Sequence record: MT135026.1
Strand: one strand, 5' to 3'
Length of the DNA: 64,000 nucleotides
Part shown: positions 1-64,000 of the stretch, piece by piece
Layout of the letters: each line of letters begins with the position of its first letter
How positions within the stretch are numbered: the stretch's first letter is position 1
The notes under the pieces: model-generated
Databases searched by the model: none
What the model was told of the DNA's origin: nothing
The model's input: only the letters and a program-made list of their open reading frames with translations
Translations under genes and position numbers: made by a program

Positions 1-414
1 CACCACAGTTGGGAAAATTCCGTATACAGTTGCCGAAGTAGTCGGATCACCGTTACGGTCTAACTGTGTGATTGTACCAGTACGTTTGTACTGGTCAGGC
101 GTTTCACCTGAAATGTCTTTGCCTAAGCCTACAGCACGCGCTTGCCATGCCATAATTGCTTTGCGAATGTCGTGAGTTTCATCGTTGTACACAGTAACGT
201 TCCAATCGTCGAACGTACGGTCGCCCGCAATGTTGTACTTACGGTTTTGATATGAAACTTCCACTTTCTCAACACTGCCCGGCGGCATTGAAGAGGCGCG
301 ACATTGAAATTTAAAGTTCTGTCCCAGATACGGAATCTCAACTTCGAACAAGTTAGGACGAGCGAAATCACCGTTGCTGAAAGCTCTTTTAATGTTGTCT
401 ACATTAAGTGCCAT
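1..414 (-). CDS. 19: Tail tube protein gp19 (3' end runs off the window)
   Basis: Not in the ORF track; hand translation from ATG 414: MALNVDNIKRAFSNGDFARPNLFEVEIP...AGDRTFDDWNVTVYND, typical gp19 motifs; directly downstream of gp18. Confidence 0.95.
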   Translation of the reverse strand, partial: MALNVDNIKRAFSNGDFARPNLFEVEIPYLGQNFKFQCRASSMPPGSVEKVEVSYQNRKYNIAGDRTFDDWNVTVYNDETHDIRKAIMAWQARAVGLGKDISGETPDQYKRTGTITQLDRNGDPTTSATVYGIFPTVV

Positions 415-464
415 TTTCTCTTACCTTTTATTTAGAGGGGCTTTTTAGCCCCTCGTGATTGCTC

Positions 465-2480
465 TTAACCGATGATTTCTGCGAAGTCAGCGTCAGTTGA
501 CGTTGCTACGAAGTTCAGCGTAATGAAGTTGATTGACTTAGCAGGTTTCACGTAGATACTTGCCACAAACTCGTTTCTGTCGATGACAGAGCCAGGGTTG
601 TTAGTTTCATCACACACAACGCGGAAGTCGTATATGCCACCTAGATCTTGAATGTTAGTCAAGTAAGCGTCGATCTCTGACTTGAAGCTTGAGCGTGTGA
701 ACTCATCGTTCAATTCAAATAGGCGGTACTTAGCAGCGTCTGAGATTGCTTTCTTCAGCAAGTTGAACAGACGACGCACGTTGATGCGGTCAAATGCACT
801 TGCTTGCTGTGTAGCAGTCTTATCACCGTACAGTACGAAACCTTGACCAGCAAAGCCGACTACAGGGTTGATACCGATTTGATACAGTGCATCACGATGC
901 GCACGACGCAAGTCTACGGCCAGACGGTTTACGCCCTTGATCTGACCGCGGTTGAAGCCCGCTGGCGACATCCAAGGTTGTGATACTTGATCAGTGTACG
1001 CACATAGACCAGCAATATCACCTGCTAGTGGAACCCAGCGATTGCGGTCGTTGTACTTGTCGTATTGATACTTATAGTTGCCGTCAATCACTGCGTAAGT
1101 TGTGCTTACGTTTAGATTGTCAACTACTGCTTGACCATTCGTAGGGTCGATGCCCGTACGCCAGCCTTGAATATTCGCCACCGCAGTACCTGCTTGCTTG
1201 TTAACAATCAGTGACTGAGGCGGAGATACGAATACCACACAGTCTTGACGAACGTTACCAACTGAGTCAATCGCGTATTTCTGAACAGTTGAAGCAATTG
1301 AAACTTCTTCAGCCGCAGCGTTACCCGCAATAACTAGGTTAGTGTAAAGCACTTCTGGGTCAGATAGCATGTCTAGACCGAACATCCAATCGTCAGCACC
1401 TGCGTTAGCATCTGATCCACCACCGAAGTTGTACGCACCAGATTCAGTTTTCCATCCCTCTGCGATAGCAGTGATGTAAGCCGACCCACTGTTTTCAAAG
1501 TACTCATCAATGAAGATTGATTGACCGTTTACGTCTTTGTCGCCTGGGTTAGTCGAAACGATGAACGCTTCTTCAACTTCACCAGATACACGAACGATTA
1601 CAGCGTATTGATTGCTGTTCGACGGACCGAATGTGAAGTAGCTCGATAGGTTGATCGAACGTGTACCGCCATCTGGGTAGATTGGAAGTTCGATGTCGCC
1701 TAGTGTGTGACCCGCTGCGAATGCAAATGCAGTCTGATAATCAGCGTAGTTGATGATCTCTACTGAGATTGCATCACCAAAGTCGCCTACATAGCGTGCA
1801 GAAAGACGTGGGAAACCTTGCTTCTCGATTAGATCAGCGTATTTCAGCGCACCGCCTTCAGTTTCGATTGCTGTCAACGCATCAAAAGCAAGCTCGATGT
1901 TAGGGAAGTAAACTGAACCCGTGTCGATAATTTCAATGTTTGTTAGTGCAATGTCACCTTGAGTTGGCTGAAGTGTGATAGTACCTACACTCGGGTAGTT
2001 CCCGTCAGCTTTCGCAGCAGCGACGATTTCAGCAGAAGGCAAGAAAATCTTCGATGCAGCGTTGTTGTTACCAGCGTCAACTTCTAGAACTTTACCCTTT
2101 GCAGTTAGCGCACCAACGCCCGAGTAAGTGATTGTAATGTCATCACCCACAACACAACCGTTTGAAGCACCGATAGTGTATTCAACTGCGTTGTACAGCG
2201 GAGTCGCGTTCTGTGCAGTTGTTGCATCACAGATACGAACCAAACGCAGATCGTTACCATACTTCAAGAAGTTGTTTGCAGTCATGAATGAAGCTGCGGT
2301 ATAGTCGTTTGGACGACCGAAAATAGTAACCAAGTCAGACTCTGAAGTTACCTGAGTGATGCTGTAAGCTGGACCCCACTCAAATTTCCCCACCATAGCC
2401 GCACGACCTGTAGCCGCACGACCGATAGCACTTGCAAGGTTAATCTCTTTATTTTCGATGCCCGGAGATAAAAGAGTCAT
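465..2480 (-). CDS. 18: Tail sheath protein gp18
   Basis: 671 aa; MTLLSPGIENKEINL, GKFEWGPA, WMSPAGFNRG, FDRINVRRLF motifs. Confidence 0.98.
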   Translation of the reverse strand: MTLLSPGIENKEINLASAIGRAATGRAAMVGKFEWGPAYSITQVTSESDLVTIFGRPNDYTAASFMTANNFLKYGNDLRLVRICDATTAQNATPLYNAVEYTIGASNGCVVGDDITITYSGVGALTAKGKVLEVDAGNNNAASKIFLPSAEIVAAAKADGNYPSVGTITLQPTQGDIALTNIEIIDTGSVYFPNIELAFDALTAIETEGGALKYADLIEKQGFPRLSARYVGDFGDAISVEIINYADYQTAFAFAAGHTLGDIELPIYPDGGTRSINLSSYFTFGPSNSNQYAVIVRVSGEVEEAFIVSTNPGDKDVNGQSIFIDEYFENSGSAYITAIAEGWKTESGAYNFGGGSDANAGADDWMFGLDMLSDPEVLYTNLVIAGNAAAEEVSIASTVQKYAIDSVGNVRQDCVVFVSPPQSLIVNKQAGTAVANIQGWRTGIDPTNGQAVVDNLNVSTTYAVIDGNYKYQYDKYNDRNRWVPLAGDIAGLCAYTDQVSQPWMSPAGFNRGQIKGVNRLAVDLRRAHRDALYQIGINPVVGFAGQGFVLYGDKTATQQASAFDRINVRRLFNLLKKAISDAAKYRLFELNDEFTRSSFKSEIDAYLTNIQDLGGIYDFRVVCDETNNPGSVIDRNEFVASIYVKPAKSINFITLNFVATSTDADFAEIIG

Positions 2481-2517
2481 TTATTTTTCCTTACCATTAA
2501 GTTGTTTGTTCATTCAA

Positions 2518-2525
2518 TATTTATA
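2518..2525 (-). promoter_or_regulatory. T4-type late promoter (gp18)
   Basis: TATAAATA on the minus strand upstream of gene 18. Confidence 0.85.
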
Positions 2526-2526
2526 A

Positions 2527-4837
<2,311 letters not shown>

Positions 4838-4948
4838 ACGTTCCTCTCTAAAACGCTCTATGAGCGTCTTTTCAATAATATGAGTACAAACACTCAATAA
4901 AATAGACAAACGCTGCGTACGAGCTGCACACAGCGTTAAACTAAGCAT

Positions 4949-5497
4949 TTAAGCGTCAGTGTCACCGCGCAATGAGATTGTTGCAGTTTCTGCCGCTGCC
5001 GCTGCACCCGGACTGATTGTACGACGAACCCAAACGGCGCGTTGTTCACCTGCTTGTAGATTACCGATGTCTAGACCTGATGCAAAATCAGAATGTTCAC
5101 CGAATACTACCGCAGACAATTCATTACCTGAGTCAACTTCATCATCTAGCAAGATCAGCGAGTCAACGCCATTGCCTGCTACAGGGTCCAGGCCGATTTC
5201 GATTGTTGAATCTGGCGATGCTGTATTTGCAAAGATGAATACTTTCGCATCATACAGTGTCAATGTAGCGTGTGTGTTCTGTACGTAAATCAAACGATAC
5301 TCAACACGTCCTGATGCTGCTTCCGCTGACGGCACAGCATCAAAAAGACCGTGCAATTCACCAGACACTAATTCAGTAGCACTAATACCGCCACCAAGTG
5401 AATCAATTTCTAGATCATGCGTATTGCCGTTACCCGGTCCCGCTGCAACTACGTGCAGACTTTTCTTAAATTTCAAATCACCTGTTACGATAGGCAT
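4949..5497 (-). CDS. Conserved phage protein, probable virion accessory (182 aa)
   Basis: SLGGGISAT...LFDAVPSAEAASGRVEYRLIYVQN; late-promoter-like TCTAAATA upstream (5532-5539); sits between gp15 and gp16. Confidence 0.8.
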   Translation of the reverse strand: MPIVTGDLKFKKSLHVVAAGPGNGNTHDLEIDSLGGGISATELVSGELHGLFDAVPSAEAASGRVEYRLIYVQNTHATLTLYDAKVFIFANTASPDSTIEIGLDPVAGNGVDSLILLDDEVDSGNELSAVVFGEHSDFASGLDIGNLQAGEQRAVWVRRTISPGAAAAAETATISLRGDTDA

Positions 5498-5551
5498 TGT
5501 TAGCTCTCCAAAAAGATAAGGATGGTCTTCATATTTAGAAGACCATCCGTA

Positions 5552-6904
5552 TTAGTTTTCAATGTTGTACGTCACGTCAGTGAAGTTCCAAGCAAGTTCA
5601 CCCGGTAGGTAGTACATTTCGTAGCTGCTTGTTACTTGTGAAGACATGTTGTAGTTAATATCAGTAGATGCCGATAGTTCAGAACGTGTTGACCAATCTA
5701 TGTCATTGACCGATGTTACGACTGCGCGAGTCGACCAATCTATGTCTGACACTGCTTCAACATATTGAGAACGATTCCAATCAACATCTAAGCTACTTTC
5801 AGCAATTGCACCCTCTGACCACTGAATGTCGGTGTTGAGTTCAACAAACCCACGTGTATCCCAGTTGATTGCCAGTTCATTAGAAGCAATAGGTGATACG
5901 CCCCAAGGCGATTCGTACGTGCTTTCAATGATCTGACGGTTGTACCAGTCAACATCGTAGTCTCGACCGACGACATCACGAATATTCCAATCAACCAATA
6001 GCTCAGAACTCGCGCTTGAACGTGTTGACCAATCAATTTGCAATGCATCTGTGATGCTGAATCGACGATTCCAGTCAATTTCAAGATCGCTGACAATATC
6101 GCCACGTGTATTCCATACAAGACCGTATAGACTATCAACGCTATGACGCCACCCGAACGTATTAAGTGCTTCAACCTCTGAGCGAACTTTCCAAAGAATG
6201 TCGTAAGAGCTTGTAACTGCTTCGCGCTCTGCGTGAATGATCGTTTGTTCTTCATCTTGAAAGTTTAGGTAAATCGTTCTGATTTCACCAAACTGTGCGT
6301 TTGTAGGCGGATATAGCCAACCTTTCATTCGCAAGTTAAGCGTCCATTCGATGTGTCTCATATCACCAGCCGCACCCTCGAACGTTGTCTCAGGAACAGC
6401 CGATTCTAAGATGATCGGAATATCACGCTGGTCTACCACAACTTCATTTTCATCAAGCTCTTTGATCATTGTATTGAACTGAGGTTGAAAATATGGTAGT
6501 ATTTGTTCTATAATCTGAAATGCATCATCCTGATGTCGCGTATAAACGCTCACTTCAAATTCGAAGTCGTAAGGGACAGGGTTAAACAACTTGTTCGACT
6601 TAGGTCGGTCTCCCGTAAAGTCACGTGTCAGCTTACGATTTGCAATGTTTGTCTTTCGAGTAGCGTCATACGTACACGAAACCATGTCCAAGCCAATTCT
6701 TGGTAGCAGCGTAGCTACATTTGCCACGCTACCGTCGCCGTTAAGCTCTTGACTGTTCAAAGATGCAACAAAGTGCTCCTTTGATGAAACTGTAATTGGC
6801 ACCTTTCTATACCCGTCTCCGCGAGACACGTATATGTTAGAGAACAAGTTTCCCATCAAGAGAACGTATTTTCGTATCGATCTGTGATAGAAATACCCTT
6901 TCAC
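5552..6904 (-). CDS. 15: Tail sheath stabilizer/terminator gp15 with a long Trp-repeat C-terminal extension
   Basis: YFYHRSIRKYVLLMGNLFSNI, VPYDFEFEVSVYTRHQDDAFQIIEQILPYFQP; about 210 aa of 14-residue repeats at the C-terminus. Confidence 0.95.
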   Translation of the reverse strand: MKGYFYHRSIRKYVLLMGNLFSNIYVSRGDGYRKVPITVSSKEHFVASLNSQELNGDGSVANVATLLPRIGLDMVSCTYDATRKTNIANRKLTRDFTGDRPKSNKLFNPVPYDFEFEVSVYTRHQDDAFQIIEQILPYFQPQFNTMIKELDENEVVVDQRDIPIILESAVPETTFEGAAGDMRHIEWTLNLRMKGWLYPPTNAQFGEIRTIYLNFQDEEQTIIHAEREAVTSSYDILWKVRSEVEALNTFGWRHSVDSLYGLVWNTRGDIVSDLEIDWNRRFSITDALQIDWSTRSSASSELLVDWNIRDVVGRDYDVDWYNRQIIESTYESPWGVSPIASNELAINWDTRGFVELNTDIQWSEGAIAESSLDVDWNRSQYVEAVSDIDWSTRAVVTSVNDIDWSTRSELSASTDINYNMSSQVTSSYEMYYLPGELAWNFTDVTYNIEN

Positions 6905-6913
6905 GATGCCCCC

Positions 6914-7750
6914 TTAAAAACTGTCGAATGGATTACTGTTATTTACATTGAAACCAATCGTTGCGTTGCGCGGGTCTGTAGGCTGAACGTCACTGCCGCT
7001 AGGCACGACTTGCTCAGACTCATAGAACTTGTCAACTTCATCTTCGATTTGAGTAATTTCAGCACCTTGTTCGATACCAATATCCCAACGCCCGTCAAGT
7101 GCATTGATTTTGTCAATGTCAATCATTTCGTCAGTATCTTCTCCAAAGTTTAGAATATCGTCAATTGAATCAATGACTGCCTCTGGCTTCTCAAGATTAA
7201 TTTCTTCACCAGAGTAAACGAATTTGGTCATTTTCATCTTGCGCATAGGTAAAACACCGTTCATATACCACGGGTCTTCGCGCTCAATCCAACTAATCTC
7301 AAAAAGACTATTTGCAAGCGGGAAGTAAATTAAATCACCCATTAACGGCTGCTTACCGTCGCCTTGTTGAGCGAATAATTTCGGGTTGATACAGACGTTC
7401 ATTTCATCATTCACTTGAAATCCGAATTTACTGTACCAATCGCCGTCACCATCCCACCCCTCAAATGATTCGACGTAAAGAGACATTCGAAAGTTCTGAG
7501 TGAATTTACTCATTGGGTCTTCGCCGAACACAAGATCGACTTTTTCCATTTCTCTTCGCAGATACACACATTCAACCCCTCGGTTGATGATTGATTCTGC
7601 TACGAGCATGTCAGTTAGATTCTGCTCATTAGTATGATTCACCCAGTTAAAATAAGGGTTGACCAAGTGATTGTTGTAAATCTGGTCATACCCTTTTTGA
7701 CTTTCTAACTTAGCGAACATACCACCCGTATTAGTGTCGTATGCTCCCAT
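6914..7750 (-). CDS. 14: Neck protein gp14
   Basis: NPYFNWVNHTNEQNL, DLVFGEDPMSKF, GDLIYFPLANSLFEISWIE. Confidence 0.95.
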   Translation of the reverse strand: MGAYDTNTGGMFAKLESQKGYDQIYNNHLVNPYFNWVNHTNEQNLTDMLVAESIINRGVECVYLRREMEKVDLVFGEDPMSKFTQNFRMSLYVESFEGWDGDGDWYSKFGFQVNDEMNVCINPKLFAQQGDGKQPLMGDLIYFPLANSLFEISWIEREDPWYMNGVLPMRKMKMTKFVYSGEEINLEKPEAVIDSIDDILNFGEDTDEMIDIDKINALDGRWDIGIEQGAEITQIEDEVDKFYESEQVVPSGSDVQPTDPRNATIGFNVNNSNPFDSF

Positions 7751-7753
7751 AAA

Positions 7754-8677
7754 TCACCCCATGAATACGCCTAGCGGAACAGTCAATGACATTAGCTCTT
7801 CACGTAGCCTCTCAATCTCTTGAGTTGCCTCATCGTAAATTTCCTTACCATCAATTGTAATTCCACCTGGCAATTGCAACCCTTGATGTTTCTTCAAGAT
7901 AATGCCGTTCATTTGCTTAGTCATAGCGGTTGCCATGTCTTTAACCCAGCGAACTGAATAAGCATTTTGTTCAGCGAATTGGTTCGGGTTACCGATTGTG
8001 TTGTTCTGACGAAGAATGCTGTATGGGTCATCCCAACGCTCTTGTGCAGTCGTATCTTCATATGAGCCGATAGTAGCTGCTTTGTTACCAATAATACCAG
8101 TTGCTGATTCAGAAACCAACAACGCGCTAGGAACAAATGCTTCAACTACAATAAGCTCACCTGCACTCAAGTTTGCATTGATTCGAAGCTGCTTGTTTAC
8201 GCCATTATACCAATAATCGTATTCAGGCGATAACAAGTCAGTCAACATATTTTTGTATGACATCAAGTTCCAGTAATCACTTAGACTACCTTGACCTAAC
8301 ATCCCCTGATGATATGAGTTACACGACCCCGCACCGGGACCGCCAGCTAGACCTTGTAGAAAATCACTAAACCATGAGTAAGTAGCATTACCATCCATAG
8401 TGAAAAACGAACTTTCTGCACGCAAAATCTTAGTGATAGCAGTCGCAGGGATATCCAAGTCGATGATGCCTGTCTTAGCTTGCTCTTCAGATAATGAAAT
8501 GATAGAATACGTTTTATTAACACCGTCTGGATGATACTCAATGTATAATTCAAGCGCACGAGAAATACAGTCGTATACCTGATCTTCAGATACTTCGACG
8601 TTGACAATAGGCGCACCTAGGCGCCTTAAAATCAAATCTTTCATTTCACGAGGCGATGTGGCGTTATACGCTTGCAT
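7754..8677 (-). CDS. 13: Neck protein gp13
   Basis: ILRRLGAPIVNVEV, QLPGGITIDG. Confidence 0.95.
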   Translation of the reverse strand: MQAYNATSPREMKDLILRRLGAPIVNVEVSEDQVYDCISRALELYIEYHPDGVNKTYSIISLSEEQAKTGIIDLDIPATAITKILRAESSFFTMDGNATYSWFSDFLQGLAGGPGAGSCNSYHQGMLGQGSLSDYWNLMSYKNMLTDLLSPEYDYWYNGVNKQLRINANLSAGELIVVEAFVPSALLVSESATGIIGNKAATIGSYEDTTAQERWDDPYSILRQNNTIGNPNQFAEQNAYSVRWVKDMATAMTKQMNGIILKKHQGLQLPGGITIDGKEIYDEATQEIERLREELMSLTVPLGVFMG

Positions 8678-8687
8678 AAATTACCCC

Positions 8688-10367
8688 TTATAGTTGCATG
8701 AAGAACGATTCGTGTTCAATCGTAACGTTTGCCGCAGTACTAGCAAGAATACTAATGTCACCAGTGTCTTCAATGTCAGCAACGTGAACAATATTGATCG
8801 GCGTAACTGCACCTGCACGAAGCGTACGTGTTTTTTCAATAGTAACACTACCAGACGGATTGACAATATCAATCTTAATCGTAAGTGTTGTTGTAGTTGG
8901 CGAAACAACTACCCAGTTCAACATGATCGGCTTTTTAATACCAAGACCAGTTCTAGTCAAAACACCACCTGTGTATGTGAAACCACTTACGTCTGATTCA
9001 ACGTTGAATAAACTGAACATGTCTGTCGGTGTTGTTGTCAACGATGCCGTGTTTGGCGTGTCTGAAGTCAACATTGCATAATCCAAGTTGGCTTCAAGCT
9101 CAAGAACACGAGCACGCAAAGTACCCACTTCAGTATCACTCTGACCGACTACAGTCAATAGACCATCAACATCCGACTGAGCTGAGTCAATCAGACCACG
9201 GTTTTCTTGAATAGTGTACCACGCTGTGAATTCAACCGGACTATCGCGATCCCCTAGACTAGCCTCTAATCCTGCCACTCTGTACGACACTGTGCCAGTC
9301 TCTGCGTCAGTAGCCCCTAAACGGCTCCATAGATTAGAAATGTCGTCGTTAAACGTCGATAGACGAGCTTTAACCGTACCTGCATACACGTCACCTACTG
9401 AGTACGAGCCAAGGTCAGTTGTAATGTCATTAATTGACTGAGCATTAGCCGTGATTTGAGTCTGACCGTCTGAAATTGCAGTTTCATTAGCCGAAACGCG
9501 ATCAATTAGACCAGTTGTTGGAGTTTCGATTTCTTGTTGCAACAAATTTATGTCTGATGAGTTGTCACTAATCGCACTCTCTGCGTCGTCAAGGCGCAAA
9601 TAAATCGTACGAGCAGGATCTGCATCTTGAGAATCGCCGATTTCGCTACGAAGTTCAGCAACGTCACCAACTTGTGAGTTTTGCTCCAACTCATACAGAC
9701 GACCATTGATTGTCAACGGGATTGTGTTTTCACCAATTTCAGCATTGATTGTTGCAGTTTTGTTGTACAAATCTTCAATCTGATATTTCATACCAGTTGG
9801 GTTTGTACTCGGAGATGAATTCCCGTTGACATCGTAGTTACGGTCGTTACCGATACGACGTTTGATGAAATACAAGTCTTTACGAATCGTGTCATTATTC
9901 TCAACGTCATTTGGGATGTCATTTGGGTTACGAACACCAATATCAGCTTCGATGTCTTCAGCGCGACGATATAAACCGGTTGCCATAACATCAATAGTAG
10001 ACGGTACACCAACATTGTCTTGAAGATCATCTACTTGATTTTCAAGAACATCAATATCGAATTCAGTCTGAGAAACACGAGCACCAAGGTTTGCGTCGCC
10101 ACCACCCGTCAGTTCGTTTACGGTATCGACAAGTTCTTCGATTGTCGTTTGCTGTGCTTTTGTATTATAATGTGTGTTCAGAACGTTTTCTTGGATCTGT
10201 ACTCCTGCGCGGTTTAGCACACCGTCAGAAACCGTGTCACCAGAAGCACCATTGATGCTTTCACCATTCTTAGCCCAGTTAATTCGAGTTTGATCGGGAC
10301 GTTGAGAAGGATCTGGTTGACCATTTACATATCTAAGCTCTGTAATGATAGGCTTTTGAATTGTCAT
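8688..10367 (-). CDS. wac: Fibritin (neck whiskers)
   Basis: QTRINWAKNGE, GVLNRAGVQIQEN N-terminal domain followed by long coiled coil; position between 12 and 13; TATAAATA upstream. Confidence 0.92.
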   Translation of the reverse strand: MTIQKPIITELRYVNGQPDPSQRPDQTRINWAKNGESINGASGDTVSDGVLNRAGVQIQENVLNTHYNTKAQQTTIEELVDTVNELTGGGDANLGARVSQTEFDIDVLENQVDDLQDNVGVPSTIDVMATGLYRRAEDIEADIGVRNPNDIPNDVENNDTIRKDLYFIKRRIGNDRNYDVNGNSSPSTNPTGMKYQIEDLYNKTATINAEIGENTIPLTINGRLYELEQNSQVGDVAELRSEIGDSQDADPARTIYLRLDDAESAISDNSSDINLLQQEIETPTTGLIDRVSANETAISDGQTQITANAQSINDITTDLGSYSVGDVYAGTVKARLSTFNDDISNLWSRLGATDAETGTVSYRVAGLEASLGDRDSPVEFTAWYTIQENRGLIDSAQSDVDGLLTVVGQSDTEVGTLRARVLELEANLDYAMLTSDTPNTASLTTTPTDMFSLFNVESDVSGFTYTGGVLTRTGLGIKKPIMLNWVVVSPTTTTLTIKIDIVNPSGSVTIEKTRTLRAGAVTPINIVHVADIEDTGDISILASTAANVTIEHESFFMQL

Positions 10368-10406
10368 TTTTGTTCCCTTGTATTGTAAATGAACATAGCT
10401 TACTAC

Positions 10407-10414
10407 TATTTATA
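10407..10414 (-). promoter_or_regulatory. T4-type late promoter (wac)
   Basis: TATAAATA. Confidence 0.85.
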
Positions 10415-10506
10415 GCAATACAAAGGATCAAGGAGGGAGATGTCTTTATGCGTTTATAATAGCAGGCACATTCATGGGTTTAAACAAGTATTTAATACTA
10501 ATCATA

Positions 10507-10593
10507 CTAATATCTCTAACTTCACTAAAACCACTAATACTACTAAGATGAGACGGAATTTTTCCGCCTCGATCCGTTTCTACCGCTTCGCTC
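10507..10593 (-). repeat. 87-bp intergenic element, copy 1
   Basis: Reverse-complement homolog of 36510-36597; 43/45 identity in the core. Confidence 0.85.
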
Positions 10594-10665
10594 ATACAAA
10601 AAAGGGTGAGAAATCAATCTCACCCGTTTATTAGCATTGACTTTCAAGCTATACTATGCTTGTCT

Positions 10666-12087
10666 TTATGCAGTTCTTTCCCACATGTAAACAGTATAGT
10701 ATGGCTGTACGTTGTTGTGCGCTTGGTTACCACCGACTGGTGATGTGTAGTATAGATAGTTGTCACTGTCTGTTCTACGAGAACCTGGGTTGTTACGACC
10801 GTATTGCTTCGCAACACCAAATCCTATACCATTACCATCGTAATGTTCACCCCAGCCAGCGTGTTTATGAGCAGGGATTGTTGCTTCAGTTAGCTGAACT
10901 TCATACTCGCCGCCAGTTTGGCGAACTGCAAAAGTTCTCCCGCCATATGAACCCTCTGAAACAAGAACACGACCTTGTGCCAATCTAGCCCATGTACCAC
11001 CGAAAAGTGTAGCCGGTGATGTTGATACTAACGACATGTAAACTGAACCGACTGGATACATATTAAGCATTGCTTGCGATTCAATTAGACCATTAGTCAT
11101 CAACTGAGTTCCGCCAACTGACTGAACATTGTTGATCTTCAGGGTACCCGTGACTGTACCACCTGCATCGCCAATCTTCTCGTTGTTCAACTTATAACCC
11201 ATTGCTGCGCTTAGAGCTTGTAACGGATCATTCGTCGTCAGGTTATTTGCTATTTTAGCAACACCCACACGAGAACTATTTGCACTGAATAGATTCAATG
11301 TGCCCACTGTAACTGCATGTTCGTTCGACGCACGAGCGTTGGCAACTGTAGCGTCGGGTAGATAAAACCCTGCCTTACGAGTCGTAGTTGCTGTTCTAAA
11401 GTTAAAACGATATGGCGAAATTGCCAAGTTATCTTCAGTCGCTAATGTACTGTTGACTTCAGTCCCGTTTGCTAGTCGAATCAACCCTTTTGTAGTTTCG
11501 GATGCGTCTGATGCAGTTGTATTTGCCCACACGTCAAGCATTTCTTTAACTCGCTGCGGCGTCATTGCTACAGTCGTTGAAAGTGTGCCTGTTGTCGTTG
11601 CTTGCGCGTTCGTCGCTAGACGCACAGCACCTGGGTCAGATTCAGTCGCGTAAAATCTAGTATTAAGAGCATAGTTCAGCGTTTTTAACGTGAATGCGTG
11701 CTTTTGTGCAGCTTCTACGGGATCTGACGGTGCTACTGTGTCGATTGTGCTTTCGGTTATCAGCTTTACGAAACCATACTGCAATTCAGTTGCAGTTGCG
11801 TGATTTTGCATCCAATAATCAAGCGAACTTGGCGTAACCGCGCTATCTGTGTTTAGCGGGTCAACTACAGCGGCTTCATCACTTAATTTCGTAATACCAG
11901 CCACAGTCGTTGACGCGACTGGATAATCAGGTAACGGATGAACAGCGTGATCTTGAATCAATTCAAGGCACGTCTGAAGATCATCGTTGCCGCCAGTCTG
12001 CCCGTCAAAGGCAGTACCAGCGACTTCAACTGTAACCGTACCCGCATCATCAATCACGTGATTGAAAATTTGAGTTCCTTTACTCAT
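10666..12087 (-). CDS. 12: Short tail fibre gp12
   Basis: AST/ATT repeat segments, YPVGSVY collar motif, C-terminal HxH metal site and HNNVQPYYTVYMWERTA. Confidence 0.9.
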   Translation of the reverse strand: MSKGTQIFNHVIDDAGTVTVEVAGTAFDGQTGGNDDLQTCLELIQDHAVHPLPDYPVASTTVAGITKLSDEAAVVDPLNTDSAVTPSSLDYWMQNHATATELQYGFVKLITESTIDTVAPSDPVEAAQKHAFTLKTLNYALNTRFYATESDPGAVRLATNAQATTTGTLSTTVAMTPQRVKEMLDVWANTTASDASETTKGLIRLANGTEVNSTLATEDNLAISPYRFNFRTATTTRKAGFYLPDATVANARASNEHAVTVGTLNLFSANSSRVGVAKIANNLTTNDPLQALSAAMGYKLNNEKIGDAGGTVTGTLKINNVQSVGGTQLMTNGLIESQAMLNMYPVGSVYMSLVSTSPATLFGGTWARLAQGRVLVSEGSYGGRTFAVRQTGGEYEVQLTEATIPAHKHAGWGEHYDGNGIGFGVAKQYGRNNPGSRRTDSDNYLYYTSPVGGNQAHNNVQPYYTVYMWERTA

Positions 12088-13622
12088 TTAACTCGTCTCC
12101 AAATATAAACGGGATAGAATGGCATCATGTTTTCATGAGCTTGACCGCCACCTACCGGTGATGTGTAATACATGTAATTATCTCGGTCAGTAGAACCCAT
12201 GCCTATATTATTGCGAGAGCCAGATTTACCAAATCTCCAATAATCAACGTAGCTGTATTCTTTACAGTAATACGTCACGCCATACGGGTTTCGATATGTA
12301 CCGTACTTAACACATGCAGATTTAGAACCCGAGTATGTTTCACCCCAGCTTTTGTGACTATGACTAGGCAAATGGCGCTCGTACAATGTAACTCGGTCGT
12401 CATCGCGATATGTCCCCGCCGAGAAGTAACGACGACGCACGCCATCGTCGCCCGTGCCTTGACCGATCATTGTTTGACCTGCTCTGATTCTATACCACAC
12501 GCCACCAAATACAACATTCGGGTCTACATTTTCGGTACAATGAAAAATGCTCCCGACTGGTCGACCTGCTAAGCCGATTTTAGCGTCAAGTTGATTGTTC
12601 GGGAATACTTCTCGCGTTTCTCTTACATTAACGTAATATGAGCCGCCATAGCTGTATTGCTTTTGTCTCGTAACAATATTACTGTAAATGTTGTCACATT
12701 GAAGCGTACCTGTAATCGTACCACCATCTGGACCCAGTTTATTTGCAAGTTCGTAGCCTAATGCCGCACTAGTTGCTTGAGTTGAGTCGTTTGTGAACGT
12801 AGCAGGGAGTTGAAAGAATCCGACCTTATCACTCGTAGCCAATAAATTATCAATTGTACCGGGAGTTATTGCATATTCGTTTGCATCACTTGCATTGCGA
12901 TCATAGTTGTTTTGTGTTAACTTAAACGCACCTCGCTTTGAAGTTGTTGCTGATACATGATTCAACCCTTTGACACTAATCGCGATAGAAGCATCTGATT
13001 TCAATGAATCACTCGGTGCTACTGTTCTAACGACACCGGTTGATGTCTCTGTTGCTTGCGCCCACGGGTTTGGAATTTCTTTTTTAATCAAGTTCCACGT
13101 TCGCATAGGCGAGATTATGCGTGATGGGTTGTATGCTAATGATTCAGCTAGAGTTGCAAACTGAGCAAACCCCTGAGATTCATTAGTTGTGTCATCGGCA
13201 AGTGCATTTCTAGTCGTCATCATTTCTTCAAGACGACGATATGAAAGCAAACGACTATCATCTGACGATGCATATGTTCGAGTCAAATCACTTGAACGTA
13301 ATTCAAGTAAGTTACCTAGCTGAGTATCGGTTGCTGGTGATACAAACTGATCAACACCGTCTAATGTTTCGGGTGTAAGAACAGTCAATAAATCATCAAG
13401 TGCATTAGCTTCTGCTTGAGTCGAGTACTCAACTGCACCGTCCTCAGTCGGGGTTGCATAAGGTAACGGCGGCAGTGGTAGCAATGCGCTTGGATCAATT
13501 TGCTCCAAAATACTCTGAACATCTCCTCCCGCTTCAAAAGCTGAACCGGGAGAAGTGAACGGTTGCAGGTAAACATATTTTGCCTCGTCACTCGCGTGCG
13601 TGAATATGTTTGTTCCTGACAT
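12084..13622 (-). CDS. 12: Second gp12-like short tail fibre
   Basis: Same architecture as neighbour (RPVGSIF, HSH, HENMMPFYPVYIWRRV); starts overlapping the gp11 stop. Confidence 0.85.
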   Translation of the reverse strand: MSGTNIFTHASDEAKYVYLQPFTSPGSAFEAGGDVQSILEQIDPSALLPLPPLPYATPTEDGAVEYSTQAEANALDDLLTVLTPETLDGVDQFVSPATDTQLGNLLELRSSDLTRTYASSDDSRLLSYRRLEEMMTTRNALADDTTNESQGFAQFATLAESLAYNPSRIISPMRTWNLIKKEIPNPWAQATETSTGVVRTVAPSDSLKSDASIAISVKGLNHVSATTSKRGAFKLTQNNYDRNASDANEYAITPGTIDNLLATSDKVGFFQLPATFTNDSTQATSAALGYELANKLGPDGGTITGTLQCDNIYSNIVTRQKQYSYGGSYYVNVRETREVFPNNQLDAKIGLAGRPVGSIFHCTENVDPNVVFGGVWYRIRAGQTMIGQGTGDDGVRRRYFSAGTYRDDDRVTLYERHLPSHSHKSWGETYSGSKSACVKYGTYRNPYGVTYYCKEYSYVDYWRFGKSGSRNNIGMGSTDRDNYMYYTSPVGGGQAHENMMPFYPVYIWRRVK

Positions 13623-14308
13623 TATGCAATCCTTCTGTAGTAATATACAGTATCAGTGAATGTTGTTGTATCAGTGTGATACAATTCCCATTCCCCGTAA
13701 CCTAAGCTCTTCTGACCGTCTGACGAACCCGTGACGACGCTTTTAGCTTGAATCCCAGTTGGACTACCTTCTGGGTCTAAAATGTCTTCAAACGTCGTTG
13801 AGTACGCAGGATTGTGCGGTCTAGAACTGCGGTGCTTCAATAGAAACGTGTTTGACGGTGCGACGTGATCTGTCGGAACGGTGTCAAACAGATTCGATGC
13901 GTGCAGAGCCGTGAAAACTTTTTCTGCAATGTCATTATCTGAATCGCCCACATTCAACTGCACTGAAACGCCATATAAGCTGATGTTATCAACTGCCGAA
14001 GTCCCAGTGAATGTAATTGTTTCGTTGAACTGGTTCGTGTTAAACGGGTTCGTTGCGTCTGTTGACGAGATAATAGTACCGACTGGCAAAATTGCTGCCA
14101 TTGCAAGCTGCATAATTGCAGCTTGAACGTTCGGGTCCCACGCGCCTTCCTGAATTTCGTCAATTGTTGAATCGCCTAATACCGCACCGCGGAAATTGAA
14201 GCGACCACCCGGGAATAAACCCGAGTCGTCAATTGCTGTTTGATCGAAAATCTTCATGCGCGAGTCATTGCTCCACACTCGTGACGCATGTCTTGCTTTA
14301 GTTGTCAT
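13622..14308 (-). CDS. 11: Baseplate wedge / short-fibre connector gp11
   Basis: MTTKARHASRV start coupled to gp10 stop (TAATG); GAVLGDSTI, LPVGTII motifs; order 10-11-12. Confidence 0.85.
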   Translation of the reverse strand: MTTKARHASRVWSNDSRMKIFDQTAIDDSGLFPGGRFNFRGAVLGDSTIDEIQEGAWDPNVQAAIMQLAMAAILPVGTIISSTDATNPFNTNQFNETITFTGTSAVDNISLYGVSVQLNVGDSDNDIAEKVFTALHASNLFDTVPTDHVAPSNTFLLKHRSSRPHNPAYSTTFEDILDPEGSPTGIQAKSVVTGSSDGQKSLGYGEWELYHTDTTTFTDTVYYYRRIA

Positions 14309-16554
14309 TATGCAGTCCTTAACCAAGTGTATGCAGTGATGTATGGCTGAGTTACGTCAACTGCTTGTGCGATTTGACCGTGGTTGACTTTGATTGGCTC
14401 TTCTTTGTAGTAAGCTAGAGGAACTGTGTTCTCTGGGTCACCAAGACAGCCGTTCAAGTTAATGTCACCACCCGATGTTGCTGAACGCGCAACTAAGCTA
14501 TATTGCTCGTTGACATTTCCAATGTCGCGTTCACCTTCACTGTTGTAGTCAGGGTTTGTTGTACTTATTAGCTCAGGGATGTTCTCTTTAGTAAGAGTCA
14601 CACCAACCGAACCGCCTGTACCACCTGCTTGAACAATGTTTTCGTTGTTATTGTTTCGATGGAATTTCCCATCATCATTTGGGTTCCATCCCACGATTGT
14701 ACGACCTGGCGCATAGCGAACCCAAGTACCGAATCCCATGTAATCGGCGGGGTTGTTCGGGTTGTTTGCATTCGTATACACTGAGCCAATCGGGAAGATA
14801 CTTTCAAATAACGAAACTAGCGTTCCGCCCGGTGCAAATGTCTCTGGGTCCGGTAGAACTTCAGTAACAGCCGCAGACGGGTTTTGTGGATCAGTGTAAA
14901 TGATCTTGTTGAATCGACGAACGTCTGCCCAGTCGTCACGAGAAACGAAAATCTCACGTGTACGCTCTTGCAAGTTGTCATCGCCTTCATCCCACGTCAA
15001 AAGCGTTCCGATTACGTTATCGTACCATCTGACTGTGATTACATCACTATCAGCTAATGCTTCTGCAAACACGATTGTATTCCAGCGCCCTTCAGTATCT
15101 TGAATGTAGTCATAATCATAATCACCGCCGTTCTGACTGTCACCATTACCCGCAGTGTTTGATTTTGTCAACTGAGTACCGTTCAGGAGAACTTCAAGAG
15201 TTTCTGTATTGAACTGAGTATATTCAGGAAGACCAAAATCTGATAGTGTAACTTGCATTCCCGGTACGAAATCTTTTTTAACAACCGCTCCCGGTGATTC
15301 TTGAACGCCATAGTTATTTTCATCAATCACTTTGATTGACTTCAGAACATAACTGCTACGGAAGCTTGATACGTCACTCAAATAAGTGACCATTGCGACC
15401 GGGTCTGCTTCATTTGCAGGCAATCGAAGACGAATTGTACGCCCATCAAGTGGTGCTAAGTCGTCATTTGTCAATTGCTTCCAGCGATTATCAGTAGTTA
15501 AGTCAGTTGTACCCGCCGCTGATGTGTGTGAAATCAAGCATTCAAATGTTTGAACAAAACCGCCTACAACTTGAGTAACCACATCACCCACTGAATATGC
15601 AGTTGAACCTGCATGTGGTTGATAATCAGGGAAATCTGCAAATTCCGCCCAGTTGTTCTCTTCCCACGTACCGATGCTGTTGTGTTCAACAATACACTGC
15701 CATACTCGGTCATCACGACCTGTAACCACGTCACCGCGAACTAAGTCACCTACGTAATACGTTTCAGGGTTATTAGCAACCCACGGTTCGACTGTGTGAA
15801 GCGGAACTGAGCCGTAGTCACTGAAGTCATTCAGGTCGTTTCCGAAGTACAGCAAGTTACCGCGGCGATATACTTCAACCGCAGCTTGGTTGTACACGCC
15901 ACCATTCAATTCAAGTGACACGTTGAAATCACGCTGATCTTGACGTGCAATAATTGCACGACGTAATACGCTCGGAACATCGCCAAATGTCAGCCCGTTT
16001 ACGTATTTCTGAGCAACATATTCCCAATGGCGGGGTGGCGTAAACACTAGCTCAAGATCTTGATATGCGTTGCTGAATTCCGCACCTGAGCCTAGTTCGT
16101 TCTGAGTTGAACCTGCAACACGTTTGATTGAGTCTTTCGAATCTGGGTATATTGTTACAAGCTGTTTGTCCCATGTACCCTTAACATCACGAACGCGAAT
16201 CGCTTTACCGTAGTCTGCTTCTTCAACACCACTTGGGAGATACACATCGACTGCACCAAGCGACGTATCGACTGTCCATGACTCGCCGAAATTCGTATGT
16301 AGTTCAGGACCCTGACCATCGCCGTTCTCGTCGAAATACAGTTCAGCGTTAGCAGGGTTGTACGATGTATCACCGTTTAGATATGTAGAAGCAAATTTCC
16401 AATTGCGCCAAGCACCGGCAGCATAGAGTCTGCTACCGTCGCCTAAGTGACTGTATATTTCGTCGAAATTGTCACGGGTCTTAATGCCACCTTGTCGTAG
16501 GTAATCACCAGTACCGTCATCAACAATTTGCCCGACGTTGATCGTCTGTTTCAT
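14308..16554 (-). CDS. 10: Baseplate wedge tail pin gp10
   Basis: MKQTINVGQIVDDGTGDYLRQGG; IFPIGSVYTNANNPNNPADYMGFGTW; QPYITAYTWLRTA. Confidence 0.95.
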   Translation of the reverse strand: MKQTINVGQIVDDGTGDYLRQGGIKTRDNFDEIYSHLGDGSRLYAAGAWRNWKFASTYLNGDTSYNPANAELYFDENGDGQGPELHTNFGESWTVDTSLGAVDVYLPSGVEEADYGKAIRVRDVKGTWDKQLVTIYPDSKDSIKRVAGSTQNELGSGAEFSNAYQDLELVFTPPRHWEYVAQKYVNGLTFGDVPSVLRRAIIARQDQRDFNVSLELNGGVYNQAAVEVYRRGNLLYFGNDLNDFSDYGSVPLHTVEPWVANNPETYYVGDLVRGDVVTGRDDRVWQCIVEHNSIGTWEENNWAEFADFPDYQPHAGSTAYSVGDVVTQVVGGFVQTFECLISHTSAAGTTDLTTDNRWKQLTNDDLAPLDGRTIRLRLPANEADPVAMVTYLSDVSSFRSSYVLKSIKVIDENNYGVQESPGAVVKKDFVPGMQVTLSDFGLPEYTQFNTETLEVLLNGTQLTKSNTAGNGDSQNGGDYDYDYIQDTEGRWNTIVFAEALADSDVITVRWYDNVIGTLLTWDEGDDNLQERTREIFVSRDDWADVRRFNKIIYTDPQNPSAAVTEVLPDPETFAPGGTLVSLFESIFPIGSVYTNANNPNNPADYMGFGTWVRYAPGRTIVGWNPNDDGKFHRNNNNENIVQAGGTGGSVGVTLTKENIPELISTTNPDYNSEGERDIGNVNEQYSLVARSATSGGDINLNGCLGDPENTVPLAYYKEEPIKVNHGQIAQAVDVTQPYITAYTWLRTA

Positions 16555-16563
16555 TATTGTCCC

Positions 16564-17520
16564 TTACGATAGTCTGATTGTTTCGATAGATTTGATTGAG
16601 ATTGACACGTTATCGTCATTTGATGTAATATCGAGAACGATTGTTCCGTTATCAACTCGCGGTTCAATCAGAACCAAGTTACCGAAATCTTTGTCTGTAT
16701 TGATTACTGAGTATTCATCAATATAAACGTCTGTTACATTATTTAGCAGCAACAATTCTGATGACATACGACGAGTAACCGCACCACCTTGAGCGGGGTC
16801 GCTGTTTTCTGCGTAAACCATCAACTTACACGCAGCATAAGATAAAGTATCAAATAGCGGCATTGTGACTGTCACTGTCTCTGGGATTGTGTAAATCGTG
16901 TCGTTAACCGGCGCACCGAAGTCACCTAAAATTGGGATGATTTTAATACCCCACTGAGGTGTGCCTGCTAGACCAGTACCATCATCAATTACTGTACAGA
17001 TTATGTGGCAGTAATTGTTACGAACGATTTGTGTGCCGTTGAGTTCAGTCGCACCAACAATTGCATCACCTGCTGATGGTGAGATAACAATCGGGTTTGT
17101 GTCTAGAGTCGCAGTCGTGTTTTGAAATTCGATTCTCTCACCGCGCTTTGCCATACCCGCTGTTGTACCGATTTTCGGCAAGTTTAATGTCATTGATGCG
17201 CCACCACCTAGTGCTGACGTGTCAATGTCATACTTACCACCAGTAATGATTGATGTTAGCAAGTTAGTGTTGTTCGGACCACCTGAACCACCCGCAGTTG
17301 AGCTTGGCGGAATTCTCTGCCAATAGCCACCTGCAAAAGGGCGTGGCGACGTATCATTGTAAGCAGGGATATAGTTTTCACCTGCTTCAGTTAGTTCAAA
17401 GTCTGCGTTAATGTGGTAGAACTCGTCAGAGTTGTCACGCAGCTTATTACCACCGTTGTGAATTGTATCACCAGTACCAACCGAACCCGCAGTACCAGTT
17501 TCTAATCTTTGTCGTCCCAT
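16564..17520 (-). CDS. 9: Long tail fibre connector gp9
   Basis: GTGDTIHNGGNKL N-terminus; ATG 17520 with GGAGA SD; order 8-9-10. Confidence 0.88.
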   Translation of the reverse strand: MGRQRLETGTAGSVGTGDTIHNGGNKLRDNSDEFYHINADFELTEAGENYIPAYNDTSPRPFAGGYWQRIPPSSTAGGSGGPNNTNLLTSIITGGKYDIDTSALGGGASMTLNLPKIGTTAGMAKRGERIEFQNTTATLDTNPIVISPSAGDAIVGATELNGTQIVRNNYCHIICTVIDDGTGLAGTPQWGIKIIPILGDFGAPVNDTIYTIPETVTVTMPLFDTLSYAACKLMVYAENSDPAQGGAVTRRMSSELLLLNNVTDVYIDEYSVINTDKDFGNLVLIEPRVDNGTIVLDITSNDDNVSISIKSIETIRLS

Positions 17521-17575
17521 CTTAATCTCCAAGAAAGGCGCGTGTTCGCGCCTAATGAGTTGTTTACTTTATTTA

Positions 17576-18607
17576 TTAGAAGTTGTAGATCAAGTTGAAC
17601 TCTTCTACTTGGTCAAGTGTTTTACGAATCGGCTGGCGATTTTCCATGTAAATTATCTGACCAGTCCCTGCTTGAATCTCGTGTGGGTCATAACGTGTTT
17701 CAGTCGCTTTCGTATCCGACGTTGCGCCTTCTTCTCGAACTAGCAACGGGTTTTGAACTAGCGAAATCTGGCGATAGCCCTGATTACCGGGACCAAACAA
17801 GTGAATGAAGTCTGCACCTGCTAGTTTAGCTCGAAAACGCAACTGCACTGCGCCTACACTGTAAATCGTCTCATCGTAGTTTTCATTGAAAACGATGTTC
17901 TGATCTAGACCCCATGCAACACGATCAGCGATAATGTCTTCAGGGAACGGGCAAACGATGTATTCTTGAGTTACGTTCGTAAGAACTTCACTCGGTGGAA
18001 TCGTGTAAAGATATTCCCATACATACCCATCACCTGTTTCGATAGCATTCCCTGTGCCGTGTGGGATGTTTTCTTGGTTACCTGGTGATGATGGTGCATT
18101 CCATTCCCCACCGACTGCTACACAGTCATTTTTGTTCGTTACTGTCGCAATCGAACACGTACCGCGAATGTTTGTGTTATTCGGGTCTGTTTCTGGGATG
18201 TCGATACAACGATAAACCATGTAACCGTTCAATGCACTTGGGTGACTATTGATCGGCATAGTGTTAACTGTTACAATATCACCGAATGTGAATCGAAGCG
18301 AGTTATTCAAATCAGGGTCGCCCCAGTCCTTACGAGGAAGAACAGGGCGAAGCTGTGATTTTGGAATCTTGATCAGACCGAGCGCACGCGCCCAAACGTC
18401 GGCTTTTCCGTCTGGGCTATCGTTCGGGTAAGGTGGCGCGAAGTTTATTTCATCTTCGCGGTCTGACCAAGGCTCATTACGACCGAACATAAGGTAAATT
18501 GTGTTCTTGTCGTCTTCATCACCTACGTTTTCGTAGAAGTTCATCAAGTTGTTAACTCGATATTCTGTTGTGATTGTTGATCTGTAAATTTTTGCCACTT
18601 TATTCAC
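17576..18607 (-). CDS. 8: Baseplate wedge gp8
   Basis: IYRSTITTEYRVNNLMNFY, FGRNEPW, PPYP, GDGYVWEYLYTIPP; alternative GTG start at 18598. Confidence 0.95.
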   Translation of the reverse strand: MNKVAKIYRSTITTEYRVNNLMNFYENVGDEDDKNTIYLMFGRNEPWSDREDEINFAPPYPNDSPDGKADVWARALGLIKIPKSQLRPVLPRKDWGDPDLNNSLRFTFGDIVTVNTMPINSHPSALNGYMVYRCIDIPETDPNNTNIRGTCSIATVTNKNDCVAVGGEWNAPSSPGNQENIPHGTGNAIETGDGYVWEYLYTIPPSEVLTNVTQEYIVCPFPEDIIADRVAWGLDQNIVFNENYDETIYSVGAVQLRFRAKLAGADFIHLFGPGNQGYRQISLVQNPLLVREEGATSDTKATETRYDPHEIQAGTGQIIYMENRQPIRKTLDQVEEFNLIYNF

Positions 18608-21600
18608 CTATTTGTTTTTGAGTCGGCGTTTCTGGGTCGTATGGGTTACCTACGTTGTCTTTCAGTCTGTAGTCAGTATCTTCGTACATATCTGAAATAC
18701 TCGTTGCCCCTGTCGACCAGTCAAACATGAATGCAGGCGCACGTTCGTACGGCGTCATCCCCCATTGTTCTGAGTTGTTCGCGTCTGCGGGTTGAATTTT
18801 CGCAGTTGGGTTGTAATTCGGGTTAAGCACGCGCTGTTTCCCTCCCCAAATGTCGTTAATGTCGCCCGTATCTGTCTCTATATATCGTTGCTCATCAATC
18901 GCAGCCGATTCGTCAAGAGCGATTACGCGATCATTACGCCAGTAGTCGTTGTATTCTGTGATTGTCACGCCTTGCGTGTTCAGAATACGATCATGAATCA
19001 CATGGTCTAACGGATTTTCAAGAGCTAATGGATGCGGCTTCACTTGAAGCTCACCGAACGAGTTGTAAACACGCTCTTCATACATGTCAAGTAATGACGT
19101 TTCTTCTGTGAAGTTTAGACCGATACCATTGTCGTATCTAATCAAACGATACGAATCAACGATTGTTTCATGGTGCTCTACTGAGATACCATGATTGATC
19201 AGTACGGTTAGTAGCGTAATACCCAAAAACCCAAATCCAATTGGATGCACAAATCGAATTACATCATCTTTGTACTGACTCAATTGCATTTCAGAACGCA
19301 ATTTCATCACGTAGTATGACTTGCTTCGATCTAAGAACTCGTTTGAGTCGTAGTCGATTCGTTCACCTTGTACGCGAGTGATCGCGGTAGCGGTAAAATC
19401 CAGACCGTCAATTGACAAAACATCACCGATGTTCAATTCACCGATTAAGTTGTTCAACGTCAATTTCCAGTAACGTTTACCCTCAATGTAATGTCTAGAG
19501 ATATACGTAACATCCGCATTGCCTGTACCTGAGTAGATACGTCGACCGACAATATCATCTGTTACATCATTTGAATTCACCACAATTGCATACTCGAATG
19601 TGTTAAGCGATTCAATCTCAACTTCAACATCTTCGTTGTACAGTAACTTGAACAGAAACTTGTATGAGTCCAAAATACCCTTCGTGCTGTAAAAGTCTGC
19701 TCTGCGTGCTAAGAAGAACTTAACAACTGCGTCGCGCTTCTCTGGCTCTAAGATACGATTTCGCTCATATACAAGCTTGTGCAAGTATTCAGTATAATGA
19801 TCGTCTAACGGGTTTTTGCTGTTCAACAAGTTGTACACGTTATTATACGCTGTCCCGTCACCTTTACTGATGAAATCTAAATAGTGCTTCGCGAATTGTT
19901 TGTAAAATCCGTCTGCATCTAAGTAATTTTCTGGCATCATTTTGTAAATCAGTGGCGTCAACGTAGGATCGAGCATAGTCGTTGGATCTTCTGCTGGCGG
20001 CTCGATGATTACAGGTGTGTAATTTGACAGACTAGCAGTTATCACACGACGCTCTGGCGACCAACGAATCGGTGCGGTGATGTCAACGCGATAAGGGAAC
20101 TTGTAGTAACCAATCACTTTGTTATCATTCTTTGAGTGAATGATTGCACCTGCCGCATACCCATTGAAACCGAAAATAGATAAGTTCGGTGCTTCAAATG
20201 TGTATTCGCCTTCGTTAAACGTTTCTTTCCAACGAACATCATCAAGATCAGCAAAATCATGGCGGAAGATGGACTCTTTCTTGTAGTACATGATTTCGTT
20301 TGCCCACGATTTCCAATCTCGCGTTTCTGCACGCTGCATCCAGTTAAAGTGCGCTGAACCGTAGTAATCTTGTGGCTTATAATCCCACGTATTCCCGTCT
20401 TTCGTTGCGATAATCTGAGTCATCGGCTTAACATAAGTCGTAAAGAACGGCTTAGTAAACATGCGAACTGCTTCGTCAACTTCATCGTTGTCTGCAACTA
20501 GGTACGGGTCATCGACTGTGCCGTAATTGCTACCGAGAGTTGAGTGATAGTTGCCAGGCGCGCCGCTAGATTCTTGACGATTATCATAAGCAGGGTTGCC
20601 TTCTTCACCATAGTTCTTTGTCAAGTCATGCCCAACGATTAGATGAGTGTTATCGCGAGAAATAACCGAACGTTCGTTTAGCAGCAAACGCTCTTCAGCA
20701 ATATTACCGTATACGCGCTCCCAAGATAGACCTGAATAGCCTACAACGATGTCGCCGTTCATGATAGCGGTGCGATTCAGACGATATACGCCGCGAATCT
20801 CATTTGGATCAGAAGTTCCGATTCGTTTGCCGTTACTATCATGCTCCCACTCACCTATAACCAGCGCATACATGTGACCATCTTGATAATCAAGACCTTG
20901 CTCAGGATCATCAAAGTACTGAATCTTTTTCACGCAAACATCGGCAGTATTTTCGTCGAAATCTGGGCGACTAATATCGTTCTGAACAATACGAGCTTCG
21001 AAATAGACCGGCTCATTGTCAAGCTCACCTACTGTTTCGAAAATACGTTCACCGTATAGGTCAGATTGAACGTTGTCGAAAATACGCGGGATTCTATTGT
21101 TGTGCCATACGTATGTGTTTCCGTATGTTACAACGGTCATTACATCATCAACCCCGAACGCATCTGCTTTATGACGCACTTGTGGTGGTAAAATAGCAAG
21201 ATCTTTGAAACGCTCAACATCAAAACCAAAACCCAAGTCAAAGTCTAGTTTATCGAACGTAAGATCAACCGAAGCGTGTGAGTATTCCAGTCCGTTATCA
21301 TGCGAGTAATCAACGTCAGTAGACGAAACGCCCTGAATAAGGTAATCGTACCCTAGAAGATAACTAAACGTGTTAGACTGCTTACAGATACAGTCGTACA
21401 CAGGGCTACCTAGACGCGAGTTGGTTGCCTTGTATGTCTGCCATGTTTTCCCACCGTCGTTTGATACTTTACAAACTTGTTGCCAACGCTCGAATGCATA
21501 TATCACATCGTCGATCACCGACGGGATCACTCGACTATTGCTCTGACAAACTGACGGCACTTTCCCGTAATTTGCGCTAAATCCTGGGTTAGTAACGAAC

Positions 21601-22097
21601 CAATACGCGGCTGAATCAGCATTGAACATATTTGGGTCAAATTCAAACCCTGGTCTTACTAAGGTTGCTTGCAACTGGTTACGGCTGTTAAGATACTGAT
21701 CGTTATCGTTGTTAAGACGCGCTTCTATAAATGAACTAGCAGGCGTGAATTCGTCTTGCGTGACAATATCGTAATCGTTTGTTTCAGACGTGTAACCGAT
21801 GTCTGACTGAATCCATTCACTCGGATTAAATCCTTGATAAACTGAACGAATGCGCCACTGATAGTAGCGCACTGATTCGTTAATGTTTGTAAACAGACGT
21901 GTTTCAGCCGTGAACGGGTTTGGGTATAACGGCGCGAAAGGCTGCGTTAAAAGCAGTTCAGCACTGACCGCCGAGCGCACGTGAATTTCATAACGGAAAT
22001 TCTCACCCACGGTTGTCCACGAAAGTTCAGCATAGTTTCGTGTCAATTTGTTAATCGACACTTCCATAATTGGCGGTGCCTGTAATACATTTGCCAT
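18600..22097 (-). CDS. 7: Baseplate wedge initiator gp7
   Basis: 1165 aa; FYSTKGILDSYKFLFKLLYNEDVE, RFVHPIGFGFLG. Confidence 0.95.
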   Translation of the reverse strand: MANVLQAPPIMEVSINKLTRNYAELSWTTVGENFRYEIHVRSAVSAELLLTQPFAPLYPNPFTAETRLFTNINESVRYYQWRIRSVYQGFNPSEWIQSDIGYTSETNDYDIVTQDEFTPASSFIEARLNNDNDQYLNSRNQLQATLVRPGFEFDPNMFNADSAAYWFVTNPGFSANYGKVPSVCQSNSRVIPSVIDDVIYAFERWQQVCKVSNDGGKTWQTYKATNSRLGSPVYDCICKQSNTFSYLLGYDYLIQGVSSTDVDYSHDNGLEYSHASVDLTFDKLDFDLGFGFDVERFKDLAILPPQVRHKADAFGVDDVMTVVTYGNTYVWHNNRIPRIFDNVQSDLYGERIFETVGELDNEPVYFEARIVQNDISRPDFDENTADVCVKKIQYFDDPEQGLDYQDGHMYALVIGEWEHDSNGKRIGTSDPNEIRGVYRLNRTAIMNGDIVVGYSGLSWERVYGNIAEERLLLNERSVISRDNTHLIVGHDLTKNYGEEGNPAYDNRQESSGAPGNYHSTLGSNYGTVDDPYLVADNDEVDEAVRMFTKPFFTTYVKPMTQIIATKDGNTWDYKPQDYYGSAHFNWMQRAETRDWKSWANEIMYYKKESIFRHDFADLDDVRWKETFNEGEYTFEAPNLSIFGFNGYAAGAIIHSKNDNKVIGYYKFPYRVDITAPIRWSPERRVITASLSNYTPVIIEPPAEDPTTMLDPTLTPLIYKMMPENYLDADGFYKQFAKHYLDFISKGDGTAYNNVYNLLNSKNPLDDHYTEYLHKLVYERNRILEPEKRDAVVKFFLARRADFYSTKGILDSYKFLFKLLYNEDVEVEIESLNTFEYAIVVNSNDVTDDIVGRRIYSGTGNADVTYISRHYIEGKRYWKLTLNNLIGELNIGDVLSIDGLDFTATAITRVQGERIDYDSNEFLDRSKSYYVMKLRSEMQLSQYKDDVIRFVHPIGFGFLGITLLTVLINHGISVEHHETIVDSYRLIRYDNGIGLNFTEETSLLDMYEERVYNSFGELQVKPHPLALENPLDHVIHDRILNTQGVTITEYNDYWRNDRVIALDESAAIDEQRYIETDTGDINDIWGGKQRVLNPNYNPTAKIQPADANNSEQWGMTPYERAPAFMFDWSTGATSISDMYEDTDYRLKDNVGNPYDPETPTQKQIGE

Positions 22098-24055
22098 TAA
22101 GAAATACCCTCTAGGACGATGTCTGTGTATTGAGGACGCAGCTCGTTCTCATATACAATCAAGCTACCGTCATCTGTGTATATATTCACACGTGTTGGCG
22201 TTGCTGACACGATCAGGTTGCCAGTAACATCCCAATCTGATGAGTTGATACCCAAGTTGATGAAGTCATAGTCCATCATGCCTGATGCGTAGTTAATTGT
22301 ACCTACACGGTAATATAGACTGCGACCGCCAATTACTTCGCGATCAAAGTCGTTGTCTGTGTATGCGCCAGTTGGCAAGCCAGTCTCTGGGTCAACTGGC
22401 GCTGTGATGTCACCTGCTGCAAATGGACCCAATAGAATTGTACCAATATCTTCTTGTGTCGGCGCAGTACGAGCTTCAGTTGTTCTCATTTGAACTTTGT
22501 AATTACCCGGGGTAAACGTGATGTCTTCGGACTTCACAGTTGCTGGTGTAATTGGGTTCAAGAAACTGTAGCCACTCATAGGAGTTTGTGCAAAGTTGGT
22601 CAATTCGCGAATCAAGCTGATGTCACAGCGTGAACCTAGAATAGACGGGTGCGCGTCATCTACGTAGCTCAACATCTTTGACACGTGAAACGATGCGTTG
22701 AAAATCTCCACTTCATTGTAGTAGTAATCTGAAATCGCATTGATGATCTGAGCTTTCAGATAGTCAGCACCCTCAGCCAATGAACCGGTACGGTAGTTGA
22801 TTCTCAGATTGTGCTTGATGTACAAGTAATCTGGGTCAACAACTTTAGGTGTTACTGTTACAATATTAAATTCTTTCAGATATTCTTCGATGTCATTACG
22901 AGCAACTTGAGGCAGAGTCAATCCGCTTTTCGGTTTAATCGAAATGAACACATATCCCGGCTTGTCTGAGCTACCGAACGCTTGAACAGCCTGAACGATA
23001 TTACCGAACTTCTGAGAAACGAACGTTTCATAGTCAAGTTTAGTCACGCATCGACGTTGCGACTCGCGGAAAATCGGTGCGAGTTCTCTAATACGTTCTG
23101 TGCCTTCAGCATAACCACCGCCGATAGATCCCACGAAGTTCTCATCGTTATTCGGATTATCGTCGATGTTCTTGTCATCCAATTGGAAATTCGGGATGTC
23201 ATCTGCCCATGTGAAACGCTGTGAACCGTTCGCAAGCGGTCCCGATGTTTTCACGTATTGAACACGAATGCGCTGACCTTCAATTGGTCGCAAACCACCG
23301 ATATAACCGGGATTGTATGCACCTGCGTTCTCGGTAAAATCAGTCAGAACACCCTCGCCGAAGTAAACCTCAGTGTACCCGTCTACTGTTTCGCGAAGAT
23401 AGAATACATTCGAGCCACCAGTTACGTTCACGATTGATTTGTCAGTCCAGTTAGTCCATTCTGCATTATCTACGAACACACGAACATAATTTCTGTCTAA
23501 ATCCGGGTCTTTGATCGTAATCGACTCACTTTCACTGAAAATCGTTTCATAGCGACCTAGTGTTCCTTGAACCAAATCAATCTGATCTTGATACACTAAG
23601 GGACTCGCAGGATCGAGCGGATCTTGTTTCGCACCGATTAGAATATGAGGTTCCCATACGATGTAGCTGTAGTAATCAACACCATCAACATCTGCGCTGA
23701 ATCGAGTACCTGTACCTAATGTGATCTCAACTGGGTTTTCAGCGTGATACGCTTTGATACCGATAGTATGTGTTGCTGCCGACAAAGAGCTTGGCGCATA
23801 ACCCATATCTTGAGCGTGCTGAACCACACTGCTGTGTTTCTGTGCAGTGCGAATAAATCCCTCGAATAGTGCTGCATTCGAGTAGTGCTGAAGATACATT
23901 GTGTTGTATGCAAGCAAATCTGTTAGTACGTTCAGGCGACTACCTTTAAAGTCGTAATCCTTGAACTCGTCTTGACCTTTCAGATATTGAATAAGGTCTT
24001 GTTTGATTGTCTCAAACGAGCCAGAACTAACAGGCAAATTCGAGTTAGTTGTCAT
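22097..24055 (-). CDS. 6: Baseplate wedge gp6
   Basis: FKDYDFKGSRLNVLTDLLAYNT, QRRCVTKLDYE. Confidence 0.97.
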   Translation of the reverse strand: MTTNSNLPVSSGSFETIKQDLIQYLKGQDEFKDYDFKGSRLNVLTDLLAYNTMYLQHYSNAALFEGFIRTAQKHSSVVQHAQDMGYAPSSLSAATHTIGIKAYHAENPVEITLGTGTRFSADVDGVDYYSYIVWEPHILIGAKQDPLDPASPLVYQDQIDLVQGTLGRYETIFSESESITIKDPDLDRNYVRVFVDNAEWTNWTDKSIVNVTGGSNVFYLRETVDGYTEVYFGEGVLTDFTENAGAYNPGYIGGLRPIEGQRIRVQYVKTSGPLANGSQRFTWADDIPNFQLDDKNIDDNPNNDENFVGSIGGGYAEGTERIRELAPIFRESQRRCVTKLDYETFVSQKFGNIVQAVQAFGSSDKPGYVFISIKPKSGLTLPQVARNDIEEYLKEFNIVTVTPKVVDPDYLYIKHNLRINYRTGSLAEGADYLKAQIINAISDYYYNEVEIFNASFHVSKMLSYVDDAHPSILGSRCDISLIRELTNFAQTPMSGYSFLNPITPATVKSEDITFTPGNYKVQMRTTEARTAPTQEDIGTILLGPFAAGDITAPVDPETGLPTGAYTDNDFDREVIGGRSLYYRVGTINYASGMMDYDFINLGINSSDWDVTGNLIVSATPTRVNIYTDDGSLIVYENELRPQYTDIVLEGIS

Positions 24056-24139
24056 GTTATTCCCCTGTTGGTAAAATTATGTAAATTTCGTTTCTTATAT
24101 TTAATGCACAAAAAAGCCCGCACAATGGCGGGCTGTTCA

Positions 24140-24559
24140 TTAAAGACGATTCACAAGTCTTGTTTTAAGCGCAAACAGTCGATCAAAGTTGGTGCGTAGA
24201 TGATACTGAACCACAATTTCGTATGTGTTCTTGTCATAAAGCGGTAGAACTTCAATCTTTTGAATCACCACACGCGGTTCCCATTTAGAAATCGCGTTCT
24301 CAATGCTGTATTTGATTGCAAACGCACTTGCAGGCGAAATGTTTTCAAATAGCTGATTGCTGATGTCACATCCGAATTCGGGATTGAAAGGTCGCTCGCC
24401 TTTCTTTGTACTCACGATTCCGATGATTGATTCTTGTATTGCTTTCAAGTCATATGATGCGCTCAAGTCATTGTTTACAACACTCTTGCCGAAATTTGCT
24501 GGGATGTCACTGAAGTAGTAACTCCCTGGCTTTAGAGTGTTCAACTCTGCAATTGCCAT
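24140..24559 (-). CDS. 25: Baseplate wedge gp25
   Basis: GERPFNPEFGC, WEPRV motifs; TATAAATA at 24583-24590. Confidence 0.95.
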   Translation of the reverse strand: MAIAELNTLKPGSYYFSDIPANFGKSVVNNDLSASYDLKAIQESIIGIVSTKKGERPFNPEFGCDISNQLFENISPASAFAIKYSIENAISKWEPRVVIQKIEVLPLYDKNTYEIVVQYHLRTNFDRLFALKTRLVNRL

Positions 24560-24582
24560 AGATTTTCTCCGAATTTTAAATT

Positions 24583-24590
24583 TATTTATA
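24583..24590 (-). promoter_or_regulatory. T4-type late promoter (gp25)
   Basis: TATAAATA. Confidence 0.85.
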
Positions 24591-24598
24591 GAAAAGTG

Positions 24599-24712
24599 TT
24601 GACAGGGGTATTTGTTTTGCCTACTATGTACTCCTCAGCGCAACGAAGCGCACAAACAAAATGAGAAATTTGTGAAAAACAACTTGACATGCTGAACTAC
24701 ACAACGTATCAT
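24599..24712 (+). promoter_or_regulatory. Two tandem sigma70 promoters for the SPFH gene
   Basis: TTGACA-17-TACTAT (24599) and TTGACA-17-TATCAT (24684). Confidence 0.8.
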
Positions 24713-24744
24713 TCACATCGTCAACTTAACTAAGAGAGCAAAAC

Positions 24745-25620
24745 ATGTTTAAAAATATCGCTAAACTTCTTTCAGTAGCAGCACTGGGCTTCGCACTAAC
24801 TGGCTGTGGTACTCCTGCTGAAATCCCAACCGGCTTCGTTGGTAAGATTCAGACTAAAGACGGCTTCGATTTGACTCAAGAGCCACGTCAACCATCTAAG
24901 TTCCGTCTTGATTGGGCATGGCGCTACCCAGATCGTCTAGTACTGCTTGATGTATCTGACAGCTTCTACGAAATGAAGTTTGACACTTTCATGCCGAAAG
25001 ACGAACTAATGCTGAAGTACGACGTTGAAATGACCATGGCGGTCGATCCTGCGAAATACAACTTCGTTTTTGCGAAGGTGCCGTTCAAATCGCAGACTGA
25101 TCAATTAGGTGTGATTTCACAGCAAGATGTGTTCGTTCGTTATGCACGAGCTAAACTGAACACGATTATTCCGTCAATCATTGCTGAATACAGCATTTCG
25201 GAAGTCGCATCTAACCGTGAAAAGCTTAACCAGTTCGTGAAACAGCGTCTTAATCAAGAACTGAAAGATACGCCATTCGTTCTTAAAGTCGTGGGTGTTA
25301 CTGACGTAGTTTACCCTAAAACGATTACTGCTGCGCAAGAAGCATCGGCTGAACGTCGTCAGCAAGAAGATACTGTAAAAGCACAACGTAAACTTGACCT
25401 GCTACAGATTGCGACTCGTGAAGAAGTTTCAAAACGTCAACGCGAAATCGAACTGTACGAAGCAGAAACCAAGAAACTGGTTGCTGACAAGCTGATGAAC
25501 AACAACGTACGCTTCCTAGAAGAGCAAAAAACTCTACGTGAGCTTGCGAAATCAAACAACAAGGTATTCGTACCTACCGAAATGCTTGACAAAATCGCAG
25601 TGCAAACTCCGATTAAATAA
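24745..25620 (+). CDS. SPFH/Band-7 domain lipoprotein
   Basis: Signal peptide with lipobox LTGC, IPTGFVGK start motif, DVVYPKTITAAQE, C-terminal coiled coil. Confidence 0.8.
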   Translation: MFKNIAKLLSVAALGFALTGCGTPAEIPTGFVGKIQTKDGFDLTQEPRQPSKFRLDWAWRYPDRLVLLDVSDSFYEMKFDTFMPKDELMLKYDVEMTMAVDPAKYNFVFAKVPFKSQTDQLGVISQQDVFVRYARAKLNTIIPSIIAEYSISEVASNREKLNQFVKQRLNQELKDTPFVLKVVGVTDVVYPKTITAAQEASAERRQQEDTVKAQRKLDLLQIATREEVSKRQREIELYEAETKKLVADKLMNNNVRFLEEQKTLRELAKSNNKVFVPTEMLDKIAVQTPIK

Positions 25621-25674
25621 TCAAAACGGGGCGGCTATGTCGCCCCTTTGTTTCACACGAAATAGGAAAATACA

Positions 25675-26034
25675 ATGGAATTTTTATTAGTTCTCGCGCC
25701 AGTCGTTGGCGTATTCGTTTCATTACTGCTAATCTTGCTTGTTGCGTTCATCTTGTCAAAGATCTTCAAGTTTGATTTGAAACTACCTTACGGCAAAATC
25801 ATTGCAGTAGCTCTAGTTCTGACACTTGCTGCTGGTGCGTTTAAAGTGTTCACATCACCAATCACACGCCCTACAGCGACCGAAGTCGTAAACGACACTG
25901 CAAAATACAAAGTCGATCCAATGACGACTGTCGAAGCACCAAAAATGGTCGATAATTCATTCAAAGCTGAAGAAGTTGACGTTACGACTCTGAATAGTGA
26001 AGAGCGAATCAAATCGCACAACGCTACGAACTAG
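25675..26034 (+). CDS. Hypothetical two-TM membrane protein
   Basis: Two hydrophobic segments in the N-terminal half; GGAA SD. Confidence 0.75.
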   Translation: MEFLLVLAPVVGVFVSLLLILLVAFILSKIFKFDLKLPYGKIIAVALVLTLAAGAFKVFTSPITRPTATEVVNDTAKYKVDPMTTVEAPKMVDNSFKAEEVDVTTLNSEERIKSHNATN

Positions 26035-26320
26035 TAACCTTCCCCGCACCACCTGCTACCGTATCGCCGCACGTCAATGTGTCGCCGATACGGATTGCAT
26101 TACTCCCCTCAATAAACACTTTCGGACTAAACGTTGCTGCACTACCGGCGTGACAATCATGATTCGGAACTGTGTTACAATGCGTAACATGAACCATGTT
26201 ATCTTTCGATAACGCAGGTTTGCCTTGTACTGTAACTCTCCCGCTACCCCCTGTTACTACTGTCGGTGGATATGTTCCGTGACCAGTAGTCGGTTCGTCT
26301 GCCCCTGCTAAAGCTGGCAT
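26024..26320 (-). CDS. 5.4: PAAR spike tip protein gp5.4
   Basis: GHGTYPP, HCN...H, RIGDTLTCG PAAR-type Zn ligands; downstream of gp5 and 5.1. Confidence 0.92.
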   Translation of the reverse strand: MPALAGADEPTTGHGTYPPTVVTGGSGRVTVQGKPALSKDNMVHVTHCNTVPNHDCHAGSAATFSPKVFIEGSNAIRIGDTLTCGDTVAGGAGKVTSS

Positions 26321-26805
26321 TAATTACCTCCCGCTGCTATATAATCTCTAAGTTGCTGTGCCCAATTATCCCATTTACCCTTTACGGTCTGACTGAACGT
26401 TTCGATTAGCTGACGCTCTTCGATAACACCAGGCACAAGTGGATCTTCATACTCGTAATTGACTGTGACTTCGTATGTGTAATCAGTTGACAGCGGACTA
26501 GGCGCTTCGAAGCGATACACGTGACCATGAGCCGGATTCGCTGGCAAATCACTGAATTTACTCACTTCATGATAGCTATTGTCTCGCGTGTCGCGATACT
26601 TCAAGCCACTTGGTCCCAAATCAAACGAATCCTGATACTGACCGTAATAACGAGCACCCTCAATCGTGATGCTCGTATTTGGTATAAAATTCGTGATGTT
26701 TATGTCAACCAATGTTTCGCCTTCATCCATAACAGCGAAGAACGTCACATCGACGTTCTCACCCTCTGCAATGATTGGCAATGTTGTTGGTGTAATACTA
26801 GCCAT
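26320..26805 (-). CDS. 5.1: gp5.1-like baseplate hub protein
   Basis: 161 aa between 5 and 5.4; TLPIIAEGE N-terminus, W..WAQQLRDYI C-terminus. Confidence 0.75.
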   Translation of the reverse strand: MASITPTTLPIIAEGENVDVTFFAVMDEGETLVDINITNFIPNTSITIEGARYYGQYQDSFDLGPSGLKYRDTRDNSYHEVSKFSDLPANPAHGHVYRFEAPSPLSTDYTYEVTVNYEYEDPLVPGVIEERQLIETFSQTVKGKWDNWAQQLRDYIAAGGN

Positions 26806-26809
26806 TCAA

Positions 26810-28075
26810 TTAACCTAGACTTACTGTTGTGCCGTCCAATGCTGCTGAACCTGCTAAATTCAAAGTTGCGCCACCACCATCATCACTTATTGATGCTGCT
26901 GAACGAGTATACGATGAACTAACACTTTCAGACATAGAACCGCCCACTGTGATTGTGTAATTACCGCTGATATTCTGCGTGTAATCGCCCGTGACGTTAC
27001 TTTGAACGTTACCGCCCACAGTTTGATTAACATCCCCGTCAACCGTCTGTGTAACGTTCTGATGCACTGTCTGAGTGACATTCATATCGACGGTTTGTGT
27101 AACGTTCTGATGAACGACTTGCGTAACGTCTTTGTCAACTGTTTGAGTCACGTTCATTTCGACGTGCTGATCAACATTACCCTTGACGTGCTGTTTCAAG
27201 TCCCCGTCAATCTGTTGAGTAACGTTTTGCTGACAGTAAAAAGTCGCGTCGCCAACAACGGTGATATTCAAGTTGCCTTTGATGTACACATTTTGATTCT
27301 TATGTACAATCTCAAAATCATCGCCTATAATCTTTGTCACTCGACTACCATCTGGGTGAATTTCTTCAAACGTTCCAGTTCTGTGATACGTATGAAGACG
27401 CTCTGCTCCCTCTGTGTCATCAATCTCATGAATGTGACCCGATTCTGATTCACGAACATGATTGTACGGATACTGTGCTGCATACGGCGTGGCTTTCTCA
27501 TCATACTTCGGACCCTCTGCATTGTAACCAGCAAGCGGGATTTCTTTCTCTTCAGCCGCTCTTTTACTTGCAATGATCGGGTGCGGTCGATATACATAAG
27601 GCGCTTCACCGTTATCAAACGCAGTCTGAGATTGACTTTCGTCATATACGTCAGGATCAACGTCATTACGAGCTAGACGGTTTGTATCTGGCTCATTAAG
27701 CTTATCTGCTAACGGATATTTCTCATTCGGGTCATTAAACCCAACGCTACCGTTCGGCAAATCTTCGGGAATCCCGGGCAATACACCCATGGCGACTGCA
27801 TCTTGACGCAACTTGTCTCTGAAGAAACCAAAAACCCACGTTCCCTCAACGACGCCTATAGGAGCATTCCCGATTCCGTTCATTGCTGCATTATCAAGAG
27901 ACTGCATGGGATGAACCCAAAGCAGTTCTTCAGTTCGAATACCTTGTTCTGAACTTTTCTTATCTGGGTGCAGACCAATCATTCGAACTTTAATTCTACC
28001 AAGTTTGAGTGGGTCGGTTGTTCGATCTTCGACAACGCCAGTCCACCACTCAAACCCATCCAATCCCATAAACAT
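26810..28075 (-). CDS. 5: Baseplate central spike gp5 (OB fold + beta-helix, no lysozyme domain)
   Basis: WWTGVVEDR.DPLKLGRIKVR, YPYNHVRESESGH, octapeptide VxGD/VxQN repeats; 421 aa. Confidence 0.95.
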   Translation of the reverse strand: MFMGLDGFEWWTGVVEDRTTDPLKLGRIKVRMIGLHPDKKSSEQGIRTEELLWVHPMQSLDNAAMNGIGNAPIGVVEGTWVFGFFRDKLRQDAVAMGVLPGIPEDLPNGSVGFNDPNEKYPLADKLNEPDTNRLARNDVDPDVYDESQSQTAFDNGEAPYVYRPHPIIASKRAAEEKEIPLAGYNAEGPKYDEKATPYAAQYPYNHVRESESGHIHEIDDTEGAERLHTYHRTGTFEEIHPDGSRVTKIIGDDFEIVHKNQNVYIKGNLNITVVGDATFYCQQNVTQQIDGDLKQHVKGNVDQHVEMNVTQTVDKDVTQVVHQNVTQTVDMNVTQTVHQNVTQTVDGDVNQTVGGNVQSNVTGDYTQNISGNYTITVGGSMSESVSSSYTRSAASISDDGGGATLNLAGSAALDGTTVSLG

Positions 28076-29346
28076 TATTTCTTGCTCCCCGCAATTGCGA
28101 TATTAACCGATGAATCACTAGACAATTCAAGAGTAGTTATAAATGAGTTGGGTTCAACACGGTGCTTCAACTCATGAACAATCCAACGACCCGATGCGTC
28201 TAAACTAGAATGATTCTCACCAGTCACCGCGTGATAATCAAGAAATACAACGTCACCAACCGTGATGTTAGTGTTCCCGGGTATTTCAACGATGATCTGT
28301 TTAGCTTTCAAATACGTCTCCTCCATAAGAGATACGCCGTGAATAGACCCCAGTGGGTGTTTGTTGTCATGTTCGTAAAAACCATCGTTCGGGAGTAGCT
28401 GAATGCTGTTTAATGGCTGCTCAGTTTCAGGAACTTCGCTTGCAAACTCAAGTTCATTAGTGTACATATGAGCGCGGTCATTCAAAATTCCAACTTGAGC
28501 AATATAATCATTTCTACGAACATCTTTTGTAGTCAATTTCTTCCGAATTAAACTATGCGAATATGTTCTAGATCCGAATAAACCACTAGAAATCTCGTGC
28601 ATATTAGATTGTTCCTTCACCACAACCCGCAATGCTGTAATTGTATTCGTGTTGCCAGAAGTCCATTTACCATCGCCCGTATCAGCACCCTTACGGATGA
28701 TGTATTCATATTCTTTGTCACGAATTGACCCAAGTGATGCGAATTTAACTGAGTCGCGGTCTTCATAGAACATGAATTTACAACTGTTATTCACGTCTGT
28801 ACTAGCATGATCGACGATACTTTTAATAATGTCGTACGGTTTACCAATCTTCGTCACAAAATCACGTTGATATAAAGACGTTTCAATTTCATATTCTGGC
28901 TTCTCATCGCCCAGATTATCCAAAATCGCTTTTATGATATTCGAAATACTAGTCTTCTTGAATACATAAGGTCGTTTAACGTAATCGTTAAGAGTCAGTA
29001 AGTTATTTGTGAAACGCACCAATACAGTCTCAAACCCACCAGTACGTGCGGGCATTCTAGAAATACCCGTTGCACGAAATGATTTTTGATAGACTCGGTT
29101 TGCTTGCTCCCCGACATACGACGCAAATTCAACGTCAATTGCTTCAAACCCAGTCATTCGAATTGTGTCAACGACGCCAATCGAATCCTTGAACATGAAC
29201 ATGCCAGAAACCAACCCGTTAAGCGATTCATAAATTTCCATGTGTGTGATTTCATTCTCCACCGACGCTGCAAAATCAAGACCGCGTATGTGAATCTTGC
29301 TAACCACAAAGTTCTCAATTGGGTTAGCGGAGCGCATTTCAAACAT
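28075..29346 (-). CDS. Baseplate hub protein, gp27-like
   Basis: 423 aa directly upstream of gp5; IYESL...SG N-terminus, FMFYEDR, IPGNTNITVGDVV, SGRWIVHELKH resemble hub/late-control D proteins. Confidence 0.6.
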   Translation of the reverse strand: MFEMRSANPIENFVVSKIHIRGLDFAASVENEITHMEIYESLNGLVSGMFMFKDSIGVVDTIRMTGFEAIDVEFASYVGEQANRVYQKSFRATGISRMPARTGGFETVLVRFTNNLLTLNDYVKRPYVFKKTSISNIIKAILDNLGDEKPEYEIETSLYQRDFVTKIGKPYDIIKSIVDHASTDVNNSCKFMFYEDRDSVKFASLGSIRDKEYEYIIRKGADTGDGKWTSGNTNTITALRVVVKEQSNMHEISSGLFGSRTYSHSLIRKKLTTKDVRRNDYIAQVGILNDRAHMYTNELEFASEVPETEQPLNSIQLLPNDGFYEHDNKHPLGSIHGVSLMEETYLKAKQIIVEIPGNTNITVGDVVFLDYHAVTGENHSSLDASGRWIVHELKHRVEPNSFITTLELSSDSSVNIAIAGSKK

Positions 29347-29347
29347 G

Positions 29348-29926
29348 TTATACCCCTGCTAATTTCATGAATGTGCTAATGTAAGTACTAACATCATCCC
29401 TCGATAGTACATTGATTACGCGATTTTCTTCGTTTCGGTTGAATTCATATTCGTCAACGGAAACAGGGATCATCACGCCGTGATATAGAAGCTCACGATA
29501 ATCTTCCTGTCCTTCTTCAGGCGCGTTGTTTTCCCAATCGAATTTATTGTACCAATTTCGAGGGTTTTCTGGGTCTTCGACCACGTCATACCACCATCGA
29601 CCTTGCTCATCTACGTGATGATGAACTTGCTCGTTGCCGCCAATAAACTGATAACGATAAATAGCGTTCTCAGAAACCGATTCGTTGGGCTGAACCCAAT
29701 CATAAAAAGGGTCAACTCGTTCGTTTAGAAGCATAATCAACCAGTATAACGACGTATCGCCATACAGTTCATATGCAATCTGTTCGGGGCGATAGTCGCC
29801 CCTGATTTTGTACTGAATAGTCGTGAATGATGGGATGATCTGCTTATGATAATAATTCAAATTCTTGAAAATATTCGCAGTCTCAACACCAAGATATTCA
29901 GTCTTGTCAAATATCGCGAAAATCAT
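29348..29926 (-). CDS. 53: Baseplate wedge gp53 (LysM-like)
   Basis: YRPEQIAYELYGDTSLYWLIMLLN..DPFYDW. Confidence 0.95.
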   Translation of the reverse strand: MIFAIFDKTEYLGVETANIFKNLNYYHKQIIPSFTTIQYKIRGDYRPEQIAYELYGDTSLYWLIMLLNERVDPFYDWVQPNESVSENAIYRYQFIGGNEQVHHHVDEQGRWWYDVVEDPENPRNWYNKFDWENNAPEEGQEDYRELLYHGVMIPVSVDEYEFNRNEENRVINVLSRDDVSTYISTFMKLAGV

Positions 29927-31065
29927 TAGAATAAACTCCCAATATCACCAAAGAATGAACCAGAATCATTACTGTTACCACTTGCAGTAGTGGTACCATT
30001 GTCGTAACCACGAATGCTACTTGCTTGATCTCGCTCGTACATTGCACGATCCATAGGGATAAGCTCAGTGAATGTTACTTCAAGTTCAATGCCTGCTGGG
30101 TCGCCTGCTGTACCGCGAAATGTGCGCCAATACTGATCTGGTGTTCTGTTTAATTTCACTGACGTGATACCCGCGGGTCCGAAAACGAATCGCGGGGTGT
30201 ATCGTGTCGCGTCAACATCTGAAACTTCTTCAATCATCCACACTGGCGGCGTCTTCAATAGCGTTGCATACTTCGCAAAGCCATTTGAAAACCCTGAACC
30301 TAATGCAGCATTACCAGTATCTAGCAAATCAGAACTAATCTGACCTTTCACTGGTAGAGAAAGTCGATAGAATGTTTTAATGACCTCACCGACGATCTTC
30401 AGTTCATCTAGTGATTTCGGGTGAAATTGATACATCAATGTTTGCTGACGTTGAGCGGTCCCTTTGTATGCAGTTACAGTAACGTTATCCGTAACTACGC
30501 TGCTGTTCTTCTCAAGCTGACCGGCAGCATTTGATTGAATGAATGAACGCTTGATCTGTGCTAACGTAGCACCGGCTGCGGTTGCTACGGCTTTCTTACC
30601 CGCTTCTACACCCTGAGAAACAGTATCTGCACCGGCTGCTGTAGCGGCTGCGGCTAAGAAGTCATTTAAAACTGAAGTCGGTGTTTTGTCATATTCATGC
30701 GAAACTTCTTCAACTAAGTTTGGCGCGTAAAGAGCCATAGTTGCCATCAACTCACTAGGAATTTCAGACGCCTGCTTAGATTCTTTCGATGATGCTGTGA
30801 ATGACTGCCGCATGTCAGTGTAATGTTGCTTTGTTGTGCTAGCCAAGTCATACGCTCGAAAAATAAAAAAGTTCGAGTGTCCAGATCTCGCGCCAAGATT
30901 GGGCGGATATGTCAGTGCAACTATATTAGACGTGCTAACTCTGCCCTGATCTGTGTCTTGGGTAATCTCAGTTGTGCTACTTTCAACGCCCCCATCAAAA
31001 GACAGTACACGATCAAGAGTATCACTTTGTTTTCCGTTAAGACCGACGTAACTTAAAAATCCCAT
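29926..31065 (-). CDS. 48: Baseplate tail tube cap gp48
   Basis: YKGTAQRQQTLMYQFHPKS, FGPAGITSVKLNRTPD, IELEVTFTE. Confidence 0.9.
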   Translation of the reverse strand: MGFLSYVGLNGKQSDTLDRVLSFDGGVESSTTEITQDTDQGRVSTSNIVALTYPPNLGARSGHSNFFIFRAYDLASTTKQHYTDMRQSFTASSKESKQASEIPSELMATMALYAPNLVEEVSHEYDKTPTSVLNDFLAAAATAAGADTVSQGVEAGKKAVATAAGATLAQIKRSFIQSNAAGQLEKNSSVVTDNVTVTAYKGTAQRQQTLMYQFHPKSLDELKIVGEVIKTFYRLSLPVKGQISSDLLDTGNAALGSGFSNGFAKYATLLKTPPVWMIEEVSDVDATRYTPRFVFGPAGITSVKLNRTPDQYWRTFRGTAGDPAGIELEVTFTELIPMDRAMYERDQASSIRGYDNGTTTASGNSNDSGSFFGDIGSLF

Positions 31066-31131
31066 GTTAGATCTCCTTTAAAATATATCTGTATTTAGAC
31101 TCGATACTAAATAAATGAAAGGAGGCGTTTT

Positions 31132-31587
31132 ATGGCATATTCTGGCAAATACGTTCCAACAAACAAATCGAAATACAAAGGCAACTATCAGAAAATTGAG
31201 TACAGAAGCTCATGGGAATTGTCTTTCATGCGCTGGTGTGACAATAACCCGCATGTAGTTCGCTGGAACTCTGAAGAAATCGTTATCCCGTATGTTAGCT
31301 CGGCTGACGGCGGTAAAAAACGTAGATATTTCATGGACTTTTACGTGAAGTTCAGTGACGGTCGAGAATTCATATTCGAGATCAAACCCAACAAAGAAAC
31401 ATTGCCACCCGAGAAACCACAGAGACTTACTGAAAAAGCTAAGAAGCGTTTACTGAAAGAGATATATACGTATCAAGTAAACCAAGACAAGTGGGCTGCT
31501 GCGATTAAATTCGCAAAGCAGAAAGGATGGCAATTCAAAGTCTTGACTGAAGTCGGACTTCGTAAACTAATAGGACTGAGAGTGTAA
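31132..31587 (+). CDS. 4: Head completion nuclease gp4 (TnsA-like)
   Basis: MAYSGKYVPTNKSKYKG, YRSSWE, WNSEE, RYFMDF, EIKP. Confidence 0.96.
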   Translation: MAYSGKYVPTNKSKYKGNYQKIEYRSSWELSFMRWCDNNPHVVRWNSEEIVIPYVSSADGGKKRRYFMDFYVKFSDGREFIFEIKPNKETLPPEKPQRLTEKAKKRLLKEIYTYQVNQDKWAAAIKFAKQKGWQFKVLTEVGLRKLIGLRV

Positions 31588-32183
31588 TGGCTAGACCAGA
31601 AAGAGCAAAGAAGAAAAAAGAGAGTCTTCTTGACAGCTTCAAAGCTCAAACGCACGAGCTTGGTCGTACTCCAATTGCAAAGAATCAGCGTAAATCACTG
31701 GCGTGGTTCAAAAAGCGCGTTCATGATGCAATTCGTAGTCGAAAAGTGCAAGTTCCTCACAAAGGCAACATGTATGTTTTCGCGTACGACGCAAAAACTA
31801 AACACCAGTTACCCTACTGGGATAAATTTCCGTGCATCATCTGCTTGGGGCAACAAAAAGGCTATATGCTAGGCTTGAACTTGCATTACATCCCACCCAA
31901 AGATCGCGAGAAATTTTTAACCACATTACTTAGATATGCTAACACGAAAACAGTGAGCAACTCCACACGATTAATGATCGATTGGGGTCGAGTGAAAAAC
32001 ATCAAGTTCAGTAAACATATGGTGAAATTATACATTCTCAAGCGAATTAAAGGGTCGCTTGAAGAAGTCAAGCCACATGACTGGTACAACGTTATTCACA
32101 TGCCATTGCAACAATTCGTTGCTAAAAATGGTCGCAACATTTCTGCTGTTCGTGCTTACGATGATCGTTATAGAAGGAGATAA
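31587..32183 (+). CDS. 2: DNA end protector gp2
   Basis: YDAKTKHQLPYWDKFP, GLNLHYIPP. Confidence 0.95.
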   Translation: MARPERAKKKKESLLDSFKAQTHELGRTPIAKNQRKSLAWFKKRVHDAIRSRKVQVPHKGNMYVFAYDAKTKHQLPYWDKFPCIICLGQQKGYMLGLNLHYIPPKDREKFLTTLLRYANTKTVSNSTRLMIDWGRVKNIKFSKHMVKLYILKRIKGSLEEVKPHDWYNVIHMPLQQFVAKNGRNISAVRAYDDRYRRR

Positions 32184-32186
32184 CGA

Positions 32187-32933
32187 ATGGCAATCGGAAT
32201 AGATGTTAAGAAGTTCTTATCTCAAATTACAAAGAACGACTTAGCCAGACAAAACTTGTATGCGGTGCGATTTGCATCGCTACAAGATACAGCAAAGCAG
32301 TTGATGAATACAGGTGAGTCATTTTTGAATGCTGACTTTTCAGACATCAAAGGCGTAGGGGTACAAGATGCCCTTGCGTCAACTGCTTCTCTTTTCGGCT
32401 CAGGGTTTGAGTTCGAACGAAACATCGGAATGATGGTGAAATCAGTTAATATCCCAGGGTCGTCATACGAAACTGACGTAGATAAAACTCGACGTAAGCC
32501 ACATCACGTAGTAAAAGCGAAAACCGACGAAACAGTGACCATGTCATTGTATCTGTCACCAACACACCCAGAACGTAAAATGTTACTTGGTTGGTTTAAG
32601 CAGATTTATTCAAATGATTCTGCTCAAGTCGGATTCTTCTCGAACTATGCTCGAACAATTGAGATTTACACATACAATCGTAACGCAGAAATGGTTACGA
32701 TGACTAGCTTGAAGAATGCGTATCCGATTCGAGTAGGTGGGGTTCAGTTAGGATACGAGAATAACAACGCAGTGGCTGAATTCGAAGTCGAGTTTGTTTA
32801 CGAAAGCGCAACATACATGACTGAAGATCTATCAAGCACAATCTCGGATAAACTGGGTATTACTCAAAACTTCGAGAAAACATATAACAGCTTTTTCAAT
32901 ACAGGCGCTGAAGCCATTTCAGGTCTATTCTAA
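32187..32933 (+). CDS. 54: Baseplate tail tube initiator gp54
   Basis: gp19-like fold motifs DLARQNLY, VKSVNIPG, AYPIRVGGVQLGYE. Confidence 0.8.
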   Translation: MAIGIDVKKFLSQITKNDLARQNLYAVRFASLQDTAKQLMNTGESFLNADFSDIKGVGVQDALASTASLFGSGFEFERNIGMMVKSVNIPGSSYETDVDKTRRKPHHVVKAKTDETVTMSLYLSPTHPERKMLLGWFKQIYSNDSAQVGFFSNYARTIEIYTYNRNAEMVTMTSLKNAYPIRVGGVQLGYENNNAVAEFEVEFVYESATYMTEDLSSTISDKLGITQNFEKTYNSFFNTGAEAISGLF

Positions 32934-32944
32934 GGTAAAACATC

Positions 32945-33793
32945 ATGACTAAAGCATTTGATATTAGCGTACTTGCTGCGCCACAATATACTGTAAAACT
33001 ACCATCAACTGGTGAAGAAATTAAACTGCGTGCAATGCTTGCAAAAGAGCATAAAGCATTGCTTATCGCAAATGAATCTGATGAGAAGATTGACGCAATC
33101 GAACAGTGTCTTGAAAACTGCATTGTATCTGACATCAAAATGGATGACCTAACGGTTGGTGACTCTGAGTATCTGTTTCTGCATATGTATATGAACAGTA
33201 ACGGTGTGACTAACATTCAAGCAGAATACAACTGCTGTGCTCCGAAGTCAGAAGAAGAACTTCAAAAGCTTTCTGAAGAAGAAGAGGCTGAACTGGCTAA
33301 ATCGGCTGATGATATTTTTGCCGAGATTATGAATCAATCAAACGAAGAAGCGATTGAAGCAGTGTTTGCACCTGAGAAGCACTTATGCGGTGAACGTATC
33401 AGAACCAATATCGACTTGAAAGCTGCATTCGTGCCTGAATTTACAGGTGAAGATACAGTTCGAGTCAACCCAAAAGTTGTTATCAAACTCCAACACCCGA
33501 CAATTCGAGTGTATGAGAACAACGACCCGAATACACCACAAGGTCTGTTCAATATTGCGGTTGAATCAATTAAAGAAGTTCATGTTGGTGATACTGTTTA
33601 CACCAAAGAAGAACTTGAAGAGCAAGGTCAGCTTGTGAACATCATGGGCGAACTTGATACGGCAGCATTCAAAAAAGTTCAGACATTCGTCGATTCAGTT
33701 CCACGAATTACGACATACGTTGACGTTAAATGTCCTAAGTGTGGTAATCACGAGAAAGTTACGCTAAGAGGCATCGAAGATTTTTTCGTATAA
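32945..33793 (+). CDS. 26: Baseplate hub assembly protein gp26
   Basis: PQYTVKLPSTGEEIKLR, KEHKALL, C-terminal CPKCG and GIEDFF. Confidence 0.88.
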   Translation: MTKAFDISVLAAPQYTVKLPSTGEEIKLRAMLAKEHKALLIANESDEKIDAIEQCLENCIVSDIKMDDLTVGDSEYLFLHMYMNSNGVTNIQAEYNCCAPKSEEELQKLSEEEEAELAKSADDIFAEIMNQSNEEAIEAVFAPEKHLCGERIRTNIDLKAAFVPEFTGEDTVRVNPKVVIKLQHPTIRVYENNDPNTPQGLFNIAVESIKEVHVGDTVYTKEELEEQGQLVNIMGELDTAAFKKVQTFVDSVPRITTYVDVKCPKCGNHEKVTLRGIEDFFV

Positions 33794-33960
33794 TGCTCGG
33801 TAGATACTCACTCGAAGAGTATTACAAGGAAAACTTTGCCATGATCACTCATGGCAATTTTTCTCTTCACGACTTAGAAACGATGGTTCTATTCGAGCGT
33901 GAAATCTATGCCGCACAGCTTATACATTACATTCAAGAAAAGAATAAGGAACAACAATAA
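33793..33960 (+). CDS. Small gp51-like baseplate hub chaperone (55 aa)
   Basis: Not in ORF track; MLGRYSLEEYYKENFAMITHGNFSLHDLETMVLFEREIYAAQLIHYIQEKNKEQQ; TAATG-coupled on both sides. Confidence 0.85.
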   Translation: MLGRYSLEEYYKENFAMITHGNFSLHDLETMVLFEREIYAAQLIHYIQEKNKEQQ

Positions 33961-35930
33961 TGGCGGCTGACGACAAGAAAATGAATGAGATAATCGGAAG
34001 ATTAGATCATATCATTCTCCAACAAGAAGACCGACCTGAAGTTTATACGATGCAGCGCGTCGCTCGTCATATCAACAACATTGATATTACGACCACGTCT
34101 ATGCTCGAAACTATGCAGTCGGTGTTTAAAACAAACGAAAAGGCGGTGGCGCAGCAAAAGAATCTGTTTCAGCGCGTTATCGAAAACTTTGAGCAAACTT
34201 CCAATAAAGTTCGTGCTTCGATTATATCACTAACGGATATTATCAAGACTACTCTTGACTTTAAAGGACATTTGTCTCGTATTGATCGTGGCATTCAAGA
34301 AATGCGCTTAACTGCAAAAATGCAGTTCGCACGTATGCAGGAGGGCTTTAATCGTTGGTTTGAACGTCTGATCTTTAGAGTCAACGACATGAAGCGCGTT
34401 ATAGGGCTTCAGAAGACGGCTGCCGACGATTTAAACAGTTTTCTACAGAACGGTGCGGGTAACAACGCCCCGTTGACTGTGGGCTTTATAAGCGCATTGT
34501 ACAAGAAAATTTTCGCGTATCAAGTCGTTACCGAAACTCGCAATCGTAAGACTGAACAACTACGCTACAAAGAGAATATGAAAGTTCAGCGCAATCAAGC
34601 TAGTGATCTGCGACGCATCGCGAATCACCTTGCTGGTGAAAAACTAGGATGGATTGCTAAATTATTCAGACTTGTCGGCGTTGGGTTAGTGATGTTAGGC
34701 GGTCAATTGGTGACATTCAGTACATCAATGGCAATGGCTGCTTCGACTGCAACAAAATTCGGAACGCTCGGTAAAATCGCATCTAACATTCTTCTAGGGT
34801 TCGGTAAGTTTAGTAAAGGAACAGGTAATATAGTTCAAGCTCTTGCTACTGATATGAGCGGCACCATAAAAGGATGGATGTGGACTGTTGTTCGTCAATT
34901 ATTCTTAGGTCTAGGTAGAATGGTTGCGATAATGCTAAACCCAGCGGCTCTAGTTGCAATGGTTGCAGGTTATGGTATTTACAAAATCTTCGAAGAAGAG
35001 CTAGACAGAATCTTCGGCGCGCTGAAGAACATTTTTAGCGACCCCGAAAAACGAGCAATGCTATTCAGTATAATCTCGAACTGGTTCACGGATATGGTTC
35101 GAGGGATTGGTGAATGGTTTGGAATCGTCGGCGAAAACATCAAAGACGCTGTACCAGAAGGCGCAGTTGAGGGAATCGTATCTGGCTTCGAGAAGGTAAC
35201 TTCTTTCGTTAGAAGTGCGTTTCAAATGTATGTCAATGCGGTTAATAAGATCATTGCAAGTTGGCTATCAATTCCCGACTCATTCAGACTTCTTATGTTA
35301 GCAATAGATGACCTAATGTTAAACGTTAAAGAGTTCGTCGTGAATGCATTAAATGCACTACCTGATTTTCTGAAGTCAGAAGGCATGGAGAAGTTCATTG
35401 CTGGCGCAGACATCGAAGGCAACCGAGCGCGTATTGACGCAAGCAAGGCTGAAGTCAAGGACAGACTCAATGCACGCTATCAAACTGACTATCTAGGGAA
35501 AGCAGGGGATATGATCGTAGACGGTGCTAAGAATACAGCACAAGCGGTTATAGACGGTGCTAAGAACGCTGCCGATGCAATCAAACGACCAGTTGAGTCA
35601 TTAGCAAGTTCAACTGAATCGCTAGACAAGTTCCTAGCGGCTGAAGTTGAGAAGAAACAAATGCAAGAAGACGCTATCGTTGCTGCTGAGAGACAACGTA
35701 TGATTGAAGAAGGGTTGATTAAGCCATTCCAAGAGATTAAACGTTCAGTGATCTTAGAAGCTGTCGCAGCGCGTGAAGCAGCATACAGAGCAGCACAACA
35801 AACAAAAGAAGTTGGGACGAACTTCGTCAACAACGCTGTAAGCTCAGTGCAAAATACAACCAACTTCACTCGCCCATTGACTACGAGTGGTGAAGCTAAG
35901 ATTCCGTCTACAAGAGGTAACGTGAACTAA
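33960..35930 (+). CDS. 29: Tape measure / gp29-like hub protein
   Basis: 656 aa, helical with central hydrophobic Gly/Ala segments; follows 26/51-like genes. Confidence 0.65.
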   Translation: MAADDKKMNEIIGRLDHIILQQEDRPEVYTMQRVARHINNIDITTTSMLETMQSVFKTNEKAVAQQKNLFQRVIENFEQTSNKVRASIISLTDIIKTTLDFKGHLSRIDRGIQEMRLTAKMQFARMQEGFNRWFERLIFRVNDMKRVIGLQKTAADDLNSFLQNGAGNNAPLTVGFISALYKKIFAYQVVTETRNRKTEQLRYKENMKVQRNQASDLRRIANHLAGEKLGWIAKLFRLVGVGLVMLGGQLVTFSTSMAMAASTATKFGTLGKIASNILLGFGKFSKGTGNIVQALATDMSGTIKGWMWTVVRQLFLGLGRMVAIMLNPAALVAMVAGYGIYKIFEEELDRIFGALKNIFSDPEKRAMLFSIISNWFTDMVRGIGEWFGIVGENIKDAVPEGAVEGIVSGFEKVTSFVRSAFQMYVNAVNKIIASWLSIPDSFRLLMLAIDDLMLNVKEFVVNALNALPDFLKSEGMEKFIAGADIEGNRARIDASKAEVKDRLNARYQTDYLGKAGDMIVDGAKNTAQAVIDGAKNAADAIKRPVESLASSTESLDKFLAAEVEKKQMQEDAIVAAERQRMIEEGLIKPFQEIKRSVILEAVAAREAAYRAAQQTKEVGTNFVNNAVSSVQNTTNFTRPLTTSGEAKIPSTRGNVN

Positions 35931-36463
35931 TGAAAAACTTGACGATGAAGAATAATTTCCGAATCGACATCCCAGATAACAACGCAACACAAACGTTTCA
36001 GTGGCAGATTCAAACTGCCACTATCCCGGGTGTTAATATGGAAATTGCAAGTATTACACGAGGTCCCAAATATGCCAAACTAGCGAACAACCATGTAGCA
36101 GGTTCTGGTACATCTTACGATGACCTGTCGATTCAGTTTCTAGTCGATGAAGAAATGCGTACTTATGCTGAGTTATACAAGTGGTTAATCACCATGAATA
36201 ACCCAACTGGTGCTAGTACAAGTGACGGGATTGTTCCAGTTACTATGTTGCTTCATGTTTTAGACAATAACAAAGACAAGATTGTTGCAACGTATCGCTT
36301 TGTCAATGCGTTTCCAAAGTCTCTAAGTGCTATTGAATGGAACTACACTGAAGCAGGTGATGTTGAAACTGTAACGTGTGATGTTGAGTTTGAATACTCG
36401 TACTTTGAAATGATCCATAAAGTCGATGGCAAAGAAGAAGTCATCACACCCTATATGGGTTAG
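35930..36463 (+). CDS. 3: Tail completion protein gp3
   Basis: ATIPGVNM, YDDLSIQFLVDEEMRTYAELYKW, AFPKSLS, VEFEYSYF. Confidence 0.92.
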   Translation: MKNLTMKNNFRIDIPDNNATQTFQWQIQTATIPGVNMEIASITRGPKYAKLANNHVAGSGTSYDDLSIQFLVDEEMRTYAELYKWLITMNNPTGASTSDGIVPVTMLLHVLDNNKDKIVATYRFVNAFPKSLSAIEWNYTEAGDVETVTCDVEFEYSYFEMIHKVDGKEEVITPYMG

Positions 36464-36475
36464 TAAAAAGCAATA

Positions 36476-36497
36476 AGCCCCTTTCGGGGCTTTTTTG
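36476..36497 (+). terminator. Rho-independent terminator after gene 3
   Basis: AAGCCCC-TTTC-GGGGCTT followed by a T-run. Confidence 0.85.
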
Positions 36498-36509
36498 TAT
36501 CTGAATCTA

Positions 36510-36597
36510 GAGCGAAGCGGCAGGTTTGGATTTGAGGCCCAAAAATTGGGCATCATCTTAGTAGTATTAGTAGTTTTAGTGAAGTTAGGGATATTAG
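36510..36597 (+). repeat. 88-bp intergenic element, copy 2
   Basis: GAGCGAAGCGG, hairpin with AAAAATT loop, TAG-rich C-free tract. Confidence 0.85.
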
Positions 36598-36695
36598 AAA
36601 TATTAGAGAAACTAGTATGCCTGGTGCATGTTTAGAAGATAGTACTTTCGTCGTATAATCAAGAGACGAAACACACTATTGACTGGTAACTCATT

Positions 36696-37334
36696 ATGAT
36701 AATAGGAATAAATGGACAAAAACGCTCAGGCAAAGATACTGTAGCTCAAGCCATTCAAGATATTCATAGTGATAATGCTTACATTTACAAGTTTGCAGAC
36801 CCGATTAAAGAGGGTTTGTACATTGGATTGAAAGAATATGGCTATGAGTATGCAGACATCGACGGGCAAAACAATTTTGATAGAGAAGTCCCGACATTTA
36901 CCCTCGACGAAGCAATTGAACTTGTTTTGACTTGTTGTGAGTACGCGAATGTAGACGCTGATTATGATTATGTCTACTACACGTTGCTCCCTCACACGAA
37001 ACTGTTCAGCATTCGTGATTTACTGCAAATGACTGGCACTGACGTTGCACGTTCGCTTGATGATCAACATTGGATCAATTACGCACGTAATAAATACAAT
37101 GAGCTAGTGTTTAAAAACCCGGATTTGGTGTTTATAATCACTGATGTTCGTTTTCAAAACGAATTAGAATTGGTACAAGAGCTTGGTGGCACGATGCTTC
37201 AAGTTAACCGAGAAGGTTCGCTTGCATCTAATCACGTTAGCGATACTGAATTGGGTTTTATCAAAGATGCAATTCAAATAGACAATAATGGTTCTCTTGA
37301 AGAACTACATGAACAAATCAACAAATTATTTTAA
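36696..37334 (+). CDS. 1: dNMP kinase gp1
   Basis: P-loop GQKRSGKDT, FADPIK, RDLLQMTGTD, ITDVRFQNE. Confidence 0.96.
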   Translation: MIIGINGQKRSGKDTVAQAIQDIHSDNAYIYKFADPIKEGLYIGLKEYGYEYADIDGQNNFDREVPTFTLDEAIELVLTCCEYANVDADYDYVYYTLLPHTKLFSIRDLLQMTGTDVARSLDDQHWINYARNKYNELVFKNPDLVFIITDVRFQNELELVQELGGTMLQVNREGSLASNHVSDTELGFIKDAIQIDNNGSLEELHEQINKLF

Positions 37335-37343
37335 GGTGAAGAA

Positions 37344-37610
37344 ATGTCACAACAAACTCCAGAACAAGTAATCGAACAGAAAGACGCGCAAATCAAAGAT
37401 CTGAAAGTTCGTACATTTGACTTGCAAGAAGCACTTCAAGCTGAACGCAATTCATTTGGTCAATTCGTTGGTGTACTAGCTCAACTGCTAGACTTCGATC
37501 AAGAAAAAGCAAGTTCTCTACAGAACTATGTTGATGAAGTCGCTTATCTAACCGGTAAAGCTGAACGCCCTGTAGAAGGCGACGGCGAAAAAGAGAAAGA
37601 AGCTGAATAA
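37344..37610 (+). CDS. 57A: Tail fibre chaperone gp57A
   Basis: 88 aa acidic coiled coil (LKVRTFDLQE) between gene 1 and 57B. Confidence 0.8.
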   Translation: MSQQTPEQVIEQKDAQIKDLKVRTFDLQEALQAERNSFGQFVGVLAQLLDFDQEKASSLQNYVDEVAYLTGKAERPVEGDGEKEKEAE

Positions 37611-38065
37611 TGAAACTATCTAAGTTCCTTGAGAGTCAGGGAACTTACGTTGGTATCAAATTAGACGAAGCAAGTAAGCAAGAGCTAGTTCGCTTGCAAA
37701 AAACGCTTCGTCTAAAAAATCCGTTAGATCCAGATAAATTCCACGTGACTGTGCTTTATAGTCGTAAGCAAATTGATGTGCCCGTTGTAGATACCACTTT
37801 CGTTGCCACTGTTGAACAAGTTGACTGTTGGAAAACGCAAGACGGTAAACACGCGGTCGTTGCTAAGATGTCATGTCCTGCTCTTGTAGAACGTCACGAA
37901 GACCTTATCTCTATCGGTGGTACTCACGATTACCCTGACTATACTCCGCACGTCACATTGTCTTATGACGACGTAATCACCCCTATGTTCATCAATACAG
38001 AGGTTCGGCTTGTCGATGAATATATCGAACCATTAGATCTAGAATGGGTTGCTAATAATGACTGA
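37610..38065 (+). CDS. 57B: gp57B, 2H phosphoesterase (Acb1 anti-CBASS family)
   Basis: Two HxT motifs (FHVTVLYS, PHVTLSY); GTYVGIK N-terminus; synteny 1-57A-57B. Confidence 0.92.
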   Translation: MKLSKFLESQGTYVGIKLDEASKQELVRLQKTLRLKNPLDPDKFHVTVLYSRKQIDVPVVDTTFVATVEQVDCWKTQDGKHAVVAKMSCPALVERHEDLISIGGTHDYPDYTPHVTLSYDDVITPMFINTEVRLVDEYIEPLDLEWVANND

Positions 38066-38312
38066 TCTATCTACCGAAGCGGTGCTGAAGAAGTACAATG
38101 AATCGCCTGAAACGCTGACGACTGATGAGAACGTTGTTCTACTAACGTACATCATTGGTATGCAGACCGATCAGATTGCTTTGCTTAAAGAGAACAACAA
38201 GCTTTATGACAAAGCTATTATTGAACTTCAGCAAGCAGTATCACAACTTCAGATCAAGCACGCTGCGCTTGAACGAGGTGAGACTGAAAGCGGCATTATC
38301 ATTTCCGTTTAA
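38058..38312 (+). CDS. Hypothetical coiled-coil protein
   Basis: ATG 38058 overlapping the 57B end; plausible composition. Confidence 0.7.
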   Translation: MTDLSTEAVLKKYNESPETLTTDENVVLLTYIIGMQTDQIALLKENNKLYDKAIIELQQAVSQLQIKHAALERGETESGIIISV

Positions 38313-38328
38313 AAAGTTAAAATAGTTG

Positions 38329-38449
38329 TTGACTTCATCTGAAAAGGATGTAGAATGTATTTCATCGAGTCGAGAGACAGAAAACAAACTTTCAACTCGA
38401 TGAAATATTTGAAAAAAGATGTTGACTTTCGCTGAGAAGCTGATAAGAT
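38329..38449 (+). promoter_or_regulatory. Two tandem sigma70 promoters heading the RNA cluster
   Basis: TTGACT-16-TAGAAT (38329) and TTGACT-16-TAAGAT with extended TG (38422). Confidence 0.75.
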
Positions 38450-38457
38450 TAACACAG

Positions 38458-38562
38458 TTGATTAAGCGAGCTAAGTTCATCGTTCTCGCCTCTTCTTGAA
38501 GATGAACAACATTGATTAAACAGACTAGACTCATCGTTTCTGTCTCTTCTCTGAAGATGAGT
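38458..38562 (+). repeat. Two tandem ~54-nt units, each an H-type pseudoknot
   Basis: TTGATTAA leader; S1 GCGAG/CTCGC vs ACAGA/TCTGT, S2 GTTCATC/GATGAAC vs ACTCATC/GATGAGT; loops conserved. Confidence 0.8.
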
Positions 38563-38563
38563 A

Positions 38564-38715
38564 ATATTTTAAATGTGCGTTAGCCGAAATGAATACATAG
38601 AGCCAGTATAAGTTCTGGCATGCAGAGAATAGTCTTAGCGGACGATGTCTCAAACAAAAACTAGCTGAGTTAAAATTCGCTCAGTCGGCGTGCAAGTAGC
38701 GCACATTTAAAATAT
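38564..38715 (+). ncRNA. ~140-nt structured RNA
   Basis: 16-bp perfect terminal stem; inner GCCGA/TCGGC, GCCAG/CTGGC, CTGAG/CTCAG. Confidence 0.65.
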
Positions 38716-38730
38716 CGAGAGTATATTGGT

Positions 38731-38853
38731 CGAGTGTTGGTGTAGTGGCAGCACACGTAGCATACTGTAATCAGACATGATTATATTCAGCAACCAATTT
38801 ACGCATATCATAGGGAGATCGTGGGAACGGTTCGATTCCGTTACACTCGACCA
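38731..38853 (+). ncRNA. Interrupted tRNA-Pro(AGG)-like gene; 49-nt insert (38758-38806) between positions 28 and 29
   Basis: Removing the insert gives CG|ATC-ATAGGGA-GATCG; acceptor CGAGTGT/ACACTCG, A73, CCA, T arm AACGG-TTCGATT-CCGTT. Confidence 0.8.
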
Positions 38854-39120
38854 ATGTACTCTCACTTATTAAGCGAGGTGAGCAATTTGATTGTATATCT
38901 TCTCGCACTGGTATTCATAGTCCTCTTTGCCTTGGACATTGAAGAAGAAACGGTGCGTAGCTGTTCTACGCTAATCACATGCGAACGGGTCATTCATCCC
39001 GTAATTAAAGCGCACGATTCCAGATTGTGTTGTGATTAGCTAAGGCAAATATAAACTAGAGGATTTTGTGCTTGCGTAGTGAAGAATCGATCTGCGTAAG
39101 CACGCCCAAGAACATATTGA

Positions 39121-39243
39121 GCAGGGTTGGTGTAGTGGCTAGCACACGTAGCATAAACGCAAACTGTTAAGTTTGTATTCTGCAATCAATTCGCATATCA
39201 TTTCAAGATCGTGACGCAGGTTCGAATCCTGCACCCTGCTCAA
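39121..39243 (+). ncRNA. Interrupted tRNA-Glu(TTC)-like gene; 48-nt insert (39149-39196) at 28/29
   Basis: CG|ATC-ATTTCAA-GATCG; acceptor GCAGGGT/ACCCTGC; no encoded CCA. Confidence 0.8.
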
Positions 39244-39255
39244 TATGTTTTTATG

Positions 39256-39368
39256 GTGAAGTTAGTTCAGTTGGTTAGAATGCCGGCCTAAACAATAGAA
39301 GTCTGTTAAGATTTCATGCTGCATTTTATGCACGCCGGAGGTCGCAGGTTCGAGTCCTGTACTTCACC
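39256..39368 (+). ncRNA. Interrupted tRNA-like gene (Asp-type body, loop reconstitutes as CT-TGC-AC); 39-nt insert in the anticodon loop
   Basis: CCGGC-CT|insert 39290-39328|TGCAC-GCCGG; T arm GCAGG-TTCGAGT-CCTGT; junction ambiguous; no CCA. Confidence 0.75.
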
Positions 39369-39378
39369 CTCAAATTCT

Positions 39379-39502
39379 GGAGAGTTAGCTCAGTCTGGTA
39401 GAGCAAAAGAATGTTAAAGAATACTGACAAGCATTCATGCTGCAAACCTTAATAACTAGGTAAATCTTTTGGTCGGTGGTTCAAATCCATCACTCTCCAC
39501 CA
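39379..39502 (+). ncRNA. Interrupted tRNA-Tyr(GTA)/Asn-like gene; 47-nt insert in the anticodon loop
   Basis: AAAGA-AT|insert 39413-39459|GTAAA-TCTTT; acceptor GGAGAGT/ACTCTCC, CCA. Confidence 0.78.
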
Positions 39503-39516
39503 ATTTTCGAGGTTTT

Positions 39517-39885
39517 ATGAATAAGTTTGATGACATAAATGACGAACTTGATTGTATCTTGCATCGCTGTGAGATTGTAAAACGCAATCTTCGAAAATAT
39601 TGTACATTTGCTGTTGAAATGCAGTACAGACTTATGATAAACTTCATCGGTATGGGTTGCTATCAACAAGTACTCCCTATATTAGATAATCTAAATCATC
39701 ACCCTGATACTAGTCAGCTTGATAACATTGAGATTATGCAATCAGTAAAAGAACTGATGAAATGCGCGGGTAAGCTAGATGTTCTACATCAACAAGACGC
39801 TTTTCATCAAATGAAATCGACTGCTTTGATTGTAGAAGAAGCAAACATCTTCGCTGCTAAAGTTGGTAGATTTCTAGAGAAATAA
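39517..39885 (+). CDS. Hypothetical protein in tRNA cluster
   Basis: GAGG SD, ATG 39517, fills the gap between two tRNA-like genes. Confidence 0.75.
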   Translation: MNKFDDINDELDCILHRCEIVKRNLRKYCTFAVEMQYRLMINFIGMGCYQQVLPILDNLNHHPDTSQLDNIEIMQSVKELMKCAGKLDVLHQQDAFHQMKSTALIVEEANIFAAKVGRFLEK

Positions 39886-39886
39886 T

Positions 39887-39964
39887 GGCCCTATAGCTCA
39901 ACTAGGTTAGAGCAACCGACTCATAATCGGTAGGTTACAGGTTCGAGCCCTGTTGGGGTCACCA
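39887..39964 (+). tRNA. tRNA-Ile2/Met (CAT)
   Basis: Cloverleaf, ACCGA-CTCATAA-TCGGT, GGCCC acceptor like Ile2, encoded CCA. Confidence 0.92.
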
Positions 39965-39983
39965 AATTAAATTGAAAAAGTTG

Positions 39984-40012
39984 TTGACAGGCGTTTCGTC
40001 AACGTGTAGTAT
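39984..40012 (+). promoter_or_regulatory. sigma70 promoter
   Basis: TTGACA-17-TAGTAT. Confidence 0.8.
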
Positions 40013-40042
40013 ACACATTATCAACTACACGAGGAAAACATT

Positions 40043-40273
40043 ATGTCACATAAATTGCTAGTTATCACTTCGATGCATGGTTACTCTGTTGATTCTGATT
40101 TCAGAACTGCAATGTTTAACAAATACATGTGTGATGTTGTGATTCCGGATGACGCTGTTGTTTTGTACTCAGGTACAGTTTCAATAGATGAAATTCAAGC
40201 AATTGCGAATGAATGTTACGCTGACATCAATATTGAAGAAGTTGATGATGATGTATTTGACAGCTATCTTTAA
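40043..40273 (+). CDS. Hypothetical acidic protein
   Basis: GAGG SD, downstream of a sigma70 promoter. Confidence 0.75.
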   Translation: MSHKLLVITSMHGYSVDSDFRTAMFNKYMCDVVIPDDAVVLYSGTVSIDEIQAIANECYADINIEEVDDDVFDSYL

Positions 40274-40280
40274 ATAAAAT

Positions 40281-40520
40281 GCCGCTAACTGGTGTACAAT
40301 ACGCAGTGTTTTCCCAACATTAGTGCAGACATAGGTTCGCAACCTGTGTTGGTACCGAATCACTGGGACCGAGTAGAAAGTGCGTGTGAGTTGTCGAAAG
40401 CTCACACGTAGAAATAACGCTCGAATGCTCCGAAATGCTGATTAGCTCTTACTTCGAAACTCTAATTGGGTGGACGAGGTGTTGTGTTTGACGTGTGTTC
40501 GATTCACACGAGCGGCGCCA
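40281..40520 (+). ncRNA. 240-nt RNA with tRNA-like ends (tmRNA-shaped)
   Basis: GCCGCT/AGCGGC acceptor, G73-CCA, GAC + GTGTG-TTCGATT-CACAC T arm, exit helix ACAATAC/GTGTTGT. Confidence 0.7.
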
Positions 40521-40533
40521 AGAGGAAATTATA

Positions 40534-41055
40534 ATGAAACCATTGAAATTCGCACAAGCGTTTTCGAAAGAAGAACGCGCTGCAATGTCTCCTGAAGTAC
40601 GCAATAAACTGCGTGCTGAGTATAACGCTCGTTACCAAGAGTACATTGACAAGCACGTTAACGTGTACGTACGAAAAGATTTTCGACGTGAGCGTTGTTG
40701 GGTTATTCTTGCTAGATGTAAGAAGACTGGTAAAATTGTCGGTGAGATTGAAAACAGCTTCAGTATGGGCTGGTCTAAGGAGCGAGTGCGTGTTATTCGA
40801 CCGTACCTCGGGCGTGTCTTTGCAAGCAATGAACGCTTCTCTAAAGCTGATTACAACAAAGCTTGTGCAGAGTATATCGCTAACTACGATAAGCGCGTAA
40901 AGGAGCTTAGAGAGCGTTACAGCGAGACTCACGATGTCTTTATCGCTCGTGTGGGGAGTAAGAACTGTCCTATTGCTATTGATTGGGGCACGTTCTATAG
41001 CACAAAGAACAAACGAAACTTTGACTGGCGTAATTTGAAGTTCAAAGTTAAATAA
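40534..41055 (+). CDS. Hypothetical basic protein
   Basis: GAGG SD, ATG 40534 just after the 240-nt RNA. Confidence 0.75.
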   Translation: MKPLKFAQAFSKEERAAMSPEVRNKLRAEYNARYQEYIDKHVNVYVRKDFRRERCWVILARCKKTGKIVGEIENSFSMGWSKERVRVIRPYLGRVFASNERFSKADYNKACAEYIANYDKRVKELRERYSETHDVFIARVGSKNCPIAIDWGTFYSTKNKRNFDWRNLKFKVK

Positions 41056-41060
41056 TTCAT

Positions 41061-41176
41061 AGTCGGGTAGCTCAGTGGTAGAGCACGAAGAATGATACTG
41101 ACAAGTATCGCTCCAGCACTCCTTCAATTGCCTGTTAAGCACGTGGTCGCTGGTTCGAATCCAGCCCCGACTACCA
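41061..41176 (+). ncRNA. Interrupted tRNA-Asn(GTT)-like gene; 41-nt insert (41088-41128) at 28/29
   Basis: CG|TGC-CTGTTAA-GCACG is a perfect arm once the insert is removed; acceptor AGTCGGG/CCCGACT, CCA. Confidence 0.82.
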
Positions 41177-41201
41177 ATTTTAATAACAAGTGAGGTACAA
41201 C

Positions 41202-41435
41202 ATGAGTTTTGACATCAATAAAACTTTACTGACTCCGAAACAACTGCATAATCTAACGGACGAACGTCTGAACGAATATCGCAAGTCGTTTCGCAAACCT
41301 CTTGGGTTCTTGAAGCATCTGAATGACACTAACGAGTTGACTTCAGATCAACACAAGAAGTATGTTGAACTGAACCGCCATTACAACGATGAAATTCTCG
41401 TTGAAATGAACAAGCGAAAACACCTAGGTCGATAA
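41202..41435 (+). CDS. Hypothetical protein
   Basis: GAGGT SD, ATG 41202. Confidence 0.7.
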   Translation: MSFDINKTLLTPKQLHNLTDERLNEYRKSFRKPLGFLKHLNDTNELTSDQHKKYVELNRHYNDEILVEMNKRKHLGR

Positions 41436-41804
41436 GAAAATCGCAGAAAATTGAATTTTTTTTTCAATTTTCTGCGAAAATACCGCAAATCGTCAAATTT
41501 GGTGTTATAAGTACTATTATACAAACAAAAACATTTTTATTTTAACGTTTAGAGAGTTTCCATGACACATTCGAATACACATTCTGATATGATTTTACGC
41601 AGCGATTTTCTGCGCTCAGAATTCGTGTATCTAGCGAATCCGTGTGCGAAACAAGAGTGGTCTCCACAAACGTAGTCCAATAGTATAACATAGAAGTATA
41701 CTTGAGGACGCACGTAGCGTCCTTTTTTATGGGCGAAGAAAAATCAAAAATTTTGTTTAACGTACTTTGAAAGCAGAGTATGATAAACAAAGTTAAAGAA
41801 CAAA

Positions 41805-41878
41805 CGGGACGTGGCGTAAAGGTAGCGTTCATGCTTTGGGAGCATGTGGTAAGAGTTCGAGTCTCTTCGTCCCGACCA
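41805..41878 (+). tRNA. tRNA-Pro (TGG)
   Basis: CATGC-TTTGGGA-GCATG, C1-G72, A73, CCA. Confidence 0.93.
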
Positions 41879-41887
41879 ATTTAAAAT

Positions 41888-41964
41888 CCGTGACTAGCTC
41901 AATCTGGTAGAGTACTCCGTTTGGGGCGGAGAAGTTAAGCGTTCGAATCGCTTGTCACGGACCA
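41888..41964 (+). tRNA. tRNA-Pro (TGG), second copy
   Basis: CTCCG-TTTGGGG-CGGAG, CCA. Confidence 0.93.
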
Positions 41965-41971
41965 GTTTAAT

Positions 41972-42047
41972 GCCCGATTAGCTCAATTGGAAGAGCAGCG
42001 CCCTACGAAGGCGAAGGTTACAAGTTCGAATCTTGTATTGGGTGCCA
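41972..42047 (+). tRNA. tRNA-Arg (ACG)
   Basis: GCGCC-CTACGAA-GGCGA, CCA. Confidence 0.93.
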
Positions 42048-42050
42048 TAT

Positions 42051-42178
42051 TTCAGAATGCCTAGAAATGGGGAAATGCAGAGTTGCAACATACTCGGTAG
42101 AGAATAATTGATAGCCTCTGGCAACAACTGTTAGTTTACGCTATTACTCGAAGTGAGTTCAAGTCTCACCATTCTGAA
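42051..42178 (+). ncRNA. ~127-nt tRNA-like RNA
   Basis: TTCAGAATG/CATTCTGAA stem, T arm GTGAG-TTCAAGT-CTCAC, non-canonical middle, no CCA. Confidence 0.65.
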
Positions 42179-42343
42179 TTGATTTGATACGCTTAGGACC
42201 GTATCTCGTTAAGTACTGTCGTGATGATAGAATTTAACGAACTTTTTCACAAATTAGTGTTTAAGATGTCTTGATCGAGTGTTAAGATTAACACATAGAA
42301 AAATGAAAACGTTAAGTTCTTCAAAATAAATTCAAAAAAAGAT

Positions 42344-42373
42344 GTTTACAACGATATAAACATCATGTACAAT
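42344..42373 (+). promoter_or_regulatory. Early-type promoter for the tRNA sub-cluster
   Basis: GTTTACA-17-TACAAT with an A-tract upstream. Confidence 0.78.
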
Positions 42374-42400
42374 GAAGAAAAGAAGTTTACAAAATTTAAT

Positions 42401-42477
42401 GCGCATGTAGCCCAATTGGCAGAGGCACTGGTCTTAGAAGCCAGAAGTTAAGAGTTCGACTCTCTTCATGCGTACCA
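42401..42477 (+). tRNA. tRNA-Leu (TAG), short variable arm
   Basis: CTGGT-CTTAGAA-GCCAG, variable region AAGTT, A73, CCA. Confidence 0.9.
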
Positions 42478-42478
42478 T

Positions 42479-42553
42479 GCACCCTTAGCTTATCAGGAAA
42501 AGCGGCGGATTGAAGTCCCGCAGTGCTCGGTTCGATTCCGAGGGGGTGCACCA
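42479..42553 (+). tRNA. tRNA-Phe (GAA)
   Basis: GCGGA-TTGAAGT-CCCGC, CCA. Confidence 0.88.
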
Positions 42554-42559
42554 CATTCT

Positions 42560-42633
42560 GGGTCTATGATGTAATGGTAGCATATGGGACTTTTAATCCT
42601 TCAGTCAGAGTTCGAATCTCTGTGGACCCACCA
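42560..42633 (+). tRNA. tRNA-Lys (TTT)
   Basis: TGGGA-CTTTTAA-TCCTT, CCA. Confidence 0.9.
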
Positions 42634-42740
42634 TATTCAAAGATACTAAAGAGTATCTGTTAGCCTACTAGCTGGGCCCGTTAAATGATTATCTCAGCTA
42701 ACTTGCTAACTTGCTAGTTTGCTAACAAATACTTTTTAAT

Positions 42741-42815
42741 TCTCCCGTGGACTAACGGTAGGTCATCACCCTTTCAAGGTGAAGTGCGCGAGTTCGAATC
42801 TCGTCGGGAGAACCA
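42741..42815 (+). tRNA. tRNA-Glu (TTC)
   Basis: TCACC-CTTTCAA-GGTGA, CCA. Confidence 0.92.
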
Positions 42816-42821
42816 AATTAT

Positions 42822-42907
42822 GGAGCGTATGCGCCAAGGTGGCGCAGGGGACTGTAAATCCCTGACCCTTAACGGGTAGAGAGGTTCGATTCCTCTACGC
42901 TCCACCA
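42822..42907 (+). tRNA. tRNA-Tyr (GTA)
   Basis: GGGGA-CTGTAAA-TCCCT, long variable arm, CCA. Confidence 0.92.
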
Positions 42908-42912
42908 GTTTT

Positions 42913-43000
42913 AGCTTGCATACTGCAATTTAACTTACTCTATTGATCGCTCGACGAACTCAGTTCAGACAGCGATAAACAGACCAAAGAACGCAAGCTG
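42913..43000 (+). ncRNA. CWGCAA-motif RNA (88 nt)
   Basis: AGCTTGC-ATA-CTGCAA ... GCAAGCT-G. Confidence 0.7.
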
Positions 43001-43009
43001 TTGAATAAT

Positions 43010-43086
43010 TGCGGGGTAGAGAAGTGGTCATCTCGTCGGTCTCATAAGCCGGAGAACGCTGGTTCGAATCCAGCCCCACGCAACCA
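43010..43086 (+). tRNA. tRNA-fMet-like (CAT)
   Basis: TGCGGGG acceptor, TCGGT-CTCATAA-GCCGG, CGCAACCA end; one extra A in the 3' acceptor strand. Confidence 0.85.
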
Positions 43087-43093
43087 AATTAAT

Positions 43094-43192
43094 GGAAGGC
43101 TTAGCCGAAAGATTCTGGGTAGCGGCAACGGTCTTGAAAACCGTCGGTCACCGGGAGGTGATGTTAGGGTTCGAATCCCTAGTCTTCCGCCA
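43094..43192 (+). tRNA. tRNA-Ser (TGA)
   Basis: ACGGT-CTTGAAA-ACCGT, long variable arm, enlarged D loop, G73, CCA. Confidence 0.88.
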
Positions 43193-43256
43193 ATTAGTTA
43201 ACCGGGAAGTTTAGTCACTTAACCGATTAACACGAGCACTGAAATGTGCTCACTTT

Positions 43257-43330
43257 AGCTCCATAGTTTAACGGTAAAACACGCGACCGATAATCGCACG
43301 TTGACAGTTCGAGTCTGTCTGGGGCTACCA
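43257..43330 (+). tRNA. tRNA-Ile (GAT)
   Basis: GCGA-CCGATAA-TCGC (C33), CCA. Confidence 0.88.
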
Positions 43331-43337
43331 AATTTTT

Positions 43338-43411
43338 AGGGGCATGATGTAAAGGCAGCATGACGGATTCCAAACCCGTTCGTTAGAGTTCGAATCTCTA
43401 TGCCCCTGCCA
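43338..43411 (+). tRNA. tRNA-Trp (CCA)
   Basis: ACGGA-TTCCAAA-CCCGT, G73, CCA. Confidence 0.9.
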
Positions 43412-43427
43412 ATTATCAGAGGTGTTT

Positions 43428-43616
43428 ATGTACAGACTAGTGATGGTAATGAATGATTCGACTGTTGTCAAGTCGAGCGCATTAGCTTGTGACAATAACA
43501 AATCTGAATTCGGTTACGAAGATCGCTCGATTGAGCGAAAGGCTAAAATGTTAGCTAAACGAATCGAAAAGTTTGACGATGTTGACTCTTGTAAAGTTGA
43601 GAAGTTTACATCGTAA
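43428..43616 (+). CDS. Hypothetical protein
   Basis: GAGGTG SD, ATG 43428, between tRNA-Trp and a motif RNA. Confidence 0.65.
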   Translation: MYRLVMVMNDSTVVKSSALACDNNKSEFGYEDRSIERKAKMLAKRIEKFDDVDSCKVEKFTS

Positions 43617-43623
43617 CAGAATT

Positions 43624-43683
43624 AAGCAATCTTTCAGCAAACAATACAAAACTTTTATTTGGAAAAAGAGAAAAGGATTGCTG
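43624..43683 (+). ncRNA. CWGCAA-motif RNA (60 nt) with an anticodon-like hairpin
   Basis: AGCAATCT-TT-CAGCAA ... CTTTT-ATTTGGA-AAAAG ... GGATTGCT-G. Confidence 0.7.
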
Positions 43684-43694
43684 TTTAATTTAAA

Positions 43695-43769
43695 GGGTGT
43701 GTAGCTCAGAGGCAGAGCAGACGGCTGTTAACCGTCAGGTCGAGATTTCGAAATTCTCCACGCCCGCCA
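43695..43769 (+). tRNA. tRNA-Asn (GTT)
   Basis: GACGG-CTGTTAA-CCGTC, G73, CCA. Confidence 0.92.
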
Positions 43770-43775
43770 TATTTT

Positions 43776-43851
43776 GCCTTATTAACTCAGTCGGTAGAGT
43801 GTCTGGCTGTTAACCAGAGAGTCGTTGGTTCGAGTCCAACATAAGGCGCCA
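43776..43851 (+). tRNA. tRNA-Asn (GTT), second copy
   Basis: TCTGG-CTGTTAA-CCAGA, G73, CCA. Confidence 0.92.
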
Positions 43852-44073
43852 GTTTGACCATGACAATGTTTGAGAGCGTTGGTTGCGATGTCTGCTTGTG
43901 TGCAGAGATTTGAAACCTCCTGCATAGCAAGATCTCACTTTCATAGCATTTGTTAAAAACAAGAACGATGATGCCCTTTAGCGAGGGAATGCGTAGTACA
44001 ACTAAGAAATCAAGAAGTCGTTCAGCTAGTGTTTGGTTTGCACGAGCACAAAGCAACGTTAAGTTGTCTTTGG

Positions 44074-44149
44074 GGAGCCGAGGTGTAAGTGGTTGCATGT
44101 CTCCCTGTCACGGAGAAGGTAGCGGGTTCGAAACCCGTCGGTTCCGCCA
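44074..44149 (+). tRNA. tRNA-Asp (GTC)
   Basis: TCTCC-CTGTCAC-GGAGA, G73, CCA. Confidence 0.92.
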
Positions 44150-44168
44150 AAGATAATTTAAGAATAAT

Positions 44169-44242
44169 AGGGGATTGATGTAAAGGCAGCATACGTGACT
44201 TTGACTCACGCAGTACCGGTTCGAATCCGTTATCCCCTGCCA
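44169..44242 (+). tRNA. tRNA-Gln (TTG)
   Basis: CGTGA-CTTTGAC-TCACG, G73, CCA. Confidence 0.92.
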
Positions 44243-44250
44243 AATACCGA

Positions 44251-44367
44251 AGAGTGTTTTCAGCAAACAATTTACTAATATTCTTCTGATGAAAAGAAAT
44301 GTTTGGGGTTCGATTCCCTTTCAGTGTTGGTATCACTGGTCTGGACGACGCAAGTAATAACACTCAG
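44251..44367 (+). ncRNA. CWGCAA-motif RNA with anticodon-like and T-arm-like hairpins
   Basis: GAGTGTT/AACACTC stem; TTCTT-CTGATGAA-AAGAA; GGG-TTCGATT-CCC. Confidence 0.72.
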
Positions 44368-44371
44368 TAAC

Positions 44372-44447
44372 GCCCTGATAGCACAACTGGCAGTGCAGCT
44401 CACTTGTAATGAGCAGGTTCGCGGTTCAAATCCGTGTCAGGGCACCA
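44372..44447 (+). tRNA. tRNA-Thr (TGT)
   Basis: GCTCA-CTTGTAA-TGAGC, CCA. Confidence 0.93.
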
Positions 44448-44472
44448 TTTTCTAAACAACTGTGAGAATAAC

Positions 44473-44682
44473 ATGAACTATATTTCAATATGGTGTGAAT
44501 ATGACATTGGTGGCTATTTCGGTGGCAACAATAACGAAGATGCTTTTTCCGTTGATGAAAAACTATCTGATGAAGAAATTGAAGCAAAAGTTGCTGAATA
44601 TATTTCTGATATTGTTGGTGAGCCGATTGAAGAGCTTGAAGGTCTATACGGCTGGGATCATATTTCAATCACACAGTTGTAA
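44473..44682 (+). CDS. Hypothetical acidic protein
   Basis: ATG 44473 with GAGA SD, between tRNA-Thr and tRNA-Ala. Confidence 0.65.
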   Translation: MNYISIWCEYDIGGYFGGNNNEDAFSVDEKLSDEEIEAKVAEYISDIVGEPIEELEGLYGWDHISITQL

Positions 44683-44689
44683 TAATTAT

Positions 44690-44764
44690 GGGCCGTTAGC
44701 TTAATTGGGAAAGCGCCTCACTTGCAATGAGGAAGATAGGGTTCGACTCCCTGCGTGTCCACCA
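44690..44764 (+). tRNA. tRNA-Ala (TGC)
   Basis: CCTCA-CTTGCAA-TGAGG, G3:U70, imperfect acceptor stem, CCA. Confidence 0.85.
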
Positions 44765-44841
44765 AATTTCGATCACATGAGTGTAGAGTCTCTTTACTAC
44801 CATCTTCTACGCAATAGCTCATGGATCGAATTCTTTTCAAC

Positions 44842-44917
44842 GTCCTCATAGCTCAATTGGAAGAGCAACGACCTTCTAAGTCGTGGGTTGTGGGTTCGAA
44901 TCCCTCTGGGGATGCCA
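44842..44917 (+). tRNA. tRNA-Arg (TCT)
   Basis: ACGAC-CTTCTAA-GTCGT, CCA. Confidence 0.92.
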
Positions 44918-44978
44918 GATTAAGCTCTATCATGCGGCGAATGATACTTGCTTCGGCATATCACGAGCATGGTTTGAG

Positions 44979-45193
44979 AGACAATATACAGCAACAAATT
45001 AAAATCTTACTAAAAATGGTAATGATCTTAACCTGGGCAGTGCTTCGGTGCAGCTTGAAAGGAAAGATTCTCTCTGCCTAGAAATAGTCAGATAGGCGCG
45101 TCGCTGAAACAGACGATATTTGCTTGTTGAGAAGCAACAAGATAGTCAACTCCGATTCATGTTAAAGACGAAAAAACACTTCGGTATTGTCTG
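44979..45193 (+). ncRNA. CWGCAA-motif RNA (215 nt)
   Basis: AGACAATA/TATTGTCT stem; shares internal blocks with 47221-47467. Confidence 0.75.
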
Positions 45194-45422
45194 TACTTAA
45201 TTCGTCGGAAACGACACTACAGCCGAAAGGCACGATATGCTAACTCAGTTAGCCGTGATACAGGAAGTATCGCGTGGCATTATTATGAACGTTTCTAGTT
45301 ATCGTCATGTAAAACAATCAAAACTAAGATGAGGTAATAGTACCCACTATGTGGTTCCTCGCTCAGACCATGAATATATGGTGTCAGCCCGTGTGCGATT
45401 AAATGAGTTAATTACTACTTTT

Positions 45423-45498
45423 GGAGATGTAGCTCAAGTGGTAGAGCAATGGTCTCATAAGCCATTAGATCCGATTTCGAGTATCGGTGTCTCCACCA
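45423..45498 (+). tRNA. tRNA-Met (CAT), elongator-like
   Basis: ATGGT-CTCATAA-GCCAT, A73, CCA. Confidence 0.88.
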
Positions 45499-45523
45499 AA
45501 TTCAAGCAAAGAGGATAAGAAGC

Positions 45524-45681
45524 ATGACTACTTTACACTAAGCAAGGGCAACATACGCGATAAGATTCGCTGTGTTGAAAATCGTCTCGCGAAAGAGACC
45601 AACCCGTTCTTTATAAGAACACTTACTGTAGAGCTTACGAATCTGCGTGCAATACGTGATTTGTTCGACGCTTCAGATTAA
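45524..45681 (+). pseudogene. Possibly frameshifted small ORF
   Basis: SD GAGGA + ATG 45524 reads MTTLH-stop, while the long open frame (TLSKGNIRDKIRCVE...) is a different frame. Confidence 0.4.
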
Positions 45682-45685
45682 CAAT

Positions 45686-45759
45686 GCGGGTATGATGTAA
45701 TGGTAGCATGACGTCCTTCCAAGTCGTTCGTCTCGGTTCGAGTCCGTGTACCCGCTCCA
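45686..45759 (+). tRNA. tRNA-Gly (TCC)
   Basis: GCGGGTA acceptor, CTTCCAA loop, U73, CCA. Confidence 0.92.
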
Positions 45760-45764
45760 ATTTT

Positions 45765-45838
45765 GGTCCCTTAGTATAATGGCAGTACGTCTCTTTTACA
45801 CAGAGAAAGAAGTGGCTCGATTCCACTAGGGACTACCA
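45765..45838 (+). tRNA. tRNA-Val (TAC)
   Basis: TCTCT-TTTACAC-AGAGA, CCA. Confidence 0.9.
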
Positions 45839-45861
45839 TTCTTTATGATGAGAAATAAATT

Positions 45862-46101
45862 ATGACGCCTGTATTACTTGAAACTCACGAATACGTAAAT
45901 CAAAACCAAATTGAAAAACTGAAACGCATGGACAGACTTATGTTTGACTGTTGGCGCGCTGGTTATAAACGCGGTAAGATTTTAGAACGTGCTCTTGAAA
46001 TTGAGTCTTCAACAACTTCTGATGACATCGAAATTTATTTCAAAAATATGTTTACGAGAGAGCTATCGCCTGATAGTATCTACTTAAAGAAAACTGATTA
46101 A
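45862..46101 (+). CDS. Hypothetical protein
   Basis: 79 aa ORF filling the Val-His tRNA gap. Confidence 0.65.
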   Translation: MTPVLLETHEYVNQNQIEKLKRMDRLMFDCWRAGYKRGKILERALEIESSTTSDDIEIYFKNMFTRELSPDSIYLKKTD

Positions 46102-46155
46102 TGCACAGGGAGCGCATTCGTTTGATGTCGTAAACATCCCAAAGTGTACTTTGGT

Positions 46156-46232
46156 GTGGCAGTGGGTGAAGTGGAAATACCCCCGGGTTGTGATTCCGGA
46201 AGATGCGGGTTCGATCCCCGTCTGTCACCCCA
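46156..46232 (+). tRNA. tRNA-His (GTG)
   Basis: CCGGG-TTGTGAT-TCCGG, C73, CCA. Confidence 0.88.
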
Positions 46233-46335
46233 AAGTGCATTTAGCGAAAAAAGCATTGTAGTAGCGCATGGGAATTCTGAATGCTTGAAATACCCATTAA
46301 GATCGCCAGTAGCTCATGCAATGCACTAACATATT

Positions 46336-46409
46336 GCCCGAATCGTATAATGGAAGTATGAGGGATTGCAAATCCCGCGGTCAGAGTTCGATTCTCTGTT
46401 CGGGCTCCA
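46336..46409 (+). tRNA. tRNA-Cys (GCA)
   Basis: GGGA-TTGCAAA-TCCC, U73, CCA. Confidence 0.92.
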
Positions 46410-46411
46410 AT

Positions 46412-46488
46412 GCGCACGTGGTCCAATTGGCAGAGGCATGAGGCTTAAAATCTCAGGGATGGCGGTTCGAATCCGCCCGTGCGTACCA
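46412..46488 (+). tRNA. tRNA-Leu (TAA), short variable arm
   Basis: TGAGG-CTTAAAA-TCTCA, variable region GGGAT, A73, CCA. Confidence 0.9.
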
Positions 46489-46603
46489 AACTCTAGCATA
46501 AGCCGCGTTCTACACGAAGCTAGACTACCGCCGTTGAAAACGGTCTCAGCCGGGCGAAAGCTGACAGGCGTTAGGGATTAAAGAGTTGCGGCAGCTTATT
46601 CAA

Positions 46604-46680
46604 GCCCAACTAGGCCAATTGGCAGAGTCGCTAGTTTCAAACACTAGAAGTTCCGAGTTCGAATCTCGGGTTGGGCACCA
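46604..46680 (+). tRNA. tRNA-Leu (CAA), short variable arm
   Basis: CTAGT-TTCAAAC-ACTAG, variable region AAGTT, A73, CCA. Confidence 0.9.
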
Positions 46681-46902
46681 AATTCACTTAGCAACGCGAA
46701 TCGAAAGAGAGTGAATAGACCGTACGACACTATGGTCTTAAAAGAAGATATAGCTGAAAGGCTATGTGTAGACCTGCTAAGAGTCCCGCTGGTCGTTAAA
46801 TTATCAAAAGGGATCTGCGAAGCGCGTGGCACACGCCAGCAATAAGAGCAAATATGTGTCTGAGCATGAGAGCAGCATGCCACTGTTTAAAAGTCGTTCA
46901 GT

Positions 46903-46910
46903 TATAAATA
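46903..46910 (+). promoter_or_regulatory. T4-type late promoter
   Basis: TATAAATA upstream of the 59-aa ORF. Confidence 0.8.
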
Positions 46911-46935
46911 CAATAAACTAACTGAGGGATGACAA

Positions 46936-47115
46936 ATGAAACTTAAAACGTTTGATGAATATCACAAGCTTGTTGAGAAAGTCGAGAAGCGTGGCGACAA
47001 ATGGGTTGCTCTTTCATCTAAAGGTCGAGTACTTGGTACTCATGACACTGAGAAAGAAGCCAACGCGCAAATCGCTGCTGTCGAGATTAGCAAAGCAGAG
47101 CGTGGTAAGAAATGA
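46936..47115 (+). CDS. Candidate internal head protein (59 aa)
   Basis: Not in ORF track; MKLKTFDEYHKLVEKVEKRGDKWVALSSKGRVLGTHDTEKEANAQIAAVEISKAERGKK; TATAAATA at 46903-46910, GAGG SD, capsid-targeting-like N-terminus. Confidence 0.7.
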   Translation: MKLKTFDEYHKLVEKVEKRGDKWVALSSKGRVLGTHDTEKEANAQIAAVEISKAERGKK

Positions 47116-47120
47116 TCTAC

Positions 47121-47209
47121 GGAGATATGGTCTAAAGGTATGACAGCACCCTGCTAAGGTGTCGGACGTTAATAGCGTTCTCTGGGTTCGATTCCCAGTA
47201 TCTCCGCCA
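47121..47209 (+). tRNA. tRNA-Ser (GCT)
   Basis: GCACC-CTGCTAA-GGTGT, long variable arm, G73, CCA. Confidence 0.92.
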
Positions 47210-47220
47210 AATTCGCAATA

Positions 47221-47467
47221 AGACATTGTACAGCAATATTACTAATCAAAGAAGCAAACTTTAATAGTAATGAGGCGCACTAGCTGCTTTCTCAGTGATG
47301 ACGTGAGCCTGTCGCATTCTCGTGGTAGGAAATGACCATTAAGACGGTGTTCGTACTGTAAAACGAAATAGGTCTCATGCCGAATCATGGGTATTTTCTC
47401 GATGAGAAACATCGAGATAGTCAATTGAGATTTAAGCAAAGACGATAAAACACTTCTCGAATGTCTG
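47221..47467 (+). ncRNA. CWGCAA-motif RNA (247 nt)
   Basis: AGACATT/AATGTCT stem; AGATAGTCAA and AAAGACGANAAAACACTTC blocks shared with 44979-45193. Confidence 0.75.
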
Positions 47468-47482
47468 TGTATTGCACATTAG

Positions 47483-47507
47483 AACCTGCCTTGAGCAGGT
47501 TTTTTTG
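47483..47507 (+). terminator. Terminator closing the tRNA cluster
   Basis: AACCTGC-CTTGA-GCAGGTT followed by a T-run. Confidence 0.85.
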
Positions 47508-47554
47508 TTTATAGCGCATGATAAATCATGTACAGTCATTATGAGGTGATAACT

Positions 47555-47932
47555 ATGTACAAATCAAACAAACGAACATCAATATCCAAAATGAAGCGCG
47601 TCGCTGAAATGCCAGACTCAGAGATAATCTTTACCTTGAGTCGTTATGAAAATATTGACGGCGTGACAATCAAAAGTTCAAATACACTTAACGCAGTAGT
47701 GGTACGCGGATTGTTTCTGTATCGCACTGTAAGCGATTATTCACAGACATCCGAACAAAGACGTTGTGAACGTATTGAATTCGACTCAGACACTGCTCTA
47801 GAGCGTTATATGAACCTTCACACACGAAAGCGAAAACGATTCACGCTTGATGATGTACTTTACGGGACTGAACGCTGTCGCTTCGAAAATGAATTTGATG
47901 TGCAGTTGAGCCGAAAACACATTTTCTCATGA
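47555..47932 (+). CDS. Hypothetical protein
   Basis: GAGGTG SD, ATG 47555. Confidence 0.7.
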   Translation: MYKSNKRTSISKMKRVAEMPDSEIIFTLSRYENIDGVTIKSSNTLNAVVVRGLFLYRTVSDYSQTSEQRRCERIEFDSDTALERYMNLHTRKRKRFTLDDVLYGTERCRFENEFDVQLSRKHIFS

Positions 47933-47969
47933 CTAAATACAAATGAACTCAATTAACTGGAGATAGGTC

Positions 47970-48176
47970 ATGAGTGAGAAAACCTTTGACAAATTCATGT
48001 CAGAAATCGAAGAGTCGCGCCCAGAAGACAAAAAGAAAAAGAAACGTTCTGTAAAAGATCGTATCAAGTCGGGCGCTAAAAAAGCCGGTAAGGCGGCAAA
48101 AACAGGTGCTAAAGTAGCTGCTGGTGTTGCTGCTGTTGGCGTAGCAAGACAAGTAACAAAGAAATCTAACGAATAA
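47970..48176 (+). CDS. Candidate internal head protein, Lys-rich
   Basis: MSEKTFDKFMSEIEE N-terminus, ACTAAATA upstream, very basic body. Confidence 0.65.
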   Translation: MSEKTFDKFMSEIEESRPEDKKKKKRSVKDRIKSGAKKAGKAAKTGAKVAAGVAAVGVARQVTKKSNE

Positions 48177-48406
48177 TGAAAAACATTCATCAAAAATCTC
48201 ATGCGCGTGAAGGGCGCGGTTTAGGTAATGGTTTTAACGATAACTGGCGAAATGCTTCGCTTTGGAAAAACATCGGTCCCGATGCTGAAAAAATCAAAAA
48301 GGAAGCTGAAGAACCCGAAGAAGAAATCAAAGAGGTGAAACAAGAAAATTTGGAAGATTTATCTGAACGCGAACGTATGCGCCGTTTGATGCGTCTAGCA
48401 CACTAA
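48176..48406 (+). CDS. Hypothetical protein
   Basis: TAATG-coupled to the previous gene. Confidence 0.7.
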   Translation: MKNIHQKSHAREGRGLGNGFNDNWRNASLWKNIGPDAEKIKKEAEEPEEEIKEVKQENLEDLSERERMRRLMRLAH

Positions 48407-48430
48407 CCTCAGATTGGCGTAACTCTCAGT

Positions 48431-48476
48431 GGGAGATATGTGGTCAAGGCAATGGGTTCGATTCCCGTGTCTCCCG
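48431..48476 (+). ncRNA. tRNA minihelix-like remnant (acceptor + T arm only)
   Basis: GGGAGAT/GTCTCCC, ATGGG-TTCGATT-CCCGT, 14-nt linker. Confidence 0.55.
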
Positions 48477-48504
48477 TATTCTATTAACTAAGAGGTGAAC
48501 AATC

Positions 48505-48717
48505 ATGGAAATACTTTCTGAAGATACACTAAAAAGCATGGAACTGTCTGAAGTTTGCAAAGTGCGCAAAGCACTTAATAAATTCATTGCCCGCTTACGC
48601 AAAGATTTTCGACAATTCCAGTGCAACCGAGTTGATGAGAAATACTACAAAGAGCATCTTATGTACTCCACGATTGTAGATCGAATGATCGAAAAGAAGT
48701 TACGCCACTCACATTAA
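48505..48717 (+). CDS. Hypothetical protein
   Basis: GAGGTG SD; followed by a terminator. Confidence 0.7.
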   Translation: MEILSEDTLKSMELSEVCKVRKALNKFIARLRKDFRQFQCNRVDEKYYKEHLMYSTIVDRMIEKKLRHSH

Positions 48718-48720
48718 ACA

Positions 48721-48750
48721 AAAAAGCCCCAAAAACGGGGCTTTTCTTTT
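48721..48750. terminator. Bidirectional terminator
   Basis: A-run, AAAAGCCCC/GGGGCTTTT, T-rich tail, between convergent genes. Confidence 0.8.
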
Positions 48751-49120
48751 ATAGCTTATGTTGAATCATTAGCTCATGCAATCCCTCAACGGCAAAGTCG
48801 TTGAGTCTATCGAGTTCAATGTCTAGTTTATCCATTGCCTGAACTAGCTCTTGACTAATTCCTTTCTTGTATCGCAGCTTGTTAATTATCTTCTTGGCAT
48901 CGAGCACATTCATTTTGATGTGTTCGTAGTTGAACCGTACGGCTTCGTATCGGTATTTGTTTTGCTTTGCTTTCTGTTCGATGTGCAGAAGCTTGGTATG
49001 CATCTTAGCTAGTTTCTTTATGCTGCGTGCATCTTCACCTGCCTTATATCTAGCCCATTGCCTTTCAAACCACCCTTCATTTAGATATTCATCAAAAGAA
49101 ATAATTTTTTCGTCGTTCAT
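48749..49120 (-). CDS. Candidate internal head protein
   Basis: MNDEKIISFDEYLNE N-terminus; GATAAATA upstream on the minus strand. Confidence 0.6.
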   Translation of the reverse strand: MNDEKIISFDEYLNEGWFERQWARYKAGEDARSIKKLAKMHTKLLHIEQKAKQNKYRYEAVRFNYEHIKMNVLDAKKIINKLRYKKGISQELVQAMDKLDIELDRLNDFAVEGLHELMIQHKL

Positions 49121-49182
49121 GTTGACTTCCGTTTGTTGAACCTGTATGATGTATTTATCAACACTAACGAAAGAGAAATATT

Positions 49183-49539
49183 ATGTACGTTATGATTGAT
49201 GATCTGCGTGATATTAATAAGTTCACGTCAGATTACGTACGTGATGATGAAAAACTCGTACTTCGAACATTCGAAGACGGTATGAATTTCGTCAAGCACA
49301 CAAATCTAACTGACATCACGCTATTCATGGATAACGATCTAGGTGATGATGTTGGTAGAGAGGGATACGATATTCTCTCTCATGCGATTGATCATCGTAA
49401 TTTTCCGCGCACTGTTGTTCTAGTGACAAGCAATCCTGTTGGTCATAGTAAAATGGCTCTGTTGCTTTCTCACTCTGGTCAGTATAAGCGCGTTGGTTCA
49501 ATTTTTATGAGGTACGATACATGTCGCACGTCAATGTAA
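49183..49539 (+). CDS. Cyclic-phosphate processing receiver-domain-like protein
   Basis: MIDDLR, RTFEDG, FMDNDLG, EGYDIL, VTSNPVG match the stand-alone phage REC pattern (LDDxR...DHDLG...GYD...HSANPVG). Confidence 0.7.
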   Translation: MYVMIDDLRDINKFTSDYVRDDEKLVLRTFEDGMNFVKHTNLTDITLFMDNDLGDDVGREGYDILSHAIDHRNFPRTVVLVTSNPVGHSKMALLLSHSGQYKRVGSIFMRYDTCRTSM

Positions 49540-49895
49540 TATCGTCTGCTGCTAATGCAATTCGAGTAACGCTACCGAACGGCGAACAGCGAGACATTGT
49601 TGTTGCTGATAGCTGCCATTTCGGTCGAAACATGCAATCAGTCTTTAAGTTATTGAAAGAACTAGGTTGTACATATGAACATCGAAACGAACTCGGTGAT
49701 CGCGGTCAAGGTTTTATCAACTATTGTGGTGAATACTTCAATCGAGCCGATTCCTATGAGATTGCGAAAGAAAGCGGTCAGCCGTTTAATGACGATTACA
49801 CGCTACCAGACATAGATGGTGATGGTCGTAAACGACTTGACAGTTCTTGTATTCGTCACTTTTCTAAGCCGATTAAGGAATATATTGATGGGTAA
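49521..49895 (+). CDS. Conserved phage hypothetical protein
   Basis: SAANAIR...HF...QGFINYCGEYFNRADSYEIAKESGQ pattern. Confidence 0.75.
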   Translation: MSHVNVISSAANAIRVTLPNGEQRDIVVADSCHFGRNMQSVFKLLKELGCTYEHRNELGDRGQGFINYCGEYFNRADSYEIAKESGQPFNDDYTLPDIDGDGRKRLDSSCIRHFSKPIKEYIDG

Positions 49896-50223
49896 TTTAT
49901 ACGATACATTAATTCAAAAAGTCAAACAGAATCGCTCAACTCGTGAAGAACTCTTCGTAGTTGAAATGCGCAAAGCAATCGAACGTAAAATCGGTGGCGT
50001 TGCTGGGTTTCAGTTTCCAATCACGATTCAGGTGAATGTTGACCGCAATGAATGTTGTGATGAAATGATGTCTCTCATCAAAGGCGTCATGCGACGCGAG
50101 GGTTTTCATAACTTCGACGCACAGTTCGGACATTACTCTGGCGATCCGCGTGATATGAGAGATTACTCATATTCTTTTGTCAAATTGACAATTCGAGAAA
50201 ACAAACAAGCGGGGTTTCAATGA
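49888..50223 (+). CDS. Hypothetical protein
   Basis: AAGGA SD, ATG 49888; overlaps both neighbours. Confidence 0.7.
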   Translation: MGNLYDTLIQKVKQNRSTREELFVVEMRKAIERKIGGVAGFQFPITIQVNVDRNECCDEMMSLIKGVMRREGFHNFDAQFGHYSGDPRDMRDYSYSFVKLTIRENKQAGFQ

Positions 50224-50534
50224 TTAATCATAATGAACTCAAACAACAAATTCACGCTCGTGAAGCAGAAGAAAAACGAATTCTTACCGAGCATTACACG
50301 AGCGAATGTGAGAAAGAATTCATGCACGCAGTTGAGTCGGGGTCTAGTTTCCCTATCATCGTGAAAGTGCCTATTCACGCTGCTGATAAAGACAAGCGTG
50401 GTGCGACTATTATTCGTACATTCTTCGAAGAGCATGGTTATCGTTCTCTTCGCACGTCTTACGAAACGGGCGGTCGTGTTCTCGTTGAGATTTACGAAAA
50501 CGGTACGAATCTCACACGAATGAATTTTCGATAA
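50220..50534 (+). CDS. Hypothetical protein
   Basis: ATGA overlap with the previous gene. Confidence 0.7.
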   Translation: MINHNELKQQIHAREAEEKRILTEHYTSECEKEFMHAVESGSSFPIIVKVPIHAADKDKRGATIIRTFFEEHGYRSLRTSYETGGRVLVEIYENGTNLTRMNFR

Positions 50535-50547
50535 AATTGAAAAAAGT

Positions 50548-50576
50548 GTTTACACGGGTTCAAATCCGTGTATAAT
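50548..50576 (+). promoter_or_regulatory. Early-type promoter for the TROVE-like gene
   Basis: GTTTAC-17-TATAAT with an A-tract upstream. Confidence 0.8.
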
Positions 50577-50589
50577 CATCACATCAAAA

Positions 50590-50632
50590 CGACATTTTAC
50601 AGCAATTTAATATGAGGAATAAACAATGTCAG
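50590..50632 (+). promoter_or_regulatory. CWGCAA-motif hairpin sequestering the start codon of the TROVE-like gene
   Basis: GACATT-TTA-CAGCAA ... GAGGA ... AATGTC-AG; ATG 50626 lies in the 3' strand. Confidence 0.75.
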
Positions 50633-52062
50633 CATTTATGAACGCTATGCAATCAAACGATTCACGTACAGCAAACGGTGCAGTTACTCACAGCACTTCA
50701 GGTAACGAGTGTCTAAACTTGTTCTTCGGTATTGCTGCTATGCGTGGTAACGATCAGTCTAAAACACTGTTCGGTCGTGCGTTTGCAGAAAACCCCGAAC
50801 TAGCGACACGCATTCTTTTATGGTCTCGTGATGTTCGCGGTGGTGCGGGTGAACGTGGTACTTTCCGTACTCTATTCACTAAACTTTGTAATGAGCAGCC
50901 TGACGTAGCTCGTGCTGTAATGTCGAAAATTCCAGAACTAGGTCGTTTCGACGACTTGATTTCTGCGTTCGGTACAAGTCTTGAGAAAGACGCGATCACA
51001 TTGTGGTCAAACGCGATTGTAAACGACAAGAACGCTCTTGCTGCTAAGTGGTTCCCACGTGAAAACAGCAAAAACGGTCATGTGTTCAAGCGCACAATCA
51101 AGTCTCTTGGTGTAACTGCGAAGCAGTGGCGTAAGATTCTAGCACTTTTGTCTGACACTGTTGAACAGAAGATGTGTGCGCAAGAATGGGATGCAATCGA
51201 CTTTGGTAAGTTGCCATCTGTAGCGTCTGCTCGTTATCAACAAGCATTCGGTCGTAACGCTTCTGCTCGTTACACAAGCTACATCGAGTCACTTCAAAAA
51301 GGTGAAGCGAAGATCAACGCTGGTGCATTGTTCCCATATGATGTCGTTAAGAGCGTTAGTCATGGTAATGCGTCTGTAGCGAACGAGCAATGGAAAGCCC
51401 TGCCGAACTACATGGAAGGCTCTGATGAGCGCATCATCCCAGTTGTTGACGTGTCTGGCTCTATGAGCACGCCGATCAACGCAGGTACAGATCGTTCAGG
51501 TGTGACTTGTAAGCAAGTTGCAATGTCTCTTGGCATCTATGTTGCTGAACGCAATGAAGGCATCTTCAAAGATCAGTTCATTTCGTTCTCAAGCGATCCG
51601 CACTTCCACCAGTTACGCGGTAGCTCACTAAAAGAGCGTCTTGACAACATGAATCGCTCAGGTGAAGACATGAGCACAAACATCGGTAAATGCTTTAACG
51701 TTCTGTTAGAGCGTGCGAAACGTGCAAATCTTTCACAAGAAGAAATGCCAACCAAGTTGCTTATCATGAGCGACATGGAATTCGACCAAGCAAACACTGG
51801 TGGCGGCTGGTATGGTCGCGGCGAACGTGCAAACTTCGACGCAATCAAAGCTATGTACGCACGTGCTGGCTATGAAATGCCACAACTAGTCTTCTGGAAC
51901 ATTCGTGGTCGTCTTGGCAACGTTCCGGTTAAAGCTGGCGAAGCGGGTACTGCACTGGTATCGGGTTGTAGCCCATCTATCCTGACTTCATTGTTGGGTG
52001 GTGAGCTTGAGCCAGTCAAGATCATGCTGAAAACTGTAGGCGTTGATCGCTACAGCTTTTAA
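50626..52062 (+). CDS. DUF2828-type TROVE/Ro60-like helical domain + vWA protein
   Basis: RDVRGGAGER, ALAAKWFPRE, KINAGALFPYDVV, MIDAS DVSGS, STN, SDMEFD, VFWNIR; architecture parallels Ro60/Rsr. Confidence 0.8.
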   Translation: MSAFMNAMQSNDSRTANGAVTHSTSGNECLNLFFGIAAMRGNDQSKTLFGRAFAENPELATRILLWSRDVRGGAGERGTFRTLFTKLCNEQPDVARAVMSKIPELGRFDDLISAFGTSLEKDAITLWSNAIVNDKNALAAKWFPRENSKNGHVFKRTIKSLGVTAKQWRKILALLSDTVEQKMCAQEWDAIDFGKLPSVASARYQQAFGRNASARYTSYIESLQKGEAKINAGALFPYDVVKSVSHGNASVANEQWKALPNYMEGSDERIIPVVDVSGSMSTPINAGTDRSGVTCKQVAMSLGIYVAERNEGIFKDQFISFSSDPHFHQLRGSSLKERLDNMNRSGEDMSTNIGKCFNVLLERAKRANLSQEEMPTKLLIMSDMEFDQANTGGGWYGRGERANFDAIKAMYARAGYEMPQLVFWNIRGRLGNVPVKAGEAGTALVSGCSPSILTSLLGGELEPVKIMLKTVGVDRYSF

Positions 52063-52071
52063 ATAAGTGAT

Positions 52072-52098
52072 AAGGGCGGCATTGTGCTGCCCTTTTTT
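52072..52098 (+). terminator. Terminator after the TROVE-like gene
   Basis: AAGGGCGGC-ATTGT-GCTGCCCTT followed by a T-run. Confidence 0.8.
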
Positions 52099-52112
52099 GT
52101 ACAGAGGTGAAA

Positions 52113-52637
52113 ATGTTCGATTGGGAAGCAATTGAAACAGCTATCAATAACAGTCATCCGAACAGTACGATTTATGTTGGGTGTGATAGCAAGCGTAAGA
52201 GTGATATGATTAGTTACGCTACTGTAATCATCATTCACCTTGAGGGTAGTAAAGGCGCTCAAGTATTCAAATCTATCGAAACTGAACCAGCGTACATGTC
52301 TTGTAAAGATGGTATTCGTAGTCGTTTGATGAATGAAGTCTATAAAGCAGGTGAAACCGCCCTGCGTGTTAAGCCAATGTGTGGTACTCGTGGGTTTGAA
52401 GTTCACGTTGACATCAACCCAGACCCATCCCATCGTTCACACGTTGCGTATAACGAAGCTAAGGGCACTATCTTGGGATACGTGGGTCAAGAACCCGTTT
52501 TCAAGCCTGATGCGTTTGCTGCGTCGTGTGCTGCGGATTATGATGCAGTTAGACGTGCAGACAAAATCGCAAAACGCAAAGAGTTGCGTAGAGCAAAAAG
52601 AAAAGCAAATAAGGCAAATCGTAAAGGGCGCAAATAG
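52113..52637 (+). CDS. RNase H-like protein (YkuK/DUF458 type)
   Basis: IYVGCDS, YATVIIIH, RLMNEV, EVHVDIN, KPDAFAASCAAD; ATG 52113 behind GAGGTG. Confidence 0.8.
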   Translation: MFDWEAIETAINNSHPNSTIYVGCDSKRKSDMISYATVIIIHLEGSKGAQVFKSIETEPAYMSCKDGIRSRLMNEVYKAGETALRVKPMCGTRGFEVHVDINPDPSHRSHVAYNEAKGTILGYVGQEPVFKPDAFAASCAADYDAVRRADKIAKRKELRRAKRKANKANRKGRK

Positions 52638-52701
52638 CGCCCTTTTTTACGGCATAATAAATACTGTCATATGAAAAATTTCAATAAATGGAATGAAACT
52701 A

Positions 52702-55700
52702 ATGGCAGAATTACGTTCAACAACCGCGATTGGCGGTAACATAGTTTGGCATGGCGGTAATTTGCGTTTCGATCCGCAAGGAGAAACAGTACTTTACAAT
52801 GGCTACAAACTTTATACAGAAAATGACAAGCCAGACCCTCATACAGATTTAACCGAGTCTGTTGTTAAACGTGCTGGTGATGTCATGAGTGGCGATTTGC
52901 AAATCGCTAAATCGACTGCGCAATTGCATTTGAGCAGTACTGCAAACACCGATGCAAGTCTATATCTAACGGAAGACAACGGAAATCACGGTGTGCGTTA
53001 TCACTATGATGGTGATGTCAATCAATGGCAGATTATCAGACGTGAATCGAATTCTGAATCGGTTGTCATGTACGGTTCTAGATCAAACAACAACGTTGTT
53101 ATCAACGGTATTGGGTATCTAAACACAACGCAGCGAATTTTTGCAGACAACTATCACCCAAATGCCGATAAATGGACGACTGCAAGAACGCTTACTCTAT
53201 CAGGCGAAGTAACTGGTTCAGTTTCAATTGACGGTAGTTCAAACGTCACTATCAATACAGTTGTTCCAAATCATACAACATACGCTGAAGTTGGTCTGAG
53301 CGCAAGTAACCCTGAATATATCGCGACGGGGCGTACTCTATCGGGTGTTGATACCACAGTTGACTGGGATACTCTTTATCGAGGTGGATTTTACAACAAG
53401 CTGTCACAGGGTCTAAATCGACCTGCTGGGTTTACTGGTTACTGGTATGCTCAGACAATGACATATGGTTCGACTACTAACGCGACTCAAGTTGCTTACC
53501 CATATGGTATAAGCGGCAACTCAGGTACAATTGCACTTCGTACGAGATACGCAGACGTGTGGGAAGACTGGGTTTATATGTACCACACCGACTACCACCC
53601 AGAAGCTGATAAGTGGACAACTGCAAGAACGTTGACGTTATCTGGTGATGTTAGTGGATCAGTTTCGTTTGATGGTAGCTCGAATATTTCACTCGCAGTT
53701 ACAGTTGCTGACGACTCTCATACTCACGATGGTCGTTACTACACCGAAGCAGAATCTGATGCTCGTTTCGTAAACGCGACTGGCGATACGATGACTGGTT
53801 ACTTGAATGTACCTACTACACAAGCTCAGTCAAGTAACGTGGTTTACGGTTTTGGTGGAACATCTGGCGGCAAAATCGGCTCGATGCAGCTATCTTCCGG
53901 TGACATTGATGATTACCAACGAAGCGGTTTCATTGATGTAAATAGCTCAATCACGGGTAAGCCTGCTGAAGAAACTGGTTGGATGTGGGGTGTTCATACT
54001 GAGCACAACAACGGTAACGGTTATGCAATGACTCTTGCTATGGGTCAGAATAGTAATCGCCTATGGTGGAAGCGTCGAGAGTCTGGTGTTAGTTCAGCGT
54101 GGATGAAGATCTTCGATGATGAATATCACCCATTGGCTGATAAGTGGACAACTGCAAGAACATTGACTCTGAACGGCGATGTAAGTGGTTCTGCTTCAAT
54201 CGACGGTAGCTCAAACGTTACCTTGTCTGTTGTGGTTGCTAATGACTCACATACGCACGATGGTCGATACTACACCGAGACTGAAGCAGACGCGAGATTC
54301 GCACCTATTGCGGGCGGCGGCTACGTACAGAAAACTGGTGATACGATGAGTTCATCATTGATCATCACTGACTCTGCTGGCAATACGGCTCCTGCATCTG
54401 AAACGGTTAAAGTTGATAAATTTGGATTGATTGGTAACCGCACTGCGGTGTATTTGCACAACTCAAACACGGCAGGCGAGGTTGTTCTTGGCGTCGGTGG
54501 TATACTAGCTGACAATAAACAATTTTCAGTTAAGAGTACTTCAATTACATCGACTGTGAATATCACAGCACCGACATTCATCGGGGCATTGAGTGGTAAC
54601 GCTACGACTGCAACATCTGCGACTTCAGCTACACAAGCGACGAAGTGGACAACTGCTCGTACGTTGACAATCGGGAAAACTGGCAAGTCTGTAAACGGTA
54701 CAGCTAACGTATCATGGTCTCCTCAAGAGGTTACAGGCACTAACGGTGCAGGTCAAATTTCATTTGGGACAAATAATCGAGTAACGACTGCTGAATTTAT
54801 TTCATTGCTGTCTGCACAAGGCGCGTTCTCAACTTGGTATTGGACATGTCGTGGTAGTTGGTCATATGCTGCTCAGGTGACGGTAGACACTGGTTTTGGT
54901 GTGTTTGGGACTGCGGGTTCTGTGATTGAAGTTCATGGTACTTCAACTACAAACTGCACAATCAAAGTTATTACACCGACAACTGCTTCTGGTGCGACAA
55001 CTAGACAAGAATTCATCTACATTGATAATGGGTCTAGCTATTCACCGGGATGGCGTGCGAACTACAACTCATCTTATCACCCGTTGGCAGATAAGTGGAC
55101 TACGGCTCGTACTCTGACTCTGAACGGCGATGTAAGTGGTTCTGCTTCAATCGACGGTAGCGCAAACGTTACATTATCTGTTGCGGTTGCGAATGATTCA
55201 CACAATCATACTCATTCTGATGGAAGCTTCACAGTCAATGGGACATTGATCTCAACTGGTGTTTCTTCTTATGATAAGATTCGAGTGTGGTCTAGTGGTT
55301 CATATACAATCGGCATGGCAAGCGGACAATCCTTTGGTTGGTTGAATGACTACGCAATGACGTTCACAATGAACAACGATACGGATCGTGGATTCTTGTG
55401 GCGTGATGAGGGTGACGCAGCGACTGATGGGGCAATGTCATTAACGACAAACGGTAACCTGATGGTTAAGAACGTCATTGCATTGGGTGGCGATACTACA
55501 CGATACATGCAGAACTCATCGAACGAAGGTAGCTGGCTTTTCCGTTCTGATAACGGTAAGACATGGCATTTCGGAGCTCGTAATACATCATGGATTCATA
55601 ACTCAACTGATGCGACAAGTGGTTTCTACTACTATCAAAGCATTCAATCTGCTGGTAATATTACAGCATACTCGGATGCGCGAGTCAAGACTAACGTTGA

Positions 55701-55977
55701 GCGAATCACAAATCCGCTTGAGAAGATTGACCGTCTGAATGGTTACACATATGATCGTACAGACGTTGAATGTCCGCGACAAACTGGTGTAATTGCTCAA
55801 GAAGTTCTTGAAGTTCTACCAGAAGCTGTTGTTGAATCCGGTGGCGATGCTGATGGTCACTATGCAGTTGCATACGGAAATATGGTTGGTCTATTGATCG
55901 AGGGTATCAAAGAAGAGAAGCGCAAACGCGAAGCTCTTGAAGAACGAATCGCTAGACTAGAAGCACTACTAAGTTAA
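52702..55977 (+). CDS. 37: Long tail fibre distal subunit, gp37-like copy 1, with S74 chaperone
   Basis: HPxADKWTTARTL and DSHTHDGRYYTE repeats; C-terminal AYSDARVKTN...GVIAQEV...VAYGNMVGLLIEGIKE. Confidence 0.88.
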   Translation: MAELRSTTAIGGNIVWHGGNLRFDPQGETVLYNGYKLYTENDKPDPHTDLTESVVKRAGDVMSGDLQIAKSTAQLHLSSTANTDASLYLTEDNGNHGVRYHYDGDVNQWQIIRRESNSESVVMYGSRSNNNVVINGIGYLNTTQRIFADNYHPNADKWTTARTLTLSGEVTGSVSIDGSSNVTINTVVPNHTTYAEVGLSASNPEYIATGRTLSGVDTTVDWDTLYRGGFYNKLSQGLNRPAGFTGYWYAQTMTYGSTTNATQVAYPYGISGNSGTIALRTRYADVWEDWVYMYHTDYHPEADKWTTARTLTLSGDVSGSVSFDGSSNISLAVTVADDSHTHDGRYYTEAESDARFVNATGDTMTGYLNVPTTQAQSSNVVYGFGGTSGGKIGSMQLSSGDIDDYQRSGFIDVNSSITGKPAEETGWMWGVHTEHNNGNGYAMTLAMGQNSNRLWWKRRESGVSSAWMKIFDDEYHPLADKWTTARTLTLNGDVSGSASIDGSSNVTLSVVVANDSHTHDGRYYTETEADARFAPIAGGGYVQKTGDTMSSSLIITDSAGNTAPASETVKVDKFGLIGNRTAVYLHNSNTAGEVVLGVGGILADNKQFSVKSTSITSTVNITAPTFIGALSGNATTATSATSATQATKWTTARTLTIGKTGKSVNGTANVSWSPQEVTGTNGAGQISFGTNNRVTTAEFISLLSAQGAFSTWYWTCRGSWSYAAQVTVDTGFGVFGTAGSVIEVHGTSTTNCTIKVITPTTASGATTRQEFIYIDNGSSYSPGWRANYNSSYHPLADKWTTARTLTLNGDVSGSASIDGSANVTLSVAVANDSHNHTHSDGSFTVNGTLISTGVSSYDKIRVWSSGSYTIGMASGQSFGWLNDYAMTFTMNNDTDRGFLWRDEGDAATDGAMSLTTNGNLMVKNVIALGGDTTRYMQNSSNEGSWLFRSDNGKTWHFGARNTSWIHNSTDATSGFYYYQSIQSAGNITAYSDARVKTNVERITNPLEKIDRLNGYTYDRTDVECPRQTGVIAQEVLEVLPEAVVESGGDADGHYAVAYGNMVGLLIEGIKEEKRKREALEERIARLEALLS

Positions 55978-55980
55978 TAA

Positions 55981-56004
55981 AAGCTCCTTCGGGAGCTTTT
56001 TTTG
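55981..56004 (+). terminator. Terminator between the two gp37-like genes
   Basis: AAAGCTCC-TTCG-GGAGCTTT followed by a T-run. Confidence 0.85.
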
Positions 56005-56048
56005 TATCTTCATAAATACATGATAAACGTACTCAATGAGAGAATAAC

Positions 56049-59000
56049 ATGGCAGAACTAAGATCAACTACCGCAATTGGTGGTAATATAGTCTGGCACG
56101 GAGGAAATCTTCGCTTTGACCCGCAAGGCGAGACTATCCGCTACCAAGGCTACAAAATTTACACAGAACACGACACACCACTGCCAGGCGAACTAGGTAA
56201 CGGTGGGACGACTTCTGCATTTACAAAAGCTGAATCTGATGCTCGATTTGCCCCGATTGCGGGCGGTGGCTACGTTCAAAAGATCGGCGATACGATGACG
56301 GGTAAACTGACAAATACGGCGAATGAAATTGAGATTCGAGGTGGTTCTCCGCGTCTGTTGCTTCAAGATAATGACGGTACAAAGCGTTGGTATCTGATCA
56401 ACGATGGTGGTAATTTTAGTTTACGTGAAAATGATACAGCGACAACTCGATTTCGTATTGATGCAACGGCAGCAAACTTCGGCATTGAGAACATTGACAT
56501 CAACGCGAAAACTGCATTTCGCGGATTTGATTCATGGTTGAGAATCAATGACCAAGCCGCATTTACAACTGGGGTATACTTCGGCTCGTCTCTAGTTCGT
56601 ACTGATGGTACGTTGCAAGTCGGTTCAGCGACTGCAAGTGGGTTTGTTGTTAATACAACTGCGATCAAGTACAAAGATAACAATGTGTTTCACGACGGTT
56701 ATCATCCAAATGCTGATAAGTGGACAACTGCACGCACGCTCACAACGACTCTAACGGGCGATGTAAGCGGTTCTGCGTCTATGACGATTGATGGGTCGGC
56801 TAACGCAACTGTGACCGTTACAGCGACTGTAGCGAACGATTCACACACGCATGATGGTCGTTACTACACTGAAACAGAATCTGATGCTCGTTTTGCTAAC
56901 GTGGCTGGCGATACGTTCACTGGTAACGTTGCAATTAGCAAAGCTGGCGGGCGTTTGAGTTTCAATGAAACTGATTACGCAAACAACAATTCAGGCATCA
57001 ACTGGATTACAAGTGCTGGTCAAAACCTTGAGTTGATTCACGAGATCACTGACGGTGATATTAACACGGCTGGTGGCAACGGTCAAGCATTGATCATTCG
57101 TGATAATGGCTCAATTGCATCACCTGCTGGTCTTGAAGTTGAAGGTGAGATTTTCGCGAAAGTAAACCAACGTGTGTTTCACGATGCTTATCACCCGAAT
57201 GCTGATAAATGGACAACTGCAAGGACGTTGACAATCGGTAACACTGGTAAGTCAGTAGATGGTACGAGTAATGTAACATGGACAGCTAAAGAGATCACGG
57301 GTGATTTCTACGGAGGGATGTACAAGTATCGCCGAGACTATGCAGTAAACATCAATGCTCCTGCTAAGTTGTTAGACCAAAATGGGGCTGCGATTACGCA
57401 AGGTTCTATCCGTGTACGAGCTGTAATTACGGGCACTGGAACTACTGACTCGGCATCTAGCGCGACATTCACTAATATCAACGGTGCATGGACGGTTGTT
57501 AATACTACTCAATCTGCGGCAAGTAGTAATAGAATCAATTTCTTCATTGATGTAGATGGCGATCCTGCTGTTTCGACATGGCACACATCGAACTATACTG
57601 TTGAAGTTTACCATGAGTTTGTCAATACGGGCGGCAACTATCACTCAAATTTCTGGGGTATTGACGGGGTATTGTCTTCAGTTGATGGGGTTTTGAAATA
57701 CGGAAGCAACAATGTGTTTCATGACGGTTATCATCCAAATGCTGACAAATGGACTACTGCTCGTACGCTGACGCTAAACGGCGATGTAAGTGGCGCAGTT
57801 TCGTTTGACGGTAGCTCAAATGCGACAATGACAGTTACTGTGGCAAATGACTCTCATACTCACGATGGTCGGTACTACACTGAATCTGAATCCGATGCTC
57901 GATTTGCACAAAATTCCGAGTTCTCGACAACTCAAACATTCGCAGGGATTGTTAACAAATACCTAGCAAAAGTTACATCTGCTGGTGTGCTTGAAGTTGC
58001 GAGATATATTGATTTCCACACGACTAATAGCACGGCTGATTATGACATTCGCCTAGACTGCAATTCGTCTGGTAATATATCAGTTATCGGTGGGACTATG
58101 AGTGGTAGCTTTGTAGGCCCACTGAGTGGGAATGCAAGTACAGCAACGACATGGGCTAATGCTCGTACATTGACAATCGGTAATACTGGCAAATCAGTAA
58201 ACGGATCTGCTAACGTTGCATGGTCATTGGCTGAAATTGGTGCGGTTAGCAAAGCAGGGGATACGATCAATGGACAGTTGACGATTCGACACACAAACGT
58301 TCAGTTGAACTTGATGGACAGTACGTACAGCGATAACTACTGGCAGCTTGACCATCAAAACGGTGTCATGGCGTTTAGATACAACGGTAGTGCATCTGAT
58401 GATTTCAGATTGAACGAAAACGGAACTGCGGTGTTTGCGCATAGTGTAACAGCGCCGACATTCGTGGGTTCTCTGAGTGGCAACGCTACGACGGCGACAT
58501 CTGCTACGACTGCTACCACAGCAACCTATCTCGGGTCTTCTTTGATTAGCTCAAATGGCGGTCAAGATTTCAAGATTCGTGATAAGAGAGCATTGGTTGG
58601 TACAACGTCAAACTTGATTGTCAACTATGGGAATGACTTTACTGATGTAACAGTTCAAAGTGCATTGTTGTCTACGGGTAGGATGACGGCTTACGGATCT
58701 GCGGCATCTTATGCATATGCTTCGCATTACACGTCACAAGCTCCGTTTTATCACTACAAATCAAGTTCGGGTAGTAGTGAATATCATGCTTTCATGAAAG
58801 GTGATATTAACCACTCGGGTGGTCGTTATCAGCACTCATTCGGTGCAATTTTGAGTTCTTCGGGAGCGCATACGGCTCAGATCGTATCGTCTCTGAATAG
58901 CTCAACGACTAAGCAGTGGTCATTTCAGTATTCAACTGGTAACTTCACTGCTCCGGGTAACGTGACAGCGTACTCAGACCGACGTTTGAAGAAAAACATC

Positions 59001-59306
59001 AAGCTTATTGACAATGCACTCAATAAAGTAGGTGAATTAAACGGGTATACATATGACAAGCGTAGTTCATTCGATTCCGACGAATATATTCGTGAAACGG
59101 GTGTGATTGCGCAAGAAGTGGAAAAAGTACTGCCAGAAGCAGTGATGGAAAGTGACGACGAAGATCGTATTCTATCAGTCGCGTACGGCAATATGAACGG
59201 TCTTTTGATTGAAGCTATCAAAGAGCTTAATGCAAAAGTAGACACGCTTCAGAACGAAGTACAAGAGCTTAAACGCCCATGGTGGAAGAAGTTGCTTCGT
59301 TTATAA
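56049..59306 (+). CDS. 37: Long tail fibre distal subunit, gp37-like copy 2, with S74 chaperone
   Basis: Same first 29 aa and repeats as copy 1; AYSDRRLKKN...GVIAQEV...VAYGNMNGLLIEAIKE. Confidence 0.88.
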   Translation: MAELRSTTAIGGNIVWHGGNLRFDPQGETIRYQGYKIYTEHDTPLPGELGNGGTTSAFTKAESDARFAPIAGGGYVQKIGDTMTGKLTNTANEIEIRGGSPRLLLQDNDGTKRWYLINDGGNFSLRENDTATTRFRIDATAANFGIENIDINAKTAFRGFDSWLRINDQAAFTTGVYFGSSLVRTDGTLQVGSATASGFVVNTTAIKYKDNNVFHDGYHPNADKWTTARTLTTTLTGDVSGSASMTIDGSANATVTVTATVANDSHTHDGRYYTETESDARFANVAGDTFTGNVAISKAGGRLSFNETDYANNNSGINWITSAGQNLELIHEITDGDINTAGGNGQALIIRDNGSIASPAGLEVEGEIFAKVNQRVFHDAYHPNADKWTTARTLTIGNTGKSVDGTSNVTWTAKEITGDFYGGMYKYRRDYAVNINAPAKLLDQNGAAITQGSIRVRAVITGTGTTDSASSATFTNINGAWTVVNTTQSAASSNRINFFIDVDGDPAVSTWHTSNYTVEVYHEFVNTGGNYHSNFWGIDGVLSSVDGVLKYGSNNVFHDGYHPNADKWTTARTLTLNGDVSGAVSFDGSSNATMTVTVANDSHTHDGRYYTESESDARFAQNSEFSTTQTFAGIVNKYLAKVTSAGVLEVARYIDFHTTNSTADYDIRLDCNSSGNISVIGGTMSGSFVGPLSGNASTATTWANARTLTIGNTGKSVNGSANVAWSLAEIGAVSKAGDTINGQLTIRHTNVQLNLMDSTYSDNYWQLDHQNGVMAFRYNGSASDDFRLNENGTAVFAHSVTAPTFVGSLSGNATTATSATTATTATYLGSSLISSNGGQDFKIRDKRALVGTTSNLIVNYGNDFTDVTVQSALLSTGRMTAYGSAASYAYASHYTSQAPFYHYKSSSGSSEYHAFMKGDINHSGGRYQHSFGAILSSSGAHTAQIVSSLNSSTTKQWSFQYSTGNFTAPGNVTAYSDRRLKKNIKLIDNALNKVGELNGYTYDKRSSFDSDEYIRETGVIAQEVEKVLPEAVMESDDEDRILSVAYGNMNGLLIEAIKELNAKVDTLQNEVQELKRPWWKKLLRL

Positions 59307-59309
59307 ATA
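59302..59309 (+). promoter_or_regulatory. T4-type late promoter
   Basis: TATAAATA overlapping the gp37 stop codon. Confidence 0.8.
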
Positions 59310-59356
59310 CACCTGACAGTCAGAGAATAAGATAAACCAACATAGGAACCAATACT

Positions 59357-59932
59357 ATGAGTAAAATGGCGCAATTTTTGTTAGCTGTTATAGGTACTAT
59401 TCTTATCCCTCTGGCTATCACCTCAATGAGCGTTGCGACAAACTACGGTAGTATGCAAGAAGCATTACAAGTTGTCCAAGAACAAGGTAAAACCGCAGTT
59501 GCTCAAAACGCTAAAATCATGCAAGAAATAACTGACATCAAACTAACAAACGCAACGCAGGCACAACAACTGATTGGCTTAGAAGGGGCGCAAGCTCTTA
59601 TCGTTAAAAAGCAAGATCAAGTGCTTGTAAACTATGGTAGTCTTGAGAGCGAAGTAAGAGCATTGAGGAGTGCGTCGGAGTTGGGCGACAAAAATCTAGT
59701 AAACTCAGTGGAGAGTATTAAAAGTACTCAGAACGCCATTATTACTAAGATAGACAGTACCCATTCACGTTACTCTAAGATTGAGACTGATTTAGCCAGA
59801 GTCGAGACATTGATTAACATTGATTCAACTGACCGCTTTACAGGGAAAGATGGAGAAATGCTTAATACTCGTATTGACAATCTTGAAAGTAAAGTTCACG
59901 AGATTGACAAGCGAACTAAGAAAGTACAGTGA
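59357..59932 (+). CDS. Late membrane-anchored coiled-coil protein (possible lysis function)
   Basis: Single N-terminal TM, long heptads, TATAAATA at 59302-59309; occupies the post-37 slot of T4 holin t. Confidence 0.55.
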   Translation: MSKMAQFLLAVIGTILIPLAITSMSVATNYGSMQEALQVVQEQGKTAVAQNAKIMQEITDIKLTNATQAQQLIGLEGAQALIVKKQDQVLVNYGSLESEVRALRSASELGDKNLVNSVESIKSTQNAIITKIDSTHSRYSKIETDLARVETLINIDSTDRFTGKDGEMLNTRIDNLESKVHEIDKRTKKVQ

Positions 59933-59934
59933 CC

Positions 59935-59975
59935 AAAAAAAAGGGAGAGTAACAGTTGTACTCTCCCTTTTCTTT
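59935..59975. terminator. Bidirectional terminator
   Basis: AAAAGGGAGAGTA/TACTCTCCCTTTT between convergent genes. Confidence 0.85.
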
Positions 59976-60270
59976 ATTCGTCGTGAACGACCCAATCTTC
60001 AGCTAAAATATCAGCCTGAGACGCTACCCATCCCGGTTGCCATTTCTGTTCAGCCGTGAACATTGCAATATACGGTTGACTGTCTAATGGCGTATCTTCG
60101 CCGATGTGTTTTGCAGTTCGATCATTGACTTTTCGCATTGTGTCTTGCGTGTTAAAAGGCGGCAAGTAAAGTGCTGGCATAAGAACGATAAACATACCCT
60201 TACCATTCCAACCTTCGCGTGATATTTTTCGACCGGCTTTTAAAGATTCAAGTGCATTTCCAAAATTCAT
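59974..60270 (-). CDS. tad2: DUF2829 protein, Tad2 (Thoeris anti-defence sponge) family
   Basis: MNFGNALESLKAGRKISREGWNGKGMF...PYIAM...GWVASQADILAEDW. Confidence 0.85.
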   Translation of the reverse strand: MNFGNALESLKAGRKISREGWNGKGMFIVLMPALYLPPFNTQDTMRKVNDRTAKHIGEDTPLDSQPYIAMFTAEQKWQPGWVASQADILAEDWVVHDE

Positions 60271-60278
60271 AATTTACC

Positions 60279-60578
60279 TTAAACATAAATGCTTTCTAAA
60301 ATTGATTCACCTTGCGGGACATTACCCCACGAGAACGATTCACGAACTTCGCGCTTAGTCCCTTGCGGAAGACGAGCAAACATTTGTCGAAACGACATCT
60401 GCGTGAATTCTTTGCCCGTTGTAGTTCTAAATCCTGCTTCATTGCACATTTCAACAAAGAGTTTCTGATTTGTGACACACTCATCATATCCCATCTTGAC
60501 TAACAGTGATGCATATGCTGCAATATCAAGAGCCAGTTCTGGAGTGCTTTTGTAAGTTGTTGTTGATACTTCTTTCAT
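60279..60578 (-). CDS. asiA: Anti-sigma70 factor AsiA
   Basis: IAAYASLLVKMGYDE...FVEMCNEAG...GKEFTQMSFRQMF aligns by eye with T4 AsiA (IITVASILIKF...FIAFLNEIG...GRKLNQNSFRKIV). Confidence 0.88.
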   Translation of the reverse strand: MKEVSTTTYKSTPELALDIAAYASLLVKMGYDECVTNQKLFVEMCNEAGFRTTTGKEFTQMSFRQMFARLPQGTKREVRESFSWGNVPQGESILESIYV

Positions 60579-60581
60579 AAA

Positions 60582-61313
60582 TTAAAACTCTTCTTCGTCT
60601 AACGACATTAATACTTTATCTAAATCGGATACATCTGGAATAACAATCTTTTTGTGAACTTCTTCGAGTTCATTTTCATCATTCCAATCGTCTTCATCAT
60701 TATAGTCTAAACACTCAATAACGTCAACCGTCTTCTTCCCGATCTGCGCCGGACAGTTTAGGTTAGCAGTCTTGTCATAAGCGTCTACAACATACCTAAG
60801 TTTACCTATTGCAAATGCATACAGCTTCGGCTTTTGATTCTCATCTAGAACGAGCATTGCACATGCTTTATCCGCTGAACGTCGAACGTTCGAAAGTCGC
60901 AACCCGCACGTGTAGAACATCGGTAATTTCTCGCGAGTCTCTCCGTTTGGATATTTCACTTTGATTTTGTGTTGACGTAATATTGATTTGAACCAATCTT
61001 CTTGTTGCTGATAATAATGATGATAGTCGTATCTTGCCGATTTGATACGCTTCATGCCGTTGTTTGCTCTGTTAGATTCAGTGAAGTTAGCATATAGATT
61101 CATCGAGTTTAAAAAAACTAGTGATTCCGCGTCCATTAGCGTAATTTCTGCTCTGAAACCATCTAGTTTTGACCCTTTGATTCTATTGTCGTACAGTGTG
61201 TTTGTAACACAGCGCACGTGATAGTGATCAAGTTTGCTAGTATCGATCACTTCGAACTCATACCCCGCATTCCTTACACTTTTTGTAGGAATGATGATTT
61301 CTGCTCTTTCCAT
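60582..61313 (-). CDS. Hypothetical protein with acidic C-terminus
   Basis: Long ORF; ATG 61313 with GGGG SD preferred to the upstream start. Confidence 0.7.
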   Translation of the reverse strand: MERAEIIIPTKSVRNAGYEFEVIDTSKLDHYHVRCVTNTLYDNRIKGSKLDGFRAEITLMDAESLVFLNSMNLYANFTESNRANNGMKRIKSARYDYHHYYQQQEDWFKSILRQHKIKVKYPNGETREKLPMFYTCGLRLSNVRRSADKACAMLVLDENQKPKLYAFAIGKLRYVVDAYDKTANLNCPAQIGKKTVDVIECLDYNDEDDWNDENELEEVHKKIVIPDVSDLDKVLMSLDEEEF

Positions 61314-61473
61314 TAATCGCCCCGACGTGCTGAAACGCACTCTTGTTGAGATAATCTGTAGATAGTGTTTGGAAGATTTTCGTAACCGACATGTCACGAA
61401 ATTCGGGTAACTGCATTAGTTGTTCTGCGATATGAATAGAACATCGAACTTTCAATTGTTGCTTGTCTTTCAT
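61258..61473 (-). CDS. Small protein, possible ribbon-helix-helix DNA binder
   Basis: GGAGGT SD; MKDKQQLKVRCSIHIAEQLMQL...MSVTKIFQTL pattern. Confidence 0.5.
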   Translation of the reverse strand: MKDKQQLKVRCSIHIAEQLMQLPEFRDMSVTKIFQTLSTDYLNKSAFQHVGAINGKSRNHHSYKKCKECGV

Positions 61474-61547
61474 CGACACCTCCCGTCTAGATATTTTAAT
61501 GTAAGTTTAGGGAGTTCTAAACAAAAAAAGCGCCCGAAGGCGCTTTG

Positions 61548-61856
61548 TTAATTGAGTTTCGAAGTTACCTGAATTCTATGTCGGTCTTTCTTCATGTCGT
61601 AATCCGGTGAATTACGGTCTTGAATTAAAACGCCGAGCACGTTCGTGTAATGCTTCGAAGTTTTTGTGATGTGAGAATACACGCCACCAGGAACTGTCGG
61701 GTCTTGGAACGTCTTGATATTAACGATTTCGCCGACTTCTAACTGAAGTTCAACCGAATCGTTAGTTCCGCCGACTGCATACCAGTACTTGACTAGTGTA
61801 TTGAAATTGCCTGTATCAGTGATTTTCACAGTCTGATTTACAATCATTTTTCCCAT
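61548..61856 (-). CDS. Hypothetical protein
   Basis: TAATG-coupled to phoH. Confidence 0.75.
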   Translation of the reverse strand: MGKMIVNQTVKITDTGNFNTLVKYWYAVGGTNDSVELQLEVGEIVNIKTFQDPTVPGGVYSHITKTSKHYTNVLGVLIQDRNSPDYDMKKDRHRIQVTSKLN

Positions 61857-62563
61857 TATTGAGCCTTGTCGATGATGTCAAGAGCAAGCTTACAAGCACC
61901 AGAACGAACTACGTCCTTGTTTGTGAACTCAATAATCTCGATGCCTGAGCGTTGCTGATTACGAATTTCATTGACCATCCACGCTAGACCACTGATTTCT
62001 TTCTGACCAGTACGATAGATCATCTTGTGGTCGTCTTGTTTCAAGTCACCACAGAAAACCATTTTCGTATTCTCGCCGATACGAGTCATGATGGTCTGAA
62101 TTTCAGTTTTAGTTAAGTTCTGAGCTTCATCGACGACGATAAAACAGTTGTCGAATGTCTTGCCTCGAACGAATTGAATAGGTTCAGCGTGAATGCGTTT
62201 GTTCCAGTCGCATTTGAATTTATCTGCGCCTAGTCGGTCTTTCAATGGCTGCGTTACTGTTTGAATCCAAGGTTCCATCTTTTCTTCAAGAGTACCGGGT
62301 AAGTAACCGAGTTCTTCACCGCATGAAAGCGTCGGCTTCAAGATGATGAATTCGGTGTAGTCAAAAGCTGAGTACATGTCTGCACCTAGAGTCGTTGCAA
62401 GCCATGTCTTACCTGTACCCGCAGAACCAATCGCAAATACAAATGCACCTGAGCCGTCTTCACCGACTTCTTCCTGCAATGCAGCCGCGTATTGCTCTTG
62501 GTTGAAGGTCAGTAACTCGATGCGTTGTAGTGTGCGTTCTTCAGAGTTCTTCTTTTTGCCCAT
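61856..62563 (-). CDS. phoH: PhoH-like ATPase
   Basis: GSAGTGKT, LGYLPGTLEEKMEPW, FVRGKTF, DEAQN, GDLKQDD, DVVRS. Confidence 0.95.
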   Translation of the reverse strand: MGKKKNSEERTLQRIELLTFNQEQYAAALQEEVGEDGSGAFVFAIGSAGTGKTWLATTLGADMYSAFDYTEFIILKPTLSCGEELGYLPGTLEEKMEPWIQTVTQPLKDRLGADKFKCDWNKRIHAEPIQFVRGKTFDNCFIVVDEAQNLTKTEIQTIMTRIGENTKMVFCGDLKQDDHKMIYRTGQKEISGLAWMVNEIRNQQRSGIEIIEFTNKDVVRSGACKLALDIIDKAQ

Positions 62564-62627
62564 GTAGTAGACCTTTTGTTGTGTTGTTTGACAGATTTAT
62601 AGTAACGGCAATGTATCGGCAGATAAA

Positions 62628-63113
62628 CTAAAGTTTTCTGCGGATTACTTCGTCAGCATCAATAAAGCCTTCTTTTGGAGACCAGCATTGAACATCTTCG
62701 CTGTTACGTACGTCGATGTGAACCCATGACATAGATGTTCCGTTTGCAAGCGGGCTACATTCAATGAATTTCACATAAGGGAATTCTTCTGGGTTCTCTA
62801 AGATGTATTTACGCACTTGATCTGCGGTGTGATTTCTGAATTTGCAGTCGGCTGCACGACCGTATTTGTGCTGAGAACGGCTATCAAGGTACTTTTGTGT
62901 CGATCCGTAGAAGTTTTCGTCTCTGAAACCGCTGTATTTGAACGATCCGCCCCAACTCCAATCGTTTATGGTGCAGGGACCGAAACGTTCTCTGAGCGCG
63001 TCTAGCGTGCGTAATAGACGGTCATCGAAAAGTGACCAACATCTTTCACCCCATGCAGCGTGCATTTGTGGAGTTACAAGCTCTTGGATTTTGAAATGTT
63101 TACATTTATACAT
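62628..63113 (-). CDS. Peptidase M15 family endolysin-like protein
   Basis: SGFR, SQHKYGRAAD, WVHID zinc-site motifs. Confidence 0.85.
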   Translation of the reverse strand: MYKCKHFKIQELVTPQMHAAWGERCWSLFDDRLLRTLDALRERFGPCTINDWSWGGSFKYSGFRDENFYGSTQKYLDSRSQHKYGRAADCKFRNHTADQVRKYILENPEEFPYVKFIECSPLANGTSMSWVHIDVRNSEDVQCWSPKEGFIDADEVIRRKL

Positions 63114-63154
63114 GATTCAGTCCTAAAAAAGGGAGCGTTATTGCTCCCTAGTAT

Positions 63155-64000
63155 TTAGTCCCAATCTTCGTCTTCTTCCTCGTCTTCGTATTCATCTTTG
63201 AGATCATCCCAAAGTTCTTCGAAGTGAGCAATGAATTTAGTGGGTTTGAATTGATCCCAGTAGTCGAACGAACGGTGGTTGACTGATTCAGTACGCATTT
63301 CTGCCATGTCGAATTCGCCGTCCATTTCCCAATACATTTCTGGCATTGATTCTTCGATCACGTCACCGTCAGCGTAGATGAAATTGAAATGACTTGCAGG
63401 GATTCGACCTTTGTACCCGAAGATACCGATGCGAGTACTCAATCCGCCTAGGCGTTTACCAAATCGACTTTCGATGTCGTCTCTGTGATACTTAGTACCG
63501 TCACCTCGCGAATGTGGCATTTGATAGAAGATGTCAGCATACCCAAGCTCGGATGCTTCTTCCGAATTAGCGCCTAGAACATCAATTACAACGTCATAGT
63601 CAGATACAAGCTTGCTTTCGTCTGGAATGCGTAGCTCGATAATCACAGGGAACGAGTTGTTTCGGTTCGCTGAGTGTGTCGCGTGGAACATTGCTTTGTC
63701 AAGTTCTGTTGTAATAAAGACTTTATCAGCATGTTCAATATTATCGAATTGCGTTTCATTCGGATTCGGTTTCAGACCAAATTTCAACATTGATTCAATG
63801 AACGTAGTCGATGTACCGTGATAGAACGTCTTCTGAGACAGTTTCTTGTTGAATTCTCGACGGTCGGTCTCGAAATCGTGCTCAACTTCATCGTAATCAG
63901 GGTTAAATGATTGCGTCCGACGAGTCACGCCGTTCAGGTTAAGGGCTTTAATAGTCTTGCGAAGCGTGTCAGACGCTACAGACGGGCGATAAGATGATTG
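63155..64000 (-). CDS. ADP-ribosyltransferase-fold protein (5' end outside the window)
   Basis: Frame is open to base 64000; FYHGTS, GLKP, VFITTELDKAMFHA, IIELRIP, GRIP resemble H-Y-[EDQ]/Tpt1-like ART. Confidence 0.55.
   Translation of the reverse strand, partial: QSSYRPSVASDTLRKTIKALNLNGVTRRTQSFNPDYDEVEHDFETDRREFNKKLSQKTFYHGTSTTFIESMLKFGLKPNPNETQFDNIEHADKVFITTELDKAMFHATHSANRNNSFPVIIELRIPDESKLVSDYDVVIDVLGANSEEASELGYADIFYQMPHSRGDGTKYHRDDIESRFGKRLGGLSTRIGIFGYKGRIPASHFNFIYADGDVIEESMPEMYWEMDGEFDMAEMRTESVNHRSFDYWDQFKPTKFIAHFEELWDDLKDEYEDEEEDEDWD

What the first reader, a model, noticed from the sequence alone, without database searches (positions are those of the whole stretch)
44979..47467. Two homologous 215/247-nt ncRNAs with conserved scaffold and variable core
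Seen in sequence: 44979-45193 and 47221-47467 share the closing motif helix, a TTACTA...T(A/G)GTAATGA hairpin after CAGCAA, and 3' blocks AGATAGTCAA...GATT.A and AAAGACGA(A/T)AAAACACTTC before the closing strand. The middle regions differ in length and sequence and contain several hairpins. Inference: a paralogous ncRNA family with a constant protein-binding module and swappable effector or guide domains.
Basis: seen in the sequence. Interest (0 to 1): 0.68.

Follow-up and report, generated by a model that had tools for sequence, protein, structure and literature searches.

The report
Two large phage Y-like RNAs
Two unannotated, related RNA genes of about 215 and 247 bases sit among the tRNA genes of a KVP40-type Vibrio phage. 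They carry the same short "handle" that marks small RNAs found beside a Ro60-like protein gene in many unrelated phages, so they are most likely large partner RNAs of that protein, a virus version of the Ro60/Y-RNA particle that I did not find described.

Summary
Window 44979-45193 (el1) and 47221-47467 (el2), both on the + strand, are paralogous structured RNAs inside the tRNA operon of Vibrio phage V09, a KVP40-like phage.

- **Conservation:** both copies occur in all 11 KVP40-like genomes examined; el2 is reduced to about 150 nt in one (1.081.O).
- **Structure:** three shared helices are 96% paired, and 11 of their 18 pairs show compensatory changes.
- **Known families:** no Rfam family matches either element.
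- **Handle:** the closing helix plus unpaired UACAGCAA and an A-rich 3' strand is shared with smaller sibling RNAs in the same phage. The same handle lies beside DUF2828 genes, on the gene's strand, in six other phage groups and in 53 of 79 uncultured viral contigs.
- **Protein:** the phage's DUF2828 protein (50626-52062) folds as a full-length Ro60.

Best reading: el1 and el2 are large Y-RNA-like partners of this Ro60-like protein. What their bodies do is unknown. The "swappable guide" idea is not supported.

No RNA-seq data were available and binding is inferred, not shown. This scan had already noted the handle family on other DNA, including KVP40. I found no published description; one preprint only speculates that such RNAs exist.

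The parts
44979..45193 (+). el1, whole RNA (215 nt)
   Evidence: Present in all 11 KVP40-like genomes examined. RNAalifold predicts 46 pairs, 16 of them with compensatory changes.
44979..44986 (+). el1 P1, 5' strand of the closing helix; pairs with 45185-45192
   Evidence: 100% paired in 20 copies. Four helix variants differ by double changes.
44987..44994 (+). el1 unpaired handle motif UACAGCAA
   Evidence: CAGCAA is invariant or nearly so in 20 copies. The same motif occurs in sibling RNAs and in RNAs beside DUF2828 genes of other phages.
45004..45026 (+). el1 P2 hairpin
   Evidence: Folds on its own (z -3.6). Orthologues have different sequences that still form a hairpin at this place.
45025..45068 (+). 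el1 P3, long irregular hairpin capped by UUCG
   Evidence: RNAalifold. Its base (AUCUU/AAGAU) is kept in 9 of 10 aligned copies (F86 departs). The interior varies.
45074..45091 (+). el1 P6, GNRA-capped hairpin (GAAA)
   Evidence: The stem sequence differs in 6E35.1a, 1.081.O and F86, but a GAAA or GUGA loop is kept.
45092..45115 (+). el1 AUAGG linker plus P7 hairpin (loop GCUGAAACA)
   Evidence: Stem CGUC/GACG becomes CGAC/GUCG in 6E35.1a and CGUC/GGCG in 1.081.O. The el2 counterpart is at 47368-47391.
45123..45141 (+). el1 P8 hairpin
   Evidence: Six of 7 pairs show double changes across el1 and el2 copies. Fold z -3.6.
45142..45149 (+). el1 conserved AUAGUCAA
   Evidence: AGUCAA is invariant in 20 copies.
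45152..45184 (+). el1 Px. Helix 45152-45155 pairs with 45181-45184 and encloses the conserved loop UU.A.G..AAAGACGAAAAAACACU.
   Evidence: 100% paired. Five covarying versions: CCGA/UCGG, GCGA/UCGU, GCGA/UCGC, GAGA/UCUC, GUGA/UCAC. The 3' strand runs straight on into P1.
45185..45193 (+). el1 P1 3' strand plus the trailing G of the CUG(U) end
47221..47467 (+). el2, whole RNA (247 nt); last gene of the tRNA operon
   Evidence: It starts 12 nt after tRNA-Ser (ends 47209) and is followed by a terminator.
47221..47236 (+). el2 P1 5' strand (47221-47227) plus GUACAGCAA
47238..47271 (+). el2 P2 hairpin (two-tier)
47274..47309 (+). el2 P3. Outer helix GGCGCAC/GUGAGCC encloses a small hairpin and UGAUGA.
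   Evidence: The outer helix keeps pairing through double changes in nt-1 and 1.081.O. The inner GCUG/CAGU becomes GCCG/CGGU in 6E35.1a and F86.
47322..47339 (+). el2-specific hairpin with conserved loop AGGAAAUG
   Evidence: The stem covaries (UGGU/ACCA, GAAGU/ACUUC, GAGU/ACUC) while the loop stays fixed.
47350..47416 (+). el2 hairpin 47350-47367, AUAGG plus P7 hairpin 47368-47391 (loop CCGAAU), P8 hairpin 47398-47416
47417..47467 (+). el2 AUAGUCAA, Px (47426-47430 pairs with 47455-47459), conserved loop, P1 3' strand 47460-47466, trailing G
47481..47503 (+). Intrinsic terminator closing the tRNA/ncRNA operon
   Evidence: Conserved after el2 in 6E35.1a and 1.081.O.
42345..42373 (+). Likely sigma-70-type promoter of the operon that contains el1 and el2
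   Evidence: Consensus scan, 10 of 12 matches. Inference only.
50590..50631 (+). Miniature handle (GACAUU-UUACAGCAA...AAUGUC) over the ribosome-binding site and AUG of the Ro60-like gene
   Evidence: Present in the leaders of all six KVP40-like genomes checked (about five lineages); the last A of CAGCAA is U in F86.
50626..52062 (+). DUF2828/DUF7788 protein with a full-length Ro60 fold; the presumed partner of el1 and el2
   Evidence: Pfam. AlphaFold model with pLDDT 82.8; its ten best PDB matches are all Ro60/TROVE structures.

Best explanation
el1 and el2 are two paralogous, stably folded non-coding RNAs. They are cut out of the long tRNA-operon transcript of KVP40-type vibriophages.

Each RNA is closed by a helix that joins its 5' and 3' ends. 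The 5' strand of that helix is followed by unpaired UACAGCAA, and an A-rich stretch lies upstream of the 3' strand. This 'handle' is the recognition site for the phage's Ro60-fold protein (DUF2828, window 50626-52062). That makes el1 and el2 the largest members of a phage family of Y-RNA-like partner RNAs.

Between the two strands of the handle each RNA carries a conserved multi-hairpin body. It includes a GNRA hairpin, AUAGG-linked hairpins, and a helix (Px) that is continuous with, and probably stacks on, the closing helix. By analogy with Y RNAs, this body would either gate the protein or tether it to another factor or RNA substrate.

- **Shown here:** the RNAs' conservation and fold, the shared handle, the genomic linkage of the handle to DUF2828, and the Ro60 fold of the protein.
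- **Inferred:** transcription and processing, physical binding, and any function of the body.
For: **The RNAs are real and structured**
- Two copies occur in each of 11 phage genomes; el2 is reduced to about 150 nt in 1.081.O.
- P1, P8 and Px are 96.3% paired, against 29-45% in slid controls, and 11 of 18 pairs show double changes.
- For el1 alone, 16 of 46 predicted pairs are compensatory.

**The handle is shared within the phage**
- WG-N8-CWGCAA occurs 20 times in the window, against 10 +/- 3 expected.
- Nine of those sites lie on the + strand within 38.8-47.2 kb.
- These sites include small closed RNAs at 42913-43000, 43625-43683 and 44251-44366. Hairpin-form copies lie inside tRNA-like genes.

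**The handle lies on the protein's own mRNA leader**
- It is kept in all six KVP40-like genomes checked, about five lineages.

**Linkage to DUF2828 outside this clade**
- Handle RNAs lie on the gene's strand beside the gene in E. coli phage EC6 (4 RNAs), Campylobacter phage PC14 (2), Listeria phage LP-125 (3), Mycobacterium phage Rumpelstiltskin (3) and Sinorhizobium phage phiN3 (3-4). There is a weaker case in Aeromonas phage phiAS5.
- None is found in the T4 tRNA region or in an E. coli rRNA operon.
- In 79 IMG/VR contigs carrying a homologue there are 87 hits on the gene strand, 35 on the opposite strand and 22 after shuffling. Fifty-three loci are positive.
- Handle density is 1.37 per kb in the 400 nt after the stop codon, against 0.04 per kb inside the gene.

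**The protein is Ro60-like**
- The ten best Foldseek PDB matches are all Ro60/TROVE structures (E 8e-9 to 2e-6, TM 0.48-0.63, full length).
- Atlas neighbours carry TROVE plus vWA_Ro60 domains.
- The profile's best PDB sequence matches are TROVE proteins.

**Precedent in the literature**
- Y RNAs are encoded within a few kb of Ro60 on the same strand (PMC4201824).
- A Thermus phage Ro60 binds two phage-encoded Y-like RNAs and host PNPase (PMC12135203).
- The Ro60-like gp130 of a Felix-O1-type phage counters the Ppl defence system, and its authors guessed that Y RNAs hide in the adjacent tRNA array (10.1101/2024.10.10.617714).

**Operon context**
- A promoter lies at 42345-42373 and a terminator at 47481-47503. 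RNA-repair-type genes are nearby, including cREC at 49183-49539.
Against: - No expression data: no RNA-seq run holds this DNA. The ends and the stability of the RNAs are therefore inferred.
- Nothing here shows binding.
- el1 and el2 lie 5.4 and 3.2 kb upstream of the protein gene, not directly adjacent as in most other phages.
- In el1 and el2 the A-rich strand is separated from the closing helix by Px, so the handle geometry differs from that of the small family members.
- The canonical Y-RNA protein-binding motifs (GGUCCGA, GNCGAA) and the tRNA-like module of YrlA are absent.
- The el-type body was not found outside KVP40-like phages. It therefore has no independent comparative support, and its function is unknown.
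- The handle could instead be a processing signal.
Confidence: 0.6

Rival explanations
1. el1 and el2 are stable by-products or accessory RNAs of the tRNA operon, positional equivalents of T4 species 1 and 2 RNAs (rnaC/rnaD). The helix-plus-CAGCAA element would then be a signal for an RNase that excises them, unrelated to the Ro60-like protein.
For: The region is syntenic with T4: gene 1, 57A, 57B, the tRNAs, then rnaD and rnaC at the distal end. T4 rnaD follows tRNA-Arg(UCU), as el1 does. The elements lie between tRNAs in one operon.
Against: By eye there is no sequence similarity to rnaC or rnaD, and the T4 region has no handle. Handle RNAs also flank DUF2828 genes where there is no tRNA array, as in Mycobacterium phage Rumpelstiltskin and Sinorhizobium phage phiN3. 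The handle also sits on the protein's own mRNA leader.
Confidence: 0.15
2. The bodies act as decoys or mimics of a host RNA (rRNA, tRNA anticodon arm, CsrA-binding sRNA) or of a defence nuclease's substrate, with or without the Ro60-like protein.
For: - The P7 loop in several copies reads like a Phe-type anticodon loop (CUGAA).
- The el2 hairpin loop AGGAAAUG contains a GGA.
- Another phage RNA in a tRNA array was read by this scan as an rRNA mimic (s1-155915).
- The Felix-O1-type homologue of the protein counters a defence system.
Against: - Local alignment of 22 copies to E. coli 16S, 23S and 5S rRNA gives z of 2.6 or less, which is not significant.
- There is no Rfam match at E up to 10.
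- The loop resemblances are short and not uniform across lineages.
Confidence: 0.12
3. They are trans-acting antisense or guide RNAs whose variable cores, or 3' end, pair with phage or host transcripts.
For: The el2 3' end is 24/26 identical to the + strand at 62135-62160, and so complementary to the phoH mRNA encoded on the - strand (E 2e-4).
Against: - The match falls to 22, 18, 16, 17 and 13 of 26 in VH7D, nt-1, 6E35.1a, F86 and 1.081.O. The changes are silent changes in phoH with no compensating change in el2.
- The paired segment is buried in P1 and Px.
- No other antisense match has an E-value of 0.17 or lower.
- The cores are structurally constrained, not hypervariable.
Confidence: 0.05
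4. Not RNA genes at all: small protein-coding genes or DNA-level repeats.
For: Some GenBank records place a 'hypothetical protein' over el1. A 65-aa ORF lies on the - strand under el2.
Against: - Indels are not multiples of three.
- Substitutions are compensatory within stems.
- G-U pairs fit only the + strand.
- The ORFs are not conserved.
Confidence: 0.02

Closest known systems
Bacterial and phage Y RNAs: YrlA/YrlB, Yrn1, phiLo Yrl1/Yrl2 (partners of Ro60/Rsr)
   Same: - Encoded a few kb from a Ro60-fold gene, on the same strand.
- The 5' and 3' ends form a stem, with a conserved unpaired motif beside it as the presumed protein site.
- Several paralogues with different bodies occur per genome.
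- Sibling RNAs in the same operon carry T-arm-like and D-arm-like pieces, as YrlA does.
   Different: - The protein matches Pfam DUF2828/DUF7788, not TROVE (PF05731).
- The handle motif is UACAGCAA plus an A-rich strand, not GGUCCGA, GNCGAA or CGAA.
- el1 and el2 are about twice the length of Y RNAs and have no tRNA-like domain.
- They are embedded in a tRNA operon.
- No binding data exist.
Dictyostelium Class I RNAs (Rfam RF01414)
   Same: The Rfam consensus has a 5' G, a 6-bp terminal stem, CUUACAGCAA directly after the 5' strand, an A-rich 3' part, and an end in CUG. This is the phage handle almost base for base. RF01414 is also the lowest-E-value Rfam match for small sibling RNAs of V09 (15.2 bits) and of phage EC6 (19.7 bits).
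   Different: - Class I RNAs are eukaryotic, 42-65 nt long, and reported only in dictyostelids. Their known binder is the RRM protein Rnp1A.
- The phage scores are far below the gathering score of 41.5.
- el1 and el2 themselves give no hit.
- I could not test whether dictyostelids have a DUF2828 protein.
T4 species 1 and 2 RNAs (rnaC, rnaD)
   Same: Stable RNAs of unknown function at the distal end of a T4-type tRNA cluster, in a syntenic region and following tRNA-Arg.
   Different: They are 119-139 nt long, with no similarity seen by eye and no handle. No DUF2828-type gene is annotated in the T4 tRNA region shown; that T4 has none anywhere is my recollection, not tested here.
Large CAGCAA-handle RNAs beside DUF2828 in uncultured phages (seen here: L164, L166, L174, L180, L182, L210; L172, L187, L192, L207; phage D479)
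   Same: - They are 170-311 nt long with the same handle.
- Many have a GNRA-capped hairpin soon after the handle.
- In one group a helix lies directly 5' of the closing strand, as Px does.
- AUAGG repeats occur in the D479 RNA.
   Different: nhmmer finds no sequence homology to el1 or el2 among the IMG/VR RNAs (D479 was not in that search). The bodies are specific to each lineage.

Membership tests
Phage CAGCAA-handle RNAs (linked to DUF2828; not in the literature I could search) | [quoted passage not shown] | tested here: met
   P1 is 100% paired in 20 copies, with four covarying versions.
Phage CAGCAA-handle RNAs (linked to DUF2828; not in the literature I could search) | Unpaired N(2-3)-CAGCAA directly 3' of the 5' strand | tested here: met
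   U-ACAGCAA in el1 and GU-ACAGCAA in el2.
Phage CAGCAA-handle RNAs (linked to DUF2828; not in the literature I could search) | A-rich segment directly before the 3' strand, with the RNA ending in C(U/A)G | tested here: inconclusive
   The A-rich AAAGACGA(A/U)AAAACAC and the CUG end are present. However, 4-5 bp of Px lie between the A-rich strand and P1, unlike in the small members.
Phage CAGCAA-handle RNAs (linked to DUF2828; not in the literature I could search) | Same genome and strand as a DUF2828 gene, usually within a few kb | tested here: met
   The gene is at 50626-52062 (+), 3.2 and 5.4 kb downstream. The linkage holds in six other phage groups and in 53 of 79 viral contigs.
Y RNA / YrlA (Ro60 partner RNAs) | Bound by a Ro60 orthologue | not testable with these tools
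   The protein has the Ro60 fold. Binding needs an experiment.
Y RNA / YrlA (Ro60 partner RNAs) | Conserved Ro-binding motif (GGUCCGA, or GNCGAA-N0-1-G near the 5' end) in the terminal stem region | tested here: not met
   The 5' region carries UACAGCAA instead. GCCGAA occurs only in the internal P7 loop of some el2 copies.
Y RNA / YrlA (Ro60 partner RNAs) | tRNA-like module (T arm and D arm), the YrlA subclass | tested here: not met
   No tRNA or YrlA match at E up to 10 inside el1 or el2. No GGUUCGA-type T arm is present.
Y RNA / YrlA (Ro60 partner RNAs) | Encoded within about 4 kb of the Ro60 gene on the same strand | tested here: inconclusive
   Same strand. el2 is 3.2 kb away and el1 is 5.4 kb away.
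Dictyostelium Class I RNA (RF01414) | Reaches the Rfam gathering score (41.5 bits); about 60 nt long | tested here: not met
   No hit for el1 or el2. Small siblings score 15.2 and 19.7 bits.
Dictyostelium Class I RNA (RF01414) | Short terminal stem starting with G, an 11-nt motif ending in ACAGCAA, and a 3' CUG(U) | tested here: met
   el1 reads A-GACAAU..ACAGCAA ... AUUGUC-UGU, and el2 likewise.
Ro60/TROVE protein family (for the partner protein) | HEAT-repeat ring plus vWA/MIDAS domain | tested here: met
   AlphaFold model with pLDDT 82.8 and pTM 0.82. The ten best PDB matches are all Ro60/TROVE, aligned over the full length. The DxSGS MIDAS motif is invariant.
Ro60/TROVE protein family (for the partner protein) | Matches Pfam TROVE (PF05731) | tested here: not met
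   Only DUF2828 and DUF7788 are reported. Profile matches to PDB TROVE chains are weak (E 0.1-0.8).

The most novel reading that the evidence does not exclude
el1 and el2 are examples of a separate 'large RNA' subunit of a widespread viral Ro60-like particle. In many unrelated phages a roughly 58-nt handle RNA and a 170-310-nt handle RNA lie next to the DUF2828 gene. The large, lineage-specific bodies would be the specificity or effector modules. They might recruit a host exoribonuclease or block a host defence. The near-identical handle of the orphan Class I RNAs of Dictyostelium would mean the same RNA-protein recognition exists in eukaryotes.
Probability: 0.3. Interest if true: 0.85.

Novelty: new variant of a known kind. 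Interest (0 to 1): 0.7.

Why it matters
Ro60 and its Y RNAs are a conserved RNA-surveillance particle that remains poorly understood. A parallel system built on a divergent Ro60-fold protein and a different RNA handle appears to be common in phages with tRNA arrays, including model phages of the KVP40, Felix O1 and Listeria P100/A511 types.

If that holds, it would give functions to many "empty" gaps in phage tRNA clusters. It would also supply the missing RNA partner for a protein already shown to counter a bacterial defence system. And it would offer a testable lead for the orphan Class I RNAs of social amoebae.

el1 and el2 are the most elaborate RNAs of this kind in a culturable phage-host pair, so they are good starting material for biochemistry and structure work.

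Tried and rejected
- **Rfam:** searched at gathering score and at E up to 10, on the whole window and on each element alone. Nothing matched except the neighbouring tRNAs.
- **rRNA mimicry:** local alignments of 22 copies to E. coli 16S, 23S and 5S were not significant (z of 2.6 or less). This includes eye-catching stretches such as el2 against 16S 1058-1084 and the el2 P7 loop against 5S loop C.
- **Guide or antisense role:** the only notable hit was the el2 3' end against the phoH mRNA (24/26, E 2e-4). It was rejected because the match decays without compensation in five other lineages.
- **el-type bodies outside KVP40-like phages:**
  - A specific DNA pattern found only VH7D in IMG/VR.
  - The same pattern found only chance coding matches in metagenomes. 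A looser pattern was non-specific.
  - nhmmer against 85 DUF2828 loci found nothing.
- **T4 rnaC/rnaD:** syntenic, but with no similarity by eye.
- **RNA-seq:** no RNA run holds this DNA, so I did not use read laying.
- **Structure prediction:** a single-sequence model of the protein was useless (pLDDT 37.5). An alignment-based model worked.
- **PDB by sequence:** a single-sequence search gave only spurious repeat-protein hits.
- **K-turn and anticodon-loop readings** of individual loops: considered but not uniform across lineages, so not claimed.


Full report
**What the window is.** The window matches Vibrio phage V09 at 100% and KVP40 at 98%. These are T4-like phages of the genus Schizotequatrovirus. 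The finding lies inside their large tRNA cluster, which holds 27-30 tRNA genes on the + strand between 39.2 and 47.2 kb. Neither element is annotated in KVP40.

**The observation.** They align at 76% column identity. A pattern search in 11 related genomes returned exactly two such elements per genome, each with the same ends. The genomes were V09, KVP40, phi-pp2, VS2, VH7D, ValKK3, nt-1, 6E35.1a, D484, F86 and 1.081.O. el2 is reduced in 1.081.O. BLAST finds each element in 50 phage records, all from Vibrio phages. el2 is always the last gene of the array and is followed by an intrinsic terminator. A promoter-like site at 42345-42373 and the terminator at 47481-47503 bracket one operon that contains both elements.

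**Structure.** On a 20-sequence alignment (A2), three helices shared by both paralogues are 96.3% paired. With the partner slid by 1-3 columns, only 29-45% pair. Eleven of the 18 pairs change on both sides, and none of 500 shuffles reaches the observed values. The three helices are:
- **P1**, the closing helix, with four covarying versions.
- **P8**, the hairpin before AUAGUCAA.
The 4-5 bases after AGUCAA-NN pair with the bases immediately 5' of the P1 3' strand. Five covarying versions exist. P1 and Px therefore share one continuous strand and probably stack.

Px encloses the most conserved stretch of the RNA, which includes AAAGACGA(A/U)AAAACAC.

For el1, RNAalifold gives 46 pairs, 16 of them compensatory. 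The model is a junction closed by P1. It carries P2, a long UUCG-capped P3, a GNRA-capped P6, an AUAGG-linked P7 with loop GCUGAAACA, P8 and Px. el2 has the same outline plus a second tier on P2, an extra domain with UGAUGA, and a hairpin whose loop AGGAAAUG is fixed while its stem covaries.

Lengths vary by non-multiples of three, and the G-U pairs fit only the + strand. These are RNAs, not ORFs or DNA repeats. Rfam has no match, even at E up to 10 on each element alone.

**The handle and its partner.** Before looking at earlier notes I had found a DUF2828/DUF7788 gene at 50626-52062, downstream on the same strand, and suspected a Ro60-like protein. Earlier notes of this scan then supplied the pattern WG-N8-CWGCAA, which I tested myself.
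- The pattern occurs 20 times in the window, against 10 +/- 3 expected. Nine sites are on the + strand within 38.8-47.2 kb.
- Those sites include small closed RNAs at 42913-43000, 43625-43683 and 44251-44366.
- Circularly permuted hairpin versions lie inside tRNA-like genes.
- A miniature copy overlaps the ribosome-binding site and AUG of the DUF2828 gene. That copy is kept in all six KVP40-like genomes checked.

**Linkage outside this clade.** Handle RNAs lie on the gene's strand next to the DUF2828 gene in five further phages:
- E. coli phage EC6 (four RNAs)
- Campylobacter phage PC14 (two)
- Listeria phage LP-125 (three)
- Mycobacterium phage Rumpelstiltskin (three)
- Sinorhizobium phage phiN3 (three or four)

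There is a weaker case in Aeromonas phage phiAS5. The T4 tRNA region and an E. coli rRNA operon have none.

In 79 uncultured viral contigs that encode a homologue (45-55% identity), a strict search gave 87 hits on the gene strand, 35 on the other strand and 22 after shuffling. Fifty-three loci were positive. Handle density is 1.37 per kb in the 400 nt after the stop codon, against 0.04 per kb inside the gene.

**The protein.** An AlphaFold model built from 33 sequences has pLDDT 82.8 and pTM 0.82. Its ten best PDB matches are all Ro60/TROVE structures: Xenopus, human and Thermus phage phiLo. They align over the full length with E 8e-9 to 2e-6 and TM 0.48-0.63. The next matches are isolated vWA domains. 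Atlas neighbours are TROVE plus vWA_Ro60 clusters, and the best PDB sequence matches of a profile are TROVE chains, though weakly. So the protein has the Ro60 fold while falling outside Pfam's TROVE family.

**Literature.**
- A canonical phage Ro60 binds two phage Y-like RNAs and host PNPase (PMC12135203).
- Jumbo-phage genomics noted TROVE proteins with a tRNA-like partner (PMC7824862).
- A 2024 preprint found that the Ro60-like gp130 of Felix-O1-type phage Bas63 counters the Ppl defence. It guessed that Y RNAs might hide among the adjacent tRNA genes, but did not identify them.
- I found no paper that describes the CAGCAA handle in phages, or any ncRNA of KVP40.

**Resemblance to Dictyostelium Class I RNAs.** Their published description (short terminal stem, an 11-nt motif beside the 5' strand, a CUGU end) and the Rfam consensus (G-stem-CUUACAGCAA ... 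A-rich ... stem-CUG) match the phage handle closely. RF01414 is the lowest-E-value Rfam match for small sibling RNAs in V09 and EC6, but at 15-20 bits against a threshold of 41.5. This is a resemblance, not membership.

**What the bodies do.** This remains open.
- They are not similar to E. coli rRNAs.
- They are not convincingly antisense to anything in the window. The el2-phoH match is not maintained in other lineages.
- They are not found outside KVP40-like phages.
- Large handle RNAs of 170-310 nt do recur beside DUF2828 genes in other phages, often right after a roughly 58-nt one. One group has a Px-like helix.
- The divergent vibriophage D479 has a 311-nt handle RNA with four AUAGG repeats, a motif also conserved in el1 and el2.
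- This suggests a general 'small plus large RNA' layout with lineage-specific large bodies.

**Verdict.** The reading as a paralogous family with a constant protein-binding module is supported by comparative evidence. The 'swappable or guide' part is not. The most likely mechanism is a Y-RNA-like one. The P1/UACAGCAA/A-rich handle docks on the Ro60-fold protein. The structured body modulates the protein or tethers it. The protein limits its own synthesis through the handle copy on its leader. Expression, processing and binding are all inferred.

This scan had already met the same handle family on other DNA, including the KVP40 copies of these very RNAs (s1-156050 and others). This report adds the Px helix, the covariation statistics for el1 and el2, the fold test of the protein, the 79-contig linkage test, and the negative tests for mimicry and guiding.

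Noticed in passing
window 45194-45422: A 230-nt unannotated gap between el1 and tRNA-Met. It holds several GNRA-type hairpins (for example GUCGGAAACGAC) and may be a further structured RNA without the handle.
   Followed up: no
window 46489-46603 and 46681-46935: G+C-rich, hairpin-dense spacers between tRNA-Leu genes and before the small ORF at 46937. A possible hairpin-form handle (GCGUG-GCA-CACGC-CAGCAA) lies at about 46822-46842.
   Followed up: no
window 44251-44366: Handle RNA whose body carries a T-arm-like GGGGUUCGAUUCCC followed by a D-arm-like stem. This is the permuted tRNA layout of YrlA. EC6 has the same kind of RNA at L132 10397-10522.
   Followed up: partly
window 62135-62160 (phoH, - strand gene 61856-62563): 24 of 26 bases are identical to the el2 3' end, and so complementary to the phoH mRNA (E 2e-4). 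The match is not maintained in other lineages, so it is probably coincidence.
   Followed up: yes
window 47596-47609: A 14-nt exact copy of the el1 P7 5' half (GCGCGUCGCUGAAA) lies inside the ORF just downstream of el2 (E 0.04).
   Followed up: no
L228 (Vibrio phage D479) 12615-12925, - strand: A 311-nt handle RNA (AGACAGU...AUUGUCU) with four AUAGG repeats, each followed by a hairpin and GUGAA. It may be a distant relative of el1 and el2.
   Followed up: partly
L164, L166, L170, L174, L180, L182, L210 (IMG/VR), just after the DUF2828 stop codon: A recurrent pair: a roughly 58-nt handle RNA followed by a 170-250-nt handle RNA. The large ones share CAACUUCUCA, a GCCGA-type hairpin and ACGAACA before the closing strand.
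   Followed up: partly
L169 2950-2985, L192 2954-2986, L136 4950-4984: Miniature handles just upstream of the DUF2828 start codon in other phages, with helix sequences that differ from V09's. This fits a conserved leader operator.
   Followed up: partly
L134 (Listeria phage LP-125) 7855-11506; window 49183-49539: RNA-repair genes accompany the DUF2828 gene: an RtcB-like ligase and an RNA ligase in LP-125, and a cREC domain protein in V09.
   Followed up: no

What the first reader, a model, noticed from the sequence alone, without database searches (positions are those of the whole stretch)
50548..52062. The TROVE/Ro60-like gene carries the motif over its own start codon (autoregulatory operator)
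Seen in sequence: about 15 nt after the -10 box (TATAAT 50571), the leader reads GACATT-TTA-CAGCAA-TTTAATAT-GAGGA-ATAAAC-AATGTC-AG. GACATT pairs with AATGTC, which contains the ATG (50626), and the SD sits inside the loop. This is the only motif copy outside the RNA island. Established: RNA-binding proteins often repress their own translation through a mimic of their RNA target (ribosomal proteins, T4 gp32 and gp43). Inference: this links the motif directly to this protein and would balance protein level against its ncRNA ligands.
Basis: partly seen in the sequence, partly recalled or inferred. Interest (0 to 1): 0.85.

Follow-up and report, generated by a model that had tools for sequence, protein, structure and literature searches.

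The report
Ro60-like gene leader mimics partner RNAs
The messenger RNA of a vibriophage's Ro60-like RNA-binding protein starts with a miniature copy of the hairpin-plus-ACAGCAA signature carried by the phage's own non-coding RNAs, laid over its ribosome-binding site and start codon, which most likely lets the protein switch off its own synthesis when it outnumbers those RNAs.

Summary
The window is Vibrio phage V09 (KVP40-like). ORF 50626-52062 (Pfam DUF2828+DUF7788) has a Ro60 fold. It has its own promoter (50549-50576) and terminator.

Its leader reads GACATT-TT-ACAGCAA-(19 nt with the SD)-AATGTC, and the start codon lies in the 3' arm.

The same module (6-7 bp closing stem, 2-nt linker, ACAGCAA) heads ncRNAs in the tRNA island. 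It also lies beside DUF2828 genes in E. coli, Campylobacter and marine phages and in genome bins.

A covariance model built only from non-Vibrio copies ranks the leader second in the whole window (22.3 bits, E about 0.001).

The leader module persists across the KVP40-like clade down to 58% protein identity. It occurs in four stem states, and each pairs with the ribosome-binding region (GACATA/TATGTC, GAAATT/AATTTC, GAAATT/GATTTC). More distant orthologs lack it.

The hairpin alone is weak, about -3 kcal/mol.

The best reading is a translational operator that mimics the protein's RNA ligands. Protein binding and repression are inferred, not shown.

Side lead: the module matches the signature of Dictyostelium Class I RNAs, which were thought to be unique to dictyostelids.

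The parts
50549..50576 (+). Sigma-70-type promoter of the Ro60-like gene (TTTACA, 16-nt spacer, TATAAT). The spacer holds a T-arm-like inverted repeat.
   Evidence: 11 of 12 matches. Conserved in related phages. The transcription start near 50583 is inferred, not mapped.
50591..50596 (+). 5' arm of the leader module (GACATT)
50599..50605 (+). ACAGCAA core motif, 2 nt after the 5' arm
   Evidence: The same core is present in the Rfam RF01414 consensus.
50614..50618 (+). Shine-Dalgarno GAGGA, inside the loop of the module
   Evidence: It lies 7 nt before the ATG.
50625..50630 (+). 3' arm AATGTC, containing the start codon (50626-50628)
50588..50633 (+). Whole leader module as delimited by the covariance model
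   Evidence: 22.3 bits, E about 0.0011, second-best hit in the window.
50626..52062 (+). Ro60-like protein gene (DUF2828 + DUF7788/vWA, 478 aa)
52072..52094 (+). Intrinsic terminator after the gene
43623..43684 (+). Hairpin-type ncRNA module in the tRNA island (AGCAAUC...GAUUGCU, UUUCAGCAA). It is the presumed primary ligand type.
   Evidence: 33.3 bits, E 7e-7. (27.4 bits to Rfam Dicty_Class_I_RNA, below the gathering score).
44249..44368 (+). Larger module RNA enclosing a T-arm-like hairpin
   Evidence: 22.2 bits; sequence.
44980..45191 (+). ncRNA A: 5' GACAATA-TACAGCAA, 3' TATTGTC-TGT
47222..47503 (+). ncRNA B: 5' GACATT-GTACAGCAA just after tRNA-Ser, 3' AATGTC-TGT (47460-47465), then a terminator (47481-47503)

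Best explanation
The 5' untranslated leader of the Ro60-like gene is a translational operator built as a minimal mimic of the protein's own ncRNA ligands.

The phage makes several ncRNAs in its tRNA island. They share one module: a 6-7 bp stem joining the two ends, a 2-nt linker, then single-stranded ACAGCAA on the 5' side. The leader carries the same module. Its loop holds the Shine-Dalgarno sequence and its 3' arm holds the AUG.

Alone the hairpin is marginal, so ribosomes can initiate. When free protein exceeds the ncRNAs, it binds the leader module, locks the stem and blocks 30S binding. Abundant ncRNAs titrate the protein away and translation resumes. The ncRNA modules are stronger matches to the module model and have a 7th base pair and a conserved 3' CUG(U/G).

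Shown here:
- the module is present in the leader and matches an independent model;
- it sits over the ribosome-binding site;
- it is conserved and its stem changes in a compensatory way;
- the module is linked to this gene family.

Inferred: that the protein binds the module, that binding represses, and that the ncRNAs compete.
For: 1. The module is real and widespread. In 70 distinct IMG/VR loci oriented by the gene, ACAGCAA occurs 142 times on the gene strand and 27 times on the other. Of 108 sites, 52 have a perfect 6-nt partner for the arm 2 nt upstream, against 13% of random sites. The arms vary (GGTTCC, GGATCG, GATTCC, GGATGA and others). A 7th pair that was not used for selection is paired in 19 of 21 copies and covaries.
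2. Linkage to the gene. Modules lie directly beside DUF2828 genes in E. coli phage EC6 and Campylobacter phage PC14, in marine phages, and in about 10 of 13 GTDB genome-bin loci, where 18 of 19 hits are on the gene's strand. A T4 control of 45 kb, including its tRNA/rnaC/rnaD region, gives nothing better than 11.9 bits.
3. The protein has a Ro60 fold with an intact DxSxS MIDAS motif.
4. The model built without Vibrio sequences hits the leader in the window and in 12 related phages.
5. All 14 motif-bearing leaders have a 6-bp partner in the SD-AUG zone, with shuffle p of 0.002-0.04 each. There are four stem states: GACATT/AATGTC, GACATA/TATGTC, GAAATT/AATTTC and GAAATT/GATTTC.
6. In D479 the leader arm differs from the arms of its island RNAs, so it tracks its own RBS partner.
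7. In an unrelated lineage (L161) a module ends 3 nt before the SD.
Against: - No binding or expression data exist.
- The hairpin is no more stable than shuffled sequence.
- Most orthologs at 41-56% identity have no leader module.
- One in-clade lineage lacks it (L107) and one has it altered (L090), so it is dispensable.
- The leader scores lower than the best island RNA (22 against 33 bits). It lacks the 7th pair and the CUG(U/G) tail, because codon 2 fixes those bases.
- ATGTC is also dictated by the conserved Met-Ser N-terminus and is present in Aeromonas phage orthologs that have no motif, so only the 5' arm is free to evolve in most lineages.
- The transcription start is predicted only.
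- That the module is bound by this protein rests on adjacency and on analogy with Ro60 and Y RNA.
Confidence: 0.55

Rival explanations
1. The protein does bind the leader module, but not to repress. Binding would protect the mRNA's 5' end from decay, or would nucleate assembly of the RNP on the nascent protein's own message. The link to the protein would be right and the sign of the regulation wrong.
For: The module sits within about 10 nt of the predicted 5' end, as it does in the ncRNAs. Ro60-type RNPs modulate exoribonucleases: phiLo Ro60 attenuates PNPase (PMC12135203). In other lineages the modules lie in the 5' region without covering the RBS (L034, L052, PC14).
Against: In all 14 lineages the 3' arm is placed on the SD-AUG zone, and it moves there when the arm sequence changes. 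Nothing in a pure stabiliser role explains that.
Confidence: 0.15
2. The module is a shared signal for some other factor, such as a host or phage RNase or processing enzyme, or the conserved RNase H-like neighbour (52107-52637). That factor would define ncRNA ends, and in the leader the module would be a processing or decay site.
For: The module marks the 5' and 3' ends of the ncRNAs, which lie directly after tRNAs. A PF04308 RNaseH-like gene follows the Ro60-like gene throughout the clade.
Against: Across hosts as different as Campylobacter, E. coli, Vibrio, cyanobacteria and CPR bins, the one constant neighbour is the DUF2828 gene. T4, with a comparable tRNA/ncRNA cluster, has no module.
Confidence: 0.12
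3. The leader element needs no protein. Either it is a plain weak hairpin that damps translation, or it is a relic of a duplicated tRNA-ncRNA junction that happened to become a promoter and leader.
For: The promoter spacer resembles a tRNA T-arm. The order T-arm, about 20 nt, GACATT-NN-ACAGCAA mirrors the tRNA-Ser/ncRNA B junction. The hairpin is the predicted minimum-free-energy fold in 12 of 14 lineages.
Against: A relic would not keep ACAGCA(A) intact down to 58% protein identity while the neighbouring leader bases and loop length (25-44 nt) drift. A simple hairpin does not need the single-stranded motif.
Confidence: 0.1
4. Trans-acting antisense control: the 5' end of ncRNA B (GACATTGT) pairs with ACAATGTC at the start codon, and the leader's own GACATT competes with it.
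For: There are 8 complementary bases in 6 of 7 phages. In phage 1.081.O both sides change together (GACATTTT / AAAATGTC).
Against: L097 breaks the 8-bp match. In D479 the gene starts ATGAGC and the ncRNA B-like RNA starts GACAGT, so no pairing is possible, yet the leader module is kept with a new cis partner.
Confidence: 0.03

Closest known systems
Autogenous translational operators that mimic the protein's RNA target (E. coli ribosomal proteins L1, S8, S15, L20; ThrRS; phage T4 gp43, gp32, RegA): established knowledge
   Same: The RNA-binding protein's own initiation region carries a reduced copy of its ligand that overlaps the SD and AUG. The copy looks weaker than the true ligand, so ligand abundance would set the level of synthesis.
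   Different: The protein is a Ro60-type ring (HEAT repeats + vWA), for which I found no report of autoregulation. The ligands are phage ncRNAs from a tRNA island. The operator is confined to one phage clade. Binding has not been tested.
Ro60 with Y RNA / YrlA (Xenopus, Deinococcus, Salmonella; Thermus phage phiLo Ro60 with Yrl1/Yrl2)
   Same: Same protein fold. The partner RNA genes lie next to the protein gene. The RNA ends form a stem with a conserved, mostly single-stranded motif on the 5' side (PMC4201824; PMC12135203). Some larger ACAGCAA RNAs align full-length to the YrlA model below threshold (39 and 38 bits).
   Different: The motif is ACAGCAA, not GGUCCGA, GNCGAA or CGAA. The protein has no significant sequence match to TROVE. 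Here one copy sits in an mRNA leader.
Dictyostelium Class I RNAs (Rfam RF01414; Kjellin et al. 2021, PMC7919456)
   Same: About 60 nt, with a 6-bp covarying stem joining the ends and a conserved 5' G. An 11-nt motif next to the 5' arm has the Rfam consensus C-CUUACAGCAAU. The RNAs start AAG and end CUGU. The phage hairpin modules show all of these features. The leader reads GACAUU-UUACAGCAAU.
   Different: The phage copies score 25-27 bits, below Rfam's gathering score of 41.5. The leader gives no hit. Class I RNAs have a DUSE promoter, are probably Pol III transcripts, and were reported as unique to dictyostelids. Their named direct binder is the RRM protein Rnp1A. Whether dictyostelids have a DUF2828 partner could not be checked.
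Bas63 gp130 (Felixounavirus), a Ro60-like protein that counters the ppl defence (bioRxiv 10.1101/2024.10.10.617714)
   Same: It is a Ro60-like phage protein directly upstream of a tRNA array, the same arrangement as EC6 gp023, which is 46% identical to this protein. It gives the family a tested biological role.
   Different: No RNA motif or autoregulation was described. EC6 has no leader module. That gp130 is the ortholog is my inference.

Membership tests
Ro60 / TROVE proteins | Ring of HEAT-like helical repeats closed by a C-terminal vWA domain | tested here: met
   AF2 model with pLDDT 78 and pTM 0.75. The top 8 Foldseek PDB hits are all Ro60/TROVE, with E 3e-8 to 1e-5 and TM 0.52-0.60 over the full length.
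Ro60 / TROVE proteins | MIDAS motif (DxSxS) in the vWA domain | tested here: met
   D275, S277 and S279 are invariant in 31 sequences.
Ro60 / TROVE proteins | Significant sequence match to Pfam TROVE or to solved Ro60 chains | tested here: not met
   Pfam reports only DUF2828 and DUF7788. The profile against PDB gives the phiLo TROVE protein at E 0.81.
Ro60 / TROVE proteins | Adjacent partner ncRNAs with a terminal stem and a conserved 5'-side motif | tested here: met
   The motif differs from that of Y RNAs.
Ro60 / TROVE proteins | Demonstrated binding of those RNAs | not testable with these tools
   Needs EMSA or RIP.
Autogenous translational operator by target mimicry | The operator resembles the protein's primary RNA ligand | tested here: met
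   Model R1, built without any leader or Vibrio sequence, hits the leader in the window and in 12 relatives.
Autogenous translational operator by target mimicry | The operator covers the SD and/or the start codon | tested here: met
   The SD is in the loop and the AUG in the 3' arm. In L092, L105 and L108 the 3' arm overlaps the SD.
Autogenous translational operator by target mimicry | Conserved among orthologs, with pairing-preserving changes | tested here: inconclusive
   Met within the KVP40-like clade: 14 lineages and 4 stem states. Absent from orthologs at 41-56% identity and from L107, and altered in L090.
Autogenous translational operator by target mimicry | The protein binds the operator and lowers its own translation, and the ligand competes | not testable with these tools
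   Needs reporter fusions, toeprinting and EMSA.
Dictyostelium Class I RNA (RF01414), for the module | Short RNA with a 6-bp covarying terminal stem and a conserved 5' G | tested here: met
   The leader has 6 bp and a 5' G.
Dictyostelium Class I RNA (RF01414), for the module | 11-nt motif (C)CUUACAGCAA beside the 5' arm | tested here: met
   Rfam consensus alignment. The leader reads UUACAGCAAU.
Dictyostelium Class I RNA (RF01414), for the module | Ends AAG ... CUGU | tested here: met
   The phage ncRNA modules have AAG/AAAG ... CUGU/CUGG. The leader has AAC/AAG ... CAGC in most lineages and CUGA in D479.
Dictyostelium Class I RNA (RF01414), for the module | Reaches Rfam's gathering score (41.5 bits) | tested here: not met
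   27.4 and 24.9 bits. The leader gives no hit at E up to 10.
Dictyostelium Class I RNA (RF01414), for the module | DUSE promoter about 60 nt upstream; eukaryotic transcription | tested here: not met
   This is a phage context with sigma-70-type promoters and tRNA co-transcripts.
Y RNA / YrlA (RF00019, RF02553) | Ro-binding motif GGUCCGA, GNCGAA or CGAA near the 5' end | tested here: not met
   The module has ACAGCAA instead. The window has no YrlA hit at gathering score.

The most novel reading that the evidence does not exclude
The stem-UUACAGCAA module may be the recognition element of a large, unrecognised RNP family. Its members would be the DUF2828/DUF7788 Ro60-like proteins (more than 7,000 relatives found, in phages of many bacterial phyla) together with 'Class I-like' RNAs.

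Dictyostelium Class I RNAs share the same architecture, core motif and ends. They were thought to be restricted to dictyostelids and their mechanism is unknown. They would be the eukaryotic branch of this family, possibly partnered by a eukaryotic DUF2828 protein. One candidate is the uncharacterised pull-down protein DDB_G0281243.

The KVP40-type leader would then be the first cis-acting member. That would show that a Ro60-type ring can act as a translational repressor.
Probability: 0.3. Interest if true: 0.9.

Novelty: new variant of a known kind. Interest (0 to 1): 0.75.

Why it matters
1. It gives a concrete, testable RNA recognition element (closing stem + NN + ACAGCAA) for a very large family of uncharacterised phage proteins. 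One member of that family, Bas63 gp130, already has an anti-defence phenotype.
2. It would be the first case of feedback control of a Ro60-type protein by a ligand mimic in its own mRNA. That implies the protein-to-ncRNA ratio matters during infection.
3. The operator and the island RNAs together form a natural allelic series for mapping what the protein reads: 6 against 7 bp, with or without the CUGU tail, and different loop sizes.
4. The match to Dictyostelium Class I RNAs turns a long-standing question (what those abundant RNAs bind and do) into a direct experiment.

Tried and rejected
- **Folding energy as evidence.** The hairpin is no better than shuffles, so energy was dropped as an argument.
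- **Sequence homology to TROVE/Ro60.** Pfam, NCBIfam, and phmmer and profile searches of PDB found nothing significant. Only the fold supports the assignment.
- **Rfam.** No family reaches gathering score for the island ncRNAs or the leader.
- **Metagenome scan for the conserved N-terminal coding pattern**. It returned 6 loci. None has the leader module at its start, and one or two may be true homologs.
- **IMG/VR scan for GACATTNNACAGCA-N(10-40)-AATGTC**. It returned 44 loci. All but KVP40 and VH7D look like chance, which is roughly what 18 specified bases should give.
- **A loose CAGCA-plus-partner scan of the window**. The false-positive rate was too high, so the covariance model replaced it.
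- **Trans pairing of ncRNA B with the start codon.** Disfavoured by L097 and D479.
- **One phrogs call failed** on wrong coordinates and was not repeated.
- **Literature.** I found nothing on Ro60 autoregulation or on KVP40 ncRNAs. Avesson et al. 2011 is not in the library, and DDB_G0281243 could not be looked up.
Full report
**What the window and the gene are**

The window is Vibrio phage V09, a KVP40-like T4-type vibriophage. The 2-kb region is 100% identical to V09 and 97.6% identical to KVP40. The gene is KVP40.0300, labelled 'RNA-binding protein' in RefSeq.

ORF 50626-52062 encodes 478 aa with Pfam DUF2828 and DUF7788. No sequence method links it to TROVE or Ro60.

An AlphaFold model built on 31 homologs (pLDDT 78, pTM 0.75) was compared with the PDB. 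Only Ro60/TROVE structures came back as significant full-length matches: the Thermus phage phiLo Ro60, Xenopus Ro and others, with E 3e-8 to 1e-5 and TM 0.52-0.60. The DxSxS MIDAS residues are invariant.

The family is very large. More than 7,000 relatives were found. Homologs occur in 711 phage records, from Vibrio, Escherichia, Salmonella, Campylobacter, Listeria, Staphylococcus and Mycobacterium phages, and some are annotated 'Ro-like RNA binding protein'.

The gene has its own strong sigma-70-type promoter (50549-50576, 11/12 match) and its own terminator (52072-52094).

**The observation**

- GACATT 50591-50596
- linker TT, then ACAGCAA 50599-50605
- GAGGA 50614-50618
- AATGTC 50625-50630, with ATG at 50626.

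RNAfold does predict the GACAUU/AAUGUC stem. It is worth only -3.5 kcal/mol and is no better than shuffled sequence. Energy therefore says nothing. The case rests on the motif and on comparison with other phages.

**What 'the motif' is**

GACAWTNNACAGCAA occurs three times in the window, always on the + strand, against none in 100 shuffles. The copies are at 44980, 47222 and the leader.

The first two copies head two paralogous ncRNAs of about 210-280 nt in the tRNA island.
- Their 5' ends pair with their 3' ends, and the pairing covaries: GACAATA/TATTGTC in one, GACATT/AATGTC in the other.
- All three sites are conserved in KVP40, nt-1, K575, F86 and 1.081.O.

The same design appears next to DUF2828 genes in unrelated phages:
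- E. coli phage EC6: AGACCGA-TT-ACAGCAA ... GGTCT
- Campylobacter phage PC14: GGGTATT-T-ACAGCAA ... AAATACCC, ending 24 nt before the gene
- dozens of marine phage contigs: GGTTCC-TT-ACAGCAA ... GGAACC, directly after the gene.

The numbers from 70 distinct IMG/VR loci oriented by the gene:
- ACAGCAA is found 142 times on the gene strand and 27 times on the other strand.
- 52 of 108 sites have a perfect 6-nt partner for the arm that ends 2 nt upstream, against 13% of random positions.

I aligned 21 hairpin-type copies.
- The arms differ freely.
- A seventh pair that played no part in choosing the sequences is paired in 19 of 21 copies, with AU, UA and GC forms.

The module is therefore: [A][6-7 bp stem]-NN-ACAGCAA-variable loop (30-240 nt)-[stem]-UG(G/U).

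**Independent test of the leader**

I built a covariance model (R1) from those 21 copies, with no Vibrio phage and no leader sequence included. I ran it over both strands of the window with filters off. The results:
- 43623-43684: 33.3 bits
- the leader, 50588-50633: 22.3 bits, E about 0.001
- 44249-44368: 22.2 bits
- nothing outside the island below E = 3.

The same model finds the leader in nt-1, K575, F86, 1.081.O, D479 and seven metagenomic relatives.

In 13 loci from GTDB genome bins it finds same-strand modules beside the gene in about 10. Of 19 hits, 18 are on the gene strand.

In 45 kb of T4, including its tRNA/rnaC/rnaD cluster, the best hit is 11.9 bits, E 0.74.

**Comparative anatomy of the leader**

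I collected the upstream regions of relatives at 56-100% protein identity.

Fourteen lineages down to 58% identity keep [arm]-NN-(A)CAGCA(A) about 10 nt after the -10 box. The rest of the leader drifts. The stretch from the motif through the second codon after the ATG ranges from 25 to 44 nt, and L089 has an (AACT)5 insertion.

Most lineages have GACATT/AATGTC. Three kinds of change occur:
- L094 has GACATA, and the base before the ATG is T, which gives TATGTC.
- L105 has GAAATT and pairs with AATTTC, between the SD and the AUG.
- L092 and D479 (sister lineages) have GAAATT and pair with GATTTC, which overlaps the SD. D479's second codon is AGC, so the old partner no longer exists.

All 14 leaders have a 6-bp partner inside the SD-AUG zone. 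The shuffle p-value per lineage is 0.002-0.04. On the protein tree these changes are separate events.

In D479 the island RNAs have other arms (UGGAUAC, UGGAUGU, GACAGU). The leader arm therefore follows its own ribosome-binding site, not the ncRNAs.

Against universality:
- L107 has lost the module and L090 has an altered form.
- Orthologs at 41-56% identity generally have no module in the last 90 nt before the gene. These include Aeromonas phiAS5, EC6 and most IMG/VR loci.
- Several do have a module in the upstream region without overlap (L034, L052, L064, PC14). In L161 a module ends 3 nt before the SD.

In those phages the ncRNA genes directly flank the protein gene. In KVP40-like phages the gene lies 3 kb from the island and has its own promoter. 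A feedback operator there could replace the stoichiometry that co-transcription would otherwise give. That is my inference.

**Mechanism**

The best-supported reading is translational autorepression by ligand mimicry. The free Ro60-like protein would bind the leader module as it binds the island RNAs. Binding would clamp an otherwise marginal stem whose 3' arm is the AUG (or the SD) and so exclude the 30S subunit. The ncRNAs are better matches (a 7th pair, a CUG(U/G) tail, 33-45 bits) and would compete.

What is shown: the identity of the module, its position, its conservation and compensatory change, and its genomic linkage to the protein family.

What is inferred: binding by this protein, the direction of the effect, and competition.

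I put this reading at 0.55. The rivals are:
- binding with a stabilising or assembly role (0.15);
- a shared processing signal read by another factor, for instance the conserved RNase H-like neighbour (0.12);
- a protein-independent hairpin, or a relic of a tRNA-ncRNA junction (0.10);
- trans antisense pairing by ncRNA B (0.03, disfavoured by L097 and D479).

**Comparison with what is known**

In working principle it matches the classic autogenous operators (ribosomal proteins, ThrRS, T4 gp43/gp32/RegA; established knowledge).

In protein fold and RNA logic it matches Ro60 with Y RNA.
- Y RNAs also have a 5'-3' stem with a conserved motif on the 5' side, which Ro60 mainly contacts (PMC4201824).
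- Phage phiLo Ro60 binds two upstream Y-like RNAs that carry a CGAA motif (PMC12135203).
- Here the motif is different.
- Some larger ACAGCAA RNAs do align full-length to the YrlA model below threshold.

A homolog in the Felix-O1-like phage Bas63 is reported as Ro60-like and as a counter to the ppl defence system.

I found no report of Ro60 autoregulation.

**Unexpected side result**

The hairpin-type modules repeatedly give sub-threshold hits to Rfam's Dictyostelium Class I RNA family: 27.4 bits at 43626-43683 and 24.9 bits in L015.

That family's consensus is GaUcuC-CUUACAGCAAU ... GagAuC-UG. Its published definition reads: about 60 nt, a 6-bp covarying terminal stem, an invariant 5' G, an 11-nt motif beside the 5' arm, a start of AAG and an end of CUGU (PMC7919456). 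That definition fits the phage modules point for point.

Those RNAs were reported as unique to dictyostelids. Their pull-down partners are GuaB, NdkC, Rnp1A and the uncharacterised DDB_G0281243. From memory, Pfam describes DUF2828 as occurring in eukaryotes and viruses. I could not check whether dictyostelids have a DUF2828 protein.

**Verdict**

It is a new variant of a known kind of control. It also delivers a recognition motif for a large uncharacterised protein family and an unexpected bridge to an open question about a eukaryotic ncRNA.

Noticed in passing
window 43623-43684; L015 7450-7506; 21 modules in alignment A3: The phage hairpin modules fit the published definition of Dictyostelium Class I RNAs and give sub-threshold hits to Rfam RF01414 (27.4 and 24.9 bits). 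That class was reported as unique to dictyostelids.
   Followed up: partly
window 38716-38860, 39115-39250, 39256-39368, 39379-39499, 41061-41173: Five tRNA-like RNAs have normal acceptor, D and T arms and an encoded CCA, but carry 40-50 extra nt in place of the anticodon loop. Three are called tRNA by Rfam at 113-121 nt. The inserts share a small hairpin and CAGCAA, CTGCAA or CTGCA. K575, F86 and D479 annotate equivalents as 110-124-nt 'tRNAs'.
   Followed up: no
window 44249-44368 (also L096 about 1053-1121, L097 673-746): A module RNA (AGUGUU ... AACACU, UUCAGCAA) whose loop contains a T-arm-like hairpin (GGGGTTCGATTCCC). This recalls the tRNA-like domain of YrlA.
   Followed up: partly
L074 5307-5407 and 5425-5538; L052 5815-5925: Larger ACAGCAA-headed RNAs in marine phages align over the full YrlA model (39, 30 and 38 bits, below the gathering score of 69). 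This links the new module to Y-RNA-like tRNA mimics.
   Followed up: no
window 50551-50572: The promoter spacer is an inverted repeat that looks like a tRNA T-arm (CACGG-GTTCAAAT-CCGTG). Related phages keep a hairpin there with different inner sequence (nt-1 CGGGTTTAAACCCG, K575 GCGCTTGATTAAGCG). It could be an operator, an RNA end signal for upstream transcripts, or a relic of a tRNA.
   Followed up: partly
window 52107-52637: The gene directly downstream encodes a PF04308 RNaseH-like (DUF458) protein. It keeps this position throughout the KVP40-like clade and in L090 and L094. It may be a nuclease partner of the Ro60-like protein.
   Followed up: partly
L161 3821-3993 (Anaerolineae genome bin): Two tandem modules lie immediately upstream of the DUF2828 gene, and the second ends 3 nt before the GGAG Shine-Dalgarno. 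This is an independent case of a module abutting the ribosome-binding site.
   Followed up: partly
L089 5949-6008: This leader module has an (AACT)5 microsatellite in its loop, yet keeps the arm, the motif and the AUG pairing. It scores 32 bits with model R1.
   Followed up: no
L113, L115, L121, L134, L140, L151, L153 (IMG/VR): Seven contigs share GACATTTTACAGCAGCA-N-AATGTC over the start of an unrelated ORF (MSIAGDVLLTLKENMLDF...). This may be chance in one lineage, or another gene with a similar leader.
   Followed up: no
window 42911-43001: A weaker module variant with ACUGCAA (UUAGCUUGC-AU-ACUGCAAUUUAA ... GCAAGCUGU), 14.7 bits, E 0.17.
   Followed up: no
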